From positions 28,413-92,412 of the IMG/VR virus record IMGVR_UViG_3300037088_000882: a DNA stretch of 64,000 nucleotides, one strand, 5' to 3'. A program made the position numbers and the translations under genes. Below the pieces are notes generated by a model. The model was not told the origin of the DNA, did not search any database, and was given only the letters and a program-made list of their open reading frames with translations. Below, in pieces: positions 1 to 64,000 of this stretch. Numbering within the stretch: position 1 is the first letter of the stretch; each line of letters starts with the position of its first letter. This DNA comes from a virus.

Positions 1-72
1 ACACTCGTCTCATATACGGCTATTTAATTACCATAAGGGCTTTTGGTAGCCATTTTTTGAGTAATTCCCGTT

Positions 73-204
73 TACACTTCCTTTGCTTTTATCCCGTTCC
101 GAAAGGGGCCTTGTTTCAGGGCTCCCGCATCCGGGACAAAGATCTGCACCCGTCTTATCTCTGAATGTTTTTCCACAGTCAATGCAAACTTTCTCACTGG
201 ACAT
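73..204 (-). CDS. small zinc-ribbon protein (43 aa)
   Basis: Manually translated MSSEKVCIDCGKTF...LCPGCGS; two CxxC motifs, AAGGAG SD upstream. Confidence 0.5.
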
Positions 205-341
205 AAATGCTCCTTTTTAATGTTTTAAGGCTATTGCTTTAGACACTATAACTGAAGCTACGAGAAGGAAGATCACTATAAGGACGATTGCTTCCATTAT
301 AGTGACCCCTTTTTTGTTTTTGAGTTTAATCATAGTCAATT

Positions 342-1868
342 TTATTTAATAAATATTTTTGATCTGTATGTGTTATTTATGTTTGATATTTGAATTAGAC
401 ATTCTCCCGAGCAAGGGATTTTAATATTAGAATTATTTAATAAGGTTTGATAAATAAGTCGCCCTTGCAAATTCAGAACTGTTAAATGGTAAACATCTTT
501 GTCGAAAGATGTAAGATGAAAGATTGTTTGGCCATTTATTTTTATTGCTTTTTCAGCGTAAATTTTATTCCCCGTGTTTATGGCTACAGGAGGAGGACTA
601 GTGAAATGAAAAGAAATTGTATCTGGTACTGAGCCTCCCAAGTATACACATATTAGACCTGATCCAGTATCTATAGGTGAGAAAGTCCATACACTATCAT
701 TAGCTGGAATTTTACTTGTCCTAACACCATTGGTGATGGACCAATCGGCTTTTAAACAAACCCATTGATTATTATCTATACGTCTGCCTTGGACTTGTAG
801 TGACGTACTTTGGCCGGTGAGTAAATTTAGATTTTTTATAACCTGGCTATTTCCAGTGGTAATTCTGAGTGAGTCATAAAAAGATAATACTATAAAAGCT
901 TTTGCCGTTTTAGTCATTTTTCCTAATGAGTCAGTTACCGTTAGAGTGACTGAATCAATACCAAAAGCTGAAGGATTCCATGCATAAGATAAGGCTGTTC
1001 GACTCAACTGTACAGAAGTAGAATTTCCGATTTTTATGTATTGATATTGAATCCCTGCTGGTACTGTAGAAGTCCATGTTATTTGTTGCGGTGTTCCGAT
1101 ATATGCGATTAATGATGTGTTCGTTATAGATACGGTAGGAAGAGGGGCAGATATATTAAAAGAATCAGATGCAACATTATTAAAAGTGTCGGCATTCCAA
1201 GCACATATTTTGAAATTAACCCGGCCTATGTCAGTAGAGGTTGGAGTCCAGGAATAAGTGGATGATGTAGGACTAAGAGTGTCGAGTCTTGTAAAAGGTC
1301 TACCACTATGGCTTATCCATATAGATTGGGCTGTCACGGCAACGGTATCTTTTGTGATCCACTGGAATATAATTGGAGTTTTAATATAAGAATTTGGAGG
1401 AGTGGTTATTGAGATTGATGGAGGTTTTTCTAGTGCTCCTGATCCCATCATTGATAATGGCCAATGTTTACATATGTAAACTAAACTATCTACGAGGCTG
1501 TCCTTGAGATCTAGTAACCAATATGCTTTATTATGAATTGTAATTACACCTGTCCAATAATCTCCTGCAGTAATTGTATGAGTAAGAGTTTTAGCTGATG
1601 ATACGCCATTAGCCACAAAAGTTTTTATAGTATCATAAAAAATACTATCTGGACCGTATGGGTTGAGAGGCTTGTCATTAACGTCACATACTTTACCCCG
1701 AAATGATACATAAAAATTCGTTTTTGAGGAGGTCCCGTACTGGACTATTGAATTTGATGCGTTAAAGATGTTTCCTGAAATTTTAAAAGTGAAACCTAAT
1801 GCAGCTGAAGTAGAAAAGGACAGAAGAAACGTTAAGGTGATGGTGAGAATTAATTTATTCACAGGCAT
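342..1868 (-). CDS. secreted Ser/Thr-rich beta-sandwich protein with T9SS/Fibrobacter-like C-terminal sorting domain; start probably GTG at 1862
   Basis: N-terminal signal peptide; C-terminus VLNLQGRLIY...GECLIQI...YRSKIFIK; SD lies directly against the ATG, so the GTG is better spaced. Confidence 0.6.
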   Translation of the reverse strand: MPVNKLILTITLTFLLSFSTSAALGFTFKISGNIFNASNSIVQYGTSSKTNFYVSFRGKVCDVNDKPLNPYGPDSIFYDTIKTFVANGVSSAKTLTHTITAGDYWTGVITIHNKAYWLLDLKDSLVDSLVYICKHWPLSMMGSGALEKPPSISITTPPNSYIKTPIIFQWITKDTVAVTAQSIWISHSGRPFTRLDTLSPTSSTYSWTPTSTDIGRVNFKICAWNADTFNNVASDSFNISAPLPTVSITNTSLIAYIGTPQQITWTSTVPAGIQYQYIKIGNSTSVQLSRTALSYAWNPSAFGIDSVTLTVTDSLGKMTKTAKAFIVLSFYDSLRITTGNSQVIKNLNLLTGQSTSLQVQGRRIDNNQWVCLKADWSITNGVRTSKIPANDSVWTFSPIDTGSGLICVYLGGSVPDTISFHFTSPPPVAINTGNKIYAEKAIKINGQTIFHLTSFDKDVYHLTVLNLQGRLIYQTLLNNSNIKIPCSGECLIQISNINNTYRSKIFIK

Positions 1869-2122
1869 CTCCTTTCTTTTTGGGTTTGAGTGCCTATGAC
1901 TATATTATACATGTTTTTTTAAGAAAAGATTAGTATGTCGGAAAAATAGATTATTATTTTTCTAAATCTAACTTGATTATTTTAACCGTATACCCTGTAC
2001 GTTTGTAAGGTTCTGACATTTTCTCGGCATGCTTCAAGGTCGAGATCTCTCGAGTGATAAGTTTCCATCGATCTGCTACTTTATAACAGGCAATATAATT
2101 ATCTGGCTCTTTACTCATATAT

Positions 2123-2926
2123 TTAATATCCAAGTACAGGATGACTCTTAAGGTTCTTTATAAGTTCATGGCATACTTCAAAGGGCATTTGCGGGGCCCC
2201 TTCCGTGATTATGTGGCCTGGACTGAGCTCGGGTGGCTCTTCTTCCCAGGCCTGGTCTCTTAGACCTGGACTTAGAATGACGGCTGGCATATAAGTGAAA
2301 GCCCAACCTTCTCTAGGGTAGTCCATTTCTGGAGTCAGGTATGTTTTCGCTATAAACAGATTATTAGTTATTTTCTCTACTACCAGAACCCCATAAATTA
2401 AATCCAAATATATGAATTTATCGGTTTCACAAAAATAAAAGGAATTCATGGTTAGTATTCTAAGGTAATCAGCAGGATTGGGGTTTGTAAATAAAGTTTT
2501 TTGAAAAGATATTCTAAGATATCGAAAATTCTCCTCGTTGTATCTTTCTTTGAATTGTTCGAAACAATGAGCTGTGTAGAAGAGATGGTCCAGGTAAGTC
2601 CCTGGCATACTGCCGTAAAGCCTTCCAAACTCAGTTTTATATGTAACTTCGAAATTAGTGTATGCACGTAATTTACGATCGAAATTATAGAGGTTTACCC
2701 ATTCTCCGTAATAAGTGTGGAGCTCAGTAAGGATGTATTCCATTAATCTTTTTCTTGCATTATCCGATATTTTGCTGACATCTTTATTTTTGAATTCTTT
2801 GAGGAAGGCTTTTTCTAAGCAAATATTAAGCATGGCTCTAGGGTATCGTTCCAAGGCCACGGTCTTGAAATGTTTGTTGAGATCAGCAATGACCTCTTCG
2901 GGATTTCCATAAGGTTTGAAAGCCAT
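2123..2926 (-). CDS. hypothetical protein
   Basis: 267 aa ORF, co-oriented with neighbours. Confidence 0.6.
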   Translation of the reverse strand: MAFKPYGNPEEVIADLNKHFKTVALERYPRAMLNICLEKAFLKEFKNKDVSKISDNARKRLMEYILTELHTYYGEWVNLYNFDRKLRAYTNFEVTYKTEFGRLYGSMPGTYLDHLFYTAHCFEQFKERYNEENFRYLRISFQKTLFTNPNPADYLRILTMNSFYFCETDKFIYLDLIYGVLVVEKITNNLFIAKTYLTPEMDYPREGWAFTYMPAVILSPGLRDQAWEEEPPELSPGHIITEGAPQMPFEVCHELIKNLKSHPVLGY

Positions 2927-2929
2927 TAA

Positions 2930-3472
2930 TTAAAACCCAAGGTTTGCTTTTGATTCTCTGCGTTTGTTAATTGAATCATATTTCATAGAATTTCTAAATA
3001 CAAAAGTAATTGGAGTTTTTTCATTGTAATAACTTGTAAGTACAAAGGTTCTTGTTTTAAATTCCCAGGTTATTTCTTGTTTTATGCCATTTTCTTTAGT
3101 TTCTTCTTTTTTGTTTTCGAAACTGGTTTCAGATCCTAATCTTTCAACAAGTCTGTTATATAAAGTTTGAAGGCCTCCAATTTCGTGGCATTCTTCTTCA
3201 TTATAAAAAATACCGATTGAATATAAAGTATCATCAAGAAAAGAGCATGCGGCGGCTGCGGCAGTTTTCATTACAGCAAGATACTGATAGACACCTATTT
3301 CATGCTCGATATCTTTGGCAGGGAATTCTTCAGCATCTGGGTGAGCTTTTTTGAAATGCCCTAGAGTCATTCCTATTTTTAAATCCTCAAATTTAAAATC
3401 TTCTGATTTTTGGGAATAGCTTAAGCTGAATAAGAAGAGAGACGTTAAGATTAGACGTGGGATTGTTTTCAC
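2930..3472 (-). CDS. secreted hypothetical protein
   Basis: Signal peptide MKTIPRLILTSLFLFSLSYS; SD AAGGA. Confidence 0.65.
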   Translation of the reverse strand: MKTIPRLILTSLFLFSLSYSQKSEDFKFEDLKIGMTLGHFKKAHPDAEEFPAKDIEHEIGVYQYLAVMKTAAAAACSFLDDTLYSIGIFYNEEECHEIGGLQTLYNRLVERLGSETSFENKKEETKENGIKQEITWEFKTRTFVLTSYYNEKTPITFVFRNSMKYDSINKRRESKANLGF

Positions 3473-3552
3473 AGGCTTCCTTTCTTTTTGGTTTAGAATG
3501 CCTATGAATATTATACATGTATTTTGAGAGAGGTATAGAGGATTTTTTTAGA

Positions 3553-3639
3553 TGGTACCGGAAGAGTGACTTGAACACTCACGGGATTGCTCCCAATAGA
3601 TCTTGAATCTATCGCGTCTCCCAATTTCGCCATTCCGGC
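3553..3639 (-). tRNA. tRNA-Leu(CAA)
   Basis: Cloverleaf, anticodon arm ATAGA-TTCAAGA-TCTAT, long variable arm, encoded CCA. Confidence 0.95.
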
Positions 3640-3746
3640 TTAAGTGGTCAGGACAGGTTTACGCCCTACGATTTATGCCACACGCTTTTTCATTTTACTG
3701 TACAGTGTGGATCTATTAATATGAAGCATTTCAGCGATTTTTAAAG

Positions 3747-3820
3747 TGGGATTGGAGGAATTCGAATCCTCATTGTGTTGATTTTAAGTCAACTGCCTCT
3801 ACCAGTTGGGCTACAATCCC
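3747..3820 (-). tRNA. tRNA-Leu(TAA), short variable arm
   Basis: GGGATTG/CAATCCC acceptor; GTTGA-CTTAAAA-TCAAC; no CCA. Confidence 0.85.
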
Positions 3821-3868
3821 TCAATATAAATCACATGTCTACCAATTTCAACACCTGAATAGTAAAAA

Positions 3869-3951
3869 TGGAAGGGGCAAGATTTGAACTTGCGAACTCC
3901 GAAGAGACGGGATTTACAGTCCCGGGCCTTTAACCACTCGACCACCCTTCC
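3869..3951 (-). tRNA. tRNA-Tyr(GTA)
   Basis: CGGGA-CTGTAAA-TCCCG, long variable arm. Confidence 0.95.
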
Positions 3952-3958
3952 GTAAATT

Positions 3959-4044
3959 TGCGGATAAGAAGATTTGAACTTCTAAAAGGATTACTCCTCG
4001 CTGGTCTCTGAAACCAGTGTGTTTACCAATTCCACCATATCCGC
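3959..4044 (-). tRNA. tRNA-Leu(CAG)
   Basis: CTGGT-TTCAGAG-ACCAG, long variable arm. Confidence 0.93.
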
Positions 4045-4052
4045 GTAATATA

Positions 4053-4209
4053 TAGATTGCGTTCAAGTTACTAAAGCATTTACCCCTTTCGGGATACTTG
4101 TCGATTCTCAAGATCGATGCCTTACCAATTTGGCTATATTTCCATTCGGAAACACTCGGAGTCGAACCGAGATTAGTAATGTAGGCTTTAATTGTAAAAA
4201 CGCAATCTA
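4053..4209 (-). ncRNA. circularly permuted tRNA-like RNA 1 (YrlA/Y RNA-like)
   Basis: 11-bp terminal stem enclosing T arm, closed acceptor stem (TGTTTCC-GAAT-GGAAATA), D arm, then anticodon arm (TCGAT-CTTGAGA-ATCGA). Confidence 0.75.
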
Positions 4210-4212
4210 ATC

Positions 4213-4299
4213 TGGTGCGGTCGGTCTGATTTGAACAGGCATAGGATTGCTCCCACATGCACCTCAAGCATGCGTGGCTACCAATTACACCACGACCGC
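4213..4299 (-). tRNA. tRNA-Leu(GAG)
   Basis: CATGC-TTGAGGT-GCATG, long variable arm, CCA. Confidence 0.95.
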
Positions 4300-4307
4300 A
4301 TAATTTA

Positions 4308-4452
4308 TAAAGCCATATCCGAGTTATCAATGCTATCTTGATAGATTCTATTCTATTGCCTTTACCATTTGGCTATTCCCCCATAATTGGGGGAACGTGG
4401 AATCGAACCACGAATTTTTAATGTAAGCATCAACGGTAAAGATATGGCTTTA
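4308..4452 (-). ncRNA. circularly permuted tRNA-like RNA 2 (YrlA/Y RNA-like)
   Basis: 12-bp terminal stem; T arm CGTGG-TTCGATT-CCACG, closed acceptor TTCCCCC-AATTAT-GGGGGAA, D arm, hairpin with 6-nt loop; same architecture as RNA 1. Confidence 0.75.
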
Positions 4453-4465
4453 ATTTCAAAGAACT

Positions 4466-4554
4466 TGGTGCGAATGTAGAGATTCGAACTCTAAAGAGCT
4501 GTTAAGCTTCCAGATTCTAAGTCTGGCCCCTGCTACCAATTCGGGTACATTCGC
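4466..4554 (-). tRNA. tRNA-Leu(TAG)
   Basis: CCAGA-CTTAGAA-TCTGG, long variable arm, CCA. Confidence 0.95.
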
Positions 4555-4563
4555 ATATATTTA

Positions 4564-4634
4564 AGACGGTGCCCAGGATCGAACTGGGGCTGTCGGTTTT
4601 GCGGACCGATGCCTTACCTCTTGGCTACACCGTC
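4564..4634 (-). tRNA. tRNA-Cys(GCA), C33 variant
   Basis: TCGGT-CCGCAAA-ACCGA, U73 discriminator, no CCA. Confidence 0.88.
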
Positions 4635-4783
4635 GGATAAAAGAATTTATCTAATTCAAAGACCTCGTTTAAACATATTTCATTGATTTTCTCATTTGTG
4701 AAATCAGGTTCTTGGCCTTCTTCTATGCACGAGAATTTAAATGGTACATTATCTCGTAATTCATGCCCTATTTTAATTTTCAT
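4625..4783 (-). CDS. small hypothetical protein (52 aa); stop codon inside tRNA-Cys
   Basis: MKIKIGHELRDNVPF...FFYPTV*, SD GAGGGG. Confidence 0.5.
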   Translation of the reverse strand: MKIKIGHELRDNVPFKFSCIEEGQEPDFTNEKINEICLNEVFELDKFFYPTV

Positions 4784-4800
4784 TTAATCCCCTCAGTATA

Positions 4801-4847
4801 AAACAAAAAACCCTGCTTGATCTTTAGAACCAAGCAGGGTTTTGTTT
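4801..4847 (-). terminator. attenuator terminator 1
   Basis: AAACCCTGCTTG...CAAGCAGGGTTT followed by U tract. Confidence 0.9.
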
Positions 4848-4867
4848 ATTTCTTTTTTAACTTTAGA

Positions 4868-4954
4868 TCAAGACAAAATCCTACCCGGTCCCTTTAGATA
4901 GCTAAGGTAATATGATAGACACAAAGGTAAGGATTGAATAGTCTTATTGCTCAT
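4868..4954 (-). CDS. leader peptide 1 (Leu/Tyr/Cys): MSNKTIQSLPLCLSYYLSYLKGPGRILS
   Basis: 28-aa ORF between promoter and terminator; its 3' end is complementary to the terminator 5' strand. Confidence 0.85.
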   Translation of the reverse strand: MSNKTIQSLPLCLSYYLSYLKGPGRILS

Positions 4955-4962
4955 GATAACTA

Positions 4963-4991
4963 AATATAACACAGAAAAAATAAAAAGTCAA
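4963..4991 (-). promoter_or_regulatory. sigma70 promoter of tRNA array 1
   Basis: TTGACT-17 nt-TATATT with extended TG. Confidence 0.8.
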
Positions 4992-4999
4992 TTACTTTT

Positions 5000-7072
5000 T
5001 TAAGGTTCTACTGCTGTAAAGTCATTTTCAGGAACAGTGCTTTTATTTTTAGATCCGTATTTCCCAAGACGTGGCGAAATAAGAGAGTCTTCGGAAATAA
5101 ACCCCATAAGAGCTGAAGTTAAAGCTTGCTCACTAAGATATTCTTTTATTACCTGATCTTTATTCAAAACTTTAAAAAGTTTCATAACATGAGATACTTT
5201 GCATAATGCCACTTGTCGATAGGCACTAAGAACATCTTTTTTGATAGCATTAGAGTACATAACATTATGTTGTTTTTGATGAAATTCTGCAGTTTCTTGT
5301 ATGATTGGGGATTCTTCATTAAAAAATACTGCGGATCCCATATGTCCGTCTTCAAAACGGTGTTCATCTTTATAGAAGCATATATTTACTTCATGTTGCA
5401 TATCATTTTTTCCTACAGGGACAATTATTGGCATATCTTTTTTAATTTTTATTTCTATACTAGGAGTAGAATCTCCTGTGCTTTTTGCCTTTTTAACTCG
5501 AATACGTCGCCAAATTTGTTGAGAACCATCTATTGCTACGCCAGTTTTTTTCTCACCTGTATCGCTACCTTTACCCTCACTACTCCCTTTACTTACGCCA
5601 TTTAAAAAGCTCTCCCCCTCTTGGCTAGAGTCGATGAGACCGGTACTTTTTTGGTTTACAGGAACTTCTTCGTCAGTAGGGTCTTTTTTTATTTTTGATT
5701 TATTGGAATAATCTATGACATGGATACTATCGGCAAACCTATTACCGTATTTATCTAAAATTCTTTTTAGAAGAGCTTCATTGCCAGCAATTAGATCATC
5801 GCTGTCTCTGTCTTTATGTAATTCTTTGATTGTGTTAACTATTTCTTCTGGCATGTTTTTTATAAACAGGAGTCCCCAATATTCCATAGGAAGTTCAATA
5901 CTTTTTTTCCCGTTTCCAGTAAAGAATAAATTTGATCGGCTTTGATCAGGGAAGACGCCCCAATCTGTCTCTTGTGTGTGAATCTGGGGTTCTATAATAA
6001 TAGTTAATCGATTTTGAATTTCTTTGTCAATTATTCCGAAATTTCTAAAATTTGATATATGAGAATTAAAATTATATAGCTCTCCTTTATACATAACAGC
6101 AATGAAACCACTTTCTAGAGCATAGCCGTGACATACAGGACGGGCACCTTCCCAAAGGTACCAGCTAATTTTAAGTTTGCCATCTTCGAGATAGAAGGTA
6201 TCTGCTGTTTTAAGTTTACCTATTTTTGGGGCAATAACTTTAGCTTCTGTTATGTAATACTTAGCTCCATGGCATATCCTGGTATTTCCCCTGGTAGTAT
6301 TATATTTTTGTAATTTTTCATTGAATTCTTTTTCGCATCGCGGCCATTCATCTCGATTAGCTTTTCCATAATTAAATTCTTTAACACTAACTTGAATATT
6401 GTCCAGATTAAAAAAACGTGTATTAATATAACGTGTCAAATTTGAGGTATACCCTTTTTCCGATTGCATGTATGTGTCAGTTTTTGAGTCGTTCCCCATA
6501 AGAATGATGCAGGTTCCATGATCTCTAACCCATTTTGGAGCAACTAAAGACCAATCAATTTCATCCTCTTCCCATTCTACTGACATAGGGTCGATAACGG
6601 TTGCTATCTCATCGTTAAATTCCCAACTGGAAATGCTATAGGCTTTTTCCTCTATGTCATAATACATTCGTATCATTGATCCAATACCGTTTTGGTAAGA
6701 TATGTATACAACACCAGCCCCATTCCATGGCAGAAGAGATATTCTACATCCAATACCAAAATTTGTGTGAATGACTCTATCATTTTCATTCATTTCCTGC
6801 ATGACTGCTTTACCGCTGGATTGTATGTTTGTAAAATATTTTTTAAGTTGTTCTGCGGACATGCCATCCCCATCGTCGCAAATCATATGACGGTAAACAC
6901 CCTCTTTAGTAACCGATTGCCATTCAACTCCAAACTCTACTTTTTTAGCATGGGCTTCAATGGCATTCATTAAGACTTCACGGGCCCATTGATAAGGTTG
7001 GCAAAAACGGTATGTTCTGAGAATAAAATCTGTGGCATTTTCCATGCCAATGGGGAAGCTTTTGGAAGACAT
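5000..7072 (-). CDS. GHKL (Hsp90/MORC-like) ATPase
   Basis: REVLMNAIEA, DDGDGM and NFGIG Bergerat-fold motifs. Confidence 0.8.
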   Translation of the reverse strand: MSSKSFPIGMENATDFILRTYRFCQPYQWAREVLMNAIEAHAKKVEFGVEWQSVTKEGVYRHMICDDGDGMSAEQLKKYFTNIQSSGKAVMQEMNENDRVIHTNFGIGCRISLLPWNGAGVVYISYQNGIGSMIRMYYDIEEKAYSISSWEFNDEIATVIDPMSVEWEEDEIDWSLVAPKWVRDHGTCIILMGNDSKTDTYMQSEKGYTSNLTRYINTRFFNLDNIQVSVKEFNYGKANRDEWPRCEKEFNEKLQKYNTTRGNTRICHGAKYYITEAKVIAPKIGKLKTADTFYLEDGKLKISWYLWEGARPVCHGYALESGFIAVMYKGELYNFNSHISNFRNFGIIDKEIQNRLTIIIEPQIHTQETDWGVFPDQSRSNLFFTGNGKKSIELPMEYWGLLFIKNMPEEIVNTIKELHKDRDSDDLIAGNEALLKRILDKYGNRFADSIHVIDYSNKSKIKKDPTDEEVPVNQKSTGLIDSSQEGESFLNGVSKGSSEGKGSDTGEKKTGVAIDGSQQIWRRIRVKKAKSTGDSTPSIEIKIKKDMPIIVPVGKNDMQHEVNICFYKDEHRFEDGHMGSAVFFNEESPIIQETAEFHQKQHNVMYSNAIKKDVLSAYRQVALCKVSHVMKLFKVLNKDQVIKEYLSEQALTSALMGFISEDSLISPRLGKYGSKNKSTVPENDFTAVEP

Positions 7073-7176
7073 AAAAATTATCCTTTCACTAGTAGTACTA
7101 GGGATTGGTTAAAGTAAAAAATAAACTAAGATAAAACTTGAGTTTAAAACACAAGGTTTATCCATAACATTAAAAT

Positions 7177-8004
7177 TTATGGGAATATGACCATTTCGTT
7201 TGAAACAGGTATAGATCGATCCTCTTTTTTACTTTTATTACTACTTTTCGCTGAATATATAATGTCAATTCCTTGTAAATTATTTCCGTTGAATAGCGAT
7301 TCAGTCGCAGATAGTCTATCTATGGACAAGCACCAAGCTTTTTTAGTATTTAAAAAGTCTCTTAAACGTTCAAGATCTTTTAGGCCAAAGTCACAATTAT
7401 ACCATTTTTTTCCGTATTTAATATAAGGAGGGTCTGCGTAGATGAAATCGAATGGCACATTGTTTAGGAAAGTTTCGAAATCCTCACAAGAAACGGAAAG
7501 GATTTTATCTTTTAACAACATTCTTGTCCGTTCGATTTTTCTTATGATATTTGGAGGATTCCAGTATACGTCAACATTCCAGGCACTTTTTTGATCCCAC
7601 CCTCCGATTGGCAAAGACTCTGTAATAAAGCCGTTGTATGAGGTTTTATTAAGGAAGATTACTTTAAATGTTTTTTCTAAGTTTGTTGTTGGTTCACTGT
7701 GAAAAATATTTTTGTAGGTTTCTAAATTAACAACTTGAGTTGTAATTGCTTTATAAAGGGCTTCAAATTCAGAGTTTTTTGAGGCTTTAAAAAATTTCCA
7801 AAATGACCCTACATCTTTATTAGCGTCATTAAGATGGAATTTCCATAAAGGAAAATCCTTTGCCATGTTAATTAATGACCCGCCTCCTCCGACAAAAGGT
7901 TCAGCTACTGTCCATTCTGATGTGCGGGCTTCAGGATATGTGTTTTTTATCATTAAGTCTATTTTTTTCATTAGCCTTAATTTACCGCCGGGGTATCTTA
8001 GCAT
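7177..8004 (-). CDS. dam: Dam-like N6-adenine DNA methyltransferase (D12 class)
   Basis: RYPGGK, EPFVGGG and DPPY motifs. Confidence 0.85.
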   Translation of the reverse strand: MLRYPGGKLRLMKKIDLMIKNTYPEARTSEWTVAEPFVGGGGSLINMAKDFPLWKFHLNDANKDVGSFWKFFKASKNSEFEALYKAITTQVVNLETYKNIFHSEPTTNLEKTFKVIFLNKTSYNGFITESLPIGGWDQKSAWNVDVYWNPPNIIRKIERTRMLLKDKILSVSCEDFETFLNNVPFDFIYADPPYIKYGKKWYNCDFGLKDLERLRDFLNTKKAWCLSIDRLSATESLFNGNNLQGIDIIYSAKSSNKSKKEDRSIPVSNEMVIFP

Positions 8005-8129
8005 TTATTATCCAATTCGGGTTGTGGAGTGAAAATAACGCTTTATATATAATACTCGAATTATATATAAATATAAAAATAAATCGTTTAGAATCTACGA
8101 AAGGTAGGTAATATCAGGATGGGGAGTTT

Positions 8130-8447
8130 TCAGATTTTTATTTCTATAGGTTTTAAGATCATTGATTCGTCTTCTCCTGCATATACTACAGGGATTTCTG
8201 GGTACAGCTTTTTTAATTTATTTGCAAGTTCTATTCCCCAGGTATTAAGTTTTTTTGCTTTGCCTTTTTTGAATGTTGAATAATCTGATTCGAAGCAAGT
8301 ATCGTAATATCTTATCCAAGATTCAAATTCGTTGATTAATTCTTGAGGCAGTTTTAACTCTTCGTAATCAATCATGCCACCAAGATTCTCCCATATACCA
8401 GAACTTGAGAAGTCTGGCATTACTTTTAGCTTTGTTATCTCATTCAT
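8130..8447 (-). CDS. hypothetical protein
   Basis: 105 aa ORF in operon. Confidence 0.6.
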   Translation of the reverse strand: MNEITKLKVMPDFSSSGIWENLGGMIDYEELKLPQELINEFESWIRYYDTCFESDYSTFKKGKAKKLNTWGIELANKLKKLYPEIPVVYAGEDESMILKPIEIKI

Positions 8448-8829
8448 GATTTTCCTTTAAATAAGTGGAGCTACGGGGATTTGAACCCCGAACTTTCAGC
8501 TTGCAAAGCTGACACTCTTCCAATTGAGTTATAGCCCCATTATTTTCTATCTGAATTTCAGATTTCCAGTCTTTTTGTTTCTTTTCCTGCATTGTTAAAC
8601 TTCCACCACTTTCCCAGGCAGTACGCCTTGGGTTTCCACACATATCACAGCTACATAGTTTTGTAGTATTTCTAAGTATGTAAGAGAAATACCTCAATGT
8701 TTTTTCTGTAGGCTTTGAAGAACATAACAATCCTTGAGCACGTTTCTTCCCCTTATTGGCCCCAATAAGGAAACGTTCTCTACGATCTTTTGGATGAGAC
8801 ATAATGTACCCTTTTCTAGCGTCACTCAC
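8440..8829 (-). CDS. hypothetical phage protein (CSCxMCGNPR motif); 3' part contains tRNA-Ala
   Basis: ORF track; Cys motif. Confidence 0.55.
   Translation of the reverse strand: MSDARKGYIMSHPKDRRERFLIGANKGKKRAQGLLCSSKPTEKTLRYFSYILRNTTKLCSCDMCGNPRRTAWESGGSLTMQEKKQKDWKSEIQIENNGAITQLEECQLCKLKVRGSNPRSSTYLKENHE
8466..8538 (-). tRNA. tRNA-Ala(TGC)
   Basis: TCAGC-TTTGCAA-GCTGA; G3:U70 identity pair. Confidence 0.93.
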
Positions 8830-8875
8830 TGACGCATGATAGTGGATATCATTATGTGCTCCTTTCTTTAAAATA

Positions 8876-8948
8876 AGCCGATGAGAGGGCTCAAACCTCC
8901 AACTTGCTGATTACAAATCAGCTACTCTATCAATTGAGTTACACCGGC
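8876..8948 (-). tRNA. tRNA-Thr(TGT)
   Basis: GCTGA-TTTGTAA-TCAGC; D and T loops slightly non-canonical; no CCA. Confidence 0.85.
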
Positions 8949-10249
8949 GTATGAACATATACGTTTTTAATATACTCCAAAGCATCTTCTTGATTCAAGA
9001 TCGTCCCCTCGAGTTGTTGGTCCTCGATATCGGTTAAGATAATACCGAACTCTGGGCCTTGTTTAAAGCCCATATTAAGCAAATCCTTACCAGTCACGAT
9101 TCTTGGAGGACGAATTTCTTCTGGCTCATAAGTCTTGAGCTTTTCGATAACGAAATCATAGTTCTCAAGATTCCTATGCGATGATAAACAATCTACCCGA
9201 TGAAGAGCTAAATGATCTTCAATATTAGGTAGAGCCAGAAATCTTTTCAGTCGAGAAACTCTCATTTTCTTCACATGCATAAATTTCATGTGGTTTTCGA
9301 CTAAGTCTGAAATTCGAGTTACGAAATCATTTGAAAATTTCAACCTTTTCAAAATTCCCCAAGCAATATACTTACCCTTGATATCGTGGCCACTAAACCT
9401 TATACGGTCCTCGAAGGTTTGAGTAGGTGGCTTACCCACATCATGCAATAAGGTTGCCATTCTCACCTCAATAGAAGCCTCAGTAGGAAGATTTTCAAGA
9501 GCTTTTATCGTATGCTCGAGAACATCTCCTTCGGGGTGGTATTGAGGTGGTTGCTCACAACCCTTCATGGCCCGGACCTCGGGCAGGATATGATCGATTA
9601 ATCCAGTATCAAAAAGAAGGTTTACTGCCTTCCTGTAATTACCTGCCATAAGAATCTTAGTAAGTTCATCTGCAACTCTCTCGGCCGAGACCTGGGTTAT
9701 TTCAAAGGCATGCCTTTGAACTGCCTCTATGGTGCCTGGATCGATTTTGAAATCAAACCTGGCAGAAAAACGTACAACTCTCATCATACGTAATTTATCC
9801 TCAGCAATACGGTCATCAGGATTACCTATAAGCTTTATGATACCCTTATGAAGATCTTCAATACCTCCAACAGAATCGTAAATCTTATCTTCAATTGGGT
9901 CATAGAACATCCCATTGATGGTAAGGTCCCTACGTTGAGCATCCTCTTCCATGGTGCAAAAAGAAACGCTATCGGGCCGTCGACCATCCGAGTACACTCC
10001 ATCAGTCCTATAAGTAGCTACTTCGACTTCCTGGCCTTCATGGACGACTACAATGACTCCGAAAGCTTTGCCAACTGCAAGAGTCTTATCGAATAATTGC
10101 TCGACCATTTCGGGACGTGCGTTAGTGGCTATGTCGATATCAGTTGAAGTCCTTTGTAAGAGCATGTCTCGGACATAGCCTCCAGCAAAGAGAGCTTCAT
10201 AGCCATGGTCTCGTAATTTTTTAACTACATATAATGCTTGTTGTAACAT
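8939..10249 (-). CDS. cca: CCA-adding tRNA nucleotidyltransferase with HD domain
   Basis: GGYVRD, DIDIAT, RRDLTIN, HPEGD and LLHDVGK motifs. Confidence 0.9.
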   Translation of the reverse strand: MLQQALYVVKKLRDHGYEALFAGGYVRDMLLQRTSTDIDIATNARPEMVEQLFDKTLAVGKAFGVIVVVHEGQEVEVATYRTDGVYSDGRRPDSVSFCTMEEDAQRRDLTINGMFYDPIEDKIYDSVGGIEDLHKGIIKLIGNPDDRIAEDKLRMMRVVRFSARFDFKIDPGTIEAVQRHAFEITQVSAERVADELTKILMAGNYRKAVNLLFDTGLIDHILPEVRAMKGCEQPPQYHPEGDVLEHTIKALENLPTEASIEVRMATLLHDVGKPPTQTFEDRIRFSGHDIKGKYIAWGILKRLKFSNDFVTRISDLVENHMKFMHVKKMRVSRLKRFLALPNIEDHLALHRVDCLSSHRNLENYDFVIEKLKTYEPEEIRPPRIVTGKDLLNMGFKQGPEFGIILTDIEDQQLEGTILNQEDALEYIKNVYVHTPV

Positions 10250-10250
10250 A

Positions 10251-10562
10251 TTATCCTATTTTGATATTTTCTTCTTCAATTTTAACCCCTTGTTTTTCAA
10301 GGGATTTGAGATCTCTTTCCAGTTCCTTTATATCTTGTTTTTTATGCTCCAAAACATATATGATAAATCTTTTTATAGCTATGGCATCTTCATCTGAAAC
10401 TTGAACAGTTGAATAGCTTGAAAATTGTATCTCTGATTTTGTTGGATCATCTTTTTTATAGCACAGTATTCGTGTGTTTGCACTACCGCCTGTGAAAGAA
10501 TATTCAATGCCTTCTGAAAAAAAAGATCCAGTACAGACATGCATAATATTAACATTTTTCAT
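10251..10562 (-). CDS. hypothetical protein
   Basis: 103 aa ORF in operon. Confidence 0.55.
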   Translation of the reverse strand: MKNVNIMHVCTGSFFSEGIEYSFTGGSANTRILCYKKDDPTKSEIQFSSYSTVQVSDEDAIAIKRFIIYVLEHKKQDIKELERDLKSLEKQGVKIEEENIKIG

Positions 10563-10581
10563 ATTTTATCCTATTTAAATT

Positions 10582-10659
10582 TGGGGTGGAAGACGGGGCT
10601 TGAACCCGCAACCACTGGCTTCACAGGCCAGGGCTCTAGCCAATTGAGCTACCTCCACC
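10582..10659 (-). tRNA. tRNA-His(GTG) with encoded G-1
   Basis: CTGGC-CTGTGAA-GCCAG; G-1:C73; CCA. Confidence 0.95.
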
Positions 10660-10665
10660 ATAAAA

Positions 10666-11355
10666 TCAGTCTTCTCTTACTTGAACAAATTTTTCGATGT
10701 ATTCTCGATCTTTAGTGAAAATCGGAATGTTTAAATCTACATCCCCATTAACAACACAAAAACCACGTTTCCGCACAACTGGATATTTATCGAAATTTAT
10801 TCCTTTTTTCTGGAATAGTAACTCTTGTATTTCCTTACAAGAGACTTTATTTAATTCCTTGTGTGAAAAGTTTTCTCGCCCTGCCATCTGGATTGAGTTC
10901 CTGGTGGCATCCACTTGTCTCCATATGAAATAGTTTACTACCTCATCCTGAGGAATTGAAAAAACTCTACTATCAAAACAGACGTTGCTTCCATAGAGTC
11001 GAGAAAAGACTGCACTGGCCAAGGAAGCTGATATTGAAATCATTTTTCGTGCATCGTATCCGAACCAGGCATCTGTCGAGATCTTTTTATAATCTGTTAA
11101 AAGAAAGCTTATTTCGTCGGATTGGCAGTAACAAAAACCGCACCCTTGAATGTCAGCTAATACCGTATTAGCAGTTGCGATCATTTGCTCGGTAAACTCC
11201 ATGGACCATCCTTTTCCGAATCTTTTTCTGGTGATGGTGTGGAAGGCCCGGCCATCGATCCTGAGTATTACCGGAATCCGTCTTGGTAAAGTCCAAGCTG
11301 AGACTGATTCATAACGCTTCATGCGATCGCCTAGGTCTAACCTATCACTACTCAT
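10666..11355 (-). CDS. thg1: tRNA-His guanylyltransferase Thg1-like 3'-5' polymerase
   Basis: RMKRYE, RIDGRAFH, QSDEIS, FDSR and WRQVDATRNS motifs. Confidence 0.93.
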   Translation of the reverse strand: MSSDRLDLGDRMKRYESVSAWTLPRRIPVILRIDGRAFHTITRKRFGKGWSMEFTEQMIATANTVLADIQGCGFCYCQSDEISFLLTDYKKISTDAWFGYDARKMISISASLASAVFSRLYGSNVCFDSRVFSIPQDEVVNYFIWRQVDATRNSIQMAGRENFSHKELNKVSCKEIQELLFQKKGINFDKYPVVRKRGFCVVNGDVDLNIPIFTKDREYIEKFVQVRED

Positions 11356-11602
11356 TTTTATTCCGATCTGTTATATAAGATTTAAGTCTTTTAATTATCC
11401 CATTTCCTGTTTCTATACCGTAGAAATCATTCACACAGTTATGGATTCTTTCTACGATTCGATCTGATTTTGATCCTTGTTTTACTGCGTTTTCGTAATA
11501 ATCAATCCAGTCTACAAGCATGTTGTTTTTTTGCAGTACTTCTAACACAAATTCAAGAGGTAGCCCTATAGATGATACTACAAAATGGATTCCTCTAACC
11601 AC
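11348..11602 (-). CDS. small protein resembling an alanyl-tRNA synthetase helical subdomain
   Basis: F-x-SSIGLPLE...LVDW resembles the AlaRS motif FKLYDTYGFPLD...VD. Confidence 0.45.
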   Translation of the reverse strand: MVRGIHFVVSSIGLPLEFVLEVLQKNNMLVDWIDYYENAVKQGSKSDRIVERIHNCVNDFYGIETGNGIIKRLKSYITDRNKNE

Positions 11603-11684
11603 TATTTTTTTATCGGTCGAGTATCCTGAGAACTGTGATACGTTGCGTTTAGCATGAAGCTATTACCCTTCTATTATACATAAA

Positions 11685-11770
11685 TGGCGGAGGCGAGACG
11701 AGTCGAACGTCCAAGGCCTTTCGGCCGGCGGTTTTCAAGACCGCTGAATTACCAGTTATCCTACGCCTCC
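11685..11770 (-). tRNA. tRNA-Ser(TGA)
   Basis: GCGGT-CTTGAAA-ACCGC, long variable arm, G73, CCA. Confidence 0.95.
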
Positions 11771-11780
11771 ATATATCTCA

Positions 11781-11853
11781 AGCCCACATCCTGGATCGAA
11801 CAGGAGACCTCATCCTTACCAAGGATGTGCTCTACCAACTGAGCTATGTGGGC
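11781..11853 (-). tRNA. tRNA-Thr(GGT)
   Basis: CATCC-TTGGTAA-GGATG; no CCA. Confidence 0.95.
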
Positions 11854-11856
11854 ATA

Positions 11857-12297
11857 TTACCTTAACCCGTAAAGGTACAGCAATCCTGCCCATCCACTTG
11901 GAAGGCATTCTGGTGCTGTTTCTAATTTCTTTCCGTATTTCACAGCCATTTCTAAAAAATACTTAGCATGAAAGAATGCCTCTAACATTGGCCGAGTGTG
12001 TTTGAGCCATTCCTTATTATGTTTTGAATCAAATACTTTACCAGTTCCTTCCTGGTATATTTGATCGAAGTCATCATTAAACATAACTCCTACAGGAGCT
12101 AAACTTTTTAAAGTTTCTATTATCTTTTGAGTGCTTCCCTGTATGCCGTATACTTTAAAAGAGGAATGGTAGAAACGGTAAACGTAATCCTCATAACACC
12201 AATGGTCATTAATATCTTCCAGGAGCTTTTCAAGCTCGGGGAGTCTTGCCTTGATATTTACCAAGAGGTCTTTACTAAGATCTTGTCTCTCACTCAT
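11857..12297 (-). CDS. hypothetical protein (start MSERQ; the longer ORF call runs through tRNA-Trp and the attenuator)
   Basis: SD GGGAG before ATG 12297. Confidence 0.7.
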   Translation of the reverse strand: MSERQDLSKDLLVNIKARLPELEKLLEDINDHWCYEDYVYRFYHSSFKVYGIQGSTQKIIETLKSLAPVGVMFNDDFDQIYQEGTGKVFDSKHNKEWLKHTRPMLEAFFHAKYFLEMAVKYGKKLETAPECLPSGWAGLLYLYGLR

Positions 12298-12317
12298 AAG
12301 AACTCCCTTTTTAAAGA

Positions 12318-12379
12318 TGGCAGGAGTGGATCGAACCCCCATCGTCGGTTTTGGAGACCGGGTGCTTAGCGACACTCCT
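12318..12379 (-). tRNA. truncated tRNA-Trp(CCA)-like gene (62 nt)
   Basis: AGGAGTG/CACTCCT-G-CCA acceptor, CTCCAAA loop; D arm minimal, T-stem 3' strand missing. Confidence 0.6.
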
Positions 12380-12381
12380 AT

Positions 12382-12424
12382 AAAACAAAAAACCCCGCCG
12401 AATCTTTCGATCGAGCAGGGTTTG
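12382..12424 (-). terminator. attenuator terminator 2
   Basis: AAACCCTGCTCGA...TCGGCGGGGTTT followed by U tract. Confidence 0.88.
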
Positions 12425-12452
12425 ATTTGAAACACTTTATTTTTACTTAACC

Positions 12453-12551
12453 TTACTCGATCTCCAATATAGTATGCCAATGTGCCCATGATGTCGATGT
12501 GGTGGCCATTGCATTATTAGAGGATGATGTAGTAAGATTAATTGTTTTCAT
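12453..12551 (-). CDS. leader peptide 2 (Thr/Ser/Trp/His/Ala): MKTINLTTSSSNNAMATTSTSWAHWHTILEIE
   Basis: 32-aa apparently leaderless ORF; stop region pairs with the terminator 5' strand. Confidence 0.9.
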   Translation of the reverse strand: MKTINLTTSSSNNAMATTSTSWAHWHTILEIE

Positions 12552-12558
12552 GGTTATA

Positions 12559-12587
12559 ATTATACTATATATTTCGGTTCGTGTCAA
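12559..12587 (-). promoter_or_regulatory. consensus sigma70 promoter of tRNA array 2
   Basis: TTGACA-17 nt-TATAAT, 7 nt before the leader ATG. Confidence 0.9.
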
Positions 12588-12597
12588 TATTTTTAAT

Positions 12598-13056
12598 TTA
12601 TTTCATATTTCTGCTTTTGAACTCTTCTATTATTTGTAAATGATCAAAAGCCATTTTTTCAGGTAATTCTGATATACGGAACCATTTAGCCTCTTTAGCG
12701 TCATCTCTAGCCTCTACTGCATCAATAAGTTTCTTGCTGTATGGGATGAGGGCATAATAGACAACAGACACTACTCGGCCTCTCGGGTCTCGGCCTGGGT
12801 CTCCAAAAGTTTTAAATTGTTTTAGAGGGATATTTTTTAAATCCTTGGTAGACAGAGATGTTTCTTCTTTTAATTCTCTGTAGGCGGCTTCTTCAAGGGT
12901 TTCTCCTGAGTCCAAATAGCCTCCAGGTATTGCCCACATATCTTTAAATGGGTTATTCACACGTTTTATGAGTAATATGTTTACCCATTTTCTTATTGGG
13001 GTCATGATCACAATATCAACTGTTACGTTTTGTTTTTCGTATTTTCTTTTATTCAT
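12598..13056 (-). CDS. Nudix hydrolase (ADP-ribose pyrophosphatase/NrtR N-domain-like)
   Basis: GGYLDSGETLEEAAYRELKEET Nudix box; RDPRGR; AFDH. Confidence 0.9.
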   Translation of the reverse strand: MNKRKYEKQNVTVDIVIMTPIRKWVNILLIKRVNNPFKDMWAIPGGYLDSGETLEEAAYRELKEETSLSTKDLKNIPLKQFKTFGDPGRDPRGRVVSVVYYALIPYSKKLIDAVEARDDAKEAKWFRISELPEKMAFDHLQIIEEFKSRNMK

Positions 13057-13170
13057 ATATTACCTTTGTTAAGAGAGGAAGTCCGAGAGACTGGAGGAAA
13101 AACTCGGACTTCCAAGAGCACCAGCATTTGACGCTGCTGTAGCTCCATAATTTATTATACTGTATTGCTA

Positions 13171-13329
13171 CTATCGATCTGAAATACGCTCTCTGGTTGA
13201 AAATCTATATTCACATTCAACACATTTTCTACGCCTTCGGATATATGTGGCATAATCACGGGAATCTATTACTATGGTTTTGCCTTTACATTTTGGGCAA
13301 ACAAGGTTTTTACGGTTGAGGTTTAACAT
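13171..13329 (-). CDS. stand-alone NrdR-like zinc ribbon (52 aa)
   Basis: CPKC..VIDSR..IRRRRKCVECEYRFSTRE; no ATP-cone. Confidence 0.7.
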   Translation of the reverse strand: MLNLNRKNLVCPKCKGKTIVIDSRDYATYIRRRRKCVECEYRFSTRERISDR

Positions 13330-13459
13330 CTGGTATCCTATCTTCGATCGTTACTATTGCGTGACATTGAGGACACGTAAGTTTTTTAGGGTTAAAAAGA
13401 ATAGGTTCTAATTTTTCTTCTTCTGAAAGGGCTCCACAAAAACCGCATTTGTATTTCAT
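13310..13459 (-). CDS. small zinc-finger protein (49 aa)
   Basis: MKYKCGFCG...CPQC. Confidence 0.5.
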   Translation of the reverse strand: MKYKCGFCGALSEEEKLEPILFNPKKLTCPQCHAIVTIEDRIPDVKPQP

Positions 13460-13460
13460 G

Positions 13461-13736
13461 TCACTTATTCCCTATCTCATTATTGGCGTCTAAAGACATA
13501 AGTGTGTTAGATGAAGCATCCTGTGACGTTCTTATTTCTTCACAATATCCTGAGCATTCCGTTACTACCCAATAAAGGCCGTCTTGCTTTTTTTCCTTAG
13601 TGAATTTATTACATACAGAGAAAGGGTCCCCAGCAATGAGAACACATGAAGCACACCTAGTTTCTCTACGTACTTCTCCTACGTGTCGAGCTGCGAGGCG
13701 AAAAGATGAATCGACTGGAATAAAGATGTAGTTCAC
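13461..13736 (-). CDS. hypothetical Cys-containing protein
   Basis: ORF track. Confidence 0.5.
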   Translation of the reverse strand: MNYIFIPVDSSFRLAARHVGEVRRETRCASCVLIAGDPFSVCNKFTKEKKQDGLYWVVTECSGYCEEIRTSQDASSNTLMSLDANNEIGNK

Positions 13737-13741
13737 GGTTT

Positions 13742-14317
13742 TTATTCATATTGCTGGACGGTTTGATCTAAATGCTCGATCGGTATATTTGCTTTCTTTA
13801 ACATATCAATTGATTCTTGTGCTTTTTGGTAAAGTTTTTTTGCAATGATTTTAGAAACTCCTATGCTTATAAGCATCATGGTGCAGGTTCTGCATGGGGT
13901 CATTGATACGTATACCATGGAACCATCTAAAGAGATTCCTCGACGAGCTGCTTGTAATATAGCATTTTGCTCTGCATGAATAGTTCGAATACAGTGTTGT
14001 GATGGTGGCATCTCATATCGACTTTTAGCTGAGTTGTATGTGTGTGTATCTTTTCTTACTTGCATAATTATTTCTGCATCGTTGAATGCAGGCCACCCAT
14101 TAACTCCAATCGTTTCATCTACAAATCTAATATGTTCTTCCATTTCATGCCCATATTTATCACAATGATCAAATCCTGGTGGGCTTCCAGCATATCCTGT
14201 GGTAAGTATTTGGTTATTCTTTACAAAGACGCATCCAGGTTTACCTCGATCGCAGGTAGACCTTTGAGATATTGAATCGACGACACTCATGAAATATTCA
14301 GTCCAAGTAGGTCTCAT
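13742..14317 (-). CDS. dCMP deaminase (ComEB-like) with insertion
   Basis: RSTC, HAEQNA and PCRTC motifs. Confidence 0.9.
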   Translation of the reverse strand: MRPTWTEYFMSVVDSISQRSTCDRGKPGCVFVKNNQILTTGYAGSPPGFDHCDKYGHEMEEHIRFVDETIGVNGWPAFNDAEIIMQVRKDTHTYNSAKSRYEMPPSQHCIRTIHAEQNAILQAARRGISLDGSMVYVSMTPCRTCTMMLISIGVSKIIAKKLYQKAQESIDMLKKANIPIEHLDQTVQQYE

Positions 14318-15669
14318 TTTTTAAATCCTAAACTTTTTGGTTCTTTGAAATGATTTTCGCATAATTTCTTATGGTCCTTAATAGCTGTTAAAATGGTATA
14401 TGTCTCTTCATTTGTTATATTGTTACGTTTAAACTTCATTTTAGCCAGTTTTACGAACTCCGCTACAAAAGCCATACTCGAACCCTCTAATTCTTTAGCA
14501 AGGTCTCTAAGGGCTTCTTCTGATGTTATGTGGCTTGTGTAATCTATGCTGATATTGTAATACTTCAATAATTTATATATGTTATCCGGTGTAGGCTTTT
14601 CAACCTTATAGATTTTATCGAAGCGACCTGGTCGCCCTATTAATGCTTCATGTAAAATATCTGGAAAATTGGTGGTAGCAAAAAGAATAATATCATCGAA
14701 TTGGTCTACTCCGTCCATCCCTTTGAGAAGGCTGTGTAGTGAAATGCTTCCATAGTCCTTATCCATTTCACCGCTTTGAAAGGCCACAAATTTATCTATA
14801 TCTTCCAAGACACATACACGAGGTTTTACTTCTTCTGGATAGAGTAAATAATCTATGCTGCTTTCATGTATATTATCAAAATTCAAAGTGCCATCCCGTT
14901 CAATTGCTCTTCTTATATCAAAATGCTCGAGTCCGTAATACTCACAAACTTTACGAATAAGAAGAGTTTTGCCATTGCCTGGGCTACCTGCAAGCATGTA
15001 TCCACGACGCCATGCTAATTTAAGATCGTTTTTATAAAGATCTCGACTGATTAAAAAGTTATCGATATCTTCTCGAATATTCTTTAGTATTTCATCTGGC
15101 AGAAAGATTGAATTAAAAGCATCCTTATCGCAGTTTTGTTCGGTAAGTTTTATTGCTCTGAGTTTTTTTGAGAATCTTTTAATAAAAGAGGTGATAGTGC
15201 TTTCATTCCACTCTTTATTTTTAGGGTCAAAGACAATCCATATATTGTTTGTGCTGCTAGATACGTAGGATTCATCGTAACTTAAGTAGTAAACTCCAGG
15301 CTCGATCTCGGCAAAACCGTTAGGGCATCGTAAGTCTAACCCGAGATTATTCCCATAAATATTTACATATGAAAAAGCAATTCCACCATATGAGGATATT
15401 TTTGGGCCTATGTATGTTTCTAATCTCTTTGTATCAAAAGGATTATTCATCAATAAGCTATTCTCAGATAGACCGTATTTATTTAAGATTAAGGCTATGC
15501 GGTTGAAATAGACTAAATCTGTGAGTGGGTCGTAAAGGGGTAGAATTTTTGGAATGTTTTTGATTTTTAAACCTAATTTAGGTTTTACATTACGTTGAGG
15601 CTTCCACCCTAGTCCTATTCCTGGTGGTGTGGCAACAGCTTGAGTTGTTTTACAGTATTGAGGATTCAT
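14314..15669 (-). CDS. AAA+ ATPase
   Basis: GSPGNGKT Walker A, LEDID Walker B, TTN sensor, RPGRFD. Confidence 0.9.
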   Translation of the reverse strand: MNPQYCKTTQAVATPPGIGLGWKPQRNVKPKLGLKIKNIPKILPLYDPLTDLVYFNRIALILNKYGLSENSLLMNNPFDTKRLETYIGPKISSYGGIAFSYVNIYGNNLGLDLRCPNGFAEIEPGVYYLSYDESYVSSSTNNIWIVFDPKNKEWNESTITSFIKRFSKKLRAIKLTEQNCDKDAFNSIFLPDEILKNIREDIDNFLISRDLYKNDLKLAWRRGYMLAGSPGNGKTLLIRKVCEYYGLEHFDIRRAIERDGTLNFDNIHESSIDYLLYPEEVKPRVCVLEDIDKFVAFQSGEMDKDYGSISLHSLLKGMDGVDQFDDIILFATTNFPDILHEALIGRPGRFDKIYKVEKPTPDNIYKLLKYYNISIDYTSHITSEEALRDLAKELEGSSMAFVAEFVKLAKMKFKRNNITNEETYTILTAIKDHKKLCENHFKEPKSLGFKK

Positions 15670-17354
15670 GACATTTTTACCTTATAAAGTTTAGTTCCAT
15701 CCGCAAAGTATACTTCCACGCCATTATGGTATAACCTTGTTGATGAATTGATTGGTGAATTTTTTATTTCCTTTTTATGGTCCTTATCTCTAAATAATAC
15801 TGTTTTATCATCGTCGGCTAAAATATTTAATCCATTTTCTAGTGAGATAAAATTAACTGCCCCAGGACCCGTCATGGGTTCTATCCAAACTGAATATTTT
15901 GAGAAATTTTCATTAAAGATCAATATGTACTGCCAAAAATTTCCACCTTTTTCTACAATAAGAACAGAGGTGTGTCCTTCATGTTTTGCATCTATTATTC
16001 GAAACCCATTTAACTCGCTTACCAGAATATTGACGCAATGTCCCGGACTGTAGGGTACAGCAAGATGGCATTTCATGAAATCGTCTTGAGTTATTATGCC
16101 AGGGAAGATCTTATAGGAAGGGCATAGGTTGCTTACGGGCTTAGTTTGATGTAGGAGTCTACCTAATCGTTCAAAAGAGTTCTCTACGAGTTCTCCGTTG
16201 TTTATAGAATAGATTAAACCATTCGCACCAAACATTGCTTCAGCTGACATGACACTTACAGGTTTTTTAGATAAATCATAGAAGCATATTTGCCCATCTA
16301 ATCCTGGATGACCTATAATTGGGTCTTCTCCATAAATAGATAACATTTCAAGATTGTTTCGGCCAGTTTTAGTGAAATTAAATACTTGTTTATCCTCTTT
16401 ATAAACCCCTGAATTTGTTATGGCATAACGGGTTTTATCGAAGAAGTAAATTTTTTGTATTGTTGATGAGAATTCTTTTACCAGTTCCACTATAAAGCCT
16501 CCTTGACTGGAGACTGACTTTCCTTGAGAAATTGCAATAGAAACCAAATCAGCATAAGGAGGAATTGATCTTTCTCCTTTACTGAAAACAGCCTTGTACC
16601 AATCAAGATGTTTTTTAGGAATTACTGAGAAATCCTGGCAGGACTTGGGTAAAGTTACGTCTTTATCGAAAACTGAGATTCCCTTATCCATTCTTTTACC
16701 CCATTCAGCAGGAGCAAAATTAGGATGAAAACCTTTATAAGGGTGTATGCCAACATACATCTGGAAGGTAACTACTGCAAAACTAAACCAGTCAGTAAGT
16801 TCAGTGAACACCCCTTGAGGAGCCTGTCGGTCTCGTACGGATTCCATCAAGGCCATGGCCGGGAATGACGGAGTTTTCCAAGAATCCACATCGATACAAT
16901 AAACAATTTTCATGTCACTGCTTATTAGAAAATTCATTTCATTATAATCGACTATAAGAAATTTGTTTTTATGAACAAATTCTAATGTTTTTTGCATGCC
17001 CGAGATCATTTCAATTATATCTTTGGGGCTAATGTTTTTTTCATCTCTGAAGTTTTTAGTAAAAATTTTACACAGAAATTCTGTGCTGTCGACATAGGGC
17101 ATGGTAAACCCTATAGGCATCATATCTTTTGGATCATATAAGGGCTCGATGGGGGCGAGAATATTGTCTCTATTAAGGGTCCCGAGTTCCTGGATCTTGG
17201 CCACAGGGATCATTTGTTTAGGGTCGTGGTATATTTTATAAGCTATTGAATCCTTACAATAAACAACGCCTTGGCCTCCCGCAGCTTTATAATCTTTATC
17301 GGTAAGGGTTATAATTCCACTTTTCTTTTTTACTTTGGTTACTTTTGAATTCAT
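15666..17354 (-). CDS. Ser/Thr kinase-like protein (TerY-P triad type)
   Basis: GGQGVVY, AYKIY, DYNEMN, IDVDS and DWFSF motifs. Confidence 0.8.
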   Translation of the reverse strand: MNSKVTKVKKKSGIITLTDKDYKAAGGQGVVYCKDSIAYKIYHDPKQMIPVAKIQELGTLNRDNILAPIEPLYDPKDMMPIGFTMPYVDSTEFLCKIFTKNFRDEKNISPKDIIEMISGMQKTLEFVHKNKFLIVDYNEMNFLISSDMKIVYCIDVDSWKTPSFPAMALMESVRDRQAPQGVFTELTDWFSFAVVTFQMYVGIHPYKGFHPNFAPAEWGKRMDKGISVFDKDVTLPKSCQDFSVIPKKHLDWYKAVFSKGERSIPPYADLVSIAISQGKSVSSQGGFIVELVKEFSSTIQKIYFFDKTRYAITNSGVYKEDKQVFNFTKTGRNNLEMLSIYGEDPIIGHPGLDGQICFYDLSKKPVSVMSAEAMFGANGLIYSINNGELVENSFERLGRLLHQTKPVSNLCPSYKIFPGIITQDDFMKCHLAVPYSPGHCVNILVSELNGFRIIDAKHEGHTSVLIVEKGGNFWQYILIFNENFSKYSVWIEPMTGPGAVNFISLENGLNILADDDKTVLFRDKDHKKEIKNSPINSSTRLYHNGVEVYFADGTKLYKVKMS

Positions 17355-17576
17355 TTAATCCCATCCATAGGAACGAATTTCTTGAGCTATGCTTCTTAGG
17401 CTGTCTTCAGTCTTTTCTCTTTGATGCCCAAATACTTCGTAACCACTGTCGATTAATGGTGTAGGGTCTAAAAAAGCGTCGGCTATACCTTCTAATATGT
17501 TAGCTGGAGTCATACCTACACTGATCCATGTTTGTACGGTTTTACGAATTAAGAGTTTTTCTTCTGTTAAAGTCAT
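17355..17576 (-). CDS. hypothetical protein
   Basis: ORF track, tight packing. Confidence 0.5.
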   Translation of the reverse strand: MTLTEEKLLIRKTVQTWISVGMTPANILEGIADAFLDPTPLIDSGYEVFGHQREKTEDSLRSIAQEIRSYGWD

Positions 17577-17579
17577 ATG

Positions 17580-18023
17580 TTATCCGTAATAGGCAGATAG
17601 GAGCCATTTAGGTTTTTCATCCGTATTAAGATGAGTTTTACAAAATTCTGTGAAAGCTTTTAGATTCTCTTCTTTTACCTCTAAATGATAAGGAATTTCA
17701 AGAGCAGCATCCCATTCTGTGCTTAATTTTGTTTTGAGAACTGATAAAATTGGGCTTGGTTCATCTCCGTAACCTTGATAGATTAATTCTACTGGAAGTG
17801 GGTGGGCTTTCTTGAACCCGTTTTTATGGTTATAGTATTCATCACATTTTTCATCTTGTATCCCATTTAGAAAATTCCCCTTTTCGTCAAATACTCTAAA
17901 AGGAGGAATATAGCCACAAACAGCGTTAAACCACCAATCCTCAATATCATCCGACCAAGGATATTCTGTTTCATTATCTAATACGATACCAAAACAAATT
18001 GTTGCCCGTGCATCTGAGCCCAT
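17580..18023 (-). CDS. hypothetical protein
   Basis: SD AGGAGG. Confidence 0.65.
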   Translation of the reverse strand: MGSDARATICFGIVLDNETEYPWSDDIEDWWFNAVCGYIPPFRVFDEKGNFLNGIQDEKCDEYYNHKNGFKKAHPLPVELIYQGYGDEPSPILSVLKTKLSTEWDAALEIPYHLEVKEENLKAFTEFCKTHLNTDEKPKWLLSAYYG

Positions 18024-18129
18024 GATTCCTCCTAAATATTATATAGAATGCATAGTGTGATAAAAGCCATAGTAAATAAACCTGCTATGGCCGAGATTAA
18101 ATGCTTTTCTAAAAACTTTTTATATGGCA

Positions 18130-18684
18130 TCAATCCCCGCCTCCTCCGCCACCACCAGCATCTCCTGAAGCGTCACCTGAGGGGCTTTCTGTGGCCGTTT
18201 CAGGTGCTGGAGAGGGGGCTTCATGATCTACTTCGGGAGCAGGTGATGGTAATGCATGGTCAACCTCTGTGACAGGTGTTGGGGTAGATGGTGTTGTAGC
18301 TTGTCCAACTTCTGTAATAGGCTCTGAGGCCACAGGAGCACTATGGTCGACTTCTATCTCAGGGGATCCATTAGGGTTATTAGTGACATCAACCTCTTGT
18401 TCTAACCCTTTTACTTCTTCAATTTTTTCTATTTGGTTATTATTTTGAACAGGGGATTGAGTTGATCGAGACCATATTACGGCATTGTAATTATTGCTTA
18501 TTGGAGTTCTCGATGTTGTGTAATAATAATCGTTATTTGAATTACAGATGATGTAATAATATAACCAGGAATCATCTGATTGTTGGGCCCGATAAACCTT
18601 TACTTGTTCTTTTGCTGCTTGATGAACTGGTTTTGATTCACAAGCAATTAGTAACATAAAAGCAATGAGAATAAAGTTTTTCAT
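18130..18684 (-). CDS. lipoprotein with EVDH-x-x-P repeats and Gly-rich tail
   Basis: Lipobox LIAC; low-complexity C-terminus. Confidence 0.65.
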   Translation of the reverse strand: MKNFILIAFMLLIACESKPVHQAAKEQVKVYRAQQSDDSWLYYYIICNSNNDYYYTTSRTPISNNYNAVIWSRSTQSPVQNNNQIEKIEEVKGLEQEVDVTNNPNGSPEIEVDHSAPVASEPITEVGQATTPSTPTPVTEVDHALPSPAPEVDHEAPSPAPETATESPSGDASGDAGGGGGGGD

Positions 18685-19187
18685 GCTACCTTCCTTTCTT
18701 CGAAGATTTTGGATTTTTGATGCATATATTCAACAAGGGATAAGGCTATGGTACTTAGTAAAAAAATAACGTGTATAGAGCATTTTACTATGACTTCTCG
18801 GTCAGATGTAGCATTAGAATCAATGAAGACTTTCAGTAAATGTATGGATGACACACCGATGAGGGACATCCCAATTTTAACTTTTAAATAACCACTGCTG
18901 ATATGTTCGGAATTATCGGTCATTTTTTCAACAAAGGCATGATAACTACCTGTGATAATGATTCTGACCAGGTTGGCTATCATAACAATATCGACCAGAG
19001 AGAGGACGGCCATCATCATTAAATTTTCATCCATATGATGAAAATCTTTGCCTAATAAATAAACACTTTCGACGAATTTAACTGCATAAAATACTTGACA
19101 GATAATCAGGCCTAAGTAAAACGGGACTAATAGCCATTTACTGCTTTTGATTATTGCTTGAATACCCTTACTCATTATTATCCTCAC
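18681..19187 (-). CDS. UPF0114/YqhA-family membrane protein
   Basis: SKWLLVPFYLGL, LSLVDIVMIANL, LKVK..SLIGVSSIHLL. Confidence 0.85.
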   Translation of the reverse strand: MRIIMSKGIQAIIKSSKWLLVPFYLGLIICQVFYAVKFVESVYLLGKDFHHMDENLMMMAVLSLVDIVMIANLVRIIITGSYHAFVEKMTDNSEHISSGYLKVKIGMSLIGVSSIHLLKVFIDSNATSDREVIVKCSIHVIFLLSTIALSLVEYMHQKSKIFEERKVA

Positions 19188-19686
19188 TTTTTATGACTTT
19201 TGTAATAGAGTTCCTTCTCACAATTGCTATAAGATCGTAATCAGTAAACCTCTCTAATTCTTTATGTACAAGTTCGAGAACCTGGTCATGGGTCTCGGCC
19301 ACTACGAACTGGGTTGTAGTTGTTAAAGCTATTGAACTTACAATAGATACTCCATCTGAATCACTCCCGATTTTAGGTTTTGCCTGTTCTTTTATTGATC
19401 CTTTACTTAAATCTGGGTGCTCGTAGACAATCTCGTAAGAATACATTATACTACCTTTCTTTGTCTTTTTTATCGAGTATATTGGATTTCCTCTAATAAG
19501 TGAAATTAGTAGGGAAAATTGATGACTCTTTATTTCTTTTCTGGCATAACTTAAAACCAGCTCCTGGGAATCTGCCGCGATATATTCCGTTATTTTTTTA
19601 TAATAAAGGGCATTTTTTGAAACCTGTTCAGCAACAGTTCCTTTGCTTAGATCGGGGCATTCATAAGTTAATTCGTAAAGGGTCAT
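19168..19686 (-). CDS. hypothetical protein with internal tandem duplication
   Basis: YE.PDLSKG repeated twice. Confidence 0.6.
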   Translation of the reverse strand: MTLYELTYECPDLSKGTVAEQVSKNALYYKKITEYIAADSQELVLSYARKEIKSHQFSLLISLIRGNPIYSIKKTKKGSIMYSYEIVYEHPDLSKGSIKEQAKPKIGSDSDGVSIVSSIALTTTTQFVVAETHDQVLELVHKELERFTDYDLIAIVRRNSITKVIKSEDNNE

Positions 19687-20582
19687 TTTTTATAAAGCCC
19701 ATTTGTAATTATGTAATTAAATAATTCCTCGGGAATAAGCTTTAATATTTGCTCTTTAATTCCATTATCAGCAAGGTACTCATGCTCAGAGGACTCGAAA
19801 AGGTTACGTACTTTAGTCGAGGACATTTCTGCTAAAGGTTTATCTGGAAGCAGGTAAATGTGTGGTTGTTTTAAAAACCAATTAACTTTAGCAACATCAA
19901 AAGAAATCCCGGCTCTCGGGATGACAATAAAACGAATCATTCGTTCAAGGTATTCATAATTATACCAGGAATCAAAAGTTAAGGCGTTATCTAGGCCTAT
20001 TGCCATTGAAAATTCGTATTGGTCTCCAGCAAGGTTTTTAGATATGGATTTAACAAGGTGATAGGTTTCTCCTTGAAATTGGTTATCAATTTCATAAGAA
20101 GAGACCCTTATTCGGGCATCTTGTTTTACGAGAATTTTGAGCATTTCAAGGCGCTGTTTTGCGGAAGCAAGTTTCTTATTATCCATGTGGGCTGCACAGG
20201 GCATTAACCATACCTCATCGAAGTTTCGGCTGAAAGAGAGAATAGCTTGAGCTGCTTGAAGATGCCCGTAGTGAGGAGGATTGAAAGCTCCACCTAATAT
20301 GGCAACTTTAGTTTTTCGTCCCAAGGTTTTATATTGTAATTGACGTCTGTTTATTTTAACTAAAGTGTTATCAATAAGCTCTTTAGGGGACCATTCGTTC
20401 TCATTACAGAGTTGAAGAACCGAGCATAACAAATCACCAGTCTCTTCTTTAAGATTGGGGACATCGATATATCTGCTTAACTCGATTGTTTCTCGAAGAA
20501 TGTCATCAATTCTTTCTTTAAGAGGAGTTCGGCCAAAGTTGTTAACGAAAACTTCATTGATCTTTTTTATCGATTCTTCCAT
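19683..20582 (-). CDS. nadD: MazG-like domain fused to NadD-family NaMN/NMN adenylyltransferase
   Basis: N-terminal EETGDLL; GGAFNPPHYGH, IGLD and SSTKVR motifs. Confidence 0.85.
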   Translation of the reverse strand: MEESIKKINEVFVNNFGRTPLKERIDDILRETIELSRYIDVPNLKEETGDLLCSVLQLCNENEWSPKELIDNTLVKINRRQLQYKTLGRKTKVAILGGAFNPPHYGHLQAAQAILSFSRNFDEVWLMPCAAHMDNKKLASAKQRLEMLKILVKQDARIRVSSYEIDNQFQGETYHLVKSISKNLAGDQYEFSMAIGLDNALTFDSWYNYEYLERMIRFIVIPRAGISFDVAKVNWFLKQPHIYLLPDKPLAEMSSTKVRNLFESSEHEYLADNGIKEQILKLIPEELFNYIITNGLYKK

Positions 20583-20588
20583 TTTTCC

Positions 20589-20987
20589 TCATTCCGTTAT
20601 TTTTTTCAAGTCCTCCGCACGTTTATCTACGGTCGCTTTCTTATTATACATATTTATCGTAATGAAATCTTTGTTGGATACCAGATCCCATAACCCGCAT
20701 GTTTTAAGATTGTTTATAATTGAGAATAAGAAAGTTTTATTTCGAACCCATCTACGTTCAGGTTTATTAAAATCATAATAAGAGATTTTACTTAGGAATT
20801 TTACATCAGGAGGTTGCATTTCGATAGTGTTTGTGCTATCAAAATAGAAAAGTTTTAGAGATAACTCTTTATCTTTGAACCATTTAATAATTTCGATAAT
20901 AGGGTAGTTCATGACGACACAGCTTTTTTGACCTTTGTACAAACCTCTTAAAGTAAATACTGAATCGATTATAGCTGTAGGGAACAT
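20589..20987 (-). CDS. hypothetical protein
   Basis: ORF track. Confidence 0.55.
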   Translation of the reverse strand: MFPTAIIDSVFTLRGLYKGQKSCVVMNYPIIEIIKWFKDKELSLKLFYFDSTNTIEMQPPDVKFLSKISYYDFNKPERRWVRNKTFLFSIINNLKTCGLWDLVSNKDFITINMYNKKATVDKRAEDLKKITE

Positions 20988-20989
20988 AA

Positions 20990-21760
20990 TTACCTTACCT
21001 CTCGTATTTCAATTACAGACGGATTGGTACATTCGACAAATTCAAGATTTGCTCGGCCTAGTGTGTTTAGGTTATTAACGAAGCACTTTAAAAGACTTTT
21101 TGATTCTTCGGAATGGCTGTCTGCGGGAAATTGAAAAAGGGTGACATACAATTTAAATTTTACAGATCTTTCCGCTTTTAATTTGGAGAAGAAGTTCTTT
21201 AAACTGGGATCAAGGCTCATTACGTATTCTTTGAATTTTAAATGCTTTATCCGTTGTACAAATTCTATTCGTTCTGATTTTGTCATGTCCTCCCAATTAA
21301 CTGGAAGCATTTTAGAGAAATCGCTTTTAGTTTCTTTTTTAACGGACTCTTTTATTTCTATTTCACTTGCGATTACGGGCTCAATAACAGGAAAACTAAA
21401 ATCGGAAAGAATTTGAGCCCCTTTCTTTAAATCTTTCTTGGGTTGTTCGGGATCTTGCTGAGTGATGGGTTTTGTTTTTGCTATTTCTTTAACTGAAGCA
21501 TCCCAGAACTCTTTTGTTACAAAAAACCGTTCCTTACAAAATTTGTAATATCCGTGTTCTTTTTCATTTACGTAATAGGAACAGCATTCTCTTTTAAGTG
21601 CCTTTGCTGGCTCTTTATTTAATGTTAACATACCGCATTCAAAATCTTTTTGAGCCATGTCTGGATATTTAGCACAAAACCCTTTATAAAGGGTATCTAA
21701 AGGGACTCCAACAATTTTAAAGCTTTTACAAAAGTTTATTAGGTTATTTTTTTGTTTCAT
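20990..21760 (-). CDS. hypothetical protein
   Basis: ORF track. Confidence 0.6.
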   Translation of the reverse strand: MKQKNNLINFCKSFKIVGVPLDTLYKGFCAKYPDMAQKDFECGMLTLNKEPAKALKRECCSYYVNEKEHGYYKFCKERFFVTKEFWDASVKEIAKTKPITQQDPEQPKKDLKKGAQILSDFSFPVIEPVIASEIEIKESVKKETKSDFSKMLPVNWEDMTKSERIEFVQRIKHLKFKEYVMSLDPSLKNFFSKLKAERSVKFKLYVTLFQFPADSHSEESKSLLKCFVNNLNTLGRANLEFVECTNPSVIEIREVR

Positions 21761-22311
21761 CTGAATCCCCTTGTGAAATGAGGGAGCCTCACCTCGTGTA
21801 ATTTATACAGATTTTTATTTATTAAAGAAAAAAGTTCGAAATAATAATGGGCTTGAGAGCCTTCATGAGTCTTACTTAGTTTTGTCAAGCATTTGCAAAA
21901 ACGATGTCTGATCTTAACTTGACTCATCGCATGTTCTTTTTTAAACTTAAAAATAACGTTAATTCTTCGAGCTGTTTCAGATTGGCATGTTGTGGTCAAC
22001 ATTGACTTTAAGATCTCTATTTCAAGAGGATTGAATATTTTAGAAAGATCGTTTTCAAGATTTTCTGTGTTAAAAGAATTTATTTCTTTCATGAATAAGA
22101 ATCTGGTTCTTATTCTTTTCATTCGACTTGAGATAGCTCCTTGAGTCACTCCGAGTAGTCTAGCTATTTCTCTTTGGTCTATTTTCTTGATAACATGATA
22201 AACAAATAAGTCTTGTTCTGATTTCGGCAGCTTATGAAAAAACTCAGGATTTTCTTCAAATGTTTGACGGAGAAAATTAATACGGCCCTTTACGGTTATT
22301 GTATCGTTCAT
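21757..22311 (-). CDS. HTH protein (sigma region 4-like)
   Basis: LPKSEQDLF...QREIARLLGVTQGAISSRMKR. Confidence 0.65.
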   Translation of the reverse strand: MNDTITVKGRINFLRQTFEENPEFFHKLPKSEQDLFVYHVIKKIDQREIARLLGVTQGAISSRMKRIRTRFLFMKEINSFNTENLENDLSKIFNPLEIEILKSMLTTTCQSETARRINVIFKFKKEHAMSQVKIRHRFCKCLTKLSKTHEGSQAHYYFELFSLINKNLYKLHEVRLPHFTRGFR

Positions 22312-22327
22312 AGATTATGATACTGTT

Positions 22328-22753
22328 TTATTTCCCTTCATAAAAGAAATATTTTTCACAGAGTGGGCAACGAATTTTTTCTCCCACAGGAGGTGTTTCA
22401 GATCTATGTGCAAATCCGTCATCCCCTATTACAAGAGCCCAGCAATCACCAATTTCCTCACCTTGAGCATCAAATTTTCCGGAAAGTTTAAAACCGGCAT
22501 TTATTTTTTTCATTTCTCGAATTATTAGATTTATAGCTTCGACCATACCGTAGTTTTTTTCTGACCCATCCCATTTGATTCCTGAGTAATCTTCAGTTAA
22601 TTCAAGATCAATGTGAACATAATCATCGTTGATTTTCCATTCGGGGTGGTCTCGTGTGTCTTCCCCTAGAAATTCATTAATTGCTTTTAATTCATTTATG
22701 TTTAACTCATTACCAAATTTAAGAACTCCAGAAAATTGAGTTGTATACCCCAT
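22328..22753 (-). CDS. hypothetical phage protein
   Basis: MGYTTQFSG start; C-terminal CxxC. Confidence 0.65.
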   Translation of the reverse strand: MGYTTQFSGVLKFGNELNINELKAINEFLGEDTRDHPEWKINDDYVHIDLELTEDYSGIKWDGSEKNYGMVEAINLIIREMKKINAGFKLSGKFDAQGEEIGDCWALVIGDDGFAHRSETPPVGEKIRCPLCEKYFFYEGK

Positions 22754-22778
22754 TGTTAGACCTTTCTTTAAATAATTA

Positions 22779-22890
22779 GAGCATCTTTACACGCCAATGC
22801 AAAATGCCGAGTGTGTCAGCTACACCTGTGACCCGGCCTCCGTATCGTGTAGAGAACTTTTCTATCACATCTACTAATGTAAAGATGCCC
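22779..22890 (-). ncRNA. candidate structured RNA
   Basis: Terminal inverted repeat GGGCATCTTTACA/TGTAAAGATGCTC with internal hairpins filling an intergenic gap; strand assumed from neighbours. Confidence 0.4.
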
Positions 22891-23700
22891 TTAAATTGAT
22901 ATTGCAGCGATTCCTATATCATCACTATGAGACCAGTTTTTTCCTAATAAGCTTTTTTTAAGAAATCCCATTGTTCTTTTTACAAAGACTCCCTGGGTAT
23001 TTGGGAAATCCATAACTTCTAACATCATTTGCTGGTCGAAGACTGGGTCCTTGTTATGGTTTAGGTAATGATCGAGTCCATCAGTTGTGACCGCTATTAT
23101 GTCACCAGGGCCAGGATTTACCACGGTACAAAAAGGATGGTCGAATGGGTTATCTGTTATGAAAGGCTCGTCTTTACCTAGTTCTCCTTCAGTCCTACGA
23201 ACTGTATTATCTGGACCGAGTTTTTTTATGTAATCGTCTCGAGATGTAATCAAATAGAAAGGAGCATTTGTTTGGGGGTATTCAATTTTTATGTATTCAA
23301 TGCAGTCTTTATCTCTCTTTTTATGTAATATGTACCCATCTCCCCATCCAAATAAATAGGTAAGATTGTCGTGAACGGATACTATCATTAAGAGAGTAGC
23401 TTGTAAGGAGTTTATGCTTATAGGGTATAATTTTCTGATTTCATCGGCACGTTTTATAATACTATTCCCTAATAGAGGTGCTAAGGTATTTATTTTTACT
23501 TCAAAAAACAGATCATGAAAAGATTGTAGAACATATCGAGATACATGGCAAAGAATTTGAGATCCAATTTCTGAATTCTCGGCAGAGGAGCAACCATCGG
23601 ATATGATTGCATAATGTAGGTTTTTATAAGTTCCAGATAAAGCGTAGTCTTGGCAAACTTGGTGAGTGGTACCTATTTCAAAATATGAGTCGGTATTCAT
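22891..23700 (-). CDS. PP2C-family phosphatase (TerY-P triad type)
   Basis: HQVCQD, SDGCSS, GDG, TDG and DD motifs. Confidence 0.85.
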   Translation of the reverse strand: MNTDSYFEIGTTHQVCQDYALSGTYKNLHYAIISDGCSSAENSEIGSQILCHVSRYVLQSFHDLFFEVKINTLAPLLGNSIIKRADEIRKLYPISINSLQATLLMIVSVHDNLTYLFGWGDGYILHKKRDKDCIEYIKIEYPQTNAPFYLITSRDDYIKKLGPDNTVRRTEGELGKDEPFITDNPFDHPFCTVVNPGPGDIIAVTTDGLDHYLNHNKDPVFDQQMMLEVMDFPNTQGVFVKRTMGFLKKSLLGKNWSHSDDIGIAAISI

Positions 23701-24071
23701 TTTGGCCTCTTTAAAAAGAGAAAAGGAGTTGTAAAGTAATCTCCATAAATTTCTGTGTCATCTATATGGAGGTCAATTTTTTGTGCTTTACAGTAGTCGG
23801 CTTTTGTTTTATTCCATAATTTTTTACTTAACCAAGGTTCTCCATTTTTATCGTATCGAACGGGAGTTCCTTTTCTTTTGTGGTAAGAAGTAATAGAAAA
23901 GACTTTATTGAAGCTTATTCCTAAAGCCTTTAACTTTTTTCGAAAAGCAGGTGAATCTTCTTCTCCTGTAATAATGTGTACTTTATGCCCTGCCTCGACA
24001 AGCGTGTTTGTTAATACTCGGAAGACTTCATAGGCATCCAAGATTCCATGGAAATCGAAACCAAAGTTCAT
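23697..24071 (-). CDS. HAD-superfamily hydrolase
   Basis: FDFHGIL, ITG, K and IDD motifs. Confidence 0.7.
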   Translation of the reverse strand: MNFGFDFHGILDAYEVFRVLTNTLVEAGHKVHIITGEEDSPAFRKKLKALGISFNKVFSITSYHKRKGTPVRYDKNGEPWLSKKLWNKTKADYCKAQKIDLHIDDTEIYGDYFTTPFLFLKRPK

Positions 24072-24233
24072 TTTTTACCCTTTATCCTTGCTTTGTATTC
24101 TTTAATTTCTTCTTCTGTTGGATCCCAATCTAATAGTCCAAGAGAGTCATCAATTTCCCATTGTTCCCTTGCAGATCGATCATTGTAATTTGAGGGCCTT
24201 TGTAATGCACGGTCAACGCTACTCATATTATTC

Positions 24234-25007
24234 CTATCTGGTTAAAATAAGAGGCCTTATAAGGTTTGTCTTATTGTTAATGTGTATTTTGATATGCGTT
24301 TTAGTTAATTCAGTTGCTGGAATTTTTCTTCCAAGAATATCAAATAATTCTCCGTTTGTTGTACAAGATTTAATTGATTGCACAGGGCTATTTATTGTTG
24401 ATGTGATCCCATAAAAATCTGTTGTTCCGTCTGTTTGCAAGTACCAGTGAAGGACGACAGCTTGTGTGTAGTTTCGACAATCAGCATATGCAGGGGGCAT
24501 CATAGGGTCACAGCTTGTCCCTATAACAGTGGTCATAGATACTAAGACGTATTTTTTCTGACTTGTCTGTGCTATAAGAGGAGAAGTCCAATTGATCTTC
24601 CAACAGCTTCCTGGGAAATAACAAGAATTGTTTGTATCTATTAGTAGCCACGGGCTTTTACAATACCTTGTGGTATCTATTTTTAAAAAACTGTTTGTAT
24701 CTTTAAGATCTAAACTTTTTAAAGAAATAATTTCACTTAATTTTAATTTTGAAGTGTAAAAAGGTTTTACAGAATTTATTATCTCACAGGGACAATAATA
24801 CATACAGGTTCCACAATCATGAGAAAAAAACATAAGATCAGCAGAATCTATAGAAGTTGAACAATGTGCAGTTATTTTTGGTGAGAAAACCTTTGCCGAT
24901 GTGAAATTGATTGCTGTATTCATTTGAAGAGTGCCAACTCCAGAAATGATTTTTGCATTAGATAAGGTAAAAAGAACGAATAGACCTAAAAGCATTGAAC
25001 GTAACAT
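24234..25007 (-). CDS. secreted Cys-rich protein with C-terminal sorting-like motif
   Basis: Signal peptide; FDILGRKI near the C-terminus. Confidence 0.55.
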   Translation of the reverse strand: MLRSMLLGLFVLFTLSNAKIISGVGTLQMNTAINFTSAKVFSPKITAHCSTSIDSADLMFFSHDCGTCMYYCPCEIINSVKPFYTSKLKLSEIISLKSLDLKDTNSFLKIDTTRYCKSPWLLIDTNNSCYFPGSCWKINWTSPLIAQTSQKKYVLVSMTTVIGTSCDPMMPPAYADCRNYTQAVVLHWYLQTDGTTDFYGITSTINSPVQSIKSCTTNGELFDILGRKIPATELTKTHIKIHINNKTNLIRPLILTR

Positions 25008-25049
25008 ACTAATACTCCTTTGATTATGTGAAAGATATATAGGAATATA

Positions 25050-26027
25050 TTATCTTACAGATAACCCGTAAATACTTAAAGGACTATATTGGTCCTCTTG
25101 GTAATTTTTTTGCTCTTGTTTCTCGTCTTCTTCATGTTGTTTTTTACACTCGTTAAACAGTTTTGTAAGCAGGGCAATATCCTTAGTAGTGACAGACTTT
25201 TTTATTGCCGTAATCAAATCTTTAAAAATACGGTCGTAATGAAACCGTCTTCCAGCAAGAATGAGCATCGTTTCTGCTCGATCTATTATGGAGAGTTTCC
25301 CCTTTTTTTCAATTCGGTGCAATTTAATGTCAAGTTCTGCAAGAGCTTTTAAATCACCGTCTCTTGGCTGTATTATACGGCTTAAATTATGGTGAATAGC
25401 ATTTTTATCCATGAAAACTGTTAATGGGTCCCATTTATCCTTCTGGTAAGGATATAATGGATCATAGAGTTTTTTGGTGATGTTACTCAAGATGTAGGCC
25501 CGAGCATACACATCTTCATCTTTAAATAAGTTGAAACAATCACCTTGAATGTCACTGATTACCTTTGAAAGTCTTGATAGACTTTTGAGTAATGGGTCCT
25601 CATATCTACGTAGATGGTAAACAGCTTGTTCGCTATAGGCGTAGATCTCGTATATTTGTTTGTAAGGGCCTCTAACTTGACCAAGGAGTCCGGTAATATC
25701 AAGGAAGCCGTCAAAGGCATCAAAATCAACTTTTTCTGGCTCTAAAGAGTCCTCTTTCATAAGGCCATGGCAATGGTGGTTTATTGCGATTCCCCAAGAA
25801 GATACAGTGCCCCAAGTGACTGGGTTTGAGGCACTAGATCCTATAATCCAATGAGCTGCATTATGGTTTTGACCGAGAAAGGCATCCCATAAATCACCAA
25901 CGAAGGAGACTAAGGTCTCTGGGTATCCATAGTCCTCAGAATGGTCTTTTAGCTGATTTCCTAAACAAACCATCTGATTTATATCGTAAAATAATCCGCT
26001 AAGTCTTTCTTCGTTTGATAAGCCCAT
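25050..26027 (-). CDS. hypothetical protein
   Basis: 325 aa, SD AAGGAG. Confidence 0.65.
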   Translation of the reverse strand: MGLSNEERLSGLFYDINQMVCLGNQLKDHSEDYGYPETLVSFVGDLWDAFLGQNHNAAHWIIGSSASNPVTWGTVSSWGIAINHHCHGLMKEDSLEPEKVDFDAFDGFLDITGLLGQVRGPYKQIYEIYAYSEQAVYHLRRYEDPLLKSLSRLSKVISDIQGDCFNLFKDEDVYARAYILSNITKKLYDPLYPYQKDKWDPLTVFMDKNAIHHNLSRIIQPRDGDLKALAELDIKLHRIEKKGKLSIIDRAETMLILAGRRFHYDRIFKDLITAIKKSVTTKDIALLTKLFNECKKQHEEDEKQEQKNYQEDQYSPLSIYGLSVR

Positions 26028-26035
26028 TTTTCTCC

Positions 26036-26809
26036 TTAAAACTTGAAACTTACAGGTTGAGATGCTCCGCCCGTACCAAGAGCTTGGCTCTGGCTGGAAA
26101 CACTTTGACTTACAAATTGAGCCAATTTGGCCAATTTTCCTGCAGTTGCATCTCCTATAGAGATGTACTCATCGAGTCCGGCATTGATACGAAAGTTTTC
26201 AAGATAGCTTTTCATACTTGTATTAGCGTCATTGACACCAATTAGTATTGTACGAAGAGATTCTACGATACCTTCTGACCGTACCCTGGCTATGGCATCC
26301 TTAATTTCTCCTGGGTTTTGAACTTTTTGCGAGGCATTTTCTTCCCCATCGGTTAAAATGAAAAGAATAGCATTGCACAGGAATTTTTGTTTGTACAGCT
26401 TTTTTCCGTAATCATACAGAGCATCAACTGCTTCCATTGACCCATCATTAAGGGGAGTTCCACCATTGGGAGATAGGGCCCCTTTAAATTGAGCTGGGTC
26501 AAGAGTGCTTAAAAGAGAAAAGCCATGGAGTTCTTCAATACAAGGCTGGTTACCGTATTTTGAATTGAAAGTCGTTGTACGGTACAAAAGATTCTCCGCT
26601 CGAGGAGACTTCTTACAAGCATCAACACTAACAGCAAGCATGTCTTCCAAGGCTGCTTTAAAGGCCGCAACGGAACCAGATTGATCCGTGGCCATCTGAA
26701 CAATTGTATATTCCGAGGCTCCGAGTTTATCGATACTGACATTGGTGTATTGAAATCCGTGTACGGTTTTATTTACGTCGTCCACGGAGAGTCCTGCTAA
26801 TTTAGGCAT
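26036..26809 (-). CDS. vWA (TerY-like) domain protein
   Basis: DQSGS MIDAS, GGTPL and LTDGEEN motifs. Confidence 0.85.
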   Translation of the reverse strand: MPKLAGLSVDDVNKTVHGFQYTNVSIDKLGASEYTIVQMATDQSGSVAAFKAALEDMLAVSVDACKKSPRAENLLYRTTTFNSKYGNQPCIEELHGFSLLSTLDPAQFKGALSPNGGTPLNDGSMEAVDALYDYGKKLYKQKFLCNAILFILTDGEENASQKVQNPGEIKDAIARVRSEGIVESLRTILIGVNDANTSMKSYLENFRINAGLDEYISIGDATAGKLAKLAQFVSQSVSSQSQALGTGGASQPVSFKF

Positions 26810-26885
26810 GTTTTCTCCTTATAGTTTCATATTTAAAATTTTTTTCACATTGATCGCACCACATATGGTCCATCATTATTCTCGA

Positions 26886-27677
26886 TTACTTAAAAAAAGT
26901 GTCTGTCCGAGATACTCTCATTCCTTTGGCTATCATTTCGGTTACGAAATCAGTACCCAATTTCTCGAAACCAGTTACACTGGACGAGGCATCTTCAAGA
27001 AGAACGAATTTCTTGATCTGATCTTCCGAAAATTCAGCAGCCACGTCCCGAACAGTATTGGCCACACAATGGGATAAGGCTTCACCAGAAATGAGAATGT
27101 CATCATACCCTTTAAGAGTGCTGATAAATCGTGTGTTTAATCCAGTAGTGATATCGTCCGATCGTGGGACATCCCCCTTAACAGCTGAATAGTGCTCTGT
27201 AAATGGATTCGATCCTTTGGTTAAACGGGGAGCCATAGCACTATATTGAATTTCCCATTCCGTTACAGCTTTGTAGAGTACGGGAACAAGGGTCTGGCCG
27301 ATAGACCCTATAATGCAATGAGGTGGCCATATGCACAGTGCATAGCGTTTATTGGCTGCGAGAGTAGTTACGTATTCTAAAGCCCAATCTTTCCAACTTG
27401 GGTTTTTAGGGCGCCATTTGCTCGTAGTTACATCATCTACTGAAATAATTGTGAAAGGGGTAGGTTCTTTACCTGTGGCATCCTGCCAGAACAAAGGATG
27501 AGATATATGCATTCTATAATGACTGTCAAGAGTAAGTTGAATTTCGTCGATATCTCTGCCGTATTTGGTGATCATTTTTGCAATACGCTCCATATCCTTA
27601 GTTGCCCCGGTAACTGGCAGAGCTCCACCTTCGGCAAAATCGACTTGGCCATCAATCGTTAAAAGACATACGGTCAT
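26886..27677 (-). CDS. pncA: nicotinamidase/isochorismatase-family cysteine hydrolase
   Basis: IDGQVDF..GGAL, DSH, WPPHC, KG and EALSHCV motifs. Confidence 0.8.
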   Translation of the reverse strand: MTVCLLTIDGQVDFAEGGALPVTGATKDMERIAKMITKYGRDIDEIQLTLDSHYRMHISHPLFWQDATGKEPTPFTIISVDDVTTSKWRPKNPSWKDWALEYVTTLAANKRYALCIWPPHCIIGSIGQTLVPVLYKAVTEWEIQYSAMAPRLTKGSNPFTEHYSAVKGDVPRSDDITTGLNTRFISTLKGYDDILISGEALSHCVANTVRDVAAEFSEDQIKKFVLLEDASSSVTGFEKLGTDFVTEMIAKGMRVSRTDTFFK

Positions 27678-27696
27678 AAAACCTCCTGAAAGAATG

Positions 27697-28092
27697 TTAT
27701 TTGGATTTGATTTTTTTATTGGTAATATTTAAAGAGCAGTTTTTAGAAAGTTCTGGAATAACTTTTATAAATCCCCAAGCTTTATCTGGATGCAGTGTTT
27801 TAAAATCCTGCTCATCCCAATAATAGTCATCAGAGACATAAAAAGGCCCAGTTTCATGTTGAGCTCCATAAAGGACACGGTATTTTAGATGCTCAGGTTT
27901 GTAAACTCTGTATGAACCATCGCTAATGTCTAAGAAATGAAGATGGCCATCCATGTCGATAAGGAGACATTCAGGATCTCGGTATGGTCCATAAAGAACT
28001 CTTAATGGTTCTTTCTTTCCTTTTACAGAAATAACCCACATACCAGGATATATTTCTTGATCTTCATCTATAACTTTTAATTTTTTATCCAT
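27697..28092 (-). CDS. hypothetical protein
   Basis: SD AAGGAG. Confidence 0.6.
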   Translation of the reverse strand: MDKKLKVIDEDQEIYPGMWVISVKGKKEPLRVLYGPYRDPECLLIDMDGHLHFLDISDGSYRVYKPEHLKYRVLYGAQHETGPFYVSDDYYWDEQDFKTLHPDKAWGFIKVIPELSKNCSLNITNKKIKSK

Positions 28093-28218
28093 ATGGCTCC
28101 TTTTATACCTTAGCCTATTATACTAATTTTCTGCCATTAGTTATACTTATTTCATAATAATCATTTAATTTTGGTTTGATAATGGATTCCCTTACTTAAA
28201 AACTCACAGAAATAAAAC

Positions 28219-31200
28219 ATGGCTATCTATACACCAAATCCTGAACAACTCGGCCGACGTCGTTTCCCGGATAATAAAGCCTTTAGAAAGCAACTTTCTA
28301 ACCTGGCTGACAATGTCCTGGGGCAAATGCAAGGCCTTCTTGCCAGTAATTACCCCAGTGATCCTAATACTAACCTGGCTGTGTTTTATAAAGTTCTTTC
28401 TCGAGAAGCTGCCCGACTCCAGCTCGGGATAAATGCTATAAATGACGATAAACAGTACACACTGACCCGCCCTCAATTCTTGCAACAGGTCTTAGGGGAA
28501 CGTCTTGGCCTGGGGTCTCGGATAGCTCCAACGAATTATGATGACCAATCTTATAGAAATTATCTTCTCTCAATTAAGAATGCCTACTTGGTAGGCAGCT
28601 TAAAAGATAATATCGAGGCCCTGGCCTCGGAATTTACAGGTCAAACTGTTAATATTCGGGAACTTTACCTTGAAGCTCGAGATCCTCATTCTTCTTTGGA
28701 TGTTGCTACTTCAGCTAATATGATGGTGGTCAATGTTTTAATTGATACCCTAAGGGCTGGAACTGATTTAGCTACTTTATCACAAGATTTAAACTTTTTT
28801 GTTGGTTTAGTTCGTCCTGCTCACGTTTTATACGATACGAGATTCATATGGACTGAACAAATCGATGTGAATAAGGTTCACGATATACTATTTGGAGATA
28901 CTGGCGGTGGCTGTGTTCCTATTTATAATTATGATTATTTTACTGAACCCACTATTAAAGCTCTATTGGTATTCGAACTTCCTGGTCCTGTAGGGGCTTT
29001 AGGTTCAATTGAAGCTATCCATCATGATGATTATGTGTTCTATCTCAATAATTCAACAAGAGTTATATACGAACCAGGATATTCCAGGGCATTTGATGAA
29101 ACGGGCCACGAAATCCCTTTTAACGACCTGGAGATCGGTAAATATGTCCGAATTACTTATCAAGAGATTCCTGGAAGCTTTAATTTCTGGTATCCTCCTA
29201 CAGGTTTAATAACAACTTGGGCTTCTCAGTTTTATAAGAGTGTTTTTCAACGCCCTTTATTTCAAGAAACTGTGAAGAAGGTAATGGACCGCAATGGACG
29301 CTTCCCTCTTCAAATAAAAACAACACCCACTACTGTATGCGATCGGTGGGTTCAGGATGCCTTACAGCCTTATTATGAAGATTTAAGAGGGAATTGTAAC
29401 GTTGGTCGAGTTCAGCCTGCCTTTAATAAATTTATCTTACAAGCTCGAATGGGTTTTCCGAGATTAGATTGGCCTTATGATTCAAGTACTGTTCATGATA
29501 AAGCCCTGTTAGGTAATGATTATATCTCTTTTATGCAGTACAGCCCTCTAACGGATGGATCCAGTCATGCTGCGGGTATAAATGACGTTTCAGTCAAATT
29601 TGATGGTACTTCTTTAAATAATGCTGTTACTTTAGTAGATGCTAGTACTGGCCGTGTAGAGCTTAATCAGACCCTGGCTTTCTGGGATGGTACTTTTAGT
29701 CGATACCCGATGCCTGGGGATGTCTTTGATTTTAATTATCATTATTTAAGTGATAGTACGAATTTTGATGCCTCAACTTCCAAGGTTTATGGAATAACTT
29801 ACTGGCAACTCCCCTATGCTCCTCTTATTAAAGATTCTAGTGGGACCCTTGCTGATACAAGTAGTGTTGATTTATACGTTGATGGAACTCATATTCCTGG
29901 GGCCCTTATATCTCTTGACCCGCTTCTTGGTCATGCAATTATTCAGTCGACACCAAGTTTTTGGAATTCTACATTAGGAAGAATTCCAGTTATAGGCGAT
30001 ACTTTTGAATTTGATTCCACATGGGGAGATCGATTTCAATACCCGGCCTTGTTTGATGATCTTGCAAGGCCAATGGATTATTGGATAGGGAATCCTTATG
30101 TAATAGTTTTAGATGGTACAGGTACGGGGAATATTGTTGATTCGAGTAGTGCTGCCACACATCCAGATCCTGTTCTGATTGGTTATCGATTTAGAACTGA
30201 TTTACTGCATCATGCTTCGGTTCTTAATTCGCCTGACACACTATTGCTTAATCAGTATCAAAAGCCAGCAACTCGTGCTTCCATAGTGAATCAGGAAGCG
30301 GTACTGAATCATTCCAATTATTTCTTCAGTCCTGAGTTCTTATACGATCAAAATCCTGTTACGAAGCCTTTAGGGGATGATTATCTCGATAATGGTTTGG
30401 ATCCTGTTTTAAAACTTAGGGAAGGTACTCCGACTTTTCAGCAGACCTTTTCTTATCAGCCTGGTCTTATTTATCAGAAGAAGTTGCAGGACATAAGGAA
30501 AAATCATCGTTTATTGATGTATGCTGATTTATTGCAGAAAGAATTTAGAGATGATGGTGAGAGCTTACCTCTAAGCAGTATTTGTGAAGATATTCTTACT
30601 TTTAAGACTCGTTTAGGTGAGGATGATTATAACGGTCCTTACGAATGTCAGCCATGGATTCTTTTTGACACTGTAGATGTTTCAACTCAGCCTGTTCAGA
30701 TACCAGGTGATTATAAGGGAGTTCCTAATTTAAGAGTTGCTGATAAGCTTTTACGCCAAAATTTTATCCTTCGAGAAGTTGAACCTTCTGGGACGGCCAC
30801 AGTATCTTATGAAGTAACTAATTCAGATGAGGTGGATCCTCCTACATCTTTTACTTTACCTTCGACTCTTGAAATTTTTTATAATGATGATTACATCGAT
30901 TTTCCATCCTTACCTGTTGTAGATCTCGATGATAATCTGGCAGGTATTGATGATATAACTTGTGTGGCTTATTTAGAAGATAATCCTAGTGTTGCAGTGC
31001 CTGTAACTATAACGTCAATAAATCCGACGGCTGGGATTGTTACAGTTGAATATCCAACAGCTACTACATACAGCGAGATTCATACGGTTACTGCAGAAGA
31101 ATCTGCCGCAAATCAAATAAGGCTTTCAGGGTTTATTTATTCTGATGCTATTGCTGTGAGTATTGTACGTGGTGTATCTCAATATTTGGATGATGATTTT

Positions 31201-31779
31201 AGAATATCTGGACGCAGGTTATTTTGGTATTTTGGAAATCTTCAGAATCGAGTTCTTCCTGGGGATGAATTAAGGATATCTTATACCTATAACCCCTTTG
31301 CAGGGGCAAAACTTGTTTTCACATACCATATCCAAAATGATGTTTCTGTTCCAGTAATAATTCGAGATTGGTCTCGAATTATGGATGATAAATATGTTTT
31401 TGCTGGATTATGCCATGATGTCGAGGCAGTTAAAATAGGCCTGAATATGACCGAGTACTTGCCAGGTCTTGATGATGATAGCGACAGTATAACAATACCA
31501 TTTTTCAATACAAATACTCTTGAAATTGAAAAGCACGAATTTACGGGCCCTGTTTTCGAGACCTATGAGGCCATTGAGGATGAAATTGGAGCACCAGGTA
31601 ATTTTTACAACTCACTTGTTCGGATCAAGAGATTTAGTGGAGATACTCCATTAAACTACTCTTCAACGTACAGTTTTATTAATGATAAATTAGTTCGTTT
31701 CAGGAAAAAAACTTTTAGGGAACTAATGCCAGATCGAACATTTAAAACTACGAAAATTGTTGAAATGCTTCCAGTTTAG
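28219..31779 (+). CDS. putative baseplate wedge/tail structural protein
   Basis: N-terminal region ..DQSYRNYL..VRPAHV resembles P2 gpI/baseplate proteins; acidic beta-rich repeats. Confidence 0.6.
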   Translation: MAIYTPNPEQLGRRRFPDNKAFRKQLSNLADNVLGQMQGLLASNYPSDPNTNLAVFYKVLSREAARLQLGINAINDDKQYTLTRPQFLQQVLGERLGLGSRIAPTNYDDQSYRNYLLSIKNAYLVGSLKDNIEALASEFTGQTVNIRELYLEARDPHSSLDVATSANMMVVNVLIDTLRAGTDLATLSQDLNFFVGLVRPAHVLYDTRFIWTEQIDVNKVHDILFGDTGGGCVPIYNYDYFTEPTIKALLVFELPGPVGALGSIEAIHHDDYVFYLNNSTRVIYEPGYSRAFDETGHEIPFNDLEIGKYVRITYQEIPGSFNFWYPPTGLITTWASQFYKSVFQRPLFQETVKKVMDRNGRFPLQIKTTPTTVCDRWVQDALQPYYEDLRGNCNVGRVQPAFNKFILQARMGFPRLDWPYDSSTVHDKALLGNDYISFMQYSPLTDGSSHAAGINDVSVKFDGTSLNNAVTLVDASTGRVELNQTLAFWDGTFSRYPMPGDVFDFNYHYLSDSTNFDASTSKVYGITYWQLPYAPLIKDSSGTLADTSSVDLYVDGTHIPGALISLDPLLGHAIIQSTPSFWNSTLGRIPVIGDTFEFDSTWGDRFQYPALFDDLARPMDYWIGNPYVIVLDGTGTGNIVDSSSAATHPDPVLIGYRFRTDLLHHASVLNSPDTLLLNQYQKPATRASIVNQEAVLNHSNYFFSPEFLYDQNPVTKPLGDDYLDNGLDPVLKLREGTPTFQQTFSYQPGLIYQKKLQDIRKNHRLLMYADLLQKEFRDDGESLPLSSICEDILTFKTRLGEDDYNGPYECQPWILFDTVDVSTQPVQIPGDYKGVPNLRVADKLLRQNFILREVEPSGTATVSYEVTNSDEVDPPTSFTLPSTLEIFYNDDYIDFPSLPVVDLDDNLAGIDDITCVAYLEDNPSVAVPVTITSINPTAGIVTVEYPTATTYSEIHTVTAEESAANQIRLSGFIYSDAIAVSIVRGVSQYLDDDFRISGRRLFWYFGNLQNRVLPGDELRISYTYNPFAGAKLVFTYHIQNDVSVPVIIRDWSRIMDDKYVFAGLCHDVEAVKIGLNMTEYLPGLDDDSDSITIPFFNTNTLEIEKHEFTGPVFETYEAIEDEIGAPGNFYNSLVRIKRFSGDTPLNYSSTYSFINDKLVRFRKKTFRELMPDRTFKTTKIVEMLPV

Positions 31780-31803
31780 TAGGTGATAATCTTTTAATAC
31801 GTC

Positions 31804-32430
31804 GTGCCTTTTACTGAATGTACCCCTAAAGGAGATTTTAAAATGATTTTTTTAGAGAAGTTGCATAAGGCATTTGAGCACACCTTTGGTGGATTTCTTC
31901 TAAGACAGGAAGAAAACACCAGAACCCTTCGTGGGGAATATCGCATAATATTAAGAGATGCCTCAACTGGTAAGATTCTTGAAGAGAGACGAAACCACAA
32001 TCTTATCGTTAATTCAGCTTCGATATTAATCGCTCGTCTTTTAAAAGACAGTAGTGAACCTTTAGGTGGAATAACTTATTTAGCAGTAGGCACAGGAGCT
32101 TCTGGATGGAATTTACAGAATCCTCCTCAACCTGTCCCTACCCAGACGCAGCTCTTTAACGAGATAGCACGTAAAGCTTTTACGACACAGGATGTGACCT
32201 TTATTGACCCTACAACAGGTGACCCTACTGTGATTCCTACGAACGTTGTAGATTATACATGTACGTTTGCAGAAACGGAAGCTGTGGGGCCTATTGTAGA
32301 AATGGGAATGTTCGGTGGAGACGCTACAGATCTCGCTGATAGCGGGTCCATGGTCAATGACCGGAATTTTCCTGTCATTAATAAAACCAATTCAATGACG
32401 CTCACAATAATATTCAGGATTACAGCCTAA
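31804..32430 (+). CDS. putative baseplate/tail-fibre attachment protein
   Basis: HNLIVN..ITYLAVGTG..L.NEIARK..E.GMFGG..FPVINK pattern. Confidence 0.65.
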   Translation: MPFTECTPKGDFKMIFLEKLHKAFEHTFGGFLLRQEENTRTLRGEYRIILRDASTGKILEERRNHNLIVNSASILIARLLKDSSEPLGGITYLAVGTGASGWNLQNPPQPVPTQTQLFNEIARKAFTTQDVTFIDPTTGDPTVIPTNVVDYTCTFAETEAVGPIVEMGMFGGDATDLADSGSMVNDRNFPVINKTNSMTLTIIFRITA

Positions 32431-33359
32431 TGATACAAGATCTGGGTGTATGTAAAGGACCTGGAAAGGCCCTTTGCGAAATAAGAATTGGTCGGGATAA
32501 AATCAGGCTTGCTAAAGTCGGTCGATTCTTGTATGCTCTTTTAAATAATCGAGCAATTTTAGCCGCAGAATCTAAAAAAGACTTTATTTCAAAGAGTCTT
32601 CCTGTCCTGGCCTTGGCCATAAAAGACATGGCTAAGAAGGCCCAGATGGATACCATTAGATGGAACCCGATTAAACAGACAACGGATATGGTAGATGAAG
32701 CAATAAATTGCATTAAAGACAATATTACTCCGGTTCAAGTATTTATGTTAGAACAGAAGCCAGATGAAATTGAAGATAACCATGAGATCGAAGCAAGTGA
32801 ACGCCTTAGTTTAGTCCAGAGGCTTGAAAATTATAGGAAAGATATGGATGACTTTGGGACAAACCTTGCTGGAATTAGGCAGACTTCTGGAGTTTTATTA
32901 AAGACAAGTCTTACTCCTAAGATGTGGGGGAGTAAGGAAGTGATGAAAGTTATCAATGAGATGCATTCGGAAAAAGAGGATATAGATAGTGGATTTGAGC
33001 TTGTAGAGGCTTGTATGGAGCATTCAAATGGGCATATTGATTTAATTCGAGCTTCTTTAAATAAAAAGACTGCTTCTAATAATTTAATGCCTTTTGTAGG
33101 AAAAGTTATTGAGAGTTTCTCAACAACAAAATCCTTTATGTCTAAACTTGCTCAATCACTTCAAAGTCTTCATACAATCGATCGAGTATTTAAGGCTCAT
33201 ACGGGTTATCCAGCTACTTGGTTTTTTGACCCAACAACATATATGGATTTTAATTTTGAGTATGGAAATTTGATAAGTAATTTGATAAAAACTGCATCAA
33301 TTGAGTCCGAGATTGTTGAGCCCTTACTACTATGGAAAATCAAAACGGGAGCATGTTAA
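32430..33359 (+). CDS. hypothetical protein in structural operon
   Basis: ORF track, coupled to neighbours. Confidence 0.6.
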   Translation: MIQDLGVCKGPGKALCEIRIGRDKIRLAKVGRFLYALLNNRAILAAESKKDFISKSLPVLALAIKDMAKKAQMDTIRWNPIKQTTDMVDEAINCIKDNITPVQVFMLEQKPDEIEDNHEIEASERLSLVQRLENYRKDMDDFGTNLAGIRQTSGVLLKTSLTPKMWGSKEVMKVINEMHSEKEDIDSGFELVEACMEHSNGHIDLIRASLNKKTASNNLMPFVGKVIESFSTTKSFMSKLAQSLQSLHTIDRVFKAHTGYPATWFFDPTTYMDFNFEYGNLISNLIKTASIESEIVEPLLLWKIKTGAC

Positions 33360-36300
33360 ATGTCTGATTATTTAGGCCTGAACCAAACCAGAGTATTAGA
33401 TTCATCCAATCGTAGTTTTGAAGCAGTTGTTTATCAGAGGAAAAAACCGCCTCTATCCTGTGAAGTTAATTTCATGGGAAATCTCGAATCTGCTCATCTG
33501 CGGGATGTTGCTGAATTGGTGGGCCCAAGTGGTTGGGTCTCGGTTGGAAATATTAAAGACAATGTCTCAGAGATCTCTGCTCGTTGTGGTGATGTTATAA
33601 CTTCTCCTACTTACGGTGCTAATACTTTTAAACTCATGGCTACAGATAAAGGCCTCGTAACAGGGGAATTGGTTGCCTGGGTTAATGGAATGAAAGTTGT
33701 TGTTCAGGGTACAAATTCCCCTGACGAAAATAACGTAATCACATTACCTGCTCCTCCTTCTTTAAGTAATCGAGTTGATTTTGTGTTTCTGGAAGTATGG
33801 AGAAAATTGGTAACTCCTTCTGATGTTATTTATACCCATGGTAATGTCCTTTACGGTAGTGCAAACTATTTGAATGATCTTATTGATCCTGCTGCAAGTG
33901 TCGAAACAACTTTAAGAATTCAAGTTCAATATAGAATCAGAGTAGCTTCGGTAGATATCGATTCTTATCCTGAAGGCTTTGATCCTAATCAAGTGTATGC
34001 TCAAGGTCCTCTGGCAAATCCTTTGACTTGTACAGGTGCTGCTTTTGTTCAGATGCCAGATGATCCAGGATTATGGAGAGCAGGACTTGGGGATTCAGCT
34101 GCACAACAAAGTTTGCAAACAGTTGATGGGTATACTTATGGTATTCCAATGTTTGCTATTTGCCGTAGGAATACTAGTCAGTTTAATCCTAATACACATA
34201 CAAATGGTGCTGGATATGATCTGACTCATTATTTGAATGGCTGGACTTCCGATCGTCCCGATAATCTTTTCAGTGACTGGGTAGTTACTGATGATATCAT
34301 GGATATGAGACATACGATTAAAGCTGATAATTTAAGAGATAAATGTAATGAAGCTTTTCAAAAACTGATCAGTGGCAAACTCCGTGGAAAGATGCAAAAA
34401 AACACTTTAGGGGAAGATCGTTTTGAAAATGTTGCAGTGCAAATTGATGGCATAAGTTCAGCTGATCCTGGATGGTTTAATCGTATTACGGTAGGAGATG
34501 GCATTCGAAGAACATTTTCAAATGCTGCTCTTACTCAAGAGCATGCTCTTATAGAAGTTCCTGCCTCAGGAACTTGGAATTCTTTAAGTACTATAGGTCT
34601 TGCAGCTGTATTTAATTACCCTATTGGAACTACTATTTATAATGTGGCTTCTGTATGGGCCCAGGTAGATCCTGTAACTCTCATACCTCTTACTTTAGGG
34701 GTTGATTATAATGTTACCTATAACGGATCAACGGCTGTAATCGATTTTAATCTTGGAAGTTCCTTTATTTTTGGTACCTCTTATACGCTCACAGTGGATT
34801 ATACTATTCAATATCCTGCTGTGACCAATATAAGCGGTTATCCAAAAGATAGTGGTTTATATTACTTGCCTTATAAGTTTCTCGAATCTCGTATGGGAAG
34901 TGATTCTACCGTTGCTTTCCCGTTATCTGTAGGTTCAAGTGTAAATCTCCATGGTATATCTCCTGTGATTTCTTCTGATGGGACTTTTTCCAGTTCTGTT
35001 TTTAATAAAGGGGCTAATTCAACAGAGCCTTACGATTTTGGCATTCAAATGACGTATAGTTTATTAGGAAGTCCTTCAAATACTATCGTTATTCCTCGCA
35101 ATATATGGGGTTATGAGATCTTAGGTGTTGTAAGTATCTACATTCCTAGTACACTTTCTTATCGACCTATTGTTACGGTAGCCAGAAATGCTACTTCTTA
35201 CAATATTGTTTATAGCGGTACGGTAGCTACAAGTAATCAAACAATTCAATTAGTCCTATATGTAGGTGCTTCGAATTTAAATCCAAGTGTCCCAAGTAAG
35301 TTTTTTCAGACAAATAAACAAGGTAAAGCAATAGTTGATACATTCCAGATGAAGGAATTAGTTCCAACTCAGGCAGCTACTGGACAAACGACCTTTTATG
35401 TGGATGCTCATACCAGTGTTATTCAGGGTATTGCAAGCATAAGGAATCAGAGTGGGTATGGTATTGCTTATATTGACGGTACGATGACAACAACCCTTAC
35501 TAATAACGCCTTTTTACCTACAGATAATACATGTTCGAGAGCCACTATAACTTTTTCAGTTCCTCCTCCTAACGGATCTCTTATTGAGGTTCCAGCTTTA
35601 ATGAAAAGTCCTTTGGAAGTTACGGATAATTATCAGTTTTATTATCAAACAATTCCTTATCAAGGACTTTTGGATACTACGACTTCTGGGATAATAGAGG
35701 CTGAAGGACCTACAACTATAACTACTGCTGGATCTGGGCATATAACTGATTATCAACTTTCTCAGGTGACAGCTACTTTTTCAGGAATTTTGACAGATAA
35801 TTCTTCTACAGTAACGGGCTCTGGAACTGATTGGCTATCTACTGTAAAACCTGGTTATTTGATTAATCCTAGTGCTCATCCAGGTCAGTTTTATACAATT
35901 ACTGAAATTCTCGATAGTACAACGTTAATTATTAACGGTAGTGCGGGGACATTCTTAGACTATTATTCTACTATTATTGCTTTAGATAGACCGAGCTTTA
36001 ATACTGCCAATGTAATCGACCGTTTACCTACTTTAGATGTCGATCGTGACTCCAGTGGTTTTAGTGAAAGTATTTCAAATAATCCTTCTATATCAGATGA
36101 ATATTTTCCTGTGCTAAATACCCACATAATGGGAAGGGTCCAGGATATTATAGATGTTCCTCCAAATGGAGTTGAAATAGGGCCTAGGATCGCAGGTCGA
36201 GGCAGATCAACAGTACATATCACAGATTCTGACGATTTGCTTGGATTAGGGAATCTCGGGCTTAATTTAGGAACAGTTTACTCAGTTTATTCACTTAATT

Positions 36301-36491
36301 ATCAAAAAGGATATCAGGCATATATCTTAAATAAAGAAGATACTGGTAAACTTTATCTAATGGTAGTAGGTAGTGAGACAAATAATAGCGGTTATACTCC
36401 AGTTTCAAGGCTTAGCCCATTTTCAAATAATGATACAGTCGATATTTTCCAGATTCCTGGTCGACCTCTTATGAATGGGAAATCTGTGTAA
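33360..36491 (+). CDS. putative virion structural (baseplate/tail) protein
   Basis: RVDFVFLEVW and RIQVQYRIRV motifs; Thr/Ser beta-rich; operon context. Confidence 0.6.
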   Translation: MSDYLGLNQTRVLDSSNRSFEAVVYQRKKPPLSCEVNFMGNLESAHLRDVAELVGPSGWVSVGNIKDNVSEISARCGDVITSPTYGANTFKLMATDKGLVTGELVAWVNGMKVVVQGTNSPDENNVITLPAPPSLSNRVDFVFLEVWRKLVTPSDVIYTHGNVLYGSANYLNDLIDPAASVETTLRIQVQYRIRVASVDIDSYPEGFDPNQVYAQGPLANPLTCTGAAFVQMPDDPGLWRAGLGDSAAQQSLQTVDGYTYGIPMFAICRRNTSQFNPNTHTNGAGYDLTHYLNGWTSDRPDNLFSDWVVTDDIMDMRHTIKADNLRDKCNEAFQKLISGKLRGKMQKNTLGEDRFENVAVQIDGISSADPGWFNRITVGDGIRRTFSNAALTQEHALIEVPASGTWNSLSTIGLAAVFNYPIGTTIYNVASVWAQVDPVTLIPLTLGVDYNVTYNGSTAVIDFNLGSSFIFGTSYTLTVDYTIQYPAVTNISGYPKDSGLYYLPYKFLESRMGSDSTVAFPLSVGSSVNLHGISPVISSDGTFSSSVFNKGANSTEPYDFGIQMTYSLLGSPSNTIVIPRNIWGYEILGVVSIYIPSTLSYRPIVTVARNATSYNIVYSGTVATSNQTIQLVLYVGASNLNPSVPSKFFQTNKQGKAIVDTFQMKELVPTQAATGQTTFYVDAHTSVIQGIASIRNQSGYGIAYIDGTMTTTLTNNAFLPTDNTCSRATITFSVPPPNGSLIEVPALMKSPLEVTDNYQFYYQTIPYQGLLDTTTSGIIEAEGPTTITTAGSGHITDYQLSQVTATFSGILTDNSSTVTGSGTDWLSTVKPGYLINPSAHPGQFYTITEILDSTTLIINGSAGTFLDYYSTIIALDRPSFNTANVIDRLPTLDVDRDSSGFSESISNNPSISDEYFPVLNTHIMGRVQDIIDVPPNGVEIGPRIAGRGRSTVHITDSDDLLGLGNLGLNLGTVYSVYSLNYQKGYQAYILNKEDTGKLYLMVVGSETNNSGYTPVSRLSPFSNNDTVDIFQIPGRPLMNGKSV

Positions 36492-37309
36492 TGGAAAGTT
36501 TGAGTGGTTACTTGAAAAATATAGCTAAAGAGCAAAAGAAATACATTGTCCATCAAATTCGGATATTTTTTGATGCTCCTCCGAAACAATTGGCCAATAA
36601 GGTATTGGATGATAAAGGTCAGAATTTTCAATGGCTGTATTACACGATAACTTTCTCGGATGATAAGAAAGAAAAATGGTACATTTATAAGACTCCACTC
36701 GAACCCTGGGGAGTTACTCAGACTGGTGGTCAACAAGTTTTTGTTTCTGATCCTGAAGGTAATATTGCAAAGAATGAGACTCCAGATATAACAGAAGAGG
36801 AAGTAAAAAGTAATCCTGTTTTTGAGAAGTTTTTAAGAGGCCCAAATCTTAATCCCAAACTTCCTTCTGAAACCATGCTTGAATATGTTCAGTTTTATAA
36901 TAAGCATGAAATAGCAAGATTCACTTCAACTTTATTTACCCAAAAAATTGAAAATGCTAAAGACGAAAATAATAAGCCCTTTTATATGATGGTGACGAAA
37001 AAAGGTCTGTACACCCCACTTGGTCAGGGACCTTTTGGAAATAAAGGGACTCCAGGTCATTTTAAAGCCGCTGTGCGATTAGCTGCTGGGGATAAAGGTC
37101 CTGGTTTTGATATAATGAAGCGTTTAGTTCAAAAGCAACGTACTGTTAAGACTCCTTCTCATCCCAAGGAATATGAAACAGGTGGATTTAGTATTCTACA
37201 GGATTGGGAACGTAAGAAACAAAAGCACTCTCCTACGAAAACAGATGTTAACGATGGCTTCGATACAATGAAAAAGCTCGTTAAACATCCTGTAAAAATA
37301 AAGAAATAG
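36491..37309 (+). CDS. hypothetical protein
   Basis: C-terminal GFDxMKxLV repeat. Confidence 0.55.
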   Translation: MESLSGYLKNIAKEQKKYIVHQIRIFFDAPPKQLANKVLDDKGQNFQWLYYTITFSDDKKEKWYIYKTPLEPWGVTQTGGQQVFVSDPEGNIAKNETPDITEEEVKSNPVFEKFLRGPNLNPKLPSETMLEYVQFYNKHEIARFTSTLFTQKIENAKDENNKPFYMMVTKKGLYTPLGQGPFGNKGTPGHFKAAVRLAAGDKGPGFDIMKRLVQKQRTVKTPSHPKEYETGGFSILQDWERKKQKHSPTKTDVNDGFDTMKKLVKHPVKIKK

Positions 37310-37383
37310 CTATCTATTTCTTTTAATTCCAGTCATATATAAAATATTTCTTTAATTACCCTCATTTAGGCGGTATTATTGCT

Positions 37384-39072
37384 ATGGCACAAACCTTTAT
37401 TGGCGTTCCTTCCTGTTATCCTCAGCTCGTAAATTTGAGGCAATCTAAAACTGCATCCTTTAAGGGTAATAAATACCTTAAGGAAACGACCAAATTACGC
37501 TATTATCAGGTTATAGGTTCTCTCCATATGATGATGTTGGAGAGAATGGTTTTAGGCGACGGCACAGGCCTTGGAAAGACCATTCAATCAATAGCAGCTT
37601 ACACCTGGCTTCTTGATAGCGATCCTACCCTTAAGATGCTTATAGTGACTCCGAAATCGGCTATGCATCAATGGGCTGAAGAATTTGATAAATTCACTCA
37701 AGGTATAACTGTAAGAGTGATAACAGCAGAGTATAAGCCTGAAGGGAGCAAAAAATTAGAAGGTTTTGAAGCTCGTCAGGTACAGTATAAGGAATTCAAA
37801 GAAAATGTTTTAGTGATTAATTATGATCCGCTTGTGAATGAGTATGAATTTGTTAAAAGTCTTTTAGTTCCTAATTACATGGTAATCCTCGATGAGGTTA
37901 CTGCAGTTAAGAATAGGAAAGCTCAAAGATCTTTTGCATGTAAACTTCTTACTGAGACAGCTAAACGGGTATATGGCCTCTCGGCAACTATTATCAAGAA
38001 TGGCCTTGAAGAGGTCTTTGGCATTTATGATGTAGTGGTCCCGGGGCTCTTCGGAAATGTGACTAAGTTTCGGAAGGATTACTGTGTTCAGGAATTAATG
38101 AAACTTAGAATTAATGGGAAAGAGCGTAGAATTCCCAAGACCGTTGGATATAAAAACCTTGCCAATTTTAAGCAAGTACTCGATCCATATCTTTTAGTGC
38201 GTAAAAAAGAGGCTGTTGCTTCCGAGTTACCTAAGCTTATTTCCCGTAAAGTCATACTCGATATGTTGCCTGAACAAAAAGAACTTTACAGACAGGCCCT
38301 ATCGGGGATTCTTTATGAGGAAAAAGTTAAACAGGAGTATTTTGAAATAACTGATGCCATTCGTAATGGTCAAACTGATGACAAGACCCAGAAGCGGTTC
38401 TTGGAGTTGAAGGAAAAGTATGACCAGTTTATGACTACTGAGGGTAAGAAGAAGGGCAAACTGGCAGCTCTTACTTACTGTCAGATGATAAGTAATGGCC
38501 CTCAATTATTGAATATTAAATCTGAATCGAGTAAAGAACTCGAATTTGAACGGTTGATGAAGGAAGAACTGGCCAATGAAAAGGTAATACTTTTTACTCG
38601 CTTTAAAAGTGGTATTCCTTATTTGGAAGTTATTTGTGAAAGAAACCACATTCAGTATGCGAAGATTACTGGAGATGTGACCTCGGGCGATCGATTAAAA
38701 GCCCAGCATCTATTTCAAGACACTGCATGCCCCTTGATTTTCATTACCACGGCTGGTTCAGCTGCTTTAAATCTACAATCTGCAAGTGTGATTATTCTCT
38801 ATGATACTCCATGGTCTTATGGGGACTTGGTACAGACTTTAGGTAGGGCCCAGCGAATTGGGAGTCTACAAGATCATATTCTTGTTATACATTTCATAAA
38901 TAAAGGTACTATAGATGTCCGAGTTATGAGTAAGGTTTCGAGTAAGAAAAATTTAAGTGATGAAGTCCTTGGGGATACAGCCGTAGGGGCCTTAGATTTT
39001 ACCCATAATGACGAGAAATTGGTTGATTTGTTGTACAGTGATATTTTGGAAGATGCGGAGGCTTTGAAATGA
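37384..39072 (+). CDS. SNF2-family helicase
   Basis: GDGTGLGKT, LDE, SAT, LNLQ and QTLGRAQRIG motifs. Confidence 0.9.
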   Translation: MAQTFIGVPSCYPQLVNLRQSKTASFKGNKYLKETTKLRYYQVIGSLHMMMLERMVLGDGTGLGKTIQSIAAYTWLLDSDPTLKMLIVTPKSAMHQWAEEFDKFTQGITVRVITAEYKPEGSKKLEGFEARQVQYKEFKENVLVINYDPLVNEYEFVKSLLVPNYMVILDEVTAVKNRKAQRSFACKLLTETAKRVYGLSATIIKNGLEEVFGIYDVVVPGLFGNVTKFRKDYCVQELMKLRINGKERRIPKTVGYKNLANFKQVLDPYLLVRKKEAVASELPKLISRKVILDMLPEQKELYRQALSGILYEEKVKQEYFEITDAIRNGQTDDKTQKRFLELKEKYDQFMTTEGKKKGKLAALTYCQMISNGPQLLNIKSESSKELEFERLMKEELANEKVILFTRFKSGIPYLEVICERNHIQYAKITGDVTSGDRLKAQHLFQDTACPLIFITTAGSAALNLQSASVIILYDTPWSYGDLVQTLGRAQRIGSLQDHILVIHFINKGTIDVRVMSKVSSKKNLSDEVLGDTAVGALDFTHNDEKLVDLLYSDILEDAEALK

Positions 39073-39770
39073 TGTCTGAGAGACCTTGCCCCTATTGTAA
39101 AAATGAACGTAAGGCAGTTGTGGTTGTTCCACATCCTTACATAGATAATAAATTTAAGACTGCGATTAGATGGTGTATCTGTATGTTGGCTCAATTTGTT
39201 TCCGAATCTACTGAGAATACTATCCTTTCTTCTTTTGAAGGGGATATAATTCCTTTAGATAAAATAAATTCTAATTTAGAATTTATTCCCGATGAATTGT
39301 TTAAAAGCCCTAATTTACTTATCAGAGGTGATTACGATACTTTCTGCAATCATTTAAGAAGTACCCTTATTAAATACCGTTATAAGGATCCACCGAGTTC
39401 TATTTATTGCTGTGAGGCTATAAACGTCCTCCAGAGATTTTATGTGGAGCAAAATGATAAGTCCTGCATGACTCTTTCTGAGACAGAGAAATACGATCTT
39501 ATGGTTATTTGTCTTGGAAATAAGCAAAAGAATGATCAGTTGAAAACTTGTATTGCTGAAGTAGTTTACATGAGGAAGAAAAAGAAAAAGCCTACATGGG
39601 TATATATGCCTCATCCAAGTCTGGAGCAATGTGTGTGGGAAAAGTCTCCTGAACTTGAGGAGTATTTAAAAGAGTATAAAGCAATAAATATTGCTGCAGA
39701 TGGAATTGCAGTTGATCGAACATCAAAAACAAATAGCAAGCTTTCTAATTTTAATATTGGTGGACGATAA
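39069..39770 (+). CDS. putative helicase loader (degenerate DnaC/IstB-like)
   Basis: CxxC...CxC N-terminus, located directly before dnaB. Confidence 0.4.
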   Translation: MMSERPCPYCKNERKAVVVVPHPYIDNKFKTAIRWCICMLAQFVSESTENTILSSFEGDIIPLDKINSNLEFIPDELFKSPNLLIRGDYDTFCNHLRSTLIKYRYKDPPSSIYCCEAINVLQRFYVEQNDKSCMTLSETEKYDLMVICLGNKQKNDQLKTCIAEVVYMRKKKKKPTWVYMPHPSLEQCVWEKSPELEEYLKEYKAINIAADGIAVDRTSKTNSKLSNFNIGGR

Positions 39771-39772
39771 CC

Positions 39773-41275
39773 ATGAAAAGAATATTTAGATCAATAATAG
39801 ATGTTAAAAAAGGTGGGATGCCCACCATTCCTTATGACGAGCTTATAAGAAATTATAAGGCTTTCGAGTCAAGCCATGTTCTGGCTGAAGACCCCTCTTA
39901 TTTACAAATTTACCATTGGATTGAAGCTCACTTTCGTAAATATAAAGAGCTACCCTCTATTGATCTTTTAAAAGAAAAAGCTCAAAATGAAGGTAGTGAG
40001 ATCATATTTGCCAATCTTGAAGAGATCCTTGTTCAAACTCCTTTTTATAGGTCCGATTATCAAGCAATTTTAAAGGAGAAGTTTGAAGAACAAAACAGTT
40101 CAAATTTTAAAGAAATACTTAATAAAACCTGGCAGGTTGCAAGTTCTGGGTTAAAAATCGGGAAGAATAAACAGGTTAAAGGTATTGATGAAGCTCTAAA
40201 TTATTTCATTGGAGAAGCAAGAAAATTTAGATACGCTTCTGGCGAGATCAAGACCGAGGGAGAGATTCGTAGTGTTGAGGATCAAAAAGAGGTTATAGAA
40301 GCTTATCAGTTAAGAAAGAAAAATCCCACTGTTGGGTTATTTACAAATATTGATAAGATTGATGAGGTTTTCAGGGGAGTTCAGTTAGGGCATTTATTTA
40401 TTGTAGCTGCCTATGTCAGTCAGGGAAAAACAACTTTTGTGGCTAACATGGCTTATAATGGAATTATGCAGGGTATGAATGGGGCCTATGTGAGTCTCGA
40501 AATGACTTACGAGGAAATGAGAGATTTGATGTATGTCCTACATTGCTCAAATCCTGATTGGTATAAACATCCAAAGTACAAGCATTTGGCTGGTAAAATA
40601 TCTTATGATAAAGTTAGGCATGGGGAATTGAATGAGTTGGAAGAAGAGTTTTTTATAACTGCATCAGAAGATTTTAAGAATCGTCCTGATTTCGGTAAGC
40701 TCGAGCTCATGCAGTATTCAGGCATAACTCCATCAGTTCTTGAAATGGAATTATACGATCGAAAAGCAAAACTCTCAGAGAGTGGCCGTAATCTAGAATT
40801 TGCCATTATAGATTATGTGGGATTAATGTCTCAGGATAAGGAACTTCGATCGGGTGATGTTAAAGCTGATTTGAACCATATGTTGAAGAGACTTAAAGCT
40901 TTTGCTTTGAATTTTGATAGTGGACGTGGACTCCGAGTAATTACTCCTCACCAGATAAACCGTGAAGGGTATAAAGAAGCCATTAAAAATGAGGGCATTT
41001 ATAGGATTACAGCTCTTTCGGATGCTAATGAATCAGAGCGTTCAGCCGATGGTGTTGTTGCTTTGTATATGAATGAGGATATGAGACGTCATGGAACAAT
41101 TAAGGTTACTTGTTTAAAAAACCGTCATGGTGCAATATTTTCTCCGTTTGATGCCAATCTTGATGTGTCTATATCGAAATGTCTTCGAGATGCTATCCAG
41201 GTTAAAGGTAATGAAGGTATAAACGATGAAGCCATGGCAATTGCTAACGTTATGGACACTGTTTTGGGGGATTAA
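39773..41275 (+). CDS. dnaB: replicative DnaB-like helicase
   Basis: SQGKT, SLEM, IDYVGL, HQINR and KNRHG motifs. Confidence 0.9.
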   Translation: MKRIFRSIIDVKKGGMPTIPYDELIRNYKAFESSHVLAEDPSYLQIYHWIEAHFRKYKELPSIDLLKEKAQNEGSEIIFANLEEILVQTPFYRSDYQAILKEKFEEQNSSNFKEILNKTWQVASSGLKIGKNKQVKGIDEALNYFIGEARKFRYASGEIKTEGEIRSVEDQKEVIEAYQLRKKNPTVGLFTNIDKIDEVFRGVQLGHLFIVAAYVSQGKTTFVANMAYNGIMQGMNGAYVSLEMTYEEMRDLMYVLHCSNPDWYKHPKYKHLAGKISYDKVRHGELNELEEEFFITASEDFKNRPDFGKLELMQYSGITPSVLEMELYDRKAKLSESGRNLEFAIIDYVGLMSQDKELRSGDVKADLNHMLKRLKAFALNFDSGRGLRVITPHQINREGYKEAIKNEGIYRITALSDANESERSADGVVALYMNEDMRRHGTIKVTCLKNRHGAIFSPFDANLDVSISKCLRDAIQVKGNEGINDEAMAIANVMDTVLGD

Positions 41276-41385
41276 ATGGATGAATATAGATTCGCTCGAA
41301 TGGGTGATATTCTTTGTGAGATATCTGAATGGGATGAAGAGGATATAACTGAATTCATAGAACGCTTAATGGAGGTATTGGATAA

Positions 41386-41778
41386 ATGATTCATGAGTTA
41401 AAAACATGGCCCCAATATTATGATGTTATTATTTCTGGGCATAAAACTTTTGAAGTTAGGAAAAATGATCGTCATTTTGAAGTTGGCGACCTTTTGATTT
41501 TAAAAGAATATCACCCTATAACTGGGTACACAGGAAAACAGATAACAAAGGAAATAACTTATATCCTTCCTGGTGGAAGTCAGTTTGGCATTCATATGGA
41601 CCATGTTGTGATAGGTTTTAACCAATCGGAGGCCGAAGCCTTAAAAGAGACTGTTGGACTTCTTAAAGATGCCGTAGAAGCCTGGGAAGAGCGTGATATG
41701 GGAAATTGGTGGGATCATAATTATAAACATGTATGCGAGATCACAGGACATCAAATTCGTAACTCAGCTCAGGATTAG
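41386..41778 (+). CDS. ASCH/DUF3850 domain protein
   Basis: HELK..KTFEVRKNDRHFEVGDLLILKE. Confidence 0.85.
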   Translation: MIHELKTWPQYYDVIISGHKTFEVRKNDRHFEVGDLLILKEYHPITGYTGKQITKEITYILPGGSQFGIHMDHVVIGFNQSEAEALKETVGLLKDAVEAWEERDMGNWWDHNYKHVCEITGHQIRNSAQD

Positions 41779-41782
41779 TTTG

Positions 41783-42331
41783 ATGAAAGACCCTACCCTA
41801 GTAAAAGATCTCATTCTTGAGAAGGTTGACCTTGCCAAAGTCATGATGGACTATAAGGTTGATTTCATGTATAACCCTTCTAAGCAGGATGAAGCTCAGT
41901 TTCGTTGTCCCTTCCATGGTCAGGATACTAAACCCTCGGCTCGATATTACCGAGCTACTCAGTCCTGTTGGTGTTGGGTATGTGGTAAGCGATGGGATGT
42001 GATAGGGTTTATCATGGAACGGGAGACAATGACTTTTGTCGGGGCGGTTAATTATATTGCTAATCGTTACAAGGTTGATACCTCATCTATTCCTGATACA
42101 CCTGAATTTAAAAATCCTAAGGTTCAAAAAATTTCTGAAGATTCTGTTTTAATGACGGTACTCACAAACAGTATTATGGAGAGTAGGAAAAAATTACCTT
42201 TAGAAAAATATCGTGTAATATGTTCATTTTTTTATAAGCTTGCCTATGAGAAGAGTCTTGGACAAGACACATCTGAAGGTGTGAAAAAATTAATAGGAAA
42301 ACTGGAAAAAATAAATAATGAGTCGATATAA
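41783..42331 (+). CDS. CHC2 primase zinc-finger domain protein (stand-alone)
   Basis: CPFH..D..PS..CWVCG; no TOPRIM domain. Confidence 0.8.
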   Translation: MKDPTLVKDLILEKVDLAKVMMDYKVDFMYNPSKQDEAQFRCPFHGQDTKPSARYYRATQSCWCWVCGKRWDVIGFIMERETMTFVGAVNYIANRYKVDTSSIPDTPEFKNPKVQKISEDSVLMTVLTNSIMESRKKLPLEKYRVICSFFYKLAYEKSLGQDTSEGVKKLIGKLEKINNESI

Positions 42332-45300
42332 AGCAGCTACAGTTAGTTCAGGGGACCTTTTTGAAGAGGATAAGATTCAGACCCTTACGGGCGAGAAGCC
42401 TTGGATGAAGGATAGAGTTTTTAAGTGTGCTGAAACAATTGAAGACGTAAGGAAGTTTGTAGATAATGCTATCGATCCTGCCATTAATCCTTCGAGAAGA
42501 TGTGTCCTGGATCTTGAAACTACAGGATTAAACAGCCGAACTAAAAAACAAGTTGGTCCTGATGGTAAAATTCGTCAGGTCCCTATAACTCCTATTGTAG
42601 GTTTTTGTGTTTCCTACGACTCAAAATTTGGTTTTTATATTCCCATTAAACATTGGGATGATCCTAATAATCCAGAAGGCTATAATTTACCTGAAAAGGA
42701 AGTTTTCGAGGAAATCCGTAGGTTATGTGCGTTTTGTGTGACTATCTACCATAATGCTAAATTCGATCTACAGTTTCTGAAAAATTACGGCATTATTGTA
42801 TCTGATTTCAGAAAGTTTGAAGATACTCTCCTAAAAGCACATCTCTTTGATCCAGCCCAAAAAGATAATAAGCTTAAGCATCTATCAGAACGCCTGCTTA
42901 ATCAACCCATGATAGAATTCAGTGATATAACAGGTAAGGAAAAACGTTTTGATCTTCTTGATCCCAGGAAGATTGGTTACGTCTATGGGTCTTCGGATGG
43001 AGTCTGCACCTTTGATCTTAATAATTATTTTGATGCTCAAGAAATTGTTACAAGCCAGAAATCCATATACGACCTTGAGAGAAGAATAACCCTGGTTGTT
43101 ATGGAAATGGAATCAAACCTTGTTAAGTTGAATATCCCGTATTTAAAAGATTTACAGCATCGAACTCAAACTCGAATAGATGAAATTGAAAAGCAGATCC
43201 ATGCATTTGCTGGCCGTGATATAAATATTGCAAGTCCTCAACAATTAGGTAAGTTTCTTTTTGATGAAAAGCAATATACTTACCCTGAGAAGTCCAAGAC
43301 CGCGTCCGGGCAATATAGCACTGCAGATGCTACTCTTGAAAAGATAGCTGAGTTATACCCCATCGTTAAAAGGATTATGGAGTATCGGGGATTAGAAAAA
43401 ATAAATGGGACCTATATAACTAAACTGCTGAATAATTATGATGAGGATGAGTGTGTAAAACTTTGTTTTAATCAGTCTGGAACGGATACTGGCCGATTCT
43501 CGTCTCCTGGAGGCCAGGGCATTGATGAGGATGGTTATTCAGGGACTAACGTTCAAAGTATTCCAAAAAAGCCTGATGAGGATAATCCATGGATGGATAT
43601 GCGTAAGGCTTTTGTCCCTCGACCTGGCTTTACAATGATTGCGGCAGATTATGAAAACGAAGAGATGCGTATTGCTACGAATTACTCATTAGAGACTAAG
43701 TGGATTGATGCTGTAAAAAATGATATTGACTTTCATACGGCAACAGGAGCTATTATTGCTGGTGGTAAGGAAGCTAGCCAGGTTACTTCAAGTGAAAGAA
43801 AATTGGGTAAATGTGTTGCAAAGGGAACATTAATAGCTTCAGACCGAGGATGGCTTCCTATCGAGAAATTAAAAAAAGGGGATAAAGTAGTTACTCATAC
43901 TGGAGAGCTTAAAAGAATTACCAAGATATGGGATATGGGTGTAAAACCGGGAATGGTACTTCACACTAAAGGGAAGCATAAAATAACTTGTGGGTTAAAT
44001 CATAAGTTTCTTACAGAGAATAATGAATGGGTAAGAGCGGAAGAATTAAAAATAGGCTGTATAATAAAAACAATGGCTGTTTCTATCAAACCTTTTTTAA
44101 GTTTAGATAAAGATTGGAAATCAGGTTCGACTGAGATAAGTAAAATTAAATTTATAAATCAGGTAGATTTAATGGATCTTACAATTGAAGGGGATCATAC
44201 TTATATAGCTCAGGGTTTAGTGACTCATAATACAACTAATTTTCTGGCTCTTTATCTCGGAGGACCCAAAACATTAGCAGCAAAAGCAAAAATATCGATG
44301 ATGGAGGCCAAAAAGGTCCTGTATACTTTCTGGGAAGGTGTTCCCAAATTAAAGAAGTGGAAGGATACTGAGATTCTTAAAGCTCGAAAATTAAGGATGG
44401 TTAAAACTGCTTTCGGTCGGGTACGTTCTCTGACTAAGTATTATGAAAGTGGTGATCCTATTATCGAGTCTCATGGGGACCGTTGTGCTATAAACACGCA
44501 GATCCAGGGTTCGGCTGCAGACATGATGAAGATTGTTATGTCTAGGGTATACTTATGGATACATGAGAATAATCTTCAGGATGAGGTAAGGCTTCTTATT
44601 ACCATGCATGATGAGCTTGTTTTTGAGATAAAGACTGAGAAGCTTGAAGAGTATGTTCCATATATTGCTCGGATCATGATGTTACCCGAGATTGTAACTG
44701 ACATGCTTCATTGGCCGGTGCCTTTAACTGTAGACATCAAATATGGGGATTCCTGGAGAGCTAAGAAAACTTTCTTTAAGGATTTTCCAAATGCGAAGGA
44801 AAAACTTAATGATCTCCTAAAGTCTAAAGTTATTGAGATGCCTAAGAATCGTTATGAGATTCTTAAACAGCAAATTCCTGATCCTGTTTCTCAACAACAA
44901 GAAGTTGTTAAAGATTCAACCCCAATTAAAGAGGAGCCCATTGTTGTTGAAAAGAAAGAAGAGCCTGCTCCTGTTGTAGTAGATGTTACTCCCCAGACTG
45001 AGGCCATCTTAAAAGATCCTGTAGATTCCTTGATAACTGATGTGAGTATCCAGGAAACTGTACCGGAGGAAAAAAAAGAACCTGAAGTTGACAAGGTACA
45101 AATCGAAGATAAGATATTAGTGTTTACATTAAGGGATCGTCGGGATGTCACATTACGGCATATGAACGATATAATACGGTTTTTTATTCGAGAGATTAAA
45201 AGAGGGAGGAAATACAAGAGTCCTATGAAAACATTAAGGGTTAGGGATTCTATAGGTAATAGTCTCATGGTATCAGAGACTGAAGTACCAGAAGAGCCTT

Positions 45301-45332
45301 TTTTGACATTAGCAAGATTTTATGAAGTATAA
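42318..45332 (+). CDS. polA: family A DNA polymerase with 3'-5' exonuclease and mini-intein
   Basis: DLETTG, HNAKFD, TGRFSS, ADYENEEMR, IQGSAAD and HDE motifs. Confidence 0.93.
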   Translation: MSRYKAATVSSGDLFEEDKIQTLTGEKPWMKDRVFKCAETIEDVRKFVDNAIDPAINPSRRCVLDLETTGLNSRTKKQVGPDGKIRQVPITPIVGFCVSYDSKFGFYIPIKHWDDPNNPEGYNLPEKEVFEEIRRLCAFCVTIYHNAKFDLQFLKNYGIIVSDFRKFEDTLLKAHLFDPAQKDNKLKHLSERLLNQPMIEFSDITGKEKRFDLLDPRKIGYVYGSSDGVCTFDLNNYFDAQEIVTSQKSIYDLERRITLVVMEMESNLVKLNIPYLKDLQHRTQTRIDEIEKQIHAFAGRDINIASPQQLGKFLFDEKQYTYPEKSKTASGQYSTADATLEKIAELYPIVKRIMEYRGLEKINGTYITKLLNNYDEDECVKLCFNQSGTDTGRFSSPGGQGIDEDGYSGTNVQSIPKKPDEDNPWMDMRKAFVPRPGFTMIAADYENEEMRIATNYSLETKWIDAVKNDIDFHTATGAIIAGGKEASQVTSSERKLGKCVAKGTLIASDRGWLPIEKLKKGDKVVTHTGELKRITKIWDMGVKPGMVLHTKGKHKITCGLNHKFLTENNEWVRAEELKIGCIIKTMAVSIKPFLSLDKDWKSGSTEISKIKFINQVDLMDLTIEGDHTYIAQGLVTHNTTNFLALYLGGPKTLAAKAKISMMEAKKVLYTFWEGVPKLKKWKDTEILKARKLRMVKTAFGRVRSLTKYYESGDPIIESHGDRCAINTQIQGSAADMMKIVMSRVYLWIHENNLQDEVRLLITMHDELVFEIKTEKLEEYVPYIARIMMLPEIVTDMLHWPVPLTVDIKYGDSWRAKKTFFKDFPNAKEKLNDLLKSKVIEMPKNRYEILKQQIPDPVSQQQEVVKDSTPIKEEPIVVEKKEEPAPVVVDVTPQTEAILKDPVDSLITDVSIQETVPEEKKEPEVDKVQIEDKILVFTLRDRRDVTLRHMNDIIRFFIREIKRGRKYKSPMKTLRVRDSIGNSLMVSETEVPEEPFLTLARFYEV
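43812..44231 (+). mobile_element. mini-intein (140 aa) in PolA motif B
   Basis: GK|CVAKGT...GLVTHN|T; no endonuclease domain. Confidence 0.9.
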
Positions 45333-45530
45333 TCTTTAAAAAACCCTTGATCTATTTTTTCATATCAGTTATATTGATTTTATCGGGAGTTTTTCAAAAA
45401 AGAATATCTCCTGTAAGTAACTCGAAATAATAGAGTTACACACAATTCAAGATTGAACTTTAATACAAAAATTTAGTTCAAAAACAAAAAGTCCGTTATA
45501 TTACCACAATTAAAAAAAGGAGCCTCAAGA

Positions 45531-46235
45531 ATGGTTTCTACTAATTGTATCCCTGTCTTCATCCGCTACAATGATTCGGAATTTAGAGCTCTCGTTACCT
45601 CCATTTGTAATTCTCTCAATTATCAAGGATCTTATGAAGAAATAATTGCCGAGTTATATGAAAAAATTTGTGATAGTCCGATTCTTCAGTCTTTTAATCG
45701 GCATTATTATCGAGGTGTTGCCTCAAATAAAATGTCTACTTATCTTTACCCTATAATACGCAATCATGTAATTTCCCGTCTTAAATCTCCCGAGCATAAA
45801 ATTTTTCAGTCAATTGCCTATTCCCCATCTTACGACTCAGAAGAAACTAATGATATGGATCATGTTCTGAGTAACAATAACATTGCACCAGATTACGAAG
45901 AATTACTTTTACACAATGCTGAGGTGGATCAGGTTGATGGGCTTCGTTTAGAGTTGCAGGATTTTGCACGTCGTTATTTACATCAGTCTAAATCACGTAG
46001 GGGTAAGAAAAGTCTTTCAAAAAAATCAAGCTGTACTTTATTGGATATATATAATTATCTTTATGAGGGCTATTCGAATAAAGAGATTGCCGATATATAT
46101 GAAGTTTCTCAAATGTCAGTCAGCCATTATAAAAACAAACTTGCTAAAGCGTTATTAAAATACGGGTTCACTGTATCACCAAGACGTAAAAGGAAGGTTT
46201 GTGATGATTCAGATAACGACATGTCCGAAATGTAA
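45531..46235 (+). CDS. sigma-factor-like protein
   Basis: C-terminal HTH GYSNKEIADIYEVSQMSVS; region 2-like STYLY..IRN. Confidence 0.6.
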   Translation: MVSTNCIPVFIRYNDSEFRALVTSICNSLNYQGSYEEIIAELYEKICDSPILQSFNRHYYRGVASNKMSTYLYPIIRNHVISRLKSPEHKIFQSIAYSPSYDSEETNDMDHVLSNNNIAPDYEELLLHNAEVDQVDGLRLELQDFARRYLHQSKSRRGKKSLSKKSSCTLLDIYNYLYEGYSNKEIADIYEVSQMSVSHYKNKLAKALLKYGFTVSPRRKRKVCDDSDNDMSEM

Positions 46236-46395
46236 ATCGGGAATTGAAATTACTGAATGCAAAGAAGATGCTATCGATAGTGTTGGTGTTTTTTGCGTTA
46301 ATGAAGAATGTTTTTTCCATAGAAGTGCTATCGTAGGTCTGGATCGAACTGAACCGAGCGTTTATATTGCTGAGGAATTAAAAGTAAATTTTTAA
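46201..46395 (+). CDS. small zinc-ribbon protein
   Basis: CPKC...CxxxxC. Confidence 0.5.
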   Translation: MMIQITTCPKCKSGIEITECKEDAIDSVGVFCVNEECFFHRSAIVGLDRTEPSVYIAEELKVNF

Positions 46396-46524
46396 ATGTG
46401 AATTATGGCTGATATTATAAGTATAATATATTAGACCACAATCTGTTGTGGCCATGAGAACAATAGAGCTCAACTGGTAGATCCCCTATGTGCTCCTTTA
46501 TCACCCTATAAGAAAGGCTCATAA

Positions 46525-47316
46525 ATGAGTTTGAAAGACCTTTTTTCCAGCAAGGATTTCTTTTATTACATCCCTCTTGATAATATCAAGGTGGATCCTG
46601 ATTTTAATGTTCGAACGGAATTCGGGGATATTCCAGCACTCGCAAAAGATATAGCGACGAACGGTCTTACGCATGCCCTTACAGTACGTTTATCTGAAGA
46701 TAAAAAGTGTGTTTACATTGTAGATGGGGAACGCCGTTTTCGTGCTATCAATTACATCAATAACAATAAGCTGGTCGAAAATGGAATGCTTGATGTGAAA
46801 TGTAGCCTTGAGGAAAAAGGGTCCAATGAACAGTCTCGTATTATTCGAATGTTCTCTACTGGAGCAAATTCAAAAGCATTAACAGAAATCGAACAGGCTA
46901 AGGTTGTTTTTCGTTTGATGTCGGTTCACCATTTAAAAGTAAAAGAAATTGCTAACTCGATTGGAAGACCTCAAACATACGTTAATCACCTCCTTGACCT
47001 GCATAGTGCCCCCACCAATATTAAAGAAGCGGTAGTTGAAAAGAAAATGTCCCCAACAGCTGCTATTAAATTATCTAAAGCCCCTAAAGAAAAAAGGGAT
47101 GAAATTTTACGTAAAGCAGCCTCAGGCACAGGTAAGGTTAAAGTAAAAGACGTTGAGAAAGCTACTCAAGGAACCTCTTCTGAAATATCCTCTCGTACAG
47201 TTAAAAATTACATTAAAAAGGTCGATAAACTTATTGATGCTGGAGTGAGTAAGTACAAATGGGAATGTGTAAAACTTGGTCTTGAGATTGCTCTTGGCCT
47301 TAAAGAATTGCCCTGA
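46525..47316 (+). CDS. ParB/Spo0J-like protein
   Basis: NVR, DGERRFRA and HTH. Confidence 0.85.
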   Translation: MSLKDLFSSKDFFYYIPLDNIKVDPDFNVRTEFGDIPALAKDIATNGLTHALTVRLSEDKKCVYIVDGERRFRAINYINNNKLVENGMLDVKCSLEEKGSNEQSRIIRMFSTGANSKALTEIEQAKVVFRLMSVHHLKVKEIANSIGRPQTYVNHLLDLHSAPTNIKEAVVEKKMSPTAAIKLSKAPKEKRDEILRKAASGTGKVKVKDVEKATQGTSSEISSRTVKNYIKKVDKLIDAGVSKYKWECVKLGLEIALGLKELP

Positions 47317-47388
47317 GGAATAAAATGGTAAAAATGAAACAAGCACTTTTAGGCTTTGGTGTAGGGCTTGTAGTGGGTTTTGTTTTAG

Positions 47389-48153
47389 GTGTCGGAGCAA
47401 CACTTTTTTGGATGCTTATATCACCATGAAAAGAGTAAAAAGATGATTACCACAGACATTATTATTATTTCATATAAAGACCAGGTTCCTCTCGAAAAAT
47501 GTATTGCTTCGATTAAAAAGCATTGCAAAGATTACAATCTTATTATTGAAGATAATAATGTTGTTAATAACGGGTTTACTAAAGCCGTTAATAATGGGGT
47601 AAGAAAGGGCACAGCTCCTTATATTTGGTTGGTTAATTCTGATGCCTTGATTAGAGATAAGAAAACTCAGCAAGCCCTGATCGATCGTTTCTCTTATTGC
47701 CCTCAGGTAGGAGTAGTTGGAAGCATGCAGGTGGATTTTGATAACCATGATTTAATCAGGCATGCTGGAACAGTGCGAGCTTTTCCTGGGGGAATTCATA
47801 AGAATGGGTTGATTTCCATGGGCCATGGTAGAGTGCCTGAGAAACAGACATGGGTTAATTTTGCTAGTGTTATGTTTTCTCGTTCCATGTATAACGATAT
47901 TGGGCCTCTGGATGAATCAATGTTCTTAATCTATTCTGATAGTGATTATTGTTATTTTGCTCGGTCTAAAGGATATGAAGTATGGTATGAACCACGAAGT
48001 ATGGTCTACCATAAGCTAAATGCTTCCAAAACGGTTACTGAATGGCATAAAAAGGATATGGAAGCTTTTATGGAAAAATGGGGCATCGTTCCAGCTCCAA
48101 ATGGAAATTTTATGTACAGTGCTTTATTTTCTAAATTGGATATGTTTCCATAA
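47389..48153 (+). CDS. GT2 glycosyltransferase (start probably 47443)
   Basis: NNGFTKAVNNG, NSD and YSDSDYC motifs. Confidence 0.85.
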   Translation: MSEQHFFGCLYHHEKSKKMITTDIIIISYKDQVPLEKCIASIKKHCKDYNLIIEDNNVVNNGFTKAVNNGVRKGTAPYIWLVNSDALIRDKKTQQALIDRFSYCPQVGVVGSMQVDFDNHDLIRHAGTVRAFPGGIHKNGLISMGHGRVPEKQTWVNFASVMFSRSMYNDIGPLDESMFLIYSDSDYCYFARSKGYEVWYEPRSMVYHKLNASKTVTEWHKKDMEAFMEKWGIVPAPNGNFMYSALFSKLDMFP

Positions 48154-48291
48154 TGTGGGCATAATAATAAGTGAAACATAACGGTTTGCGTACCTCCTAC
48201 TATATTGACGCCTTCGGGCCATGTAATATAGTCCTAATGTGAGGAATGTTTTAACGGAGATTGTGCCCATATTATAAAAATTGAGGTTTGA

Positions 48292-48726
48292 ATGATAAGT
48301 CGAGATTTCGAACAAAGTAAATACCCTATATGTCGTCGTGCCCCAGTCATTTGTTTTTTCGAAAATGGGCTAACTGTTGTTTATAATAGGTTCGATTTGC
48401 GTGCTTTTTTTGCTAAAAATGGGACCACTTGTCGTTGTGTCGGTGTGTGGCCTGGTAAAAAGAGCACAGACTGCTTTACTTTAAATTCAAAAAGTTACAG
48501 CCTCATAGACACCCCCCCTGAAATACACAAGGAAATAGATAGTGCAGAATCAATTGCAGTGACATTGGATGAAAACGGTGCCTTTGAAGAAATTACTTAT
48601 ATTCCAAGTCTTTTTTTCGAGGGCCGTACTCCTATTGTTTCTAAAGAAAAGGCTTTATTCGAATATGTAAGGAAAGTAGGATTACGGTATGCTATTTCCT
48701 TATCTTCCTCTAAAAACCCTAAATAA
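48292..48726 (+). CDS. hypothetical protein
   Basis: ORF track. Confidence 0.55.
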   Translation: MISRDFEQSKYPICRRAPVICFFENGLTVVYNRFDLRAFFAKNGTTCRCVGVWPGKKSTDCFTLNSKSYSLIDTPPEIHKEIDSAESIAVTLDENGAFEEITYIPSLFFEGRTPIVSKEKALFEYVRKVGLRYAISLSSSKNPK

Positions 48727-48792
48727 TCGATAATCTATTAATTTTGCTCTCATTTGTGAACATTGTAGAAACAACACTGAAAAGGAGAGCTT

Positions 48793-49584
48793 ATGTGGGA
48801 TTTTTTTTCTGGATTACCTACCCCTATCTCAGTCGCTTTAATCGCTTTAGGAATAATCGCAATAGCTGTTATAGCAGTACGAGGAAAGATTCGGGCAAAA
48901 TTTGGAAATAAAGAAATCAATATAGGCAAAGAAGATCCTTCCTCTATTCCTCCTCCTCCCCAGTCTGGTACATTATCTTTAAGAAAATACTCCTGCGGTG
49001 ATTGTATTTTAATGCTTATGAGTAAACGGGAGAATTATGAAATTCAAGTTCGAAAAGAGAGTAATTACGTACTTAAAAGTCAAATGACATACTCTGAACA
49101 AAAATTAGCTGAATTACAATTAACATATATGGATATGATTTCTAAACTTATTCATGATTTTGTACAAAAAGATACTACAAGTGTTGAGGAGTCTGTTCAA
49201 TATAAACTTGTTGATAGCCTTTTAAGGGATGCTTTACTTAATGTTAAAAATGAGATCCGTAGATCATTCAAAGATAATGGGTTTTATGATATGGATAACT
49301 CGGAATTTTATAATTATGTGAAGAATCGTACTAAGACAGTTGAAGCCATTATCCATCAATATATGAGAAGTATTTATCCAGACCGAGGCGGAGTTTTACC
49401 TATTCATGAAATTTTAATAAATTTTGATGAACAGCAATCTTTTTTAAGTGCTTTAATGAATGATATTTATAACAATGCCCAGGATATTAAAAAGGCATCA
49501 AAAAGAAAAATAGCCGATATTGATCAAGAGTTTAAAGTATGGCTTGATCAATTTACGGCTCCTATCAGCATGATAAAAATTTAA
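48793..49584 (+). CDS. membrane-anchored hypothetical protein
   Basis: Single N-terminal TM helix; SD AAGGAG. Confidence 0.6.
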   Translation: MWDFFSGLPTPISVALIALGIIAIAVIAVRGKIRAKFGNKEINIGKEDPSSIPPPPQSGTLSLRKYSCGDCILMLMSKRENYEIQVRKESNYVLKSQMTYSEQKLAELQLTYMDMISKLIHDFVQKDTTSVEESVQYKLVDSLLRDALLNVKNEIRRSFKDNGFYDMDNSEFYNYVKNRTKTVEAIIHQYMRSIYPDRGGVLPIHEILINFDEQQSFLSALMNDIYNNAQDIKKASKRKIADIDQEFKVWLDQFTAPISMIKI

Positions 49585-49586
49585 AC

Positions 49587-50321
49587 TCATTTTTTACCTG
49601 TCAATACTTCGTTAAAAGTGCTCTCCCAACGATCTTTTGCATAATCGGTTTTAATAAACCATTTTAGCCATCTACGATTAATCTCAGAAGCTTCAACCCT
49701 TGTATACTTAGGATTATGTATTAAGCGGGATCCTTTTTTACTGTCTTTAGTTAAAAACAATTGATTTTTTTCATGGTTCTTTTTCTCTGCTTTAGTTAAG
49801 AAATCATCCTCATTAAATTTTCCAAAAACTTTGAAAAATTCTTTCCCGGTGTTAATGATCATTTCTTCGAAAGATCGGCCCCCGGTCTCGGTTCCTGCAA
49901 AGTGCCCCCAATTATCTCGATTAAACCATTTATCTAAATCTTTATCCATATAGACTGTGAAGTTAAGTTCGCTCCAATATTCGATATGATCTGGTTTCCA
50001 TTCTTCTCCATACATTTTTTTGTAAGAGACGCTTGTCTGGATGAGTCCTTTATTATCTTTTAATTCCTCTTCTGTGTAGTCTTTAAACTCTCTATCAAAT
50101 TCCTCTTTATAGAGATTATAATTTTTTGGTGTGTAGAAGAGTTCTAAAAAGCCTTTTCTTGGTTCGGTATAACCTCGTTTACAAACTTGTACGATATCAA
50201 CACATAAAAGTTGGAAAGGGGTGTATACTGTATCTAAAGATAAAGCAGGGTGGTCAGATAAATCGCATAATGTGTCCCGTGCTTTAAGGTGTTTGTTCAT
50301 TTCTGATAAGTTTTGGGGCAT
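49587..50321 (-). CDS. hypothetical protein
   Basis: 244 aa, SD AGGAG. Confidence 0.6.
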   Translation of the reverse strand: MPQNLSEMNKHLKARDTLCDLSDHPALSLDTVYTPFQLLCVDIVQVCKRGYTEPRKGFLELFYTPKNYNLYKEEFDREFKDYTEEELKDNKGLIQTSVSYKKMYGEEWKPDHIEYWSELNFTVYMDKDLDKWFNRDNWGHFAGTETGGRSFEEMIINTGKEFFKVFGKFNEDDFLTKAEKKNHEKNQLFLTKDSKKGSRLIHNPKYTRVEASEINRRWLKWFIKTDYAKDRWESTFNEVLTGKK

Positions 50322-50335
50322 TTTAATCTCCTATT

Positions 50336-50626
50336 TTATTCGATATCTTCAATTATAAACCCTTGACTCAAGGGATCAGTTGCAGCATCTAATATAGCAT
50401 CTTCTGCAGAGTCGTGAAACCATATAAGTGATCCTAAAGGTAAATTTATAGTTTCTGTTTTTTCAATTAGAATTTGTTTATCAGTTTTACGCACAATGAT
50501 TTTTTGCATAATATCGTTAGAGTCTTTGCCATTAACTACGATGCCTTCTTTTTCTTTTAGTAGGTATGAAAGGGCATTGGCAAAAGAATTTAGCATTAGC
50601 TCGTAATCTGGTTGTTCGTCTTCCAT
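50336..50626 (-). CDS. hypothetical protein
   Basis: ORF track. Confidence 0.55.
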   Translation of the reverse strand: MEDEQPDYELMLNSFANALSYLLKEKEGIVVNGKDSNDIMQKIIVRKTDKQILIEKTETINLPLGSLIWFHDSAEDAILDAATDPLSQGFIIEDIE

Positions 50627-50913
50627 TATTCCTCGTAAATAAGTATTTGCCGTGAAGGTTTAAATTTTAAAGTCATTCGGCCTTTTACTTCTCGAGTCTC
50701 TTTCAGACGGGGGATATTATATGTTCGAGCTTTTTTAAAATAAGGATAGAGAGTGCCAAAGCCTCTTATTTCAATGCTATTACCTTTTTTAAATTGGACT
50801 TTTATTTCTTCTATAAAAAGATCAACAATAAGAGCTACTACAGTTTTCGATACTTTGGGAGAGTCTTTAGAATCTATAATTGCTTGGACTAATTTTTGTT
50901 TATTTACTCGCAT
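50626..50913 (-). CDS. HU/IHF-family DNA-binding protein
   Basis: IEIRGFGT..KAR..P..FKPS. Confidence 0.88.
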   Translation of the reverse strand: MRVNKQKLVQAIIDSKDSPKVSKTVVALIVDLFIEEIKVQFKKGNSIEIRGFGTLYPYFKKARTYNIPRLKETREVKGRMTLKFKPSRQILIYEE

Positions 50914-51059
50914 GGTCCTCTTTATCTTTCTTTATACGTATTGGTTTTCTACAACAAGAGCATCTGTGAATCATTTCACCTTTAGGTCCATACTCACCCC
51001 ATCGAATATTACCTATATGCCCAAAAACCCAACAAAGAAATGATCCCCATAAATTACGT

Positions 51060-53000
51060 TTAGTCGGCATCATCGAGAAATAGACTCTTTTCAGTAATTA
51101 TGTGTTTCAATCTCTTATTGGTATAATCAACATATTTTTCTGAGATATCAAATCCTATGTAATTTCGTCCAAGTTTCTTGCACTCTTCAGCAGTTGTACC
51201 ACTTCCAATAAATGGATCGAACACTGTAGACCCTATCCAGCTAAGCATTTTAATAAGGCGCCTGGGTAATTCTGGAGGAAATGGGGCAGGATGAATTGAA
51301 TTATTTATCAATCGTGAAGATTCTTTATAAGCAGCTCGAGCAAATTCCCAGGGAGTTAAAGACCATTCTACAAACTCATCTTTAGTAAGATCGGTTTCAC
51401 CTTTGTCCTGTAGCTCGTAAGTATCCTTACAAAAAATAAGGATGTATTCCATAGCTGTTGGAAAAGAAGGATTATTTGGGCTCTTAAACGATCCCCAAGC
51501 ACAATTATGGTATAATACTTTACCTAAGTAACTATTATCTTCTTCTACTTCCATATTATAAACTTCAATATTTTCAACATTTTCAGTAATAATTTCTTTT
51601 ACCCTATAGAAAGCGTGGTAGCTCCCAATTTTAACTTTGTTGTAGAGATATTTTCTATTATCCATGTCAAAAGGAGCATCACATATATCATGTAGCTTTT
51701 TTCCGTATTTACCACAAAGTCTTATTTCATAGCATTCGTGTTTACCTTGAATGGTTCTTCCGTCTTTTAATATGCTTGAGGATAATTTTTTTCTTTTGTG
51801 TATAGATGGTGGCAATTTTAGGCGTATAAGAATATCACGTAATTGATAAACTAAATATTCAGATACTGTGACAAGAGAGCTTTGATGGGAATTAAAATGA
51901 CCGTCAGCGTGAAAAACACCTTTAATTAACTCTTTTTGAAGATCATAAGGAACTTGAAATAAAAAGGGGTGCATTTTTTTTTGATGCGCATATTCCCCAC
52001 ATAAAATTTTAAGCATCTTTGGTAGAATTTTATTTGAACTGATAATTATTCTTTTTAAATTATCTCGGTATTCTTTATGTGTTGTAAATCCTAATTTTAG
52101 GGCTATAGAAACTATATCATCAGTTAAGTAATCTTCATTTGGCCCAAAATCTAAACGAATTTCATTTTTATGTATACTACCATCTCCTAAATAATAACCT
52201 ATAAGTCTGAATAATTCTTTTGAGTTGTAATTAAAAAGAATTCCAGTTATTTTTTCTAACCTTTTATTGAAATTATTTACTCCTGCATGATGTTGCGTTG
52301 TATATCGAGGGACCATTAAGTAATACTCATAAGGCTCTAATTCTATAGGAATTTTCCACAAGGGAGTAAGCGGGACTCTTTTTCTTGGACAGCCCTTAGG
52401 GCAAAATTTACTAATCAGGCTTTTACGGTGCAATACTGGTGATACATATAAAGGATGCTCACCATAAACCGTAATCGGCTGTCCCCCTATTGTATGTATT
52501 GTATATTTATTTCCTGTAAAAACGGATTTATGTAAATCTAAAACTTTTCTAAAGCGTCGTTTATGTGTTAAAACCATATCGCCTATTTTTACATCTTTTA
52601 TATGTTTATAGCCATCTAAAGTATTGATTAATTCTTCTGGTGGTAAACATCTATTACTGGTATTGTTTTTATTCCAAGCAATTGTTGTGTATTGGAGATA
52701 GTGCAAAGAATGGGTCATGAATTGAATAATATCGGAGTGGGTAGGTATCTTTCCATTTTCTCCGTCTCCAATATTAATAACGACTCTACCTCCCTTTTTT
52801 AATTTAGGGTAGAGGGCTTTAAATATTTCTCGTAACCATTTTATATAATTTTTGTGGCCCATTTTATCGTTGAATGAATCATAACCTTCAAGACCTACAT
52901 TATATGGAGGACTTGTGATTACAAGATCGATACTTTTATCCGTGAGTTTGGGTATTAATTCTAAACAATCCCCTTGGACTATTTCATTTAAAAATTGCAT
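51060..53000 (-). CDS. beta-class N4-C/N6-A DNA methyltransferase with intein
   Basis: TSPPY, HPAPFP and DPFIGSGTT motifs. Confidence 0.9.
   Translation of the reverse strand: MQFLNEIVQGDCLELIPKLTDKSIDLVITSPPYNVGLEGYDSFNDKMGHKNYIKWLREIFKALYPKLKKGGRVVINIGDGENGKIPTHSDIIQFMTHSLHYLQYTTIAWNKNNTSNRCLPPEELINTLDGYKHIKDVKIGDMVLTHKRRFRKVLDLHKSVFTGNKYTIHTIGGQPITVYGEHPLYVSPVLHRKSLISKFCPKGCPRKRVPLTPLWKIPIELEPYEYYLMVPRYTTQHHAGVNNFNKRLEKITGILFNYNSKELFRLIGYYLGDGSIHKNEIRLDFGPNEDYLTDDIVSIALKLGFTTHKEYRDNLKRIIISSNKILPKMLKILCGEYAHQKKMHPFLFQVPYDLQKELIKGVFHADGHFNSHQSSLVTVSEYLVYQLRDILIRLKLPPSIHKRKKLSSSILKDGRTIQGKHECYEIRLCGKYGKKLHDICDAPFDMDNRKYLYNKVKIGSYHAFYRVKEIITENVENIEVYNMEVEEDNSYLGKVLYHNCAWGSFKSPNNPSFPTAMEYILIFCKDTYELQDKGETDLTKDEFVEWSLTPWEFARAAYKESSRLINNSIHPAPFPPELPRRLIKMLSWIGSTVFDPFIGSGTTAEECKKLGRNYIGFDISEKYVDYTNKRLKHIITEKSLFLDDAD
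51504..52649 (-). mobile_element. intein with LAGLIDADG homing endonuclease (382 aa)
   Basis: R|CLPP...YHN|C; LIGYYLGDG and IKGVFHADG. Confidence 0.9.
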
Positions 53001-53192
53001 GTGTTTTTCTCTTTAAGCATGATGAAAGTGATTTTTATTAGCACAAATCTTACATAAATTCCAGCCATCCCGACCTATGCATAACTTACAATCTTTTATT
53101 GGTTCCCAATAAAAATATTTTCGGCAGTGCATGCAGGGGTATTCCTCTGACGTTTTTTCATTGTATTTACAATTACTGCATGACTTACCCAT

Positions 53193-54194
53193 TTAATCAG
53201 CAAACAGGTCGTTAAGAACGTCTGTTTCTGCTTTAGCCTCAGTTTCAATTTTAGGCTGAGTGCTTGGAACATAATACTGCCGACCTGTAAGGCTGCAGAA
53301 ACGAGTCCAATTTGAATTTGGGTCTTTATTCTCAGGTATAGATGAGAAATTGATAGCGTGTTTTACCATAGCGTCCATGGCATCTACCTGTGCCACGGCA
53401 TGGGCCTCGGCAAACATGGTTTTACGTATACCCTCGTCTTCGTGATGTGCTACAATGATATGGGAAAGTTTTAAGAATGTAACATCATCCATTGGTATAT
53501 TCAATCTTCTGGCTATATCAAGGAGCATACCGTAACCAATAAATGTATGGTGTAGAAGCCGGCCAGCATCGGACATTTCTATAACGAGATCCCAATGGTA
53601 GCTGTTTATCTTACCGATGTCATGAATTAGGCATCCTGTGAGGACTATATCCGAGTCCAGGTTCTGGTATTGAGCAATGAGTTCACCTGCCCGTATCATC
53701 GAATAAGAGTGCTCAGCAAGGCCTCCAATGTAATTATGGTGGACTTCTCCGACTCCACCTGGACAGGACATGTACTGAGGTCTTAGGTTTCCCAGGATTT
53801 CAGCCCATATCTTCTCGCAGATCTCGTTTTTAATTTTAGACTGAAAAGTCATTAACCCTGATTCGATCTCTTTGATCTTATCGGGTGGAAGAGAGGGTAT
53901 GAGCTGGCTTATATCATAGGTTTTGGCTTGAGCCATACTTTTCACTTGTATTTGAGATACTTCTTTAAAAGTGCTGAGTTCTCCTACGACTTCGACAACG
54001 GATTTATTTTTGAGCCAAGTTTTATAAGAGGAGAAGCCGTCCCACATAATTGCTTTAATTGATCCCGAGAGATCGGTGAACTCGCAAGCCATGAAAGTTC
54101 CAGGCTTATTAGCGAAAGGTTTATAATCAATTTTAGATATGAGGAAGGTTCCCTTAATGGGTCCTGAAGTTTTAGTTTTGTAATCTTTAATCAT
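53193..54194 (-). CDS. YhaM-like OB-fold/HD 3'-5' exonuclease
   Basis: HHNYIGGLAEH, HDIGK and AHH motifs. Confidence 0.85.
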   Translation of the reverse strand: MIKDYKTKTSGPIKGTFLISKIDYKPFANKPGTFMACEFTDLSGSIKAIMWDGFSSYKTWLKNKSVVEVVGELSTFKEVSQIQVKSMAQAKTYDISQLIPSLPPDKIKEIESGLMTFQSKIKNEICEKIWAEILGNLRPQYMSCPGGVGEVHHNYIGGLAEHSYSMIRAGELIAQYQNLDSDIVLTGCLIHDIGKINSYHWDLVIEMSDAGRLLHHTFIGYGMLLDIARRLNIPMDDVTFLKLSHIIVAHHEDEGIRKTMFAEAHAVAQVDAMDAMVKHAINFSSIPENKDPNSNWTRFCSLTGRQYYVPSTQPKIETEAKAETDVLNDLFAD

Positions 54195-54431
54195 TGAAAA
54201 GTCCTTTATAAGAGGTAAGATTACTATAATACGTTAAAGATTAATGGGAATAAAGCAGTTTTTTAGATTATTCTAAATCTAACCAAATTTCCCCGAAGGA
54301 GTTTGTTTCTACTTTAGTTATTTTTTTATTGATGATTGATTCTTCTGGTAGGTGTGAACCACATTCATCTACAATCACATGCTTTGATCCAGGATAATCA
54401 GGATGATCACTGTAATCAATTTTTATTTTCA

Positions 54432-54632
54432 TTATACCGCTCTCATCAAGCCGAAAATTTCTTTTAATCTTTTAACAGCATAAACATAATTTTTGGTTTT
54501 GTTATTTTCATAAGCAATAACCATTTTTTGAATTCTCATTATTTTAGCTTTTGTAAGATCCAATTCAATGCTATCACTTATTAAGTTTCCTATTATTTTG
54601 TCGAGAATTTCTTTAGGCGATTTTTTCATCAC
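54432..54632 (-). CDS. hypothetical protein
   Basis: ORF track. Confidence 0.45.
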   Translation of the reverse strand: MMKKSPKEILDKIIGNLISDSIELDLTKAKIMRIQKMVIAYENNKTKNYVYAVKRLKEIFGLMRAV

Positions 54633-55345
54633 TTCTCCAATTTGATAAGTTTTCTATCTACAACTAGTTTTGAATATTCTATCATATCTTTACAGTCTGA
54701 AATGGTTATGTTTTTTTCTTCTATTTCTCGGTTACATCGGGAAATATGTTTAGCAAGAAGATCTCTGGCTATGACTCTATCCGCCGTTGTAAGAATGTTT
54801 TTAGTCGGATAAATACCTTGATCTTTAAGAGATATTCCGCAAAGATCTCCTGAAAATTGAATTTCACTTGAATTTAGGGTTAAGTCTCTTAAAGCATTAT
54901 TGTTTTTTTCAATTTTTTCGCATAGTTTTTGCACAGTTCGTCCAGAAGTTGTATTTCCTAGATTACTATACAATTTACGTCCTTCTTCTTCGTTTTTGTC
55001 TATGTAGTAATCGATAGTGTAATCTGATTTTAGTAAAGTAAGACTCTCTAATTTTTTAGATAATGTATTACTTTTTTCTAAACTCATGACCCAGAAACTC
55101 TTGTCGAGCTCAGTGTTTTTTATTTTTCTTTCAATGTTTTTTAAAGCCCTTTGAAAAGCATCTTGAGTTTTTAATTGTTCTGAATATCTGCATTCTATTG
55201 AAACCAATTTTGTAAAGCAGAATAGTACCGACATAATGCTGTGAGTATCGAGGCGGTCAGTGCAATCAATTGCTCCTATAACTCCTTGACGAGGGTTATA
55301 TACAAGGGTATTGAAGTTAGGGTTCCAAGAGATTTCTTTTTTCAT
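54629..55345 (-). CDS. hypothetical coiled-coil protein
   Basis: ORF track. Confidence 0.55.
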   Translation of the reverse strand: MKKEISWNPNFNTLVYNPRQGVIGAIDCTDRLDTHSIMSVLFCFTKLVSIECRYSEQLKTQDAFQRALKNIERKIKNTELDKSFWVMSLEKSNTLSKKLESLTLLKSDYTIDYYIDKNEEEGRKLYSNLGNTTSGRTVQKLCEKIEKNNNALRDLTLNSSEIQFSGDLCGISLKDQGIYPTKNILTTADRVIARDLLAKHISRCNREIEEKNITISDCKDMIEYSKLVVDRKLIKLEK

Positions 55346-55376
55346 GTATAACCTTCATGTTGCCTTATTGGGTGTT

Positions 55377-55745
55377 CTATGAGTGAATGAAGTTATTTGT
55401 GTGAATCAATTGGTCATAACGATAATAATCAGGTGTAGTTGGATCTTCTATTCTTTTAAGGCCCATTTCTCTTAATGCAGTATCAGATAGTGACTTAATA
55501 TCAAGACCTTCATTTAAAACAACAACAAACACGCCGATTGGATGAGTCGTAAATAAGTTATATATGTTTTGCGCTTGAAGTTCATTTATAAGCTTGTCTG
55601 GAGTTATTACTATTGTGTCACCTGTTTTTATATTTAACTTTTTTATGTTTAAATTAAGGTGAGCGATGTCTGATTGTATTTCAGTAAGTTCAGGCTTAGA
55701 GTCTTCGGGAACTGGCTTTTGTAACGTTATGTCAAATCGGTTCAT
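55377..55745 (-). CDS. hypothetical protein
   Basis: ORF track. Confidence 0.55.
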   Translation of the reverse strand: MNRFDITLQKPVPEDSKPELTEIQSDIAHLNLNIKKLNIKTGDTIVITPDKLINELQAQNIYNLFTTHPIGVFVVVLNEGLDIKSLSDTALREMGLKRIEDPTTPDYYRYDQLIHTNNFIHS

Positions 55746-56296
55746 ACTCGAAATCCTGTCTTTATAATTTGACCGCCCTTACGTGAAATTATAAATTCTT
55801 TTTTTACTACAGGTAAGTCTTCTAATTTTATACCCCGTTCGGTTAAATGTATTACCTTTTGATTTGATGATCCCTTCCAGCCTTTATTACATATCTCATC
55901 TTGTTCAAAAGGACCTATGCTTACAATGTCCAATACAGTTAATAATGCAAGGTGGTAACAATGCTCTGTTGCAGGAGAAAGACTCAATGATGAATATCCA
56001 GTTGTTAGAAAAACACTGGTATAATCGAACACTCCCTTGCAAAGCTCATAGACCGCTTTGTATTGATCCAAGGGCTCGCCTCCAGTTATGGAGATACCAT
56101 CGATACCCTCAGTTGAAAGAATGTCTTTAATGAGGTCCTGAACATCGTACTCAATGCCTCCGCTAAAGTCCCAGGTATCGGTATTACTACATCCAGGGCA
56201 ATGTATGCTACATCCTTGAACCCATATAGTGTAGCGAGTCCCAGGTCCCTGGGCTCGGAGTTTTTTTCCGATATAGTTAACACGTAATTTAGACAT
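55742..56296 (-). CDS. radical SAM NrdG-like activating enzyme
   Basis: GPG.R..WVQGCSIHCPGC, TGGEP and GSSNQ motifs. Confidence 0.85.
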   Translation of the reverse strand: MSKLRVNYIGKKLRAQGPGTRYTIWVQGCSIHCPGCSNTDTWDFSGGIEYDVQDLIKDILSTEGIDGISITGGEPLDQYKAVYELCKGVFDYTSVFLTTGYSSLSLSPATEHCYHLALLTVLDIVSIGPFEQDEICNKGWKGSSNQKVIHLTERGIKLEDLPVVKKEFIISRKGGQIIKTGFRV

Positions 56297-56534
56297 CTTT
56301 TTTAGCCTTAACCGCTTCGATTTTCTTTCGAGCTTCATCGTGATACTTTTCCATCAAATCTCCGATGTAACAGGCTCCACGTTTTGGCCTTTTAGTCTTC
56401 CATCCACAGGAGCATTTATCTTTAGCTGTTCCATTACCGCCTCGTTCGCATTCTGAGCAATCAACGGATAGATTTCCTTTAGTATCTACTGTACTATGCA
56501 TTTTTATTCTCCCGTGAAAGAGCTCCCTGAACAC
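56289..56534 (-). CDS. small Cys-rich hypothetical protein
   Basis: CSEC, CSCG. Confidence 0.5.
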   Translation of the reverse strand: MFRELFHGRIKMHSTVDTKGNLSVDCSECERGGNGTAKDKCSCGWKTKRPKRGACYIGDLMEKYHDEARKKIEAVKAKKDV

Positions 56535-56772
56535 GACCCATAACGGTTCTGTAGGGTAAATTAATGATATAAGTTGTATTATTAAAGTCCCTGAGGGCCG
56601 TCTGATCTTTACTTTGAGGATAAATTAAAGTAATATGATCAATGTTTGTCAAGCCATCCTCTTGGTTAATATCAATTCTTGGTACTCCCAATGGCGTGAC
56701 ACAAGCAATAGGAAAATTTAAAAACTTCATTTTACATCCATTTCTTTGATAGCCCTGCAAGCCACAGGACAA
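56494..56772 (-). CDS. hypothetical protein
   Basis: ORF track; start probably MKFL. Confidence 0.45.
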   Translation of the reverse strand: MSCGLQGYQRNGCKMKFLNFPIACVTPLGVPRIDINQEDGLTNIDHITLIYPQSKDQTALRDFNNTTYIINLPYRTVMGRVQGALSRENKNA

Positions 56773-57142
56773 ATTTCCAGTATTTACGAACCCTTATATG
56801 CTTACCATTAGGCATGTTATGGTAAGTCACATTGCCACTCATATCTGTTCTTTTATAAGAAGTGTTCATAAGCCATGTACGGAGCCGTATAGTATTATAC
56901 TCAGCTGTTCGTACTAGTTCTTCTGTTATGGGAACGTTTTCCTTAAATCTATGAATGCCTCCAGCACAGCCCCCATTACACCATACGTAATGTAAGGCAT
57001 CGAGTTCGAGATTCTTTTTTCTCGTCGCTTCATTGAGCATTTGAAGGGCGTGTTTTTGATGATGGATTAATTCTTCAAGTTGTTTTATATGTATAGCTTG
57101 GTTTTTTATTTTTAATTCTAGATCAGACATTATAAGCCCCAT
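56732..57142 (-). CDS. hypothetical protein
   Basis: ORF track. Confidence 0.55.
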   Translation of the reverse strand: MGLIMSDLELKIKNQAIHIKQLEELIHHQKHALQMLNEATRKKNLELDALHYVWCNGGCAGGIHRFKENVPITEELVRTAEYNTIRLRTWLMNTSYKRTDMSGNVTYHNMPNGKHIRVRKYWKFVLWLAGLSKKWM

Positions 57143-58146
57143 TTAAGAATGTATTCATTAGATAAGGCCTTGAAGCTGATTTTTTCTAAACTGTCATACA
57201 GCCTGAAAACCGTACCCTCTTGTAAAAGTTGGGGGTTTAAAGGGCTTGGAATATCGGCCATTTTTAAAAGTTCATCACAAGTATGGTTCAGAATGAAATT
57301 ATCATTGAGGATCGGAACTGTTTTTAATCCTAATCCTTTAACAAATGAAAGCATATCATCAAGCTTTAAGTACTGCTGTTTTTTAATGTCAAAAACATAA
57401 AACACATAAAGGTCAACACCTTTTAATTTGATCCGATTGCTTTGAATTCCTTCTCCTGCAGTTTCAGCCTGGATAGCATACCCATCAGGAAGTTTTTCTT
57501 TCAAATTGTATCGGTTAGCAAGTTTCCAAAATATGTTTTTATCATTCTCTATAAATTCTAAGCTATGACCACAGGCCCCGAATATTCCATCACTTTTGTA
57601 AAAGGTTGATGAAGTTCCATCTATTTTAGATGTTAAGTAAAATCTTTGCCCCTTATATTTATTAAGCAAGCTAAGACAGTTTTGAACTCTCTCTTCATCA
57701 GTTTTCGGTATTATTCCTGGTAATAACCCCTTCATTTCTCCGGCCAGGTGTACGGGAATAGGGGGTTCGTATCTATAAACCCCAATTTGCTTAGTAACTT
57801 CAGTTCCGATTTCTCGATCGGTTATTTCTGGGAATTGAAATAAAGGGAGAGCTAGACCTTGCGAGATTTGGCCTCTGAGCCTTATTGTCTTTAAGCGGAA
57901 TCCTATAACTTCTTTACCGTCCTCTATAATGGATTTTTTTAAAGTATTTCCTTTTGAAAGGAAGGAGAACTGGGGAATATTAGGTAATAATGAATCCACT
58001 TCAAAGTACAAACAGAGATCTTGAGGTTTGAAATTACCTTTTTGTGTTACACACCACCATCCTTGAATTCTTATTTTTTCAATAGCATCGGCCCCTTCAA
58101 TGGGCAAAACTTCTTCAATACGCTGTATAGAGGCGAGTTTACGCAT
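57130..58146 (-). CDS. RNA ligase (DRB0094/Rnl2-like)
   Basis: RKLASI..ADAIE N-domain, KTDEER, KIDGTS, EG.V and SFK motifs. Confidence 0.9.
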   Translation of the reverse strand: MRKLASIQRIEEVLPIEGADAIEKIRIQGWWCVTQKGNFKPQDLCLYFEVDSLLPNIPQFSFLSKGNTLKKSIIEDGKEVIGFRLKTIRLRGQISQGLALPLFQFPEITDREIGTEVTKQIGVYRYEPPIPVHLAGEMKGLLPGIIPKTDEERVQNCLSLLNKYKGQRFYLTSKIDGTSSTFYKSDGIFGACGHSLEFIENDKNIFWKLANRYNLKEKLPDGYAIQAETAGEGIQSNRIKLKGVDLYVFYVFDIKKQQYLKLDDMLSFVKGLGLKTVPILNDNFILNHTCDELLKMADIPSPLNPQLLQEGTVFRLYDSLEKISFKALSNEYILKWGL

Positions 58147-58203
58147 TACTGTCCTTTTGTTTGGTTTATCTTATTATACTAAGTTGCAGGAGGAAAAATC
58201 AGA

Positions 58204-58884
58204 TCAAATTTTATTGTGGGCAAAAATGTAATTACCGCCCGTATTCTTCATCAGTTTATAATTGGGGCCAATAATATTTTCGAACTCTTTTTGGGTTGTG
58301 GGGAATTTCTTTAGAGGGGCATATTCTACAATAATTATTTTTGGGTCGTATTCTTCAAAATTTAATCCTCGCAAGACCGCCAGGTCGTTTCCTTCTGTAT
58401 CAATACACAGGGCATCAATATCTTTAATGTTGTGTTTCTTAAAAAGATCGTTTAGCGTTAAAACTGATACTTCTTCCTGTCCTATATCTGGACCAAGTCT
58501 ACGGTCATTAGGGTCTTCTGGTTTTGTTTCTTGCTCTCTTAATGAATGGCATCCTTGCTCTCTTTTTATGAATAAAGTAGCTTTTTTTGATACACTTGAT
58601 ACTGCTATATTTTCCAAAATCACTTTATTATTGTTATCGTAAAGATATTTTAATTGTTTAAAATAAATAGAATAAGGCTCCACTAAAAGAGCACTCCAAT
58701 CATATTCATTGATCAATTTAAATGAGTTAGATACACTAACTCCATCAGCAGCTCCTACATCAACAATAAGGCCATTTTTCTTACTGTTAAAGTAATTAAT
58801 AATAAAGTCGTCTTCATTGTTTGATGCAGTAAATGTACGGCTGGCACGAAAAGCACTTATTTTGGGATCTTTTAGGTTGATCAT
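58204..58884 (-). CDS. FkbM-family methyltransferase
   Basis: VDVGAADG.SNS, VEP and IDTEG motifs. Confidence 0.85.
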   Translation of the reverse strand: MINLKDPKISAFRASRTFTASNNEDDFIINYFNSKKNGLIVDVGAADGVSVSNSFKLINEYDWSALLVEPYSIYFKQLKYLYDNNNKVILENIAVSSVSKKATLFIKREQGCHSLREQETKPEDPNDRRLGPDIGQEEVSVLTLNDLFKKHNIKDIDALCIDTEGNDLAVLRGLNFEEYDPKIIIVEYAPLKKFPTTQKEFENIIGPNYKLMKNTGGNYIFAHNKI

Positions 58885-58976
58885 GTTTTTCCCTTCTTAT
58901 TCGTATTTGAATCTTTATTAAATAAATATAATAGAAGATTATGCGGTTCTGAATAAGAAATGTTTTAAAGAGGGAG

Positions 58977-59062
58977 TGGCGGAGAGCCGGCGATTTGAAC
59001 GCCGAAGCCCTTTCGGGCGCTGGTTTAGCAAACCAGGGTCATACCATTAGACATAGCTCTCC
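58977..59062 (-). tRNA. tRNA-Ser(GCT)
   Basis: CTGGT-TTGCTAA-ACCAG, long variable arm, CCA. Confidence 0.95.
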
Positions 59063-59310
59063 ATAATTTGTTTGATAAGGTTTTGTTCTATAAATCTTTT
59101 TACATCAGCAGGATAGATAGTGTAAGCAATATTATCAATCTCATAATCTGGGTCGTCGCCTAAAAATTCAATAAATCTTTCTAAAGGTATTTCTTCTCGT
59201 TTTCTGTTTGGGGTAAATATTATAAGGTTCCCTCGTTGTCCTCGGAGATACCATTTCCATGTATCAGCCCCGATGTGAATTTTTCTTAGAGCTTTCATTT
59301 TACGAGACAT
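59047..59310 (-). CDS. hypothetical protein; stop codon inside tRNA-Ser
   Basis: SD AAGGA. Confidence 0.6.
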   Translation of the reverse strand: MSRKMKALRKIHIGADTWKWYLRGQRGNLIIFTPNRKREEIPLERFIEFLGDDPDYEIDNIAYTIYPADVKRFIEQNLIKQIMESYV

Positions 59311-59328
59311 GCGTTTTCCTTAAAATAG

Positions 59329-59404
59329 TGGTGGGTGTTTCCAGACTCGAACTGGAATAACAGGATTTTCAGTCCCGCACCTTGACCCCGTTGGTAAAAC
59401 ACCC
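59329..59404 (-). tRNA. tRNA-Phe(GAA)
   Basis: CGGGA-CTGAAAA-TCCTG, CCA. Confidence 0.9.
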
Positions 59405-59458
59405 ATTATAAAGACACTAAAGCCATCGTTGTCCATTGGGTGTTTCCTTTCTTGTTAA

Positions 59459-59535
59459 TGGTAGGCCCGGACCGAGTTGAACGGTCGACCCCTACCTTAT
59501 CAGGGTAATGCTCTAACCATCTGAGCTACGGGCCT
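59459..59535 (-). tRNA. tRNA-Ile(GAT)
   Basis: TTACC-CTGATAA-GGTAG, CCA. Confidence 0.95.
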
Positions 59536-59542
59536 GTAAATC

Positions 59543-59629
59543 TAGCGGGAGCAGGATTCGAACCTGCGTCCTCTGTTAAGAGGTGAGGCTTATGAGACCC
59601 CCGAGTTAGACCAACTACTCTATCCCGCG
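59543..59629 (-). tRNA. initiator-type tRNA-Met(CAT) with long variable arm
   Basis: C1:U72 mismatch, CTCATAA loop, variable stem CCTCT-TAAC-AGAGG. Confidence 0.8.
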
Positions 59630-59637
59630 ATAATTTA

Positions 59638-59715
59638 TGGTGGTGGTAGCTGGATTTAAACCAGCGAATCTCTGGATTATGATTCCAGGGCATTAATCAG
59701 CTATGCTATACCACC
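59638..59715 (-). tRNA. tRNA-Met(CAT), elongator (or Ile2)
   Basis: CTGGA-ATCATAA-TCCAG; atypical D and T loops; CCA. Confidence 0.75.
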
Positions 59716-59769
59716 ATATTAGCTCCTCCAATTTTTTGTGCTTTTAGTGTGTACATCTAAACTCCATAA

Positions 59770-59846
59770 TGGCGGGCCCGACGTGGATCGAACACGCGAC
59801 CTCCGCAGTGACAGTGCGGCGTTCTAGCCAATTGAACTACGAGCCC
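59770..59846 (-). tRNA. tRNA-Asp(GTC)
   Basis: CCGCA-CTGTCAC-TGCGG, G73, CCA. Confidence 0.95.
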
Positions 59847-59890
59847 AAAAAACAAAAAACCTCGTTGGTTTCCCAGCGAGGTTTTGATTT
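59847..59890 (-). terminator. attenuator terminator 3
   Basis: AAAACCTCGCTGG-GAAA-CCAACGAGGTTTT followed by U tract, directly before tRNA-Asp. Confidence 0.9.
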
Positions 59891-59913
59891 AATCTATTTT
59901 GTTACTTGTTAAA

Positions 59914-60003
59914 TCAAGACCCCGCCTTAGGCATAGTATCAAACATGCTATCACTAATGATAAACATAAAGCTGATACTGACGGTCTTGGTTGAAAGTAA
60001 CAT
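59914..60003 (-). CDS. leader peptide 3 (Ser-AGY/Ile/Phe/Met/Asp): MLLSTKTVSISFMFIISDSMFDTMPKAGS
   Basis: 29-aa ORF with SD AAGGA; stop region pairs with the terminator 5' strand. Confidence 0.9.
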   Translation of the reverse strand: MLLSTKTVSISFMFIISDSMFDTMPKAGS

Positions 60004-60046
60004 TGAAAGTAATTTCCTTAGTAAAGTAAACTGCGAATCTTAATTA

Positions 60047-60075
60047 AAGATAACACATAAAAAAGTTTTTGTCAA
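60047..60075 (-). promoter_or_regulatory. sigma70 promoter of tRNA array 3
   Basis: TTGACA-17 nt-TATCTT with extended TG. Confidence 0.8.
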
Positions 60076-60379
60076 TATATTTTTTTAAAAAAATAATTTA
60101 TACTCGATTTCATGTATAAGAGTGTATAATTTGTTATAAATAATTTTAAAGATAAATTTGCACTTAAGTTATTTTTATGCTATATTAAGGTCTAATAGTT
60201 TATCTCTATAGGTTTTTTACTTATTTGTTTTTCAAAGGAGTTTTATATGTAATCGCAAAATGTTTACTCGCTTCATTTGTGTAATAGCCAGTTGGGTCGG
60301 GCCATTAAGTGTCCCATTAATACTGACAGGCTAACGTTTTAAGATCACTAAACGCAAAACAACTAACAAGGAGTCTATC

Positions 60380-60985
60380 ATGGTTTCTCTATCCGCCCTC
60401 ATTGACTTACACGCCTCTTTTGACACTCAGTACGGAATCGGTAACAATCTCATTCATTATCTTGCTCAACTTCGAACTACTCAGAATTTTGATTTTGAAG
60501 GTATAAAACAGCTCTTTATTACCCGTCAAAGCCCACAAAGATTTGATGAGTTTAATTTAAAAGTAGCTCCTATGGATATATCTCTTTTAAAAAAGAGACT
60601 TGTACTTCCTGCAAGTGATAATGAAATTTACCGAATTGTTATGTCAGAGGATCCGACAATCCCAGAATTGGAACTCTTTTCTTTTAAATGCCCTGGCTGG
60701 TCGAATTTATTTGCCCTGAAATGGTATTTGGTGCATCACATGGATAAGGCTAAGGCCTTTACTGGGTTTCTTCCCTATGGCTCTCCTGTAGTAGCCTTTG
60801 TAAATTCTTTGAGATCTAAACCTCGAAACATCCCGATGAACCCAGATTATGCAGATCATGTGTACTTGCAGACAATTAGTAATCAGGAGGCCTTGACTTT
60901 TAATATGCCTTCAATCGAAATAAATAATATTATGTATCTTAAAGGATTGAAGTATACAAAGGCTGAAAAAGAAATATCTGAATAA
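60380..60985 (+). CDS. hypothetical protein
   Basis: SD AAGGAG. Confidence 0.65.
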   Translation: MVSLSALIDLHASFDTQYGIGNNLIHYLAQLRTTQNFDFEGIKQLFITRQSPQRFDEFNLKVAPMDISLLKKRLVLPASDNEIYRIVMSEDPTIPELELFSFKCPGWSNLFALKWYLVHHMDKAKAFTGFLPYGSPVVAFVNSLRSKPRNIPMNPDYADHVYLQTISNQEALTFNMPSIEINNIMYLKGLKYTKAEKEISE

Positions 60986-60991
60986 TTTTTC

Positions 60992-61020
60992 TTGACTTTA
61001 CTTTTTAAAACAGTTATAAT
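60992..61020 (+). promoter_or_regulatory. sigma70 promoter of tRNA array 4
   Basis: TTGACT-17 nt-TATAAT, 6 nt before the leader ATG. Confidence 0.88.
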
Positions 61021-61026
61021 TATACC

Positions 61027-61104
61027 ATGTTAAAAAATACGTTAAACACAATTATAGGTACGGTCGGGATAAGTGAACGTAAGGTAGGAGGATTTCTAAC
61101 CTGA
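61027..61104 (+). CDS. leader peptide 4: MLKNTLNTIIGTVGISERKVGGFLT
   Basis: 25-aa apparently leaderless ORF; CCTGACAGGGCCT pairs with the terminator 5' strand AGGCCCCGTCAGG. Confidence 0.8.
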   Translation: MLKNTLNTIIGTVGISERKVGGFLT

Positions 61105-61134
61105 CAGGGCCTGTATTGTATAAAAAGTAAGTTC

Positions 61135-61170
61135 AAGGCCCCGTCAGGAAACCGACGGGGCCTTTTTTAT
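61135..61170 (+). terminator. attenuator terminator 4
   Basis: AAGGCCCCGTC-AGGAAACC-GACGGGGCCTT followed by U tract. Confidence 0.92.
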
Positions 61171-61215
61171 TGTTTGTTCTTTTACATTGTTGTTCGAATT
61201 AAGAAGCACCTTTAT

Positions 61216-61288
61216 GGTCCGTTCGTCTAGTGGTTAGGACATGAGATTTTCATTCTCAAGATCACCAGTTCAATCCTGGTACGGACTA
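61216..61288 (+). tRNA. tRNA-Glu(TTC)
   Basis: TGAGA-TTTTCAT-TCTCA; GTCTAGTGG D arm; no CCA. Confidence 0.9.
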
Positions 61289-61292
61289 TTAC

Positions 61293-61367
61293 GGCTCTAT
61301 CGTCTAACGGCTAGGACGAAGGTTTTTCGAACCTTAGACTGGAGTTCAACTCTCCATAGAGCTACCA
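61293..61367 (+). tRNA. tRNA-Glu(TTC), second divergent copy
   Basis: AAGGT-TTTTCGA-ACCTT; CCA. Confidence 0.85.
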
Positions 61368-61457
61368 ATTTAACCCTTGTTGCATAGACTTGGGTTCAGC
61401 TCCTTAATAGGAGTTGTGAGTTGAAATAGGTAAGAACTGACACGCTGCCAGGAATAT

Positions 61458-61538
61458 AGGGTAGTACCGAGCCGCTCTTATAAGGCGGATAGTCGTAATG
61501 GTATGTGGAAGATATGAGTTCAAGTCTCATCTACCCTA
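61458..61538 (+). tRNA. D-armless tRNA-Ile(TAT)-like RNA
   Basis: AGGGTAG/CTACCCT-A acceptor, CCGCT-CTTATAA-GGCGG, T arm ATGAG-TTCAAGT-CTCAT; about 25-nt variable region. Confidence 0.6.
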
Positions 61539-61579
61539 CTTTTCTTTTTATATTAAGATTAAATTTCAGTATAATTAGC

Positions 61580-61918
61580 ATGTCTGTAAGAGCTGTTATA
61601 ACATCAGGTGGTAAAGACCTTACTATATCTTTTAGTGAGCCTTTATTTATAGGTAGTGGGCTTTATTTTAATGTTGAAGAAAGAATAAAAGAAATTTGTT
61701 ATTCTTTTATTTCAAAACCTAATACTGTAGAGAATCGACAAATATTAGCCTCGGCTATAACTCAATTTTTATATCAAATGCTGGCACAAGACTATTTAAC
61801 AATGAATGGCATTTTTGGGAATCCCCAACTTCAAGATATTCTTATAGATAAGACACAAAGTCCCTTGTTTAAACTAAATTCTCGGTATGATCTTTTATTA
61901 AGAAACCCTTCTTTATAG
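61580..61918 (+). CDS. hypothetical protein (start MSVRA)
   Basis: The longer ORF call overlaps the tRNA-like element. Confidence 0.55.
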   Translation: MSVRAVITSGGKDLTISFSEPLFIGSGLYFNVEERIKEICYSFISKPNTVENRQILASAITQFLYQMLAQDYLTMNGIFGNPQLQDILIDKTQSPLFKLNSRYDLLLRNPSL

Positions 61919-61926
61919 GAGTTTAC

Positions 61927-62499
61927 TTGAAACGTATAGGTTTTATAGGTGTTCCTGGATCTGGTAAATCTTGTGTCGCCCGTGGTCTGGCTGCTCGAGG
62001 GTATGAGAAATTAAATAAGATCGAGCTTGTTTCTGAGTATGCAAGACGTTTTATAGCAAAATATGGTACAGTTGACGTAAGTGACCAATATAAAATAATG
62101 CAGAAGCAGCTTGAGTGGGAAGACGTGATTCCCCAAGATAAAACTGATGTACTTATTACGGATAGCCCTGTATTTCTAGGATTTCTTTATGCTTTAAATT
62201 TAAGAGACTCGAATAATGCGAAAGACGTTATGTATATCAATGACATTTTTAAACGTATGAGTAAACTGAATTGTCCAAATAGGTACGATATAATATTCCA
62301 TCTGCCTCCAATATGGAAACCTGTCCAGGACGGGGTTCGTCCACAGGATCATTTTGACGATACCTGGAGAAATGAAGCGGATAACCTATTACAGTTTATT
62401 TTTAAGCTTTTTCCTCCTAAGCATTTTGTGACCTTAAAGACAGACACTTTAGATCTCAGAATAAATGAATGCCTCGAAATATCAGAAAAATACCTTTAG
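61927..62499 (+). CDS. NadR-type/AAA_28 P-loop kinase
   Basis: GVPGSGKS, SEYAR, ITD and DGVR motifs. Confidence 0.8.
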   Translation: MKRIGFIGVPGSGKSCVARGLAARGYEKLNKIELVSEYARRFIAKYGTVDVSDQYKIMQKQLEWEDVIPQDKTDVLITDSPVFLGFLYALNLRDSNNAKDVMYINDIFKRMSKLNCPNRYDIIFHLPPIWKPVQDGVRPQDHFDDTWRNEADNLLQFIFKLFPPKHFVTLKTDTLDLRINECLEISEKYL

Positions 62500-62538
62500 A
62501 CTAATCCGCCAATTCTGTATAATACAATCAGGAGGATT

Positions 62539-63024
62539 ATGGGAACTGAATACTATCTATACAATCATGCCAATGCTACTTATTATGAGTTAGGTAAGGG
62601 CCCTTTTGGAGCACATATTATAGACACCCATAAAAAGGATCTCTATAATGCTGAGGCTTTTTTAGATGTTTTGAAAAAAGAATGGAATAGCTTTTCTACT
62701 TCTGTGCCCGAAGATGATCGGATAAAATATTTCACCCTTATCGCTCAGGATCTTCAAGCTTTTGTGAAAGACACACCCGAAGATCAGATTCAGTGTTTTG
62801 GGGATAACGGTGATGAGGATTTGTGGGCAGATTGGCTTAAATATGAATTTGTAGGAACACGGTATGGTTTAGGGTCTCCTGACCATGAGACTTACATGAA
62901 AGAAATGAAGAATCGTATTTTGGAAGATCAGGTCGAAGCAGACCTCACTTTAGATTTCAGTGAGCGTGAAATAAAAATCATGAAAGTAGAAGGCTGGAAT
63001 TTTAAACACCGGGAATCAGCATGA
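62539..63024 (+). CDS. hypothetical protein
   Basis: SD AGGAGG. Confidence 0.65.
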   Translation: MGTEYYLYNHANATYYELGKGPFGAHIIDTHKKDLYNAEAFLDVLKKEWNSFSTSVPEDDRIKYFTLIAQDLQAFVKDTPEDQIQCFGDNGDEDLWADWLKYEFVGTRYGLGSPDHETYMKEMKNRILEDQVEADLTLDFSEREIKIMKVEGWNFKHRESA

Positions 63025-63260
63025 AGATACATTGTATCGGACATAGACTTACAAAAAACTTTGCTTGGGAATTAGCTTATTTTAATTTCATCCGAAAATT
63101 TTCAGATGGCATTACATTCTTTAATTTCTTAATTGATTTTGACCTATTCAAAGAAGACCACAACCCTCAATTTAGAATTTGTTTAACTGTACTTAATACA
63201 GTAATTTTTGAGTTCCAAATATATAATACCAATCATATTCCCGAGGAGCTTTATGTCTAA
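63021..63260 (+). CDS. hypothetical protein
   Basis: ORF track. Confidence 0.5.
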   Translation: MKIHCIGHRLTKNFAWELAYFNFIRKFSDGITFFNFLIDFDLFKEDHNPQFRICLTVLNTVIFEFQIYNTNHIPEELYV

Positions 63261-63699
63261 GTCCTTTATCTTAATGCTTATTGCCGTTAGTTTTTGTTTT
63301 GCAGATTCAGATAGCCTTCCCAATCCTTCATTATCGCCTGGGGATACAATCCCAGGTGCTGGGGCCTTGCTCTGTACTCCTGGGTATTCTAAGTCAGTTC
63401 GTCATGTATCTGGATCGACTAAGCATAAGGTTTATGAAGAGTATGGTATTACGAGCCGTAAGCCAGCAGAATACGAAGTCGATCACCTTATCTCCCTCGA
63501 GCTGGGGGGTAGTAATGACATCCAGAATCTATGGCCTCAGAGTTATGTAACTCAACCTTGGAATGCACATAAGAAGGATGTTCTGGAAAATAAATTGCAT
63601 CAATTGGTATGCTCGGGTCAGATTCCTTTGCATCAGGCTCAGTATGAGATTGCACATGATTGGATTGCAGCTTATAAAAAGTATGTGGGAAATAAATAG
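63253..63699 (+). CDS. secreted HNH-like nuclease
   Basis: Signal peptide; EVDHLISLELGGSNDIQNLW..HKKD. Confidence 0.7.
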   Translation: MSKSFILMLIAVSFCFADSDSLPNPSLSPGDTIPGAGALLCTPGYSKSVRHVSGSTKHKVYEEYGITSRKPAEYEVDHLISLELGGSNDIQNLWPQSYVTQPWNAHKKDVLENKLHQLVCSGQIPLHQAQYEIAHDWIAAYKKYVGNK

Positions 63700-64000
63700 G
63701 TGTTTTATGTTTAGACTTCAAGCAATGCGTTATTTGACAACAGAATCTTTAAGACACTTAGACCAAGCCCCAGCACTTAAAGAGCCTGAATATGTGATAG
63801 TCTTATCTTACATTGCAACACTTAAAAGTTTAGAGAAAAAAATATTTCTTAAATGTTTGGATAAAGAGAATAGCCGCATATATAAGGCTTATTTAAAAAT
63901 TGAAGAAGAAATAAATAAGGAGAAAGAACAAAGAGAATTTTTAAAACGAGAAAAGCGTAAAAAGGCTAAGGAGAAAAAAGAGAAGGCCTTTTCTAAAATA

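Follow-up and report, generated by a model that had tools for sequence, protein, structure and literature searches.

Why should a phage place an intrinsic transcription terminator immediately in front of its own tRNA genes? The question is raised by a locus on the minus strand of an uncultured-phage sequence, here called unit C, in which a promoter, a short open reading frame (ORF), and a set of alternative RNA hairpins precede six tRNA genes. The earlier note had read the locus as an attenuator, and the sequence supports that reading: a promoter, a Shine-Dalgarno (SD)-like motif with an ATG, a run of regulatory codons, 1:2, 2:3, and 3:4 hairpins, and a stop codon inside segment 2 are all present and in register. 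We consider it probable that unit C is a ribosome-mediated transcription attenuator of the trp/his type that gates the phage tRNA operon and senses the operon's own tRNAs. Its parts, their register, the folding energies, and the codon statistics are direct observations on the DNA.

The window (i.e., the whole stretch of DNA analyzed, 64 kb) is the last 64 kb of a record of 92,412 bp with a CheckV completeness of ~20%. A protein identical to the product of the window's 201-aa neighbor gene is carried by a 474-kb contig, and the window is therefore a fragment of a huge uncultured phage. Neighbors with 55 to 58% identity are encoded on further contigs. The fragment has a GC content of ~36% and encodes a DNA polymerase, a DnaB-like helicase, and a SNF2 helicase, together with at least 21 tRNA genes in four arrays and three tRNA-handling enzymes (Thg1, a CCA-adding enzyme, and an RNA ligase). 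No close relative was found among GenBank phages, to any of which the DNA polymerase of the window was at most 32% identical.

Unit C begins with a sigma-70-type promoter (60047..60075, minus strand) consisting of TTGACA, a 17-nt spacer, and TATCTT, with 10 of 12 consensus matches and a TG before the -10 hexamer. Only 20 sites matching at 10 or more of 12 positions, this one included, were present on both strands of the 92-kb record. An SD-like AAGGA (60015..60019, minus strand) lies 11 nt before the ATG at 60003, a spacing that is long and suboptimal yet within the usable range. The predicted leader ORF (59914..60003, minus strand), which on re-reading matched the one given in the earlier note exactly, comprises 29 codons and a TGA at 59916 to 59914. 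It is followed by an intrinsic terminator (59847..59885, minus strand), composed of a hairpin from 59885 to 59856 and a T6-G-T6 tract that extends to 59847. This U-tract abuts tRNA-Asp, which starts at 59846 and opens the array (58977..59846, minus strand). ARAGORN and Rfam identified in it tRNA-Asp(GTC), tRNA(CAT), an initiator-like tRNA(CAT), tRNA-Ile(GAT), tRNA-Phe(GAA), an 87-aa ORF, and tRNA-Ser(GCT).

The initiator-like tRNA(CAT), at window positions 59542 to 59630 (minus strand), has a C1:U72 mismatch and, at ~14 nt, a long, class-II-like variable arm. Its score with the Rfam tRNA model is 50 bits, and the variable arm is unusual for a tRNA-fMet.

We compared the codons of the leader with those that the downstream tRNAs would read. 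Under standard wobble, the Asp(GTC), two CAT, Ile(GAT), Phe(GAA), and Ser(GCT) tRNAs read a set of nine codons, and the 14 codons listed in the earlier note for positions 9 to 22 (59938..59979, minus strand) all belong to it (14/14). Within this run, all Ser codons are AGY (4/4) and all Ile codons are ATY (3/3), as had been claimed; the two Ser codons of the leader that lie outside the run are both TCN. For the tRNA(CAT) at 59638, suggested earlier to be an elongator tRNA-Met and not an Ile2 tRNA, the presence of three ATY codons and no ATA among the Ile codons has a chance probability of ~0.25, and blastn against phage and Escherichia coli genomes favored neither identity.

The note had proposed that the probability of such a run be computed under the codon usage of the phage. 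In 76 long ORFs, which cover 89% of the 92-kb record, the frequency of the nine-codon set was 0.200; a run of 14 thus has a probability of 0.2^14 = 1.6e-10 per start, or ~2e-9 for the leader ORF. Across all six frames of the record, we found eight runs of 6 set codons, one of 7, one of 8, and one of 14, the last being the unit C run, with the run of 8 as its runner-up. Among the 1,334 ORFs of 15 to 60 codons, the unit C leader was the sole outlier in the length of its set-codon run. Set codons account for 15 of 28 codons in the leader as a whole (binomial p = 8e-5).

The leader RNA can form three structures. Segment 1 (59983..59989, minus strand) pairs with positions 59915 to 59921 of segment 2; segment 2 (59909..59926, minus strand) forms the 5' arm of the antiterminator and holds the stop codon; segment 3 (59875..59892, minus strand) serves twice, as the 3' arm in the antiterminator and as the 5' arm in the terminator. 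The antiterminator pairing quoted in the earlier note proved to be real and longer than quoted, joining 59926 to 59909 with 59892 to 59875 over 17 bp. Folded alone, the antiterminator (2:3) had an energy of -18.7 kcal/mol (z = -5.8 against shuffled sequences), the terminator (3:4) one of -16.3 kcal/mol, and the 1:2 domain, which spans the leader-coding region, one of -25.6 kcal/mol (z = -3.2). The minimum free energy fold of the leader transcript (z = -3.6 against shuffled sequences) contained 1:2 (59989 to 59983 with 59921 to 59915) and 3:4. Terminator and antiterminator share positions 59875 to 59885 of segment 3, and 1:2 and 2:3 share segment 2; the three structures are mutually exclusive alternatives.

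When the full-length RNA was folded at equilibrium with a masked ribosome, the terminator was favored at every ribosome position, which means that any switch must be kinetic, as it is in classical attenuators. Equilibrium folding of the complete leader, which yielded no switch, was set aside as the wrong model, attenuation being a kinetic process. We therefore evaluated a masking scan in which a ribosome footprint of 28 nt was placed at each A-site codon and only the RNA present before emergence of the terminator 3' arm was allowed to fold. With A-site codons 2 to 23, the 5' arm of the terminator was sequestered with a probability of 0.52 to 0.87; from codon 24 to the stop, the probability was ~0.27. 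It was 0.52 with no ribosome, because 1:2 competes. The profile of unit C is less clean than those of the three other units of the window (A, B, and D; see below), dipping at codons 16 and 17 to 0.52, the value obtained with no ribosome. Codon 22, the end of the run, is also the last stall position that leaves segment 2 entirely free, with 15 nt separating its first base from that segment. According to this profile, the run ends where stalling ceases to be productive. A cross-unit duplex matrix, considered as additional support, was rejected for unit C: the diagonal was strongest for most units, C being an exception owing to a G-rich tail that can pair with every C-rich arm.

We infer translation of the leader and, through it, control of termination, in the following manner. 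RNA polymerase, presumably that of the host in view of the strong sigma-70-type promoters and intrinsic terminators, would start at the promoter at 60075, and a ribosome would translate the 29-codon leader. If aminoacyl-tRNA were scarce for the Asp, Met, Ile (AUY), Phe, or Ser (AGY) codons, the ribosome would stall within codons 9 to 22, melting 1:2 while staying at least 15 nt upstream of segment 2. The emerging segment 3 would then pair with segment 2, no terminator would form, and transcription would read through into the six tRNA genes. If the tRNAs were plentiful, the ribosome would reach the TGA and cover segment 2, 3:4 would form, and transcription would stop a few bases before tRNA-Asp. 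Unit C RNA that was not translated would form 1:2 together with 3:4, and transcription would terminate as well. Because the sensed molecule is also the product, the circuit would be a closed negative-feedback loop acting on single isoacceptors: leader translation would become faster as the tRNAs are made, placing each tRNA set under negative-feedback regulation. The factor that limits decoding in the host could be a mismatch in codon usage, a high demand late in infection, or cleavage of host tRNAs.

The same layout precedes all four tRNA arrays of the window. Unit A (4798..4991, minus strand) has a 28-codon ORF (4954 to 4868) rich in Leu, Tyr, and Cys and a terminator at 4842 to 4808, and it precedes an array of Cys, five Leu, and Tyr tRNAs. 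Unit B (12382..12587, minus strand) has a 32-codon ORF (12551 to 12453) rich in Thr, Ser(TCN), Ala, Trp, and His and a terminator at 12423 to 12390; the operon behind it contains Thr, Ser(TGA), His, Thr, and Ala tRNAs together with the genes for Thg1 and the CCA-adding enzyme. Unit D (60992..61170, plus strand) has an ORF at 61027 to 61104 and a terminator at 61135 to 61165, followed by genes for two Glu tRNAs and a tRNA(TAT). The four units hold 4 of the 20 promoter sites with 10 or more of 12 matches, and that of unit B is the only 12/12 site of the record. About seven strong terminator-like hairpins occur in the 92 kb, and the four that are GC rich and T6 tailed are exactly those located between a strong promoter with a short ORF and a tRNA array. 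Only 7 to 8 nt separate the -10 hexamer from the ATG in units A, B, and D, so their mRNAs would be leaderless; the 1:2 segment is absent from these three units and present in C.

Each leader was scored for the codons of each of the four arrays. In this 4-by-4 matrix, leaders A (10/27, p = 2e-3) and B (16/31, p = 5e-7), as well as C at the value given above, were enriched for the codons of their own arrays, and every off-diagonal cell had a p value of >0.3. The codon match that the earlier note pointed out is thus specific to unit C's own array, and leaders A and B follow the same principle, as do units in two other phages. With its own codon set, leader B contains a run of 12, the next longest in the record being 8; for units B and C, the array that defines each codon set is preceded, at a distance of no more than 200 nt, by the longest run of that set in the whole record. 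Leader D showed no enrichment for the codons of the visible Glu, Glu, and tRNA(TAT) genes, and the contig ends 2.5 kb further on. Ser codons are divided by family between two leaders, with AGY in four of four cases in the run of C, whose array has tRNA-Ser(GCT), and TCN in five of five cases in leader B, whose array has tRNA-Ser(TGA) (joint P of ~0.0016 given the usage of Ser codons). The match between leader and array is at the codon level, not the amino-acid level.

The operons behind units B and C are accompanied by genes for tRNA maturation and repair. A Thg1-family tRNA-His guanylyltransferase (10666 to 11355, minus strand; Pfam Thg1, E = 2e-22; Thg1C, E = 1.5e-5) is encoded inside operon B, directly upstream of tRNA-His(GTG) (10582 to 10658, minus strand), and the phage seems to bring the G-1-adding enzyme together with its own tRNA-His. 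The CCA-adding enzyme (8939 to 10249, minus strand), with PolyA_pol head, RNA-binding, tRNA_NucTran2_2, and HD domains, is also encoded inside operon B, immediately before tRNA-Thr(TGT). On the 3' side of operon C, genes for an FkbM-like methyltransferase (58204 to 58884, minus strand) and an RNA ligase (57130 to 58146, minus strand; Pfam PHA02142 OB-fold and RNA_ligase) follow on the same strand. The scan for strong terminators gave none between operon C and these two genes, so the operon C tRNAs may be cotranscribed with the methyltransferase and RNA ligase as repair genes. It is possible that repair and maturation enzymes are coinduced with the tRNAs of operons B and C.

This gene content bears on what the attenuators might be for. 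We regard it as conceivable, though doubtful, that they serve an inducible phage tRNA rescue island as its sensors, providing an on-demand counterdefense resolved to the isoacceptor. Host defenses, through anticodon nucleases or tRNA depletion, or a codon-usage mismatch would starve ribosomes of particular isoacceptors, and the matching operon would be de-attenuated. The replacement tRNAs would then be delivered with Thg1 and the CCA-adding enzyme from operon B and with the methyltransferase and RNA ligase from behind operon C.

We searched for the attenuator design in other genomes. No close homolog of the unit C leader was found by blastn, through neighbor proteins, through the RNA ligase, or with a tRNA-Asp pattern. 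At the unit C locus, blastn against GenBank phages matched tRNAs only, the neighbor proteins had no matches in IMG/VR, and the exact tRNA-Asp pattern search gave no matches. Relatives of the RNA ligase and the CCA-adding enzyme were found only at 32 to 50% identity, on contigs without comparable tRNA arrays, and synteny was not kept around the relatives of the 201-aa neighbor protein in L007 and L012.

The layout itself was found elsewhere. Two ENA metagenome contigs, L009 and L008, were reached through a neighbor protein with 42% identity. In their three units, a Cys leader (2 of 20 codons, p of ~0.02 to 0.06) is followed by a lone tRNA-Cys; an Arg leader (four CGN codons in 16, p of ~1e-3 to 2e-4) is followed by tRNA-Arg(ACG), with tRNA-Arg(TCG) further downstream; and a mixed leader of 48 codons (34/47, p of ~0.005 to 0.009, with a run of 16) precedes an operon of 25 tRNAs. 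Here, too, synonymous codons are divided, with AGR in the mixed leader, whose operon has Arg(CCT) and Arg(TCT), and CGN in the Arg leader (P of ~0.016). The L013 unit has the layout with a leader that is not enriched for the codons of the tRNAs visible downstream.

A third phage, represented by a 330-kb IMG/VR record (G005), was reached through a tRNA-Cys acceptor-stem pattern and carries 58 tRNAs in a 30-kb island. The DNA polymerase of the window has no detectable homolog in G005, which is therefore at most a distant relative of the window's phage. An unbiased scan for strong terminators on the coding strand of the island detected eight. Four of these have the end of a short ORF 27 to 31 nt upstream and a tRNA within 26 to 40 nt downstream; two of the others close an operon, and two have no candidate leader ORF. 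The four leaders match the codons of the arrays that they precede, namely a Phe/Asn/Ser(AGY)/Cys array (10/26, p = 2.5e-3), a mixed set of 23 tRNAs (26/41, p = 0.1), a Met/Thr/Ile/Ala/Asp/Arg/Val array (20/37, p = 3e-3), and a Pro/Gln/Arg array (9/19, with a run of 9, p = 2.8e-5). No off-diagonal cell of the G005 leader-by-array matrix fell below 0.1, and a ribosome-dependent switch at the end of the ORF was computed in all four units. The G005 ORFs were delimited with the standard code, yet TAG closes three of the leaders, and the phage encodes tRNAs with the anticodons CTA and TTA. Altogether, the layout is shared by 12 units of three phages, and the gap between the stop codon and the 5' arm of the terminator is 22 to 31 nt in all 12.

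Those two G005 tRNAs, of the amber and ochre suppressor types (G005:C1:151440-151511 and 158885-158959), lie inside attenuator-gated operons. Together with the TAG ends of three of the four leaders, they raise the possibility that stop-codon recoding interacts with attenuation. The mixed leaders of L009 (6260 to 6115, minus strand) and of the G005 island (12461 to 12589; L022) are alike at the peptide level, with a common segment of His, Ala, Val, Leu, Ser-Ser, Trp, Leu, Glu-Gly, Tyr, and Lys, and both precede large operons for His, Leu, Trp, and other tRNAs. The resemblance suggests a homologous, conserved leader and not convergence.

The synonymous splits in the window and on L009 bear directly on what the leaders sense. 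The attenuator might be real and report general translation capacity or amino-acid starvation instead of the abundance of the phage isoacceptors, any slowing of translation being sufficient for induction. Such a device would have the same structure, which cannot tell tRNA shortage from insufficient charging, and leaders D and L013 are not codon matched; the nearest published case, the trn array of Anabaena, is induced by general translational stress (PMC8421152). Against this, the synonymous codons follow the leaders' own arrays (Ser AGY or TCN in the window and Arg CGN or AGR in L009), a division that amino-acid sensing does not predict, and the two cross-matrices contain no off-diagonal enrichment. 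We consider this alternative unlikely.

The codon statistics and the repeated layout also weigh on whether there is an attenuator at all. The ORF might be a chance frame, and the hairpin with its U-tract an ordinary terminator or a structure for 5' processing or stabilization of the tRNA precursor, with no conditional read-through. Short ORFs are abundant in the record, as the 1,334 counted above attest, the translation of the leader is a prediction, and the full-length RNA favors the terminator at equilibrium. This account is nevertheless very unlikely, since it would leave the longest run of set codons in the record directly upstream of its own array to coincidence, along with an antiterminator as stable as the terminator and a layout repeated in 12 units. 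Moreover, a constitutive terminator ~190 nt past a strong promoter and abutting the first tRNA would silence the operon, and no minus-strand gene ends upstream that would need one.

Adjacency to the tRNA genes would be incidental if unit C were an independent small gene, specifying either a 29-aa hydrophobic peptide or an sRNA of ~190 nt with its own terminator. Terminated attenuator RNAs and leader peptides can act in trans in other systems (PMC6614838, PMC7968998). The peptides of the 12 units are, however, unrelated, except for those of the two mixed leaders, and what the units have in common is the layout and the codon match; an independent gene is thus highly improbable. Direct tRNA sensing by an untranslated leader RNA through codon-anticodon pairing, in the manner of a T-box, is barely credible. 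The codon-level match of leader and array would suit it, yet the 14 different specifier codons share one frame that has a start, a stop, and an SD, as fits a ribosome and not a T-box, and the locus has neither a conserved NCCA-binding bulge nor even a weak score for a T-box or any other riboswitch family.

A ribosome-mediated attenuator in front of tRNA genes would put a familiar device to a new use. To our knowledge, leader-peptide attenuation, in the textbooks for nearly fifty years, is known only for amino-acid and synthetase genes. Unit C has the same promoter and short ORF with clustered regulatory codons as the enterobacterial leaders, both multivalent (thrL, Thr/Ile; ilvL of ilvGMEDA, Ile/Val/Leu) and others (trpL, hisL, pheL, and leuL). 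It also shares with them the 1:2, 2:3, and 3:4 hairpins, the terminator, and a stop codon placed so that a ribosome finishing the leader blocks the antiterminator. The thr and ilv multivalent leaders are the closest in logic. Unlike in these systems, the regulated genes here are those for tRNAs and not for biosynthetic enzymes, the sensed molecule would be the product, the choice of codons tracks isoacceptors (Ser AGY versus TCN), and three of the window's four units lack a 1:2 segment and would give leaderless mRNAs. Searches with Rfam leader families gave scores at unit C below the gathering thresholds (His_leader, RF00514, 23.5 bits against 49; Phe_leader, RF01859, 19.7 against 55); from its layout, unit C appears to work like these families, of which it is not a member by sequence.

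Two further systems invite comparison. The pheM leader attenuator of Escherichia coli pheST controls phenylalanyl-tRNA synthetase and senses one amino acid; as proposed for unit C, leader-peptide attenuation is applied here to a translation-apparatus gene, which makes pheM-pheST the closest system in this respect, but it controls no tRNA genes. T-box riboswitches carry a single specifier codon and the conserved T-box motif, make direct contact with uncharged tRNA, and regulate synthetase or amino-acid genes. Like unit C as proposed here, they are transcription antitermination devices in which codon-anticodon recognition reports the state of one particular tRNA; a covariance search of positions 59500 to 60120 yielded no T-box match even at E values of up to 10.

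The Anabaena sp. PCC 7120 trn L-array consists of 26 tRNA genes that are silent and become induced under translational stress (PMC8421152), repression being exerted by the RHH protein TrcR (PMC10272220). As proposed here, an accessory tRNA array is switched on when translation is impaired. In Anabaena, however, the element is cellular and not of phage origin, and control is by a protein repressor at the promoter, without a codon-matched leader; the 2021 paper (PMC8421152) mentions neither attenuation nor a leader or terminator. A full-text literature search, which was not exhaustive, found no description of leader-peptide control of tRNA genes.

A known device thus appears to be wired to tRNA genes, with tRNA as both the signal and the product. 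Attenuators of this kind would explain how giant phages rich in tRNAs dose them, and they bear on why phages carry tRNAs, whether for codon compensation or for counterdefense. They offer a way to read from sequence only which tRNA genes belong to which operon, and the leaders could help in predicting noncanonical tRNA genes and genes that an assembly lacks. They may also offer compact, programmable sensors for single isoacceptors.

Several observations concern the other arrays and genes of the window. Directly after the terminator of unit B, a tRNA-like sequence (12315 to 12380, minus strand) has an anticodon loop with CCA (Trp) and an encoded 3' CCA. It was missed by ARAGORN and the Rfam tRNA model, its sole match being to tRNA-Sec at 17.7 bits; the two TGG codons in leader B would fit a noncanonical tRNA-Trp at this position. 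Inside array A, a sigma-70-type promoter with 10 of 12 matches (3851 to 3823, minus strand) is located just before tRNA-Leu(TAA), so part of that array may escape attenuator A. Finally, a 646-aa ORF for an N6/N4 DNA methylase (51060 to 53000, minus strand) has a LAGLIDADG domain inserted at residues 355 to 406, which is probably an intein or an inserted homing endonuclease.

Follow-up and report, generated by a model that had tools for sequence, protein, structure and literature searches.

Element 4, at 60992-61170 of the 64,000-nt stretch of phage DNA analysed here (the window), is probably a ribosome-mediated leader-peptide transcription attenuator, and would belong to a family of such switches controlling tRNA operons in this giant phage. 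Textbooks have described leader-peptide attenuation for fifty years; to our knowledge, it was previously known only from amino-acid operons and one synthetase operon, and a full-text literature search found no publications on leader-peptide control of tRNA genes. The class of leader-peptide attenuators described below is new for tRNA genes, and element 4 is a member of it by architecture.

The window corresponds to contig positions 28413-92412, and its right edge coincides with the last base of a single 92,412-bp contig. The IMG/VR record is a linear fragment with a completeness of ~20% (CheckV). A 474,422-bp contig (Logan/ENA) encodes proteins identical to those of 57130-58146, 60380-60985, 61927-62499 and 63253-63699, which shows that the genome extends past 64000. 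Exact-pattern scans of viral contigs and genome contigs did not find a copy of the last bases of the window.

Element 4 has the layout of a transcription attenuator

The features of element 4 are, in order:

60992-61020, +, sigma70-type promoter (-35 TTGACT at 60992-60997, 17-nt spacer, -10 TATAAT at 61015-61020)
61027-61104, +, leader ORF of 25 codons plus TGA (61102-61104), with its ATG at 61027-61029
61048-61068, +, segment 1 (leader codons 8-14), pairing with segment 2 if no ribosome sits on segment 1
61054-61056, +, ATA (codon 10), candidate control codon
61066-61068, +, ATA (codon 14), candidate control codon
61075-61077, +, GAA (codon 17), candidate control codon
61100-61119, +, segment 2, the antiterminator 5' arm, holding the stop codon (61102-61104)
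61136-61148, +, segment 3, partner of either segment 2 (antiterminator) or segment 4 (terminator)
61135-61168, +, intrinsic terminator with an 11-bp G+C-rich stem (segments 3 and 4; segment 4 at 61152-61163) and T6 at 61163-61168

The promoter agrees with the consensus at 11 of 12 positions, a top score shared by two sites within 56000-64000, and follows the pattern that heads the three sister elements of the window. Directly downstream of it, ahead of the genes that would be regulated, lies the short leader ORF, whose translation had been given exactly in an earlier note on this DNA. The ATG stands 6 nt past the -10 hexamer and no Shine-Dalgarno sequence precedes it, which implies, on promoter geometry only, that the mRNA would be leaderless or nearly so. 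Dinucleotide shuffling of the 108 nt preceding the terminator gave all three of the following together in 0.4% of shuffles: an ATG at the 5' end, an ORF no shorter than 15 codons, and a stop lying 20-40 nt ahead of the terminator.

The RNA downstream of the promoter can fold in mutually exclusive ways. The antiterminator arms (61100-61112 and 61136-61148) pair at 12 of 13 positions and thereby exclude the terminator hairpin (61135-61165), while a pairing of 61048-61068 with 61100-61119, absent from the earlier note, completes the classical four-segment layout. Calculated energies were -16.8 to -19.3 kcal/mol for the 1:2 pairing, -23 to -24 kcal/mol for 2:3 and about -23 kcal/mol for 3:4. The alternative folds are balanced (antiterminator -23.3 vs terminator -23.2 kcal/mol), and with both at ~-23 kcal/mol this switch is the strongest of the four in the window; the fold z-score of the element is -3.6 (vs 200 shuffles). 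The ORF is also placed as an attenuator would have it: its stop lies within segment 2, and the ATA and GAA codons lie in segment 1 or at most three codons past it. The claim that element 4 shares its architecture with the other three attenuators of the window is borne out, with promoter, ORF, switch and terminator all found at 60992-61170.

Known RNA families were considered and rejected. For a T-box there was no Rfam match at the gathering threshold in the window, nor one at E <= 1 in 60950-61600. Known Rfam leader families scored well below their gathering thresholds (Phe_leader RF01859, 24.3 bits vs 55; trpB motif RF04312, 29.1 vs 59), and these two matches are likely a generic resemblance to a hairpin followed by a T-tract.

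tRNA and protein genes follow the terminator

Behind element 4 we found the following genes and sites:

61215-61289, +, tRNA-Glu(UUC), first copy (ARAGORN; Rfam 61.6 bits)
61293-61367, +, tRNA-Glu(UUC), second copy, differing in sequence from the first (ARAGORN; Rfam 59 bits)
61458-61538, +, non-canonical tRNA with anticodon UAU (Rfam 37 bits, cut-off 29; ARAGORN in -mt mode only)
61547-61575, +, promoter-like site, heading the protein genes from 61580
61580-61918, +, protein ORF
61927-62499, +, protein ORF (AAA_28 P-loop)
62539-63024, +, protein ORF
63021-63260, +, protein ORF
63253-63699, +, protein ORF (weak HNH-like)
63707 to the contig end, +, protein ORF

The first tRNA-Glu starts 47 nt past the T-tract on the same strand, so that a tRNA block stands directly behind the terminator, and no second promoter was seen between the two. 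In the tRNA at 61458-61538, recovered by the metazoan-mitochondrial (-mt) mode of ARAGORN, the D arm is down to 4 nt and the variable region carries an insert of 22 nt; from its anticodon, this tRNA would read ATA, and do so without lysidine. The 90-nt spacer ahead of it (61368-61457) has no Rfam match and folds with z = -1.4, which is not significant. Neither ARAGORN nor Rfam (E <= 1) detected a tRNA in 61540-64000, the 2,461 nt after the last tRNA, and the first 28.4 kb of the contig holds none. Relaxed ARAGORN calls in 61540-64000 and in the first 28 kb were dismissed as noise, as they are scattered within ORFs and have no Infernal tRNA match. At the head of the protein genes, a TATAAT hexamer stands 4 nt ahead of the gene start at 61580; leaderless starts may therefore be common in this phage, beyond the attenuator leaders.

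Three sister attenuators mirror the tRNAs of their own operons

The window holds three further elements of this design:

4808-4991, -, A1, promoter at 4991; ahead of Cys, five Leu and Tyr tRNAs
12390-12587, -, A2, promoter at 12587; ahead of Trp(CCA)-like, Thr(GGT), Ser(TGA), His, Thr(TGT) and Ala tRNAs
59857-60075, -, A3, promoter at 60075, 29-codon leader; ahead of Asp, Met, Met, Ile(GAT), Phe and Ser(GCT) tRNAs

All three have ORFs of 28-32 codons, strong terminators and an antiterminator 5' arm that holds the stop codon. The leader ORFs of A1 and A2 are leaderless, and that of A3 is preceded by a Shine-Dalgarno sequence. Scored by strict wobble rules against a codon background of 73 long ORFs of the contig (G+C 36.9%), each leader is enriched in codons read by the tRNAs behind it: 10 of 27 codons match in A1 (P = 0.002), 16 of 31 in A2 (P = 5e-7) and 15 of 28 in A3 (P = 9e-5). 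Among the 24 permutations of leader-to-operon assignment in the window the true one ranks first, and the off-diagonal pairings are all non-significant. The mirroring extends to the choice of codon: all five Ser codons of A2, whose operon has Ser(TGA), are TCN, and the four core Ser codons of A3, whose operon has Ser(GCT), are AGY. In the same vein, two TGG codons in the A2 leader fit a tRNA-Trp(CCA)-like gene (12316-12383, -) that lies directly past the A2 terminator and has a reduced D arm; relaxed ARAGORN reports it, and both default ARAGORN and Rfam at the gathering threshold miss it. The same layout in A1-A3, together with their mirrored codons, gives class-level support to the attenuator reading of element 4.

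Genes for tRNA maturation and repair lie within the attenuator-headed operons (8939-11355, -, and 57130-58884, -). Their products are a Thg1-like tRNA-His guanylyltransferase, whose gene stands just upstream of tRNA-His, an FkbM-type methyltransferase, a CCA-adding enzyme that has an HD domain and an RNA ligase that has an OB-fold domain; in the A2 operon the tRNAs are interleaved with the Thg1 and CCA-adding enzyme genes. As a separate observation, two ~170-nt gaps in the Leu tRNA array (4044-4466, -) read like circularly permuted tRNAs, in the order T arm, acceptor 3' strand, short loop, acceptor 5' strand, D arm and anticodon-like hairpin; a sub-threshold Infernal tRNA match of 24.8 bits lies at 4091-4143.

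The design recurs in two other huge phages

Eight more elements of the design were found in two other huge phages, five in LR756501 and three in OFNC01000024. LR756501, a 735-kb uncultured phage, is the best GenBank match of the window's RNA ligase. It has 66 tRNA matches to the Rfam model and at least five elements, each ahead of the corresponding tRNA block, with these leader sets:

Leu
Tyr/Asn/Asp/Cys/Ile
Met/Gln/Ile(ATA)/Glu
Ser/Lys/His/Phe/Trp
Thr/Pro/Ala/Val/Arg/Gly

Between them these sets take in all 20 amino acids, and the true leader-to-operon assignment ranks first of 120. One of these leaders, with three ATA codons and one GAA, stands ahead of Ile(TAT) and three Glu tRNAs. The metagenome contig OFNC01000024 was reached via a homologue of a 201-aa protein, the one whose gene lies just ahead of element 4. 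It carries 27 tRNAs and three elements, for which the true assignment ranks first of six:

leaderless ORF containing two Cys codons, followed by a single tRNA-Cys
mixed leader of 48 codons, followed by an array of 25 tRNAs
17-codon leader with Arg-Arg-Arg and one further Arg, all CGN, ahead of tRNA-Arg(ACG) and tRNA-Arg(TCG)

Among the 12 elements, that is, the four of the window and the eight of the other phages, the leaders mirror their own tRNAs in 11 (P <= 0.02 in nine), and the stop codon falls within the antiterminator arm in all 12. Sequence statistics in three unrelated assemblies thus point to a class of tRNA-operon attenuators.

Several other features of these two genomes were recorded. 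Three LR756501 leaders (piece L009, 7412-7544, 14064-14191 and 28355-28483) end in or near Leu-Ile-Gly, and their terminator core is CCCAATCAG in two and a close variant, CCCCAATCAG, in the third. From these common leader ends and terminator cores, it appears that duplication multiplied the attenuators and that their leader cores diverged afterwards. The tRNA-Ile(TAT) of LR756501 is canonical and adjoins Met tRNAs. Two adjacent tRNAs with anticodon CTA at 690585-690737 (piece L013, 1586-1739), labelled Pyl by ARAGORN, are candidate amber suppressors. At the end of OFNC01000024 (piece L004, 6749-6774) an Illumina adapter-like sequence is present, an assembly artefact in the public record.

No relative of the element 4 locus itself was found. 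Searches of GenBank phages by blastn and tblastn returned nothing or tRNA matches only, single-protein scans of IMG/VR and a scan of genome contigs returned no relatives, and a degenerate tRNA-Glu pattern and the A1/A2 terminator pattern had no matches. Profile scans gave one IMG/VR locus without tRNAs and seven metagenome loci; element 4 is kept in none of them.

Leader 4 has few codons that match its visible tRNAs

The codon counts that had been reported for leader 4 are right (two ATA, one GAA, four Gly, two Val, two ACG, one Arg, two Lys and two Asn), and its ATA and GAA codons do correspond to tRNA genes in view, tRNA(UAU) and tRNA-Glu. The match is modest in extent: 3 of 24 codons (ATA, ATA, GAA) match the element's own tRNAs vs ~2 expected (P = 0.3), and at least two ATA codons would occur by chance with a probability of 0.14. 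On the visible tRNAs, the core codons of leader 4 do not mirror the operon as those of the class do, and element 4 is the only one of the 12, hence the only one in the window, whose own-operon codon match is not above expectation. The count is consistent with a switch that, like trpL, uses few control codons, yet it is indistinguishable from chance. The trpL leader has two control codons, showing that few can suffice, and the LR756501 leader of Ile(TAT) and Glu, with its three ATA and one GAA, resembles leader 4 in this respect.

The earlier note had offered a different account of the remaining codons, namely that leader 4 lists the whole of a longer operon, so that + strand Gly, Val, Thr(CGT), Arg and/or Lys tRNAs would follow past 64000 in the same unit, before any other attenuator. 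Its starting point stands: neither the window nor the whole 92,412-bp contig has a tRNA for Gly, Val, Arg, Lys, Asn or Thr(CGT). Several points favour the proposal. The leader core mirrors the operon closely in the eleven sister elements, and that of leader 4, with only Glu and Ile(UAU) in its operon, would otherwise be an outlier. Sister operons span 4-8 kb, with protein genes interspersed among their tRNAs (the Ala tRNA of A2 is 3.9 kb downstream; in LR756501, Glu tRNAs lie 4 kb and Thr(CGT) 8 kb after their leaders), and no + strand terminator was seen between 61168 and 64000. Only ~20% of the genome is present, and relatives carry these tRNAs. Finally, the rare codon ACG (0.76%) occurs twice in leader 4 (P = 0.014, for a codon chosen after the fact).

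However, the composition of leader 4 as a whole is that of the background: 11 of its 24 codons have no phage tRNA on the contig, where 44% would be expected (P = 0.52). Any peptide of 24 codons with so average a composition would give the same forecast, and a mere listing of the Gly, Val, Arg, Lys and Asn codons therefore does not predict anything on its own. Moreover, most of the codons invoked fall in the generic N- and C-terminal parts of the leader, and four fall in pairing segment 1. Ten of the 12 leaders have Lys or Asn at positions 2-5, and eight of these ten head operons without a Lys or Asn tRNA; well-initiated ORFs in general have A-rich codons behind the start. Gly occurs among the last eight codons in 9 of the 12 (seven of these nine operons have no Gly tRNA), and in most such Gly tails the G-rich codons are the antiterminator 5' arm, whose pairing partner is the C-rich arm of the terminator. 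The remaining four codons, GGT ACG GTC GGG, are those of segment 1 and are required to pair with segment 2. The Gly, Val, Thr, Lys, Asn and Arg codons of leader 4 are therefore best read as generic or structural and not as a list of unseen tRNAs; the candidate control codons that remain are the two ATA and the GAA.

The downstream DNA also speaks against a longer operon. The 2,461 tRNA-free nt already in view would be an exceptional gap, since gaps of that length account for only 1 of 85 within the sister operons (1 of 20 among gaps >250 nt), and the promoter-like site at 61547-61575 heads the protein genes. Combining a generous prior of 0.6 that the leader core mirrors unseen tRNAs with a likelihood of ~0.1 for the long gap, which is a matter of judgement and not of measurement, we consider it unlikely that the operon continues in this way. 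It is much more likely that the missing tRNAs lie elsewhere in the ~474 kb genome, behind leaders of their own. Were the longer operon real, leader peptides could predict tRNA gene content blind, and this would amount to strong proof, short of experiment, that ribosome stalling is how the phage meters each tRNA set.

The average composition of the leader and its intact switch geometry would also suit a general translation-rate sensor that answers any slowing of the ribosome and not particular codons, or a decaying copy whose specificity was lost after tRNA genes were lost or moved. A broad-composition leader likewise heads the large mixed array of OFNC01000024, and tRNA groupings vary between related phages. 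Against this, the strongest switch of the four together with a near-consensus promoter does not suggest decay, and the ATA and GAA codons, in segment 1 or at most three codons past it, stand roughly where control codons are expected; we rate this reading as quite improbable, a step behind the longer operon. Least probable in our view is a ribosome-independent barrier, in which the terminator is fixed or factor-controlled (e.g. overridden by a phage antitermination protein as a means of timing) and the ORF is untranslated or irrelevant: the non-significant codon match, the missing Shine-Dalgarno sequence and the well-established precedent of phage-encoded antitermination (lambda N and Q) favour it, but the ORF geometry recurs in all four window elements and in eight from two other phages, and a protein-only switch leaves the leader mirroring (11 of 12) unexplained.

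A model for control by ribosome position

Returning to the attenuator reading, we start from the observed promoter, ORF, four mutually exclusive pairings, terminator, tRNA genes and codon mirroring in the sisters, and infer translation of the ORF, ribosome stalling and read-through. Transcription would start at or next to the leader ATG, and a ribosome could load once the 5' end emerges. Unhindered, it would reach the TGA and cover segment 2, leaving segments 3 and 4 to pair and transcription to terminate at the T-tract ahead of the tRNAs. A ribosome that stalled before this point, with the two ATA codons or the GAA as the most plausible sites, would instead cover segment 1 and leave segment 2 free; this could then pair with segment 3 as the antiterminator, allowing the polymerase to read into the two tRNA-Glu genes, tRNA(UAU) and the protein genes. 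If no ribosome were loaded, the 1:2 and 3:4 pairings would both form and transcription would stop. The net result would be negative feedback, with tRNAs made for as long as decoding of ATA and GAA is slow.

Relation to known systems

In its parts, element 4 resembles the multivalent attenuators that head amino-acid operons in enterobacteria (thrL and ilvL, as well as trpL, hisL, leuL and pheL), which likewise consist of a promoter-proximal short ORF and an intrinsic terminator. These attenuators also share the exclusive 1:2, 2:3 and 3:4 pairings, with ribosome position deciding the fold. They regulate biosynthetic enzymes, whereas element 4 is viral, would have a leaderless mRNA and stands ahead of tRNA genes. 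Unlike them, it would sense the supply of the decoding tRNA itself, and by Rfam it shows no membership of these families in sequence. A leader-peptide attenuator of a translation-apparatus component is known in E. coli pheST (pheM leader). As in element 4, the target of pheST belongs to the translation apparatus and not to a biosynthetic pathway; it differs in that the target is an aminoacyl-tRNA synthetase, the system is cellular and a single amino acid is sensed. T-box riboswitches are also terminator/antiterminator switches that read the state of a specific tRNA. In contrast to element 4, they lack an ORF, bind uncharged tRNA directly and act on genes for synthetases and amino-acid metabolism.

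The nearest published system is the trn operon of Anabaena PCC 7120, a long accessory tRNA array that is silent until translation is impaired (PMC8421152). The rtcB RNA-repair genes are co-regulated with this array and adjoin such arrays in other genomes (PMC8421152). Control there acts on the promoter, by way of direct repeats and the repressor TrcR (PMC8421152, PMC10272220), and the words 'leader', 'attenuat' and 'terminator' are absent from the text of PMC8421152. The Anabaena array answers global stress, while element 4 is proposed to answer particular codons.

Implications for tRNA supply in giant phages

Within its class, element 4 is a boundary case, an intact switch without visible mirroring, and either marks a limit of the rule or makes a forecast that the full genome can check. 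If the attenuator reading is right, each tRNA set of a giant phage would be transcribed only while ribosomes stall on its codons. This would constitute a self-regulating tRNA supply, which could answer shortage from any cause, be it host anticodon nucleases, host shut-off or a mismatch in codon usage. It would also help to account for the grouped tRNA arrays that adjoin tRNA repair genes in huge phages.
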